Assembly: GCA_017302595.1 (NCBI GenBank)
Contig: JAFLDA010000001.1
Coordinates: forward strand, 694,817-718,816
DNA length: 24,000 nucleotides
Direction: 5' to 3'
Source: Rickettsiales bacterium
GTDB lineage: Bacteria > Pseudomonadota > Alphaproteobacteria > Rickettsiales > Rickettsiaceae
Position numbers and translations under genes: made by a program. Shown here in pieces: positions 1 through 24,000 of this stretch (the first letter of the stretch is position 1; every line of letters starts with the position of its first letter). The notes beneath the pieces are model-generated. The model did not search any database. It was given only the letters and a program-made list of their open reading frames with translations, and was not told the origin of the DNA.

Positions 1-1031
1 GTATTTAGATTAATAATAGAAACCTTAAATGGGGCAACCTGCATAGGCCATATTATCCCTTTCTCATCATGCGATACTTCTATAATTGCAGCAACCAATC
101 TTGAAATCCCTATCCCATAGGAACCCATTTGAATTGGTATTATCTTACCATTTGCATCATTTACCGTAGCAGCCATTGGTGCTGAGTATTTATCAGAAAA
201 GTTAAAAATATGCCCAACTTCAATCCCTTTTCTTACTGACAATTCACTCTCTTTTAGCGGACATGTATCAGGATTATGTTTTTCCTCAGTCGCAGCATAC
301 AATGATTTGAGCTGCTTAATATCATTTGCCAAAGTATCGCCAAGAAGATCAAATTTCTTATCGTAGTACAAAGTACTTTCGCCAGTATCCGCAACTACAT
401 GGAATTCATGACTCAAGTCTCCACCAATTTCTCCAGGATCAGCTGACAGTGGAATTGCATTTAAACCAAGATCTCTAAAAGTTCTCATATAAGCCACAAA
501 AACTTGATCATAGGTTCGCGTAGCACTGTGCATATCAATATCAAAAGAATATGCATCCTTCATCAAAAACTCTCTACCCCTCATCACTCCAAACCTAGGA
601 CGAATTTCATCTCTAAATTTCCACTGAATTTGGTACATCACTTTAGGCAACTCTTTATATGATTGTATTGTATTTCTTACAATGTCTGTAATGAGTTCTT
701 CATTAGTAGGGCCAAACAAAAGATCATGCCCGTGACGATCTTTGAACGACAACATTTCTTTACCATATACATCAAACCTTCCAGATTCACGCCATAAACT
801 ACCATCTTGTACGCATGGCATTAATATTTCAATAAATCCAGATGCATCCATATTAAATCTAACAATATTCTCAATATTTTTCAGCACCTTCAGACCCAAT
901 GGAAGCCAATTATAGATCCCAGCTGAAGATTGACGCATCATTCCACTCCTAAGCATAAGAGAGTGTGATACGACTTGCGCTTCAACTGGCTTTTCTTTTA
1001 AAACTGGTAAAAAATATCTAGATAACAGCAT
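1..1031 (-). CDS. proS: Prolyl-tRNA synthetase, N-terminal ~343 codons; the 3' end lies beyond the left edge of the window
   Basis: An open minus-strand frame runs off the window start, with ATG at 1031..1029. It is absent from the ORF track because it has no in-window stop. My translation starts [57 protein letters not shown]. It contains the class-II core [25 protein letters not shown] and later [15 protein letters not shown]. Only a short linker sits where the long bacterial INS editing domain would be, as in alphaproteobacterial ProRS. Confidence 0.9.
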
Positions 1032-1036
1032 AATTT

Positions 1037-1609
1037 TTAATTATTCCTTAAAATATCCCAAAACTCCTGGCGCTTTGAAAGGTCATTGGTAAATACTCCA
1101 GTAAAGTGGCAAGTTTCCATGTTACTTCCTTCCTTCATAGCCCCTCTAATACTCATACAAGTATGTTTTGCCGAAACTCTAATTGCAACACCTTTTGGTT
1201 TTAAATACTCCTGCAAGGCAATTGCAATTTCTGCGGTCATTCTCTCTTGGATTTGTAGCCTTCTTGAATAAGCATTCACTAATCTAGCTAATTTACTAAC
1301 ACCTAAAACATAACCATCAGGCATATATGCAATGTCTACCACCCCTAAAAACGGCATCATATGGTGTTCACATAATGAGGTAAAATTAATAGACCTCAAA
1401 AGAACTATATCTTCGTATTTATTGATATCATAAAAGCGCTTGTCAAGGATCTTGGCAATATCTTGATCATAGCCACTAAATAGCTCTTCATAACTATTGA
1501 TAACACGCTTTGGAGTTTCTTTAAGCCCCTCTCTTGAAGGATCTTCTCCAATATATTCGATTAGCAATTTGACAGCACTCAGCGCTTGTTCTTTTTTTGG
1601 TACAGACAC
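1037..1609 (-). CDS. folE: GTP cyclohydrolase I
   Basis: The 190-aa ORF carries the FolE signature ...[20 protein letters not shown]... and ...RLQIQERMT... The length fits type-I GTP cyclohydrolase. The stop is 5 nt from the proS start. Confidence 0.92.
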
Positions 1610-1620
1610 TTTTTTATTTA

Positions 1621-2988
1621 CTATTTTACTTTGAAATAAAGATTTTTAGCACATATATGCACAAACATCAAGCCACCAATAATCGCTATAAGTCCACCTA
1701 AACCGGTAATACCCATATATATTTTGGCCGAAAAAGCAATTTCTTCACCCGGTGTTTTTCTCATAACACCATAACCACCTGCTAATGCAAGACCTAAAAT
1801 ATGTAAAAACTGCCCAATTGCAATCATCATCAATTGAGTTTTAGCATAACGTTTATTGCCAAAATTATGCCAAAAAAACTCTCCTAAATTATTATAGAGA
1901 TTTACTAACACCCCTGATTTTGACGAAATATTTTGTATAATTTGCTCTTTAAAAATAAATAAATAAACAAAACCCATCATAGCAATGCTAATCCCTACTA
2001 TTGAACCATGGTAATGAGCTGGGATTACAACATTTATTCCAGAAATAGCAGCACCAATAAACCCACCCATCACAAATAAACCAACAGAAAATACATAGGC
2101 TAACATACTCAAATTCATTGATATCATTTTTTTTGCCCAAACCTCGTAAGTCAAAACTACAATAAAAATTCCTGGCACTATACCAGCTGTGTAAATCATA
2201 TGCTTGGTAAAAAATTCTTTAAATGATCCATCTGAAAAGTCATAATTAGCATGCCCAATAAAAACTGTACTTGCCAAAACAAAGTTCAATATCAGCAGCA
2301 TCTCGTATATATTATAGCATTCTATCTCACCATCACTAATAGATTCGACTAAACAAATAAGAACAAACATGAATATCTGCGTATATATAAATTGAAGCAA
2401 ATGTCCACCACTCCAAAAGAGCATTTCGTAATAATAATCAATCTCTAAAACAGCAACATTTTTTAACTGCTCAAGACCTAGGTACGACAAATAAAAACAC
2501 CCCCACACCCCAAAAACCAATAATGAGGTCGTGATTCTTGTGACTTTGACTACTCTATGCCCATAAGTTAAAGGCCTTTCTAGCAAACTATAGAAAAAAG
2601 TTTGAATAGCATATATGAGGATTGACGCTCCAAAAATACACAAACCAAGTACAAAAAGAATGTTTTCCAGCATTGGTATATAATTATTCATCACTGGCCC
2701 TGAATCACTCAAAACTGGACTTATTGCCATCAAAATTATACCAACTAATGCTATCTTAGAATTAAATTCTTGGATAAAATTATTTTTCGATATACTCCAT
2801 ATGGAGACTGAAATTGCTAAAAGCCAAACTAATACCGACAAATTTACGTGAATAACCAGAGCGGTGCGAAAAATATCTGGATTGGTAAATAATTGGTTTA
2901 CTCCCGGCGTTCTAAGCATTACGAGAAAAATGGAGTATGCCCCAGCAACAGCCAAAGCAAAAATCCCATTTTTAAGCCAATTAATCAT
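1621..2988 (-). CDS. Divergent heme-copper oxidase subunit-I (COX1)-like polytopic membrane protein; function unknown
   Basis: The ORF is 455 aa with about 12 hydrophobic helices by eye. Histidines sit at H47 (helix 2), W192-x3-H196 (FWSGGHLLQF, helix 6), H246 (FIGHANY, helix 7) and H325-x-H327 (PAHYHGSIVG, helix 10). A loop FLHILGLALAGGYGVMRK recalls the COX1 H-F-L-G-L-x-G-M-P-R-R loop. The spacings 196->246 (50) and 325->327 (2) equal bovine COX1 H240->H290 and H376->H378. The second CuB histidine (H291 equivalent) is Ala. Confidence 0.55.
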   Translation of the reverse strand: MINWLKNGIFALAVAGAYSIFLVMLRTPGVNQLFTNPDIFRTALVIHVNLSVLVWLLAISVSIWSISKNNFIQEFNSKIALVGIILMAISPVLSDSGPVMNNYIPMLENILFVLGLCIFGASILIYAIQTFFYSLLERPLTYGHRVVKVTRITTSLLVFGVWGCFYLSYLGLEQLKNVAVLEIDYYYEMLFWSGGHLLQFIYTQIFMFVLICLVESISDGEIECYNIYEMLLILNFVLASTVFIGHANYDFSDGSFKEFFTKHMIYTAGIVPGIFIVVLTYEVWAKKMISMNLSMLAYVFSVGLFVMGGFIGAAISGINVVIPAHYHGSIVGISIAMMGFVYLFIFKEQIIQNISSKSGVLVNLYNNLGEFFWHNFGNKRYAKTQLMMIAIGQFLHILGLALAGGYGVMRKTPGEEIAFSAKIYMGITGLGGLIAIIGGLMFVHICAKNLYFKVK

Positions 2989-2989
2989 T

Positions 2990-3568
2990 TTATATCTCTC
3001 TTAACTTAAAGCTCTTTCTATGGTGAAAAGTAAGACCAAATTTCTTGATTGCACTAATGTGATCTTTAGTACCATAGCCTGCATTTTTTTGCCAACAATA
3101 CTCTGGAAATTCTACTGCAAGTGAGTCCATAATCCTATCTCGAGTTACTTTAGCAACAATTGAAGCTGCGGCGATTGAAATTGATTTTGTATCCCCCTTA
3201 ACAACGCTGATAAACCTGTCATCATCAAACTTCATGTTACCATCAACTATAACTATATCCGGTCTAACAGAAAGTCTGCTTCCAGCTTGTGTGCAAGCTT
3301 CTATAGTTGCTCTTAAAATATTGATTCTATCAATCTCTTCTGCGTCAATAATGGCCACTGCATAGTGATAGTGCTTTGTTATTTGTTCATATAACTCTTC
3401 TCTTTTTTTGCGTGATAATTTTTTTGAATCATTAATTCCGTTGATAACATGAAGTTTATCTACTATCACTGCAGCTGCAACCACTGGACCAGCCAAAGGT
3501 CCACGCCCGGCTTCGTCAATTCCAGCAACCACCTCATTTAAAAACTGATTTTCAATTTCGAAATTCAT
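2990..3568 (-). CDS. rnhB: Ribonuclease HII
   Basis: The 192-aa ORF has the N-terminal catalytic motif GIDEAGRGPLAGPVVAAAV, an internal DSKKLS motif and ...IAAASIVAKVTRD... There is a 1-nt gap to each neighbouring gene. Confidence 0.93.
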   Translation of the reverse strand: MNFEIENQFLNEVVAGIDEAGRGPLAGPVVAAAVIVDKLHVINGINDSKKLSRKKREELYEQITKHYHYAVAIIDAEEIDRINILRATIEACTQAGSRLSVRPDIVIVDGNMKFDDDRFISVVKGDTKSISIAAASIVAKVTRDRIMDSLAVEFPEYCWQKNAGYGTKDHISAIKKFGLTFHHRKSFKLREI

Positions 3569-3569
3569 A

Positions 3570-4280
3570 TTATTTCCTTATCATTTGTATACAAGCAAGT
3601 CCTGCTATGCTAGCTACCTCAGTTCTTAGTACATTACTTCCTAAACTAATCGAATTAACTTTTTCGATTGAATTTAACATTTCAATTTCCGACTCAGTAA
3701 AACCACCTTCAGGCCCAACCAAAAAAATCGGATTTTTGCTGATGGTAATATTTGATAACTTCTTTATCTCATGTTCAGACTCATTGGCAAAGATAATTTG
3801 TTCATCCATCTTGCATAATTGTTCAAGTGTTAGAGGATCGTATAAAATCGGTCTGACAAATCTTTCACACTGCTCTATAGATTCAATGATACATCTATTA
3901 AGCTTGTCTTTGTTCACCGTTTTAATTTGGGTTCTAGCAGAAATTACTGGAATAATTGACGTTACACCAATTTGCACTGCCCCCCTAATAGCTTCTATCA
4001 TTCTGTCATTTTTGATGATACTAATTGCTAGAATTAGTTTTGGTTCAGCAGTTATGTTTCTAATAATATCAACAACCTCAATTATAATTTGATTTCTGTC
4101 TATCCCTTCTATTCTAACCAAATACTCTCCATCTTGGTCATTAAACAGTCGAAAATTATCATGTCTTCTTAGTCTGATTACAGTCTTAAGGTAGCGAAAA
4201 TTATCCCCATCAATTCTTATAATTTGATTTTTTGAAATAGGCCCATTAGTATAAATTCTGGGAAGATGAGAAAACTTCAT
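3570..4280 (-). CDS. rsmE: 16S rRNA (uracil1498-N3)-methyltransferase RsmE
   Basis: The C-terminal SPOUT motif reads IFLVGPEGGFTESEIEML...SLGSNVLRTEVA. I place the start at the internal Met (MKFSHLPRIYTN..., ATG 4280..4278), which matches the usual M-x-x-x-PR-F/I-Y RsmE N-terminus. The longer track ORF to 4343 would run antisense through the DUF1674 gene. Confidence 0.85.
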   Translation of the reverse strand: MKFSHLPRIYTNGPISKNQIIRIDGDNFRYLKTVIRLRRHDNFRLFNDQDGEYLVRIEGIDRNQIIIEVVDIIRNITAEPKLILAISIIKNDRMIEAIRGAVQIGVTSIIPVISARTQIKTVNKDKLNRCIIESIEQCERFVRPILYDPLTLEQLCKMDEQIIFANESEHEIKKLSNITISKNPIFLVGPEGGFTESEIEMLNSIEKVNSISLGSNVLRTEVASIAGLACIQMIRK

Positions 4281-4287
4281 AATTTGT

Positions 4288-4434
4288 ATGACAAATAACA
4301 ATAAATCGGATAATACACTAATAATAGAAAACAGCTCAAGCAAAATCAGCCAGGAAGAATTCGGGGGACAAAAAGGTCCCGAGCCAACGAGGTACGGTGA
4401 TTGGGAAAAAAACGGACGTGTTTCTGATTTCTAG
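4288..4434 (+). CDS. DUF1674 family small protein (SDHAF4/Sdh8-like succinate dehydrogenase assembly factor homologue), 48 aa
   Basis: This gene is not in the supplied ORF track because it is too short. My hand translation is MTNNNKSDNTLIIENSSSKISQEEFGGQKGPEPTRYGDWEKNGRVSDF*. The C-terminal G-x-K-G-P-E-P-T-R-Y-G-D-W-E-x-x-G-R-x-x-D-F is the DUF1674 signature. An in-frame stop lies at 4267..4269 and the first ATG is at 4288. Confidence 0.85.
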   Translation: MTNNNKSDNTLIIENSSSKISQEEFGGQKGPEPTRYGDWEKNGRVSDF

Positions 4435-4446
4435 AATTATTTTATA

Positions 4447-5817
4447 TTGGGGAAGAAATTGATAAGCCAGTCGTTTAAACTAAGACATCTTATAGTATTA
4501 TTTTTAGCCGTAATCATTATCACCTCTATCATGCATGTTTACGTGCCTAGCACCTTATGGTGCTTATTTTCTTCAATTGGCCTATCCACTTTATGCATCG
4601 CGACACTAATTTATGTTCATCTGACTGCTAAGGAAAAAATAAAAGAAACAGCACAGGCACAAAAATTACAAACTTTGGGTCAATTATCTGGGGCTATTGC
4701 TCATGACTTTAATAATATCCTAACAGCAGTAATTGGATATAGCGATATTCTAATCTCCAATGAGCCACAAATAGGTAAATCAGAGGAATTATACCACATT
4801 AAATCAAACGCACTAAGAGGAGCAAAGTTAATAAAACAACTTCTTTCGCATGTAAAAGAACCAACTGATAAACAAGAAGTAGCAATATCAATCAAGAGCT
4901 TCTTTTCAGATCTAGAGCCATATTTTTCTCAACTCCTTGGAGCGAAGCATAAATTAACAATAAAACATAGCAACAAGTCTGCAATGGTAGTTGCAGACCC
5001 AATTCAACTTGAGAGAGTAGTTACTAATTTAATAACTAACTCTAAAGATGCGATGCCTAACGGCGGAGAAATAAATATAAATACTTCATTAGAAAATATT
5101 TCTAATACCTTAACTAAATCTGGATATATCAATCCTATGAACACCTCCCCTCCAAAAGGCGAATTTGTCCAAATTTTAATCACTGACCACGGACACGGGA
5201 TTCCAAAAGCGTTAATAACAAAAGTATTTGATCCTTTCTTCTCCATCAAAAAAAATACCGGCACCGGTTTGGGACTTGCGACAGTAACTCAAATAATAGA
5301 AGATTTAGGTGGGCATATTTTTATTAAATCTAAGGAAAATGTTGGAACTTCATTTTTGCTCTTATTAACTCACTCTCCTGAAACGCATAAATACCAAAAC
5401 ACAGATAAAACAAAACCATCGGAATTAACTGAAGACTTTAACTGTAATGATTATCACATTCTCTTCGTTGAAGATGAGGATCCAGTAAGATTATTTAGCA
5501 GTCATGTTCTTAAGAATTATGGGTTTAATGTGATGGACGTCAGAACAGTAGAAGAAGCTCTTGATGTAGTAAGACAGGGAGTAAGAATCGATTTATTGAT
5601 TACTGACATAACTCTTGGTTCGATGGATGGAAATCAACTAGCTCTAGAAATTAGAAAAATATTACCTAAGATTGCCATAATCATCACTTCTGGATATGAT
5701 AAGAGCTCAGTAAACGATACCGCAATAGGTAAATATCAATTTATTAGCAAGCCATATACAACCGCCGAATTAACTAACGGTGTTATTAAAGGAATAAAAA
5801 ATAATGAACACAAATAA
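4447..5817 (+). CDS. Hybrid sensor histidine kinase / response regulator (CckA-like H-box) with a minimal two-helix N-terminus
   Basis: The ORF is 456 aa. The H-box is LSGAIAHDFNNILTAVIGYSDIL (H86) and the N-box is VVTNLITNSKDAMPNGGEI. G1 is ITDHGHGIP, F is VFDPFFS and G2 is GTGLGLATV. A complete receiver follows: ILFVEDEDP...DLLITDITL...IITSGY...ISKPY. The start given is TTG at 4447. An ATG at codon 29 is the alternative and would remove the first TM helix. Confidence 0.85.
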   Translation: MGKKLISQSFKLRHLIVLFLAVIIITSIMHVYVPSTLWCLFSSIGLSTLCIATLIYVHLTAKEKIKETAQAQKLQTLGQLSGAIAHDFNNILTAVIGYSDILISNEPQIGKSEELYHIKSNALRGAKLIKQLLSHVKEPTDKQEVAISIKSFFSDLEPYFSQLLGAKHKLTIKHSNKSAMVVADPIQLERVVTNLITNSKDAMPNGGEININTSLENISNTLTKSGYINPMNTSPPKGEFVQILITDHGHGIPKALITKVFDPFFSIKKNTGTGLGLATVTQIIEDLGGHIFIKSKENVGTSFLLLLTHSPETHKYQNTDKTKPSELTEDFNCNDYHILFVEDEDPVRLFSSHVLKNYGFNVMDVRTVEEALDVVRQGVRIDLLITDITLGSMDGNQLALEIRKILPKIAIIITSGYDKSSVNDTAIGKYQFISKPYTTAELTNGVIKGIKNNEHK

Positions 5818-6103
5818 TTTTGTTACTATAGCCGATGAGCTGATCACTAGAATCGCTGATCAAATTGAACATAGTGATCCAAATGGTAACAAAGATATCG
5901 ACCTTAATGGTGGAATATTAGTCATTAATGATGAACGCGGAACTTTTGTCATCAACAGGCAAACTCCTGCAAAAGAAGTGTGGCTTTCATCTCCTATTAG
6001 TGGACCTTATCACTTTTTTTTAAATGAGGATGGAAAATGGATCACCAAAAACAGTATGCTTCTTGAAGATGTTCTTAGTAAGGAATTTTCAATTCAAATA
6101 TAA
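5804..6103 (+). CDS. cyaY: Frataxin homologue CyaY (iron-sulfur cluster assembly)
   Basis: The 99-aa ORF has the CyaY pattern ...FVTIADELITRIADQIE...DIDLNGGILVI...GTFVINRQTPAKEVWLSSPISGPYHF...GKW... It is collinear with E. coli CyaY as I recall it. The start overlaps the last 14 nt of the kinase gene. Confidence 0.88.
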   Translation: MNTNNFVTIADELITRIADQIEHSDPNGNKDIDLNGGILVINDERGTFVINRQTPAKEVWLSSPISGPYHFFLNEDGKWITKNSMLLEDVLSKEFSIQI

Positions 6104-6119
6104 ATAACAAAGTAACAAG

Positions 6120-7844
6120 ATGAGCTACGAAGTTAGACAGCTAATAAACTATTTACTAAAACACTTCAGGAGTCTTACTATTGTAATGGTTTCTTTGTTT
6201 GCTGTTTCAGCTTCATTGCTTCTCATTGGCTATGTGGTAAGAAGATTAATCGATAAAGGCTTAACACTCGAGCAAATGAACAATGTTCACAGCTCCATAA
6301 TTTTTTTGTCTGTATTAATTGCAATTTTTTCTATCGGTAGCTTTTTTCGCTCGTATTACATCAATCTAATCAGTCTAAAAGTCACTTCAGAATTAAAATC
6401 TGATACTTTCAAAAACCTCTTGAATATTGATCTGGCTAGATTTGAAGATCTCAAAATTGGGGACATTATTTCAAGGCTAGGAACAGATATTGAAATTATA
6501 GGCAATTTGATTATAAATTTTCTCTCTTTCCTGATTCGAAATTTAGTCATGCTCATTGGCGCCATTATATTGATGTTTATAAATAGCCCTAAATTATCTA
6601 TAATTGTTGTTATTAGCATTCCTATACTACTTATACCAATATTAAGACTCAGCAGGCATGTTCGCTCTCTATCAAGAAAGGTCCTAGATGAACAAAGCAT
6701 TATACTTGCTAGCGCAGAAGAGTGTTTTACTGGCATAAGAACGATTCATGCTTATAATCAGCAAAGCTACCTATCACAGCAATTTGGCCAAAAAATAAAT
6801 TCAAACATCAAACATTCCAGTACCAGACTAAAACTACGCTCCATCTTTTTTGCTCTAGCTATAATGATCATCGCTGGCTCTATTACATTTGTTTTATGGG
6901 TAGGTAGTATAGATATTATAAATGGCTCAATGACTTCGGGACAAATGGTGTCATTTATTTACTATGCTGTCATTGTCGGTATGAGTGCTGGAGGCATAGC
7001 TGAGCTACTAAATGAACTACATAATCCATTATCAGCACTTGAAAGAATTTTAGAATTACGAGACATTGCATCATTAAACTACTCATCTTTAGACAACGAA
7101 CCAATACCTGATCAGATAAATTCTGTGCAATTCCAAAATGTTATATTCGCATATCCTGCAAGAGAAGATATAACCATACTAAAAGAGCTAACATTCTCTA
7201 TAAAGGCAGGAAAATTTACTGGAATAGTTGGCCCTTCTGGGGCTGGAAAAAGTACTATTTTTCAGCTGTTGATGAGGTTCTACACTCAATACCAAGGGTC
7301 AATAATGTTGGGCGATTCTCATATCAAGCAAATGAATATGACAGACCTTCGAGAGAAGATTGCTTATGTCGAACAATATCCAACGATATTTTCTGGCACC
7401 ATTCGAAACAATATATCCTTCTCTTGCCCCAAAGCTAGTAATGAAGAAATTGAACATCTAGCACAAATTTGCGGTATCACAGAATTTGCAAGAAATTATG
7501 AATTTGGTTTAAATACCGAAATAGGCGAAAGAGGAATCAGAATATCTGGCGGACAAAAACAACGAATAGCAATAGCCAGAGCCCTGCTCTATAAACCTGA
7601 TATACTACTACTTGATGAAGCTACTAGCGCTCTTGATAATAATAGTGAAGAAAAAATCATCAGCAATATTATAGATTATATGCATGGAAAAACTATTATC
7701 TCCATAGCACATAGAATCACTTCTATTGAAAGAGCTGACGAAATATTACTTATTGATCATGGAACACTTGCTGCGCAAGGCACACATAAACAACTTTTAA
7801 AATCCTCAGAAATTTACAAGCAACTTTACGAAAGCGAAAGCTAA
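6120..7844 (+). CDS. ABC exporter, fused permease/ATPase half-transporter (MsbA/ABCB type); substrate unknown
   Basis: The ORF is 574 aa with an N-terminal domain of about 6 TM helices. Walker A is GPSGAGKST, the Q-loop is VEQYPTIF and the signature is ISGGQKQR. Walker B plus the catalytic Glu is ILLLDEATSALD, and the H-loop is SIAHR. Confidence 0.88.
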   Translation: MSYEVRQLINYLLKHFRSLTIVMVSLFAVSASLLLIGYVVRRLIDKGLTLEQMNNVHSSIIFLSVLIAIFSIGSFFRSYYINLISLKVTSELKSDTFKNLLNIDLARFEDLKIGDIISRLGTDIEIIGNLIINFLSFLIRNLVMLIGAIILMFINSPKLSIIVVISIPILLIPILRLSRHVRSLSRKVLDEQSIILASAEECFTGIRTIHAYNQQSYLSQQFGQKINSNIKHSSTRLKLRSIFFALAIMIIAGSITFVLWVGSIDIINGSMTSGQMVSFIYYAVIVGMSAGGIAELLNELHNPLSALERILELRDIASLNYSSLDNEPIPDQINSVQFQNVIFAYPAREDITILKELTFSIKAGKFTGIVGPSGAGKSTIFQLLMRFYTQYQGSIMLGDSHIKQMNMTDLREKIAYVEQYPTIFSGTIRNNISFSCPKASNEEIEHLAQICGITEFARNYEFGLNTEIGERGIRISGGQKQRIAIARALLYKPDILLLDEATSALDNNSEEKIISNIIDYMHGKTIISIAHRITSIERADEILLIDHGTLAAQGTHKQLLKSSEIYKQLYESES

Positions 7845-7929
7845 TACGGTTCTTGCATTTTACATGCTATAGTGGAATACTACAATGCAGGCACCAATCT
7901 TATGTTAACATAAAACAAGAGTACCACTT

Positions 7930-8388
7930 ATGCTAAAAAATCAAATTTTGATCTATATTTCTATATTTACCCTTTTATTTGGCGCTGTTTCTAATGCACT
8001 TGCGGCAAATCAAGATAAAAAAGAACTCATAATTGAAAAAGCGTGGGCACGCAAGCCAATTGGGTCAAACAATAATTCTGCAGCCTATATGAAAATTACT
8101 AACTCTTCTGCGCAGCCTATAACTATACTAGGAGCCACTGCATCCAATGTTGCTAATAATGTAGAACTACATAAAAGCTATGTTGATGAACAGGGGGTAA
8201 GTAGAATGGCGGCTCTTGATAAATTAGTAATACCAGCTCACACCACTGTTGAACTCAGCCCGAATGGGATACATATCATGCTGATTGATTTAAAAAAGAC
8301 TCTTGAAGAAGGAAGCAAGATTGAAATTACCCTACAAATAGAAAATAGTAACCCGATAAAATTCAAGGCATTAATCAGAAATAACTAG
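7930..8388 (+). CDS. Periplasmic copper chaperone PCu(A)C (DUF461 family)
   Basis: The 152-aa ORF starts with a signal-peptide-like N-terminus, MLKNQILIYISIFTLLFGAVSNALA. The family pattern is AWAR...AAYMKITN...VELHKS...GVSRM...LVIPAHTTVELSPNGIHIML, giving an H/M copper-ligand arrangement. Confidence 0.85.
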   Translation: MLKNQILIYISIFTLLFGAVSNALAANQDKKELIIEKAWARKPIGSNNNSAAYMKITNSSAQPITILGATASNVANNVELHKSYVDEQGVSRMAALDKLVIPAHTTVELSPNGIHIMLIDLKKTLEEGSKIEITLQIENSNPIKFKALIRNN

Positions 8389-8430
8389 TTTATGCTATCT
8401 AAAAGCAGCAATTAGCAATCCTGCACCTTA

Positions 8431-8457
8431 GTCATCCCAAACTCGATTTGGGATCCA
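8431..8457. repeat. RPE-like palindromic element, single-arm copy (GTCATCCCAAACTCGATTTGGGATCCA)
   Basis: The hairpin is ATCCCAAA / CTCGA / TTTGGGAT, flanked by GTC...CCA. It is the same unit as the arms at 10440, 15586 and 20066. It lies between the convergent PCu(A)C and ABC genes. Confidence 0.8.
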
Positions 8458-8483
8458 CCTTAAAACAGCTGCAACTTCAACAC

Positions 8484-10235
8484 CTATATTACCATGCCGT
8501 TGACTTGGTGATCCCATAACTCTTTGAATTTACCATTTGGTATAGCAAGTAGATCGGCAAAGCTACCATCTTCAACAATCTCGCCATCCTCTATTACTAC
8601 AATTCGATCAAGATGTTTAATCGTGGAAAGACGGTGAGCTATTGCAATTACGGTAGCTTTATTGGTGTCTAGCATAGTGTTTATAGATTTTTGGATCTCC
8701 ATCTCTGTATGACTATCAAGAGAAGAAGTAGCTTCATCTAAAATCAAAATTGGAGCATTTTTAAGAATAGCTCTTGCAATCGCTATACGCTGACGTTGAC
8801 CGCCACTAAGTTTTACCCCCCTTTCTCCTACTTGGGTCTCATATTTCTCAGGCAAGCTCTCAATAAATTCATGAATATTGGCTGCTTTGGCTGCGCTTTC
8901 TATTTCTGCTTTTGTTACATTTTCTTTAGCATACCCAATATTTTCACCAATTGAACGATGAAATAGCATAATATCCTGAGGAATTAGTGATATATGAGAG
9001 CGCAAACTATCACTAGTAACATCATATATACTTTGATTATCAATAATTATATCGCCATCAGTTGCTTTGAAATTTTTCAACAGCAAGGAAATTAAAGTTG
9101 ATTTACCTGCTCCTGAGTGCCCAACTATTCCAATTTTTTGGCCTGATTTTATGGAAAGATTTAGGTTTTTAAATACACCTTTGTTATTTTCATAATTAAA
9201 TGATAAATTCCTAAAAATAATACTAGGTGATTGAATGTTCAGCTCAGTAGCATTTGCTCTATCAATTGAATCTTGAGGAACTTGCATTATTGTATAAGCT
9301 GAACGAAATGCTGCAACATCTTCTAGGAAATCTTTGATTTCCATAGCAGCAAGCCAGGTATTTTCAGTAAACTGAAAAGTAAGCGACATTACAAAGGCTA
9401 TATCACCAACAGTGAGCTCACCCGCATTTCTCATATAAATAACAAAGCAAAACAGAGAAATGAGAAATATCCAATAAAATATGCTTAATATTATACTAAT
9501 GATCAAATCATACTTGTAATACTTAATAACTAAGGGGTTATGTACTTCATCATAGTAATTGTTAATTTTTTTTAATTCACTCTTCTTAGTGGCGAATGAA
9601 AATATGGTAAAAATATTTGTGATACGATCGGCTACTGTTCCAAATAAATGATACCAAGAGTCCTGCTTTGCCTGCTCCATTCTCGCAAGTTTAGTGAAAA
9701 ATTTAAGCGCTAACGGAGAGTATATACACGTAAATGCTAAAATGAAGAAAAACAGTTGTATATTGGTCAGAGCTAGCGCGAAGCCAGAAAATAATGTTAT
9801 ATATAAAGGCCTTGTCACTTTAAACTCAAGCCCTTGGTGAATTTTAAAATAATTATCGCCAATGCCTTTTATTTTTCCTACAATTGAACCTGACAGGTTA
9901 TTTTGAAAATAAGTGTATGACAAATTGAAACAATGCTGGCAAATTTTATCCAGCATATTCTGCAAAATATACGGCATAGATTTTAATTGCGCAAAATTGT
10001 GCATTCTCCATGCACCATCTAGAACCACTTGAGCACCTATGAATACAGCTATCGGGGTTAAGCTTTGCTCAAACGTAATATGCTGATCTTGCGTGAATAA
10101 GTCAATTAATAGCTTTACCGCATAATTATACATAATTGGATAAATTCCATTCGCGAGCGGAGCCATAAGCATTATGATATATAAATACTTAAATGGCTTT
10201 ATAACCGACCAAAGAAATAAAAATGGCTCTCTCAT
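8484..10235 (-). CDS. ABC exporter, fused permease/ATPase half-transporter (MsbA/ABCB type); substrate unknown
   Basis: The ORF is 583 aa with an N-terminal TM domain. Walker A is GHSGAGKST, the Q-loop is IPQDIMLF and the signature is LSGGQRQR. Walker B is ILILDEATSSLD and the H-loop is AIAHR. Confidence 0.88.
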   Translation of the reverse strand: MREPFLFLWSVIKPFKYLYIIMLMAPLANGIYPIMYNYAVKLLIDLFTQDQHITFEQSLTPIAVFIGAQVVLDGAWRMHNFAQLKSMPYILQNMLDKICQHCFNLSYTYFQNNLSGSIVGKIKGIGDNYFKIHQGLEFKVTRPLYITLFSGFALALTNIQLFFFILAFTCIYSPLALKFFTKLARMEQAKQDSWYHLFGTVADRITNIFTIFSFATKKSELKKINNYYDEVHNPLVIKYYKYDLIISIILSIFYWIFLISLFCFVIYMRNAGELTVGDIAFVMSLTFQFTENTWLAAMEIKDFLEDVAAFRSAYTIMQVPQDSIDRANATELNIQSPSIIFRNLSFNYENNKGVFKNLNLSIKSGQKIGIVGHSGAGKSTLISLLLKNFKATDGDIIIDNQSIYDVTSDSLRSHISLIPQDIMLFHRSIGENIGYAKENVTKAEIESAAKAANIHEFIESLPEKYETQVGERGVKLSGGQRQRIAIARAILKNAPILILDEATSSLDSHTEMEIQKSINTMLDTNKATVIAIAHRLSTIKHLDRIVVIEDGEIVEDGSFADLLAIPNGKFKELWDHQVNGMVI

Positions 10236-10439
10236 ATTAGTGATTTATATTAATTTAAGTATAATTGTCTGAAGTAAAATCAAACTCCAACGGCTTACCC
10301 CACTAAAAATAAGGTAAACTAATTTAAAACAAGTTATAGATTATTATGCACGACAAAACTGAGGAGCGATTGTACCTTTTTAATAAACTAATGGCAACAG
10401 TATTTTTAAGGAAAGAATAAAGTCTTGAACAGTAATTTA

Positions 10440-10503
10440 GTCATTCCAAACCTGATTTGTGATCCATAAATAGTAATGGATCTTGAATCAAGCACAGGAT
10501 GAC
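10440..10503. repeat. RPE-like palindromic element, full two-arm copy (64 nt)
   Basis: The sequence is GTCATTCCAAACCTGATTTGTGATCCAT-aaatagta-ATGGATCTTGAATCAAGCACAGGATGAC. The termini GTCATYC...GGATGAC are inverted, and each arm carries its own small hairpin. It sits in the divergent intergenic region between the ABC exporter and the LRR gene. Confidence 0.8.
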
Positions 10504-10605
10504 TACCAAAAATTTTGCCACAAAACTCTAAAATCTTACTCCAGTAATACATTATTTTTCTTACTTATCTTAACAAATCTTACAAGAATAAAATTTACTA
10601 TGTAG

Positions 10606-10614
10606 TGCTATAAT
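10606..10614 (+). promoter_or_regulatory. Candidate extended -10 promoter element (TGcTATAAT) for the LRR gene
   Basis: TGCTATAAT lies about 20 nt upstream of the ATG at 10634. A Shine-Dalgarno-like AAGAGG follows at 10623..10628. I found no convincing -35 hexamer. Confidence 0.35.
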
Positions 10615-10633
10615 TTTATATAAAGAGGTCATT

Positions 10634-11278
10634 ATGAAACTAGGAAACATTCCAGGAACCATAGCTGAATTAAATCTGCTAGCACAAAATCCAGCATTGG
10701 ATCACAACAGCCCAGCAGTAATGGCTAGTAATGTTTACAACATAATACAAACTACAAAAAACTTAGATGCAAGCTATTTATCTGATAATTTAACTCCGAA
10801 TGCGTTCTTATTATTAGCAAAAATTGCTGCTAATTCTCAATTACGTACTCTTAATATTGCCTGCAATCGCTTATATACATTGGATCATGATTATATTATT
10901 GCTTTAGCGGCTATTATATCTACCTCAAAAACTATACACACTCTTGATATTAAACGTAATTTCTTAGGTGACCATATTTTTGCTTTTATCGAGACCATCA
11001 TTCAATCGAGCGCTTTAAAATTTATTGATATAAGGTGGAATAGTCTACAACACCAAAAGAAAAGTCATGTTAAAACACTGATTCAAGAACATAATGAAGA
11101 AGTACTCGAGTGGCAAAAAGCACTGGAACATTTAAATGCCGCAGTCGGTAGAAGCCTTGACATTGAAGGCGAAATCAGTAGTGTAATAGGTGAAGTGGCT
11201 TTCGTAACAAATGAGAATTGTTATATAACTGGGAATACAATACAATACGTTGTTGATGATAGTTGTGTAATAATCTAG
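10634..11278 (+). CDS. Ribonuclease-inhibitor (RI/RNI)-type leucine-rich-repeat protein with C-terminal CaaX box (CVII); candidate secreted effector
   Basis: The ORF is 214 aa with a good SD (AAGAGG, 5-nt spacer). It holds 4-5 repeats of about 28 aa that fit L-x-x-L-x-L-x-x-N-x-L-x-x-x-x-x-x-x-L-A. Examples are QLRTLNIACNRLYTLDHDYIIALAAIISTSK, TIHTLDIKRNFLGDHIFAFIETIIQSS and ALKFIDIRWNSLQHQ. The last four codons, tgt gta ata atc tag, encode C-V-I-I-stop. Confidence 0.7.
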   Translation: MKLGNIPGTIAELNLLAQNPALDHNSPAVMASNVYNIIQTTKNLDASYLSDNLTPNAFLLLAKIAANSQLRTLNIACNRLYTLDHDYIIALAAIISTSKTIHTLDIKRNFLGDHIFAFIETIIQSSALKFIDIRWNSLQHQKKSHVKTLIQEHNEEVLEWQKALEHLNAAVGRSLDIEGEISSVIGEVAFVTNENCYITGNTIQYVVDDSCVII

Positions 11279-11290
11279 AAGATAAAAAGA

Positions 11291-12526
11291 TTATCCATTT
11301 TTCTTTATAATTTGATTTATTGCATAATACGCAATTACAGCAAATATCATGATGTAGAATAATGGAAACAACTGAAATTCATAGTTTTTCATAAAATACA
11401 GACAAATGAAATTTGCAGTTCCTGACATCAGAAGTGATCCTATTGTATGACCAAGGCTGATACCACGGTATCGTTCAGTAGGTTTGAATGATCCAATCAT
11501 AATTCCATGCGCCAGTCCATTAAACGGTGCAATGCTAATTGCAAGCATTATCGATGAAATTAGAGCTAGATTAAGAAGCTTGGTATATATTGCTATAATA
11601 AGTATTGTAGAAGTTATTAAAGTAGAAATAAGCGCGCTAGCGGTAATAATTCGCAAACCAAACTTATCCGCAATAAGACCAGCAATTGGCATTGAAAAAG
11701 CAAATACTGTAGCTGTAATTACTGAAATTGTACCTATGACTTTGCTTGCATCTGGCATAACTATAGGCAAATATTGCTTCATAAAAATTACTGATATTTG
11801 GTATGTCGCACCAAAGCCACCAGAAAATAGGATAATCAACAATATTGTGCGCCAGTGCTTCTTGGTTAAATATAGGAAATCATAAAACTGCAATTCTTGG
11901 TTTTTTGCTTCTATAAAAATAGGCGTCTCCTCTAGATATTTTCTGTAGTGTAAAGTAATTATTGTTAATGGCAAAGACATTAGAAATGGCAATCTCCAAC
12001 CCCACTCAGGGAACACGGATGAATTAAAGAAATTAGTCGATGCAATACCTAGTAAAAGACCAAATGCACCGGAAGCACGGGTAGCAGCAGAAGCAGTAAA
12101 ATGATAATCTTTTCCTAAATGTTCTATAACATAAATTGCTGCACCATCATACTCACCACCAACAAAAAATCCTTGAAAAAAACGGCAAATAATCAATATT
12201 TGTGTCGCAATCACTCCAATATTGCTGTAGTCAGGCAAGACCCCAATAATCAAAGTCGGAACAGCTATACCAATTACAGTAAATTTAAGAGAAAGCCTTC
12301 TGCCGTACTTATCACCAATCCTGCTAAAAAAAATAGAACCTAATGGCTTTGCTAAATAAGATATTGCATAAATAGCAAACACGTACATAAGACCAGCTAC
12401 CTTGTCAACGTTTGGGAAAAACTTCTCGGCTAGTATTCCTGCTGAAAAGCCATAGAGGCTATAATCATAATATTCAACCACTGTTCCAAGAATTGCTCCT
12501 GTAACTTTTTTATTTTTTCTCACCAT
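11291..12526 (-). CDS. proP: MFS transporter of the metabolite:H+ symporter family (ProP-like proline/betaine transporter paralogue)
   Basis: The ORF is 411 aa with about 12 TM helices. It is collinear with E. coli ProP motifs: GTVVEYYDYSLYGF, PLGSIFFSRIGDKYGRR, FFQGFFVGGEYDGAAIYVIEH and WGWRLPF...YLEETPIF. It lacks the ProP C-terminal coiled coil. Which paralogue and which substrate are uncertain. Confidence 0.8.
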   Translation of the reverse strand: MVRKNKKVTGAILGTVVEYYDYSLYGFSAGILAEKFFPNVDKVAGLMYVFAIYAISYLAKPLGSIFFSRIGDKYGRRLSLKFTVIGIAVPTLIIGVLPDYSNIGVIATQILIICRFFQGFFVGGEYDGAAIYVIEHLGKDYHFTASAATRASGAFGLLLGIASTNFFNSSVFPEWGWRLPFLMSLPLTIITLHYRKYLEETPIFIEAKNQELQFYDFLYLTKKHWRTILLIILFSGGFGATYQISVIFMKQYLPIVMPDASKVIGTISVITATVFAFSMPIAGLIADKFGLRIITASALISTLITSTILIIAIYTKLLNLALISSIMLAISIAPFNGLAHGIMIGSFKPTERYRGISLGHTIGSLLMSGTANFICLYFMKNYEFQLFPLFYIMIFAVIAYYAINQIIKKNG

Positions 12527-12528
12527 AA

Positions 12529-13089
12529 TTATCTATTGTATCTTGCTTCGTGAATTATATGTTCAATTTCTTTTACTGCCTTAGAAAAATCATCATTTAT
12601 TACTATATGATCATAATATTTGGCATATTCAATTTCTAAGTAAGCCTCTTCCATACGCATTTTGATTACGCTTTCATCATCTTGTCCGCGCATAATAATC
12701 CTTTGTTTTAAAGTTTCCATATTTGGTGGTATAATGAAAATGCTTACAACTTTAGCAGCAGATTTTTCCATAATTTGTTTAGCGCCTTGATAATCGATAT
12801 CAAATAACACATCATTACCCCTGGCCAAATTATCTTGTACAAATTTGACTGGCGTGCCATATAGATTTCCATAAATTTCTGCAGTTTCAAGATAGTCTTC
12901 ATTCTTGAAATCTTCTAAACTTTTAAAAAAGTAATGTACTCCATCAACTTCTTCCGGCCTTGGCTTTCTTGTAGTGCAAGATATGGAAAGAACAATATTA
13001 GAGTCGTCTTTGATGAGTTGATCAGCAATCGATGATTTTCCACAACCAGATGGAGCAGAAAGAATGATTATCATTGCTTTTTTTGTCAT
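12529..13089 (-). CDS. gmk: Guanylate kinase
   Basis: The 186-aa ORF has the P-loop ILSAPSGCGKSSI, then ISCTTRKPRPEEVDGVHYFF, then ...EIYGNLYGT... The stop is 2 nt from the MFS start. Confidence 0.92.
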   Translation of the reverse strand: MTKKAMIIILSAPSGCGKSSIADQLIKDDSNIVLSISCTTRKPRPEEVDGVHYFFKSLEDFKNEDYLETAEIYGNLYGTPVKFVQDNLARGNDVLFDIDYQGAKQIMEKSAAKVVSIFIIPPNMETLKQRIIMRGQDDESVIKMRMEEAYLEIEYAKYYDHIVINDDFSKAVKEIEHIIHEARYNR

Positions 13090-13137
13090 TTAAGTATTTA
13101 TTCTCTTAAGGTGCACTTAATTACATTCAAGATTATA

Positions 13138-13920
13138 ATGTCTGCTACTCAAAAAACAATAATTATTACTGGAGCATCAAGCGGACTAGGGGCGGCTTTG
13201 GCAGAAAAGTACTCTCTCTTTGGTCATAAATTGTTTTTAATTGCAAGGTCAAAAGAAAGATTAGAGAAAGTTGCAAAAAAATGCCGAAGTAATGGCGCTA
13301 ATGTTAATATTATAGTTTTGGATATTACAGATTATCATGAATCGAATAAGGCGCTAACATCTATACTAAAAAATAATAATATTGATATTGTGATTGCCTG
13401 TGCTGGCGTGTCAGCTGGAACTCTGCAAGGGCCAGAGAAAATAGACCAAATTAGAAAAATATTTTCTACAAATACAGATGGGGTGATAAACACCATTACA
13501 CCAGTAATACCAAAAATGATAAAAAGAGGAACCGGCAATATTGTTATAATTAGTTCAATGGCTGGATTATTGGGTCTTTCCAGCGCTCCTTCTTATTCGG
13601 CAAGTAAAGGAGCAATAAGGATATTTGCTGATGCGCTTCGAGGATATTTATCCAAATTTAATGTTCACGTCACAACTGTGATTCCTGGATATATCAAGAC
13701 CCCGATGACCGAAGTTAATAATTTTCCTATGCCATTTATGATTACTGCTGAAAAAGCGGCCAATAAGATTATTTTAGCAATTGAAAAGAATAAGTCAGTC
13801 GTAGCTTTCCCGCTTGTAATGTATTTAATTATGAAATTAATAAGCATTTTTCCTATGTGGATTTGGAATTTTATCAATTCCAAGCTACCAGGAAAGCCTC
13901 CATTCCACGATTATGAATAG
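13138..13920 (+). CDS. Short-chain dehydrogenase/reductase (SDR) family oxidoreductase
   Basis: The Rossmann motif is IIITGASSGLGAAL. The catalytic residues are SS...YSASKGAI (Y-x-x-x-K). The C-terminal segment is hydrophobic. I prefer the ATG at 13138 (MSATQKT...) to the GTG at 13111 used by the ORF track. Confidence 0.85.
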   Translation: MSATQKTIIITGASSGLGAALAEKYSLFGHKLFLIARSKERLEKVAKKCRSNGANVNIIVLDITDYHESNKALTSILKNNNIDIVIACAGVSAGTLQGPEKIDQIRKIFSTNTDGVINTITPVIPKMIKRGTGNIVIISSMAGLLGLSSAPSYSASKGAIRIFADALRGYLSKFNVHVTTVIPGYIKTPMTEVNNFPMPFMITAEKAANKIILAIEKNKSVVAFPLVMYLIMKLISIFPMWIWNFINSKLPGKPPFHDYE

Positions 13921-14009
13921 GAAGAACTATTTAGAACCCTGCAGCTAATTAATTTTTCTTAATAAAATTAGTTGAAGATATAAAAAATATCCATTACACT
14001 GCAAAATGG

Positions 14010-14513
14010 GGCTGCTTGATATGTTAGAGCTGATAAAATCCTCTGAACTATAATTTCATTTCGGGACTGATCTCTGGCAGCATCGTGGTGTTGCTACATT
14101 GGACCCACCTAAACATAACGGTTCTCGAGAGTGAACTGCTATCGACGATCAAAGCGGTCCTTTTCGTCAATGTGGTTTGCTTGAACATTCACTCCTGAGA
14201 ATGTGTATCAACCTTCGATACTTCTGAGCTATTTACCCCGAGTTCTCTTTGCAGTTATAGTAAGTTGCTTTGGTTCTTTTCCCTCAAGCTTTTTTCTTAC
14301 TACGTGCCTCAAGTAACTAATTTTTAGCATTTTTCAAATGTTTCTGGTTTTGTTCGAATTCAATGACCTAAATCTTCACAAGATCGACTATTATCTGTGT
14401 TGCATCTTCTCCTAATTCTTCTGTAATCTTCACTCTATTATTTTTTCTACATAAATACCAAAGCTTTCTAATCCATTATCATCCTCATCTTCTTCAAAAC
14501 TACTTCTTTTCAT
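14010..14513 (-). pseudogene. Probable decayed gene remnant (frame-broken minus-strand reading frames); original identity unknown
   Basis: No ORF of track size exists in 13921..14718. On the minus strand, protein-like pieces follow one another in shifting frames. They are MKRSSFEEDEDDNGLESFGIYVEKIIE*, VKITEELGEDATQIIVDLVKI*, ...KKLEGKEPKQLTITAKRTRGK* and LQRELGVNSSEVSKV... (HTH-like). The segment 14060..14280 looks more G+C-rich than its surroundings by eye. Confidence 0.3.
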
Positions 14514-14613
14514 GTTATACCTGTTTGGCTAATAAAATTAATTAATATGCGTAAGTGCATAATGAATATTAATCAATACAAATATTTAATAGATCGTTTT
14601 TAATAAAACCCCC

Positions 14614-14659
14614 TTATCCCAAACTCCACGTTAGTCGTAGTGGATTGATTAAGGATGAC
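14614..14659. repeat. Degenerate RPE-like element copy
   Basis: The sequence is TTATCCCAAACTCCACGTTAGTCGTAGTGGATTGATTAAGGATGAC. It keeps the ATCCCAAAC left motif and the GGATGAC right terminus. The interior has diverged. Confidence 0.45.
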
Positions 14660-14718
14660 TTTGAAGCGCTCAAAGACAATTTTAGAGCATTGCGCAGTAT
14701 GATAATAAGAATTGAAAG

Positions 14719-15447
14719 TTATAGATAAGTCTTCAAAATCTCTTTTAACTGGGCAAATGATTTATCTAGTAAGTCGTAATTTGTTGATCTTAAGACAAGA
14801 CTAGTTGCATGTTTCCCGTCCCTAGTAAATGGGTAGCTCCCCATCTCAACATCTGGATATTGTTTTTGTAAATTCTCAAACTGCACCGCAATTTTACTTT
14901 CTCCAACAATTACCTCTAATACAAGAGTTTTTACTACTTTTCCATGTTTTAGCATTGGCAAAGCAGATTGTAGCATTGATTTCATAATATAAGGAATCCC
15001 AGCCATGACGAATACATTTCTAATTGCAAAACCTGGGACTGCAGTTGCGTCATTATGAAGTAACACTGCCCCTTCAGGAATATAAGCCATCTTTTCCCTG
15101 GCAGGATTTAATTGTTCTCCCATGCTTTCATAATGGTTTTTTAGGACATTATAAATATCTTCATTTCTAATATATTTCACATTAAACGCTGCTGCAATCG
15201 ACTCAGAAGTAATATCATCATGCGTTGGCCCAATACCACCGGTGGTAAATACATAGTCATATTTAGCGCTCATTTCTTTAATTGTTTTGATTATCATCTG
15301 CCGATCGTCAGCTATCGTTCTAGTCTCGATTAAATCAACCCCAATTTCAGTTAGGCGTAGCGCTATTTCTTGTGTATTTATATCAAGAGTTCTTCCTGAA
15401 AGAATTTCGTTACCAATAATTACTACTGCCGCTTTTGGATTAGACAT
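14719..15447 (-). CDS. CinA-like / MoCF-biosynthesis (MoaB-Mog type molybdopterin-binding) domain protein
   Basis: The family motifs are AAVVIIGNEILSGRTLDINTQEIA...YDYVFTTGGIGPTHDDIT... I placed the start at MSNPKAAVV (ATG 15447). The track ORF starts 4 codons earlier at 15459, and either start is possible. Confidence 0.82.
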   Translation of the reverse strand: MSNPKAAVVIIGNEILSGRTLDINTQEIALRLTEIGVDLIETRTIADDRQMIIKTIKEMSAKYDYVFTTGGIGPTHDDITSESIAAAFNVKYIRNEDIYNVLKNHYESMGEQLNPAREKMAYIPEGAVLLHNDATAVPGFAIRNVFVMAGIPYIMKSMLQSALPMLKHGKVVKTLVLEVIVGESKIAVQFENLQKQYPDVEMGSYPFTRDGKHATSLVLRSTNYDLLDKSFAQLKEILKTYL

Positions 15448-15548
15448 TTTCACTCTCATTTGATTTTTCTCGCCTCTTAACTTCTCCCAAGTCTTGCCAG
15501 ACTCGCTTAATAGTCTTGCCTTCTTTAGTCAGGCTGGAACCACGTAAA

Positions 15549-15651
15549 GTCATCCCAAATACCACCCAAAGTAAACAATCCCAAAGTCATCCCAAACTTG
15601 ATTTGGGATCCATTACTTAATTCATGGATCCTGAATTAAATTCAGGATGAC
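15549..15651. repeat. RPE-like element: leader half-site (GTCATCCCAAAT) plus a full two-arm copy (15586..15651)
   Basis: The full copy is GTCATCCCAAACTTGATTTGGGATCCAT-tacttaattc-ATGGATCCTGAATTAAATTCAGGATGAC. It is the best-preserved copy in the window, and both arm hairpins are perfect. Confidence 0.85.
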
Positions 15652-15697
15652 CGCAGAGGAAGCACTGCTCCGATATTTGGCACGAATACCAGCTAAG

Positions 15698-15723
15698 AAA
15701 AAGGGGCAATTTTCTATCGCCCC
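15698..15723 (-). terminator. Rho-independent terminator of the BI-1/YccA gene
   Basis: The minus strand reads GGGGCGAT-agaaa-ATTGCCCC followed by TTTTT. That is an 8-bp stem with one G-U pair and a 5-nt loop. It begins about 30 nt after the stop at 15755. Confidence 0.7.
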
Positions 15724-15754
15724 CCATTTTCTTATAGCTATATTTTATACAACA

Positions 15755-16489
15755 CTATTTTCTATCTCCCATAAATCTTAGTAAGTACAGGAATAGGTTG
15801 ATGAAATCAAGATACAGAGTAAATGCCCCCATTATTGCAATTTTTTCTCCTTGCTCTCCGCCACCTGCATAGTAATACATAGCTTTCAATTTTTGAACAT
15901 CCCATGCAGTTAGGCCCATAAAAATTGCAACTCCGATAAAAGATGTAGCAAATTCAAGAGCTGGACTTTGTAAGAAAATATTTACAAGTGATACTATGAT
16001 CAAACCAATAAGTCCCATGAACAAGAACGAACCCATGGAAGTTAGGTCTTTTTTAGTCGTATAACCATACAAGCTCATAGCGCCAAACACCGATGCACAA
16101 ACGAAGAATGTCTTAGCAAGTGATTGGCCAGTATACATTAGTCCTAAAGAAGAAAGGGACATCCCCATGACTGCAGCATATACCCAAAACATAAGCTGGG
16201 CTGTTTGTACTGACATTCTCCCCATCCCCATAAAGAAAAATAGGGCTATGATCAGTGGAGCGAACGTTACAATCATGCCAAAACCAGAAGTTCCCATAAA
16301 CTCACCATTTGGTCCGATGTTGTACATAAGCGCAGTTAATGGCGGAAAATTCAGAGTTCCGTATGCTAGTACCCCAGTAACCAATAGAGCAAGAGCCATA
16401 TAGTTATATATTTTAAGCATGTAGCTTCTTAGGCCTTCATCAAAGCCTTTACTTTCTTTTACTGCAACCGCTTTTGTGTAGTCAATCAT
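15755..16489 (-). CDS. Bax inhibitor-1 / YccA family (UPF0005) membrane protein
   Basis: The ORF is 244 aa with about 7 TM helices. The family-typical N-terminus is ...GLRSYMLKIYNYMALALLVTGVLAY and the charged C-terminal tail is ...LLRFMGDRK. Confidence 0.85.
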   Translation of the reverse strand: MIDYTKAVAVKESKGFDEGLRSYMLKIYNYMALALLVTGVLAYGTLNFPPLTALMYNIGPNGEFMGTSGFGMIVTFAPLIIALFFFMGMGRMSVQTAQLMFWVYAAVMGMSLSSLGLMYTGQSLAKTFFVCASVFGAMSLYGYTTKKDLTSMGSFLFMGLIGLIIVSLVNIFLQSPALEFATSFIGVAIFMGLTAWDVQKLKAMYYYAGGGEQGEKIAIMGAFTLYLDFINLFLYLLRFMGDRK

Positions 16490-16552
16490 ATTTTTTACCT
16501 CAGTTTGATTTAGAATAAAATTCTTAACCTCATATACTAATATAAGTGCTTT

Positions 16553-17470
16553 TTATAGTTTTTCAAGTACTAAGGGAAGCATCAATAGCAATCCTATGTA
16601 ATTGTTGGCTTTAAATCTACGATAGCAATTTTTTCTGTTTTGTATATTAATAGTAGCGCAAATCCATATGCAATATAGAAAGCACACGGCATCGACAATA
16701 AAAACTTTTAATCCAAACTTATAAAAAACCAATAGATGTAGTAGTATAAATACACCATAAAAGGTAAGTATTATCTGCTTATATTGCATATGTTCAAAGA
16801 AAATAGCTGTTGATTTAACGCCTATTTTTTTATCATCTTTTATATCCATGAAGGCATATATAGTATCATATGCCATTGTCCAAAATCCACAGGCTATGTA
16901 TAAAATTATTACATCTTTGCTTATTGAATCTTGTACTGCAGCAAAACCTATTAAGGCTCCTGCATTAAATGTTATTCCTAAAAATGCTTGTGGAAAATAG
17001 GTTATTCTCTTCATTAATGGATACAAAATAATTAGGAAAAATGCCACAAAGCCAACAATAATAGCGGTATTAGTTAACGACAATAATATTGCCAAGCAAC
17101 AAAAGAGCAAAATGAGCAAAATAACTATAGCTGTTTTAACAGAAATTGCGCCACTCGCTAATGGTCTGTTCTTTGTTCTAGCCACTTTTTTATCAAAATC
17201 CTTATCAAAAATATCATTTACAATACAGCCAGCAGCTCTAGCAAGTATGCTACCGATAAAAAACAATGGGAGATAGAATAAGTCCAATATTGTCTGACTT
17301 GCCAGAATAAGGCCATAAGCAGCTGGAAAAAAAGATAATAAATAGCCAGTTGGAGCATTTAATCTCATCAAAGCTATTAGTGGAGCAAACTCTTTCGGAT
17401 AAAATATATTTGGCATTTTTTGTATAATTGTAATAATATCTGCGAATTCAAATTGAGCGGCAGAGATCAT
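16553..17470 (-). CDS. ubiA: 4-hydroxybenzoate polyprenyltransferase (ubiquinone biosynthesis)
   Basis: The UbiA motifs are [16 protein letters not shown] and [30 protein letters not shown] second Asp-rich motif is [13 protein letters not shown]. The start is uncertain: ATG 17470 (MISAAQ...) or 17416 (MPNIFYP...). The track start at 17542 would overlap valS by 74 nt. Confidence 0.85.
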
Positions 17471-19970
17471 GGAATTCCCTAGCAAATATAAGTTTAGTGA
17501 CAGCGAGAAAAAATGGCAAGAATTTTGGCAAAAAGAGTCCATTTACAAATGGAATGAAGATGAAGCAAGAAGCAATACTTTTGTTGTAGACACCCCTCCG
17601 CCGACTGTATCTGGTCAGTTACATATAGGGCACGTATATAGTTATACACATACGGATTTTATAGTGCGCTACAAACGCATGAAAGGAATGAATATTTTCT
17701 ATCCAATGGGGTTTGATGATAATGGCTTGCCAACTGAAAGATTAATCGAAAAGAAAAAGAATATTAAAGCCAGGCAATTAAAGCGTGAAGAATTTGTAGA
17801 AATCTGCAAAGAGGTAGTAAAAGAAGAAGAAAACAGGTTTCGTAATTTATTCAACAGGATAGCATTATCAGTCGATTGGAATATTGAGTATCAAACAATT
17901 AGCAATACTTCTATTACCATTTCTCAAATGTCATTTTTGGATTTAGTAAATAAAGGCGAAATCTATCGTGACTCTCAACCTATGCTTTGGGACCCGGTAG
18001 ATCAAACAGCACTTGCTCAAGCTGATATAGAAGATCAGGAAAAAACAACTGTGATGAATGACGTAAAATTCACAGATGAATCTGGTAACCCCTTGGTTAT
18101 AGCAACTACTAGACCAGAATTATTAGCTGCATGTGTTGCGTTATTTTATCATCCTGATGATACAAGATACAAGCACCTTGCCGGCAAAAATGCTATATCG
18201 CCTCTATTTGGAGTACGAGTTCCAATTCTTGCCGACGAACTAGTGAGCATCGAGAAAGGAACTGGTCTTGTAATGTGCTGTACTTTTGGCGATCAAACTG
18301 ATGTTTTATGGTGGAGAAAACATAAATTGCCAACAAAGATCATTATAAGCAAATGGGGTACTATAACAAACCTTGAGTTTGATGATAATTGTAATAATAA
18401 AGAGCTTGCTAATAAGTATGCATCGCAAATACTGGAACTGAAAGTTATAGAAGCAAGAGCAAAAATTATTGAGATTCTACGTAATGAGGAATTGCTACTT
18501 GCTCAAACTGAAAAATTACAAAGCGTGCGATGCGCTGAAAGATCTGGAGCACCACTGGAAATTCTAACTACTCCTCAATGGTTTATAAAGTCAGTTGTTC
18601 ATAAAAATGAAATGCTAGAGAAGTCGCAACAATTGAATTGGCACCCACAATCGATGAAGATCAAATTAGACACGTGGATTAACGGAGTATCTATGGATTG
18701 GTGCATCTCAAGACAAAGATATTTCGGTGTGCCATTTCCTGCCTGGTATTCAAAGCGCGCGGGTGAAGAAGGCAAAGTTATTTTTGCAAAACCAGAACAA
18801 TTACCAGTTGATCCTTTAAAAGACCTACCTGAAGGGTACTTACGTGATGAAGTAGAGCCTGATTATGATGTAATGGATACATGGTCTACTAGCTCGGTGT
18901 CTCCACAATTAAATTCTCATGGAATAGCAAGTGGTTTCATGATCAATGAAAAAAGACATAAATGTTTGTTTCCAGCTGATTTAAGACCTCAAGCACATGA
19001 AATACTTAGAACTTGGGCATACTATACCATACTCAAAAGTCACTTACATGAAAACAGTCTACCATGGACTAATATCATGATCAGCGGTTGGTGTTTAGCC
19101 GAAGATCGAAGCAAAATGTCAAAATCAAAAGGTAATGTACTAGTACCAGATACGTTACTTGCGCAATTTGGAACAGACGTTGTAAGATACTGGGCAGCAA
19201 ATTCCAAACTTGGGGCTGATACTGCTTACTCTGAAGATGTAATGAATAATGGCAAACGCTTGATTAATAAACTTTGGAATGCAGCAAAATTTGCATCACA
19301 GCATTTTGACAAATTATCTGAGAGTGAAAAGAACCTAAAACCAAGCGAGATACTAGATATTGCACATTCTGATTTTGATAAATATTTTTTAAATCAGTTA
19401 TTTAATTTAGTAAATCAATGCACGGCTGAATTTGATAAATATGAATACGCAAATGCTATGGATTTAGTAGAAAAATTCTTTTGGTCTGAGTTTTGTGATA
19501 ATTACTTAGAGATTACTAAAACCAGAGCTTATGACGAAGAAGAAAAAGATCCAAATGGGGCAAGGAGTGCTAGGATTACGCTTTATTATAGCTTAAAAAT
19601 TTTGTTAAAACTTTTTGCGCCATTTATTCCTCATATTACTGAAGAAATATACCAAATTCTATATAGTAATGAGTCTATCCACCGAAGAAATAGCTGGCCT
19701 GAGGTTACTTTAGATATGCAAGAAGATCATACTGAGGCTATGCAATTAGTAGACATTCTAGAACTTGTAAGAAGAATTAAAGCTAAAGATAATTTATCTA
19801 TTAAAGCACCAGTGAGTTGTATTGAGGTAAAAGGCAGGAAAATGTCAGATAGTTTAGTATCTGATTTACTCAATGTAACTTCAACTGCTGAAATTAAGTT
19901 CGTTGAAAACTTGTCTAATACTGACCAAGAACTATTAACTGACGGAGTATCAATAAATGTCATTTATTGA
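17469..19970 (+). CDS. valS: Valyl-tRNA synthetase, archaeal-type as in Rickettsia
   Basis: The ORF is 833 aa. The HIGH region is [26 protein letters not shown], followed by [12 protein letters not shown] and KMSKSKGN. It has no long C-terminal coiled coil of the kind seen in typical bacterial ValRS. Confidence 0.9.
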
Positions 19971-20043
19971 TTTCTCTAGTATTTTGAGATGCAAAAGATA
20001 CTGAATCAATTCAGCCATTAGCATGTTTAGGACTACATTCATT

Positions 20044-20153
20044 GTCATTCCAAAAGCCCTCCAAGGTCATTCCAAACTTGATTTAGGGTCTACCTTGTGA
20101 ATCACTGTAACCTTTCAATGTACTAATGGATCCTGGGTCAAGTCCAGGATGAC
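20044..20153. repeat. RPE-like element: leader half-site plus a full two-arm copy with an expanded spacer
   Basis: The leader is GTCATTCCAAAAGCCCTCCAAG. The full copy is GTCATTCCAAACTTGATTTAGGGTCTACC...(31-nt spacer)...ATGGATCCTGGGTCAAGTCCAGGATGAC. A weaker fragment, CTGAATCAATTCAGCCATTA, lies at 20001..20020 just after the valS stop. Confidence 0.8.
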
Positions 20154-20176
20154 TATAAAATGACGCCCTGTCTTTA

Positions 20177-20205
20177 GTCATGCTGAACTTGATTCAGCAT
20201 CCATT
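20177..20205. repeat. RPE-like element, single-arm copy with a different stem sequence
   Basis: The sequence is GTCATGCTGAACTTGATTCAGCATCCATT. The stem is GCTGAA/TTCAGC instead of CCCAAA/TTTGGG, so both sides changed and pairing is kept. Confidence 0.75.
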
Positions 20206-20227
20206 ACCCAATACTCGACCCAAACTA

Positions 20228-20277
20228 CCATTCCAAAAAGTTCTCTAAAGTCATCCCAAACTTAATTCAGATCTACT
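20228..20277. repeat. RPE-like leader plus single-arm copy overlapping the 3' end of zapA
   Basis: The sequence is CCATTCCAAAAAGTTCTCTAAAGTCATCCCAAACTTAATTCAGATCTACT. It aligns along its length with 20044..20094. The last 16 nt (20262..20277) encode the final residues and the stop of zapA on the minus strand. Confidence 0.75.
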
Positions 20278-20579
20278 GTTAGCTTATCCTTAACTGATTG
20301 TAGTTGGTTATGTATAGAGGACAATTGTTTCTGAAAATCAGTATTAGCGGTTTGCAAAACATCCCCACCAACAATGTTCATTTGTGATTGCCTCTCATCA
20401 ACATGTTGCAACGCCATCATAATTAGCAATAACTCGAGTGAAGCATATTGATTTTTGACAGACATATCTTTAATTTCCACATCAAGCTTCTCAGCCAATG
20501 ACATTATCTTATCTTTACTTTCTTCAGAACAAGATAGTTTAAAATTCTTACCGTTTATTGTTATTGTGACTATCGACAT
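20262..20579 (-). CDS. zapA: Cell division protein ZapA
   Basis: The ZapA pattern is MSIVTITINGKNFKLSCSEESKDKIMSLAEKLDVEIKDM...ASLELLLIMMALQHVDE, about 105 aa. I prefer the start at the second Met (ATG 20579). The track ORF starts 10 codons earlier at 20609. Confidence 0.8.
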   Translation of the reverse strand: MSIVTITINGKNFKLSCSEESKDKIMSLAEKLDVEIKDMSVKNQYASLELLLIMMALQHVDERQSQMNIVGGDVLQTANTDFQKQLSSIHNQLQSVKDKLTVDLN

Positions 20580-20787
20580 AATGATTTCTAATTTGTTCCA
20601 GTTCGCCAATATACTCTTTTATCTGGCTTAAAGTATCGTGATTACTTTTCTTTAACTCAGTGTTTTCAGTTTCCAATTCTTTAATACGTTGTTGGCTAAC
20701 AGATAAAATTTTCATTAAAGAATCTACTTTATCACTTATTTCATTAATTTCTTCAGAAATATCCTTTCTTGTGATCACTTTTTCCAT
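20548..20787 (-). CDS. Small coiled-coil protein, ZauP-like (DUF4164-type ZapA-associated upstream protein)
   Basis: The ORF is 79 aa and heptad-rich: ...EEINEISDKVDSLMKILSVSQQRIKELETENTELKKSNHDTLSQIKEYIGELEQI. It sits immediately upstream of zapA and overlaps it, which is the arrangement described for ZauP and ZapA in Caulobacter. The family assignment rests on position and composition only. Confidence 0.55.
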   Translation of the reverse strand: MEKVITRKDISEEINEISDKVDSLMKILSVSQQRIKELETENTELKKSNHDTLSQIKEYIGELEQIRNHYVDSHNNNKR

Positions 20788-20797
20788 AATCTGCTCT

Positions 20798-21130
20798 TTA
20801 AGCTACTTGCATTAAATAATACGATACTAACACAGCAATCAACATGATAAATGAAAATATCAATACCACCCACTGAACTTTACTATTTTTATCAGTTAAT
20901 GAATCACGTTGTCTCACTAAGAGATCATCACCTAGATTATCGATAACCTGAATTCCAAGAAACTCACTATATAATTTTACGTATCCTTCAACATATATTT
21001 TTCCAGGAATCTGATCAAAATTTTCTTCTTCTATACCAATAATATATTGCTTTCTAATCTTTAAAATATCTGCTACTTGTTCAACTGTATATCCTGCATT
21101 TTCTCTTGCTTCTTTTAGCTTAGACGTCAT
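20798..21130 (-). CDS. RodZ-like HTH (XRE/HTH_25) protein with a single C-terminal TM helix and no periplasmic domain
   Basis: The ORF is 110 aa. Its N-terminus LKEARENAGYTVEQVADILKIRKQYIIGIEEENFDQIPGKIYVEGYVKLYSEFLGI parallels the E. coli RodZ N-terminal HTH (L-R-x-A-R-E-x-x-G-L-S...IE...G-Y-I-R-S-Y-A-x-L). The TM helix is VVLIFSFIMLIAVLVSYYL. Its ATG overlaps the GDH stop as ATGA. Confidence 0.65.
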   Translation of the reverse strand: MTSKLKEARENAGYTVEQVADILKIRKQYIIGIEEENFDQIPGKIYVEGYVKLYSEFLGIQVIDNLGDDLLVRQRDSLTDKNSKVQWVVLIFSFIMLIAVLVSYYLMQVA

Positions 21131-24000
21131 AAAACAGCCTCCACTTTTCTCAAAAATATCTCAAGCTTTTTATTAGCAAGTATTATCATATTCAGATTTA
21201 TTGCTTCTTGCATTTTCATCTGGTTTATAAAATCGATAAATATTCCAGCATGAGACATATTCATTTTAATCCAAGATTTTAAGCTAGCGTTTTTCTTATT
21301 ACTTAGCACAATCGCTGCTACTAGCCTACGCTGTTTATCATAAAGATCATCTTTTAATGATTGTATGGATAACCTATTCCAATACGATTCATTAATTTGC
21401 AATTCACACGAATCTCTAAGCCAATCTATACCAGCTAGATCACCACATTCAAAATATAAATTAGCTATAATCTCATTTGATACTTTGGTCTTTTTGGCGA
21501 TGTATATGATATCAAAAGCTGATACTAATACTTCTAATGTAGCTATAGCCTTAGCTAATTTTTTATCAATTGAAGCCGAAACATAGTGCTCAATTTTGTT
21601 ATAGTATCTTGTCTTATTTGTCCCAACTAAAAGTTTACTTATAATATCGGTAAGTAATTCTGTTTTCTTACGATATTCTTCTACGGTTTCAGTAATATGA
21701 ATTGGAGACTTGATATTTTTTACAAACCAACTTATCCCTCTTCGCATGATCTTTGCGAGATCAGAAAATATCTCAACCTTAATACTAGCTGGAACATTAA
21801 TTCCCAGCATACTAGTTTCTCTCCACAAGTTTGATAGGTCAAAAACTTCATTTACTACTTCGTATGCTCTTGCTATATCACTTGGCTCTGCACCGGTTTC
21901 AAGACTTATGCTACTCACTACTGGACCTGATAATTGATTGATCAGGCGATTAGTAATAATTGTCCTGATTATATCTTGACTCAGTGGATGCTCCTCTATT
22001 TCCTCTTTAAATTTTTCATGCATTAATTTAGGAAAATAATTCATCAAATGTTTCTTGAAGTGCCTATCTTTTGTCAGAGTACTATTGTTCAACAACTTAT
22101 CCAATGCCATTTTACTATAAGAAAGTAGCACCGCTAATTCAGGTCTTGTCATTTTCTGATTTGCAATTGTTCGTCTTGACAATTCGGCTTTGTCAGGCAG
22201 AAATTCAACTGCTCTATCTAAAAAGCCTAATGCTTCCAATCTACCTATCAAGTGGCTAAAAGATTCAATATTAAGCGTAGGAGAAAGACTTAGTATTGTG
22301 ATCGCCAAATTTTGGTCAAAATTATCCGCAAGTACTAGCTCTTCGACTTGTTTTGTCATTTTAGCTAATAAATCATTTCTTTCCTTGATAGTAATTTTAC
22401 CCTTAGCTACAGCCAAATTAAGAGCGATTTTTATATTCACCTCATGGTCAGAGCAATCAACCCCTGCTGAATTATCGATAAAATCTGTATTTATTATACC
22501 GCCATTTAAGGCGTACTCTACCCTACCAAGCTGAGATACGCCCAGGTTTCCACCTTCAGCGATTGATTTCGCTCCCACATCCTTGCCATTAATTCTCAAA
22601 CTATCATTGGCTTTATCACCAATATCAATATTATTCTCTAATGATGACTTGATATAAGTACCAATACCACCGTTCCAAATTAAATCCACTTTTGCTTTTA
22701 AAATGGCACTAATTAATTCATCTGGGACAATTTGATTAACACCCAAACCTAGCAAATTCTTAATTTCTTCTGATAAAGTAATGGTTTTTGCAGAACGCTC
22801 AAAAATCCCACCGCCTTTTGATATCAATTTAAGATCATAATCACTCCACCTGCTACGCGGTAATTCAAATAATCTCTTGCGCTCAGCAAAGCTTGATTCA
22901 CAATCTGGGCTGGGATCAATAAAAATATGCTGATGGTTAAATGCTGCAACCAATTTTATACATTTAGAAAGCAACATACCATTACCAAACACATCGCCAG
23001 ACATGTCTCCAATACCAACAACAGTAAATGGATCTTTTTGTACATCAATTCCTAAATTGTACAAATGTGATGCTACTGAAATCCATGCTCCTTTGGCAGT
23101 GATACCCATTTTTTTATGGTCATATCCCACAGATCCACCAGAAGCAAATGCATCATCTAACCAGAAATTATACTCTTTTGATACTTCATTTGCATGATCC
23201 GAGAAAGTTGCTGTTCCTTTATCTGCAGCAACAACCAAATATGGATTTTCATCATCATAAATTATTGTCTCTTCTGGTGTAACAACTTTCCCATCTACTA
23301 AATTATCTGTTAAATCTAGCAAACCTCGTAAAAAATCTTTATAACAAGAAATAACTTTGAGCATATATTCGTCTCTACTCATCGTTCCTTGTTCAAAGTT
23401 AACATAGAACGTTCCTTTGGACCCAACAGGAACAATTACTGTATTCTTTGTCATTTGAGCTTTAAGTAGGCCCAAAACTTCAGTACGGTAATCTTCGCCT
23501 CTATCTGACCAACGCAGGCCACCTCTTGCAACCTTACCACCTCTTAAGTGCACCCCTTCAAAATCATTCGAATAAACAAAAATTTCTGCATAAGGAATTG
23601 GTAATGGAAGATCAGGGACCTTAGAAGAATCAAACTTAAAAGAAATATAATTTTTGATATTTCCAGCTCTAGTCTTTTGATAAAAATTTGTCCTAACTAT
23701 TGCAAGTATTATTAACCTCATATTAGTTAGTACCTTATCCTCACTGCTGCTGTCTACTAAGTCGAGGTAACTCATCATTTCTGATATGATTTTTTCAACA
23801 TTCTGCGCAGAGCTCTTGGTCGCACAAAATCGTGCTTCAAAAAGTTCGATTAGTTTTTGAGTATATTGGTAGTGCTTAACTAGAATTTGCATTACATAAC
23901 CCTTACCGTAAATAAAACCAGTCTGATGTAAGTATCTTGCAATTGCTTTTAATAACTTTACCTTTCTCCAATCAAAACCAGCAAGCACAATCAACTTACC
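21127..24000 (-). CDS. gdh: NAD-specific glutamate dehydrogenase, large Bac_GDH (GdhZ/GdhB) type; C-terminal ~957 codons, with the 5' end beyond the right edge of the window
   Basis: The frame stays open to position 24000. The track Met at 23994 is really a TTG Leu codon inside the frame. The diagnostic catalytic core is HLRGGKVARGGLRWSDRGEDYRTEVLGLLKAQMTKNTVIVPVGSKGTFYV, followed by ...VVAADKGTATFSD...GYDHKKMGITAKGAW...GIGDMSGDVFGNGML... Confidence 0.9.
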   Translation of the reverse strand, partial: GKLIVLAGFDWRKVKLLKAIARYLHQTGFIYGKGYVMQILVKHYQYTQKLIELFEARFCATKSSAQNVEKIISEMMSYLDLVDSSSEDKVLTNMRLIILAIVRTNFYQKTRAGNIKNYISFKFDSSKVPDLPLPIPYAEIFVYSNDFEGVHLRGGKVARGGLRWSDRGEDYRTEVLGLLKAQMTKNTVIVPVGSKGTFYVNFEQGTMSRDEYMLKVISCYKDFLRGLLDLTDNLVDGKVVTPEETIIYDDENPYLVVAADKGTATFSDHANEVSKEYNFWLDDAFASGGSVGYDHKKMGITAKGAWISVASHLYNLGIDVQKDPFTVVGIGDMSGDVFGNGMLLSKCIKLVAAFNHQHIFIDPSPDCESSFAERKRLFELPRSRWSDYDLKLISKGGGIFERSAKTITLSEEIKNLLGLGVNQIVPDELISAILKAKVDLIWNGGIGTYIKSSLENNIDIGDKANDSLRINGKDVGAKSIAEGGNLGVSQLGRVEYALNGGIINTDFIDNSAGVDCSDHEVNIKIALNLAVAKGKITIKERNDLLAKMTKQVEELVLADNFDQNLAITILSLSPTLNIESFSHLIGRLEALGFLDRAVEFLPDKAELSRRTIANQKMTRPELAVLLSYSKMALDKLLNNSTLTKDRHFKKHLMNYFPKLMHEKFKEEIEEHPLSQDIIRTIITNRLINQLSGPVVSSISLETGAEPSDIARAYEVVNEVFDLSNLWRETSMLGINVPASIKVEIFSDLAKIMRRGISWFVKNIKSPIHITETVEEYRKKTELLTDIISKLLVGTNKTRYYNKIEHYVSASIDKKLAKAIATLEVLVSAFDIIYIAKKTKVSNEIIANLYFECGDLAGIDWLRDSCELQINESYWNRLSIQSLKDDLYDKQRRLVAAIVLSNKKNASLKSWIKMNMSHAGIFIDFINQMKMQEAINLNMIILANKKLEIFLRKVEAVL

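Follow-up and report, generated by a model that had tools for sequence, protein, structure and literature searches.

What is a short leucine-rich repeat (LRR) gene that ends in a eukaryotic-type CaaX prenylation box doing in the genome of a bacterium? The question is raised by a stretch of 24,000 nt (hereafter the window) from a Rickettsiales bacterium (GCA_017302595.1, contig JAFLDA010000001.1, positions 694,817-718,816 of the forward strand), a Rickettsiaceae member belonging to the Megaera/Megaira group. An earlier note on this DNA had singled out a lone gene without an obvious housekeeping role and had proposed that its product is a host-lipidated effector. In agreement with that description, the genes adjoining the LRR gene are all housekeeping genes, and the LRR protein itself has no housekeeping role. 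The open reading frame, with the stop codon included in its coordinates, encodes a protein of 214 aa without a signal peptide, and its final codons, TGT GTA ATA ATC TAG (11264-11278), do spell C-V-I-I-stop as had been claimed. The convergent arrangement with an MFS gene and the 12 nt between the two stop codons were likewise recovered. The gene and its downstream surroundings are as follows.

10634-11278, plus strand: coding sequence of the LRR-CaaX protein (ORF list; orthologue identities 87, 65, 54 and 53%; dN/dS 0.22-0.38)
11279-11290, no strand: spacer of 12 nt between the convergent stop codons (ORF list, sequence)
11291-12526, minus strand: convergent MFS transporter gene, a neighbour outside the system (Pfam MFS_1, Sugar_tr)

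The GC content of the gene (33.6%) equals that of the genome, the window being at 34.5%. No secretion genes were found within the window, and it gave no matches in Rfam or tRNA scans. A UbiA-family gene (16553-17542, Pfam) was considered as a protein prenyltransferase and rejected: the substrates of the UbiA prenyltransferase family are small aromatic or haem compounds, so the gene is irrelevant to protein prenylation.

Three elements lie upstream of the start codon.

About 10438-10505, no strand: palindromic (hairpin) intergenic repeat, RPE/MITE-like, upstream of the LRR gene (repeat families D1, D2 and I1; copy alignment; folding)
10606-10614, plus strand: TGcTATAAT, an extended -10-like element without a -35 partner (read from the sequence)
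10622-10628, plus strand: Shine-Dalgarno sequence AAAGAGG, 5 nt before the ATG (read from the sequence)

The Shine-Dalgarno sequence and the extended -10 element that had been claimed are thus both present. No -35 hexamer partners TGcTATAAT, and the element is absent from the output of the consensus promoter scan, in which promoter-like sites showed no excess in the region (5 observed vs 6.8 expected). The RPE-like repeat was confirmed as a 68-nt palindrome, the hairpin of which folds at -24.8 kcal/mol (z = -5.3). The window contains two further copies (15585-15658, 20065-20160) and two half copies (8430-8457, 20176-20203).

To decide what kind of protein the gene encodes, its structure was modeled with AlphaFold2. 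A model built from four sequences had a pLDDT of 64 and an uninformative tail, and was replaced by one based on a 32-sequence alignment (m0cac4f7ea6f5), with a pLDDT of 85.8 overall and above 92 over residues 1-140. The following parts were recognized in the protein.

10634-10756, plus strand: N-terminal cap, residues 1-41 (family alignment; pLDDT 96-97)
10757-11053, plus strand: four ribonuclease inhibitor (RI)-type LRRs, residues 42-140 (AlphaFold2 model; PDB sequence and profile matches; fold matches)
11054-11149, plus strand: long helix after the last LRR, residues 141-172 (AlphaFold2 secondary structure, alignments)
11171-11260, plus strand: family-wide C-terminal module (alignments, AlphaFold2 model)
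11261-11275, plus strand: clade-specific appended tail S-C-V-I-I (conserved in five lineages; synonymous codon changes inside)

In the model, strands at residues 43-45, 72-74, 103-105 and 130-132 alternate with helices, so that each repeat consists of a beta strand and an alpha helix, as is diagnostic of RI-type LRRs, and the strand starts are spaced by 29, 31 and 27 aa. The strand segments, among them LRTLNIACNRL, IHTLDIKRNFL and LKFIDIRWNSL, follow the LxxLxLxxN/CxL pattern. Structure prediction, which had been suggested as a check, therefore returned an RI-type fold with high confidence. Of the 4-5 repeats of about 28 aa initially proposed, the RI type holds and the periods are 27-31 aa, but the repeats number four, not five. 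With the query sequence alone, the Pfam matches to LRR_1 (E = 0.004) and LRR_6 (E = 0.49) are both below the cut-off and no NCBIfam family was matched. The RI-type assignment rests instead on direct matches of the query to RI-like LRR proteins and the NLRP3 LRR among PDB sequences, on the family profile, which finds ribonuclease inhibitor (1e-27), RanGAP1 (2e-21) and NLRP3 (about 1e-20) in the PDB, and on a fold search with the LRRs of tropomodulin, NLRP1/3, RI, CARMIL, LegL7 and LegL1 as neighbours.

The protein is one of a larger family of bacterial LRR proteins, in which an N-cap is followed by RI-type LRRs in varying number, then by a long helix and finally by a helix and strand at the C-terminus. 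The N-cap has the family pattern MKL..P..IAELN.LA....D..S..V..S.FY..Q, the long helix bears the motif HN.EVLEW, and the C-terminal module comprises a helix (residues 180-193, EISSVIGEVAF) and a terminal strand (residues 204-206, TIQYVVDD). LRR_6 is matched by 22 of the 32 family members at E-values up to 1, the best being 2.6e-16. The eukaryote-like architecture that had been proposed is a fair description of the repeat class, but the gene sits within a sizeable bacterial family and, with a GC content of 33.6% against 34.5%, is no recent eukaryotic import. An F-box or PRANC identity for the C-terminal LPxEIxxLIGEY / LPxEIxxxIGEY motif was rejected for the query: none of the 32 family members matched the F-box, F-box-like or PRANC Pfam models, the profile of the C-terminal module found no F-box protein in the PDB, and scans of the isolated tails for F-box/PRANC returned nothing except sub-threshold half-matches in one family member, P0043 (E = 0.002-0.04).

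The other members of the family stop at the position aligned with ...YVVDD of the query, and the SCVIX tail is added beyond it in this clade; judged from the alignments, the CaaX box is specific to the clade and was added to the family architecture. It occupies residues 211-214 (nt 11264-11275), with Cys211 as the putative acceptor. About one protein in 1000 is expected to end in C-aliphatic-aliphatic-X by chance, so it is the conservation across orthologues, rather than the single occurrence, that places this terminus beyond chance. S-C-V-I-X-stop is the ending in each of the five orthologue lineages: CVII in the window and in P0002, CVIS in P0003, and CVIN in both P0005/L010 and Ca. Megaera venefica. 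The orthologue comparison suggested earlier came out in favour of the claim, with Cys at -4 in five of five lineages, V and I invariant, and I, I, S, N and N at X. The 17 tail columns before this block contain only two invariant positions. Within the block the codons vary (Ser AGT/TCT, Cys TGT/TGC, Val GTA/GTG), and such synonymous changes in conserved codons indicate that selection acts on the peptide. Local DNA constraints cannot explain the conservation either, since the downstream neighbours differ among the lineages (MFS, MsrAB, Era). Two further family members have acquired CaaX boxes independently: P0033, a protein with two UIM-like motifs in a bacterial context, ends in CVLS (GCVLS), and P0115 ends in CICQ (GCICQ) after a hydrophilic, Lys-containing linker. 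Two other candidates were discounted: P0131 (CVLF), the ORF of which seems over-called and has its tail in an implausible, hydrophobic segment, and P0125, the CLGR of which is not CaaX-like.

Are these termini compatible with host prenyltransferases? Serine at X is a classical farnesyltransferase (FTase) residue, and X varies here between residues expected to switch the type of prenyl group (I, S, N), a variation that is unusual among eukaryotic orthologues. CVII fits the consensus of geranylgeranyltransferase I, Caa[L/F/I/M/V], and CLIN has been found to be partly modified (PMC11304957). In yeast, the main restrictions on FTase are D/E/K/R at a2 and K/P/R at X, and I at a2 is a favoured residue; the N at X of two lineages is non-canonical, yet lies outside this restrictive set (PMC10320760). 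A literature search on CVIN found nothing relevant.

The best explanation of these observations, which we hold with slightly more belief than doubt, is that the product of the gene is a small, soluble LRR protein that is exported and then prenylated by the host and tethered to a membrane. In the sequence of events that we infer, the protein would be exported into the host cytosol, probably through a type IV secretion system; Cys211 would be prenylated by a host farnesyl- or geranylgeranyltransferase; the -VII tail would be processed at the ER by Rce1 and ICMT; and the LRR surface, tethered to host endomembranes, would bind a host protein there. An ER/Golgi-type endomembrane is the more likely location than the plasma membrane because the protein has no polybasic or palmitoylatable second signal. 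A point against export is that the VirB/D4-type secretion signal is positively charged, unlike the C-terminal 25 residues of this protein, which are net acidic. Type IV secretion systems have been reported in all Ca. Megaira genomes (PMC10132079).

The rival that survives best sees here a bacterial LRR protein that may or may not be secreted, and in which the conserved S-C-V-I-X end serves structure or recognition instead of lipidation, for example as an extension of the terminal strand, as a secretion or chaperone recognition element, or as a redox or metal-binding Cys. We regard it as rather unlikely. The extreme C-termini across the wider family are already hydrophobic and strand-like, and lack the Cys, so that the aliphatic positions of the box weigh less than its cysteine. 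Prenylation substrates typically have a flexible hydrophilic linker, and the stretch of ten residues that leads up to the Cys, NTIQYVVDDS, is acidic, hydrophobic and not linker-like. AlphaFold2 places part of it in a docked strand (204-206, pLDDT about 77) immediately ahead of the tail, leaving only about 5-8 free residues. The non-canonical N at X points in the same direction. Against a structural role, the tail is added past the end point of the family, and its last three residues are disordered in the model (pLDDT below 50). The pattern is exactly that of a CaaX box: the Cys at -4 never varies, nor do the aliphatic a1 and a2, X is free and the position of the stop is fixed. CVLS and CICQ were gained independently elsewhere in the family. 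As regards recognition, class I/II PDZ-type C-termini are hydrophobic, unlike one that ends in S or N.

It is improbable, in our view, that the protein is a translocated effector of which the terminal Cys serves another host modification or interaction, such as S-palmitoylation alone or a C-degron. The effector-like context and the family features apply equally to this reading, and the acidic context upstream of the Cys is atypical of prenylation substrates; but a palmitoylation context, that is, a neighbouring lipid anchor or transmembrane segment, is missing, and the -4 spacing and the aliphatic a1 and a2 are strictly conserved though unnecessary for such a use.

That a eukaryotic LRR gene was acquired horizontally and now decays without a function, with the CaaX box as an inherited relic, is very improbable and largely refuted by the selection analysis: dN/dS is 0.22-0.38 gene-wide in three intact lineages and the tail is constrained too, intact copies occur in many independent assemblies, the GC content is that of the genome, a bacterial Shine-Dalgarno sequence is present, and the large bacterial family has other members without the box, against which stand a pseudogene remnant in the close relative L017, frameshifts in two GenBank assemblies (L001 and L002) and a genomic position that differs between lineages. 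In L017, the MFS protein of which is 97.6% identical, only a frameshifted 3' remnant of the gene is left and the CVII codons are destroyed; going by this decayed copy, the gene is dispensable, which also weakens the case for the favoured explanation. Metagenome and genome scans for more orthologues returned only the lineages already known, and a profile search with the family alignment gave 11 hits without any new taxon.

Host prenylation of a secreted bacterial protein, the explanation we favour, has its closest precedents in Legionella pneumophila. AnkB and the Pel/CMP proteins are host-prenylated Dot/Icm effectors that, like the present protein, combine a eukaryote-type interaction domain with a C-terminal CaaX box usable only by host enzymes. 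Their Cys is required for localisation to the membrane or the vacuole (PMC2916131, PMC13081727), and the PelC reverse primer, as translated in this analysis, implies a CTII terminus with the same I at X (PMC13081727). They differ in their domains (Ank/F-box, RCC1 and others vs RI-type LRRs), in their secretion route (Dot/Icm type IVB vs a presumed rickettsial type IVA system) and in the setting, here a protist or algal symbiosis. Pfam and profile searches detected no homology outside the LRR repeats. In Salmonella, the prenylated type III effectors SifA and GtgE also carry a host CaaX-type lipidation signal for membrane attachment. SifA is reportedly attached to host membranes in this way. Neither of these type III substrates is related in fold to the present protein, and SifA has a CxxCxx-type hexapeptide and additional acylation; for GtgE, host CaaX-type lipidation has been described (PMC13423502).

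With respect to the fold, the closest effectors are LegL1 and LegL7 (PDB 4xa9 and 3goz), short RI-like alpha/beta LRR solenoids secreted by the type IV system of an intracellular bacterium. They are among the structural neighbours of the model, with weak fold-search E-values of 0.025 and 0.16, and differ in lacking the two hallmarks of the present family, N-cap and C-terminal module, and, presumably, a CaaX box. The eukaryotic RI-class LRRs (ribonuclease inhibitor, RanGAP1, NLRP, tropomodulin/leiomodin) have the same repeat length of 27-31 aa and the same strand-helix alternation. By size and shape, the best fold match is the tropomodulin/leiomodin domain, with about 160 aa, 4-5 repeats and a C-terminal helix; the present protein is distinguished from this class by having four repeats only, its own N-cap, its own C-terminal helix-strand module and a bacterial context. 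The eukaryotic F-box/LRR proteins FBXL2 and FBXL20 have a geranylgeranylated CVIL terminus, and thus provide an LRR module tethered to membranes by a CaaX box nearly identical to CVII. FBXL2 differs in its N-terminal F-box and LRRs of the cysteine-containing type, and no F-box was detectable here by Pfam, profile or tail scans.

The gene is a credible candidate for a known class of host-prenylated effectors and would be the first of them in the Rickettsiaceae; the mechanism itself is not new. The paradigm is established and CaaX boxes already serve as a search criterion in effector predictors such as S4TE (PMC3814349), so the conceptual surprise is moderate. Bacteria of the Megaira/Megaera group live widely as symbionts in protists, including ciliates and green algae, and their effectors are essentially unknown. 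A conserved CaaX box is among the few sequence features that alone imply action inside a eukaryotic cell, and the gene offers an entry point for effector discovery in these unculturable bacteria. Confirmation would mean that host-mediated prenylation reaches beyond Legionella and Salmonella, with the Rickettsiaceae and protist hosts included, and would mark the surrounding LRR family, including the members with UIM-like motifs, as host-directed. A broader proposal, which we put forward only tentatively and with more doubt than belief, is that Rickettsiaceae of this group use host prenylation generally to place their effectors. The present protein would then be the first example among Rickettsiales effectors of natural prenylation by the host, and part of an undescribed LRR effector family that may have gained a CaaX box on three or more independent occasions (SCVIX, GCVLS, GCICQ), with X (I, S, N) possibly adapted to the prenyltransferases that the various protist hosts possess.

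Beside the orthologue in the P0003 genome lie an ankyrin protein of 744 aa, another LRR protein and an ORF of 142 aa (L003 9892-10320) that ends in GG-C-C-I-I-S.

The ORF at 10634-11278 (+) is real, encoding 214 aa, and its last codons, TGT GTA ATA ATC TAG, read C-V-I-I-stop, as the earlier note had it. Also borne out were its Shine-Dalgarno sequence (AAAGAGG, with the ATG 5 nt further on) and the 12 nt between its stop and that of the convergent MFS gene, which ends at 11291. The extended -10 element that had been proposed is present as a sequence (TGcTATAAT, 10606-10614), but it lacks a -35 partner and is a pattern without evidence of function; a consensus scan showed no excess of promoter-like sites in the region (5 vs. 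6.8 expected in shuffles). Every neighbour of the gene in the window is, as described, a housekeeping gene, including those for GTP cyclohydrolase I, RNase HII, ABC exporters, guanylate kinase, SDR, a UbiA-family enzyme, a class I aminoacyl-tRNA synthetase, ZapA, and NAD-glutamate dehydrogenase. The GC content is 33.6% for the gene and 34.5% for the window. About 800 bp at 13921-14718 hold no ORF of at least 50 aa and no Rfam or tRNA match, and are likewise without gene calls in the NCBI assembly (L012); the rest of the region is densely packed.

The protein had been read as four to five ribonuclease-inhibitor (RI)-type leucine-rich repeats (LRRs). Pfam LRR models gave only sub-threshold matches to the single window protein, but 22 of the 32 family members matched LRR_6. 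A direct search of PDB sequences with the window protein matched RI-like LRR proteins and the NLRP3 LRR, and the family profile matched ribonuclease inhibitor (1e-27), RanGAP1 (2e-21), and NLRP3 (about 1e-20). AlphaFold2 gave a mediocre model with four orthologues (pLDDT 64); with the 32-sequence family alignment it predicted strand-helix repeats with a pLDDT of 85.8 and a pTM of 0.79, the extreme C-terminus being disordered.

AlphaFold2 model of the LRR protein (residues)
N-terminal cap, then four strand-helix repeats with strands at 43-45, 72-74, 103-105, and 130-132
141-172, long helix
180-193, short helix
204-206, short strand

Foldseek neighbours of the model, with weak E-values and high probabilities, were the tropomodulin/leiomodin LRR cap domain, NLRP1/3, NLRX1, CARMIL, and ribonuclease inhibitor, and also the Legionella effectors LegL7 and LegL1. 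Given the PDB, Foldseek, and profile matches and the LRR_6 matches within the family, the protein keeps its assignment to the RI type, but the repeats number four rather than five.

Five orthologue lineages were found, the window included.

Orthologue lineages (identity to the window protein; C-terminus)
Window lineage: reference; CVII
P0002: 87%; CVII
P0003: 65%; CVIS
P0005 (also L010, L011): 54%; CVIN
Ca. Megaera venefica: 53%; CVIN

The terminal Cys at -4, conservation of which had been set beforehand as a refuting test, is kept in all five. When the last 75 residues are aligned, S-C-V-I is unchanged in every lineage and is followed by one variable residue and the stop; of the 17 preceding columns, only two are invariant. 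The conserved tail codons differ synonymously (Ser AGT/TCT, Cys TGT/TGC, Val GTA/GTG), which places the constraint on the peptide, and overlapping DNA signals cannot explain the conservation because the gene's surroundings vary, with three arrangements (ABC/MFS, Ank/MsrAB, and SCO1/Era). Across the whole gene, dN/dS is 0.22-0.38. The protein thus came through the earlier note's computational refutation tests, on the fold and on the orthologue CaaX box.

An exhaustive profile search returned 342 relatives with E-values of 1e-3 or lower, many of them of 200-350 aa with a common N-terminal cap and a variable LRR number. They share a C-terminal module, 'HNxE...helix' followed by '[LP]xE[IV]xx[LI][IV]GE[YF]' and a short hydrophobic strand (e.g., IDFTIE-stop, IDVELDDM-stop). 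The window protein has the same module (EISSVIGEVAF ... TIQYVVDD) and then runs five residues further, SCVII, which indicates that the CaaX box is a clade-specific addition past the family's usual end and not merely its hydrophobic terminus. A Cys close to the C-terminus is absent from most relatives. Two others have CaaX-type ends, P0033 (GCVLS; on a bacterial contig, adjoining class I tRNA synthetase and UvrC) and P0115 (...DKKSTSSGCICQ, preceded by a hydrophilic linker), and CaaX boxes have, to judge from these ends, been gained independently elsewhere in the family. P0033 carries two ubiquitin-interaction-motif-like sequences, EEQDLLKAIANSLRDAS and AEDLKAAIVNSLRDAQ (Pfam sub-threshold, E = 0.08 and 0.5), located in the long charged region that extends the LRR core in the subfamily of P0033, P0049, and P0130; P0049 ends in GCASSE, with Cys at -5. 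In P0115, 'LP..LLHHISSFL' occurs twice ahead of the CICQ end. Profile tests of the family motif as a truncated F-box were negative; the tail of P0043 (LDLPRELLAGIFSWLSLFDLREIA) matched F-box models below threshold over their first half (E = 0.002-0.04), and the module may be distantly F-box-like.

Among eukaryotic proteins, the closest in design is FBXL2/FBXL20, which has LRRs and a CVIL end, and Price et al. reportedly predicted CaaX proteins in silico in many pathogens. At the X position, S is a classical FTase residue, and the N of the CVIN lineages is non-canonical. By its sequence, CVII fits the GGTase-I consensus Caa[L/F/I/M/V], and CLIN is among the sequences partly modified by that enzyme (PMC11304957). 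In a complete yeast CXXX screen, the residues that chiefly limited FTase were D/E/K/R at a2 and K/P/R at X, a set that does not include N at X, and an I at a2 was favourable (PMC10320760). PelC, a prenylated Legionella effector, has an apparent CTII end as translated from the cloning primer (PMC13081727).

The proposed mechanism is that of the Legionella AnkB/Pel proteins (PMC2916131, PMC13081727) and likewise of Salmonella SifA and GtgE (PMC13423502): the LRR-CaaX protein would be secreted by the bacterium, prenylated at its CaaX box, and tethered to a membrane. We consider this chain slightly better than an even bet. A CaaX box is among the criteria by which S4TE predicts type IV effectors in alpha- and gamma-proteobacteria (PMC3814349); literature searches turned up no validated natural host-prenylated case in Rickettsiales. 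The case is strengthened by the tail beyond the family end, the synonymous codons, the independent CaaX gains, and the effector-like neighbours in one genome. The protein is a good experimental lead, although the mechanism itself is already known.

Some features speak against this reading. The last 25 residues are net acidic, and the ten-residue stretch preceding the Cys, hydrophobic and acidic in character, is modelled in part as a strand, whereas in classical prenylation substrates the linker is flexible and often basic. The protein lacks a second membrane signal and, if prenylated, would be expected on endomembranes. A close relative (contig L017; MFS 97.6%, guanylate kinase 91%, and SDR 94% identical) keeps no more than the 3' 40% of the gene. 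This remnant, at 4926-5289 (the syntenic counterpart of window 10950-11290), is frameshifted and has an in-frame stop, and its CVII codons are destroyed. The gene is dispensable and its function non-essential; accessory genes for host interaction are typically retained in such a patchy way. L017 also carries the flagellar genes FlgI, FlgN, and FlgK, together with P0021, a 352-aa family paralogue that lacks a CaaX box. Frameshifted orthologues occur in two GenBank assemblies, L001 (Ca. Megaera venefica Sr 2-6, 6530-6560) and L002 (Rickettsiaceae MAG Tobar12m-G5, 5270-5330); in the Megaera venefica reference assembly the shift is of 2 nt and the tail is legible in the next frame. Intact versions of both are found in other data sets (P0026, a fragment, and L010/L011), and the frameshifts may be either assembly errors or genuine pseudogenisation.

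The CVIS orthologue, P0003, adjoins two larger repeat proteins, and a further CaaX-type ORF lies 3.3 kb away.

Neighbours of the CVIS orthologue
L003/L004 3086-5320 (-), ankyrin-repeat protein, 744 aa
L003/L004 10534-11805 (+), LRR_6-like protein, 423 aa
L003 9892-10320 (-), 142-aa ORF ending GG-C-C-I-I-S

The 142-aa ORF, identical in six assemblies that are all of the same strain, begins with a small domain, continues as a linker of about 55 residues that is acidic and rich in proline, and ends in a CaaX box next to which stands another Cys; neither Pfam nor PDB gave a match. The ankyrin, LRR_6-like, and LRR-CaaX genes may form a small host-interaction gene island, and these neighbours, with the P0033 and P0115 ends, fit a lineage and family acting inside eukaryotic cells. 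An internal 'LSTEIVEFIGDNY...LRKVSCGS' stretch of the LRR_6-like protein is similar to the family's C-terminal motif.

A protein identical to that of the window is also present in the NCBI assembly GCA_020160775.1 and several sequencing-run assemblies, and Candidatus Megaera venefica and one Rickettsiaceae MAG have orthologues. The nearest named relatives of the neighbouring guanylate kinase are from Rickettsiaceae MAGs, 'Ca. Tisiphia', and Rickettsia. Type IV secretion systems are reported in all Ca. Megaira genomes (Davison et al., PMC10132079); the 24,000-nt window holds no secretion genes.

The RPE-like repeat noticed upstream of the LRR gene proved to be a palindrome of 68 nt, located at about 10438-10505, whose fold is a long hairpin (-24.8 kcal/mol, z = -5.3). 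It belongs to a MITE/RPE-like family of about 68 nt with the pattern AGTCATYCCAAAC...GGATCCAT...ATGGATCC...CAGGATGACT and no match in Rfam. Full and half copies lie in at least four intergenic spacers of the window.

Copies of the palindromic intergenic repeat
8430-8457
10438-10505
15585-15658
20065-20160
20176-20203
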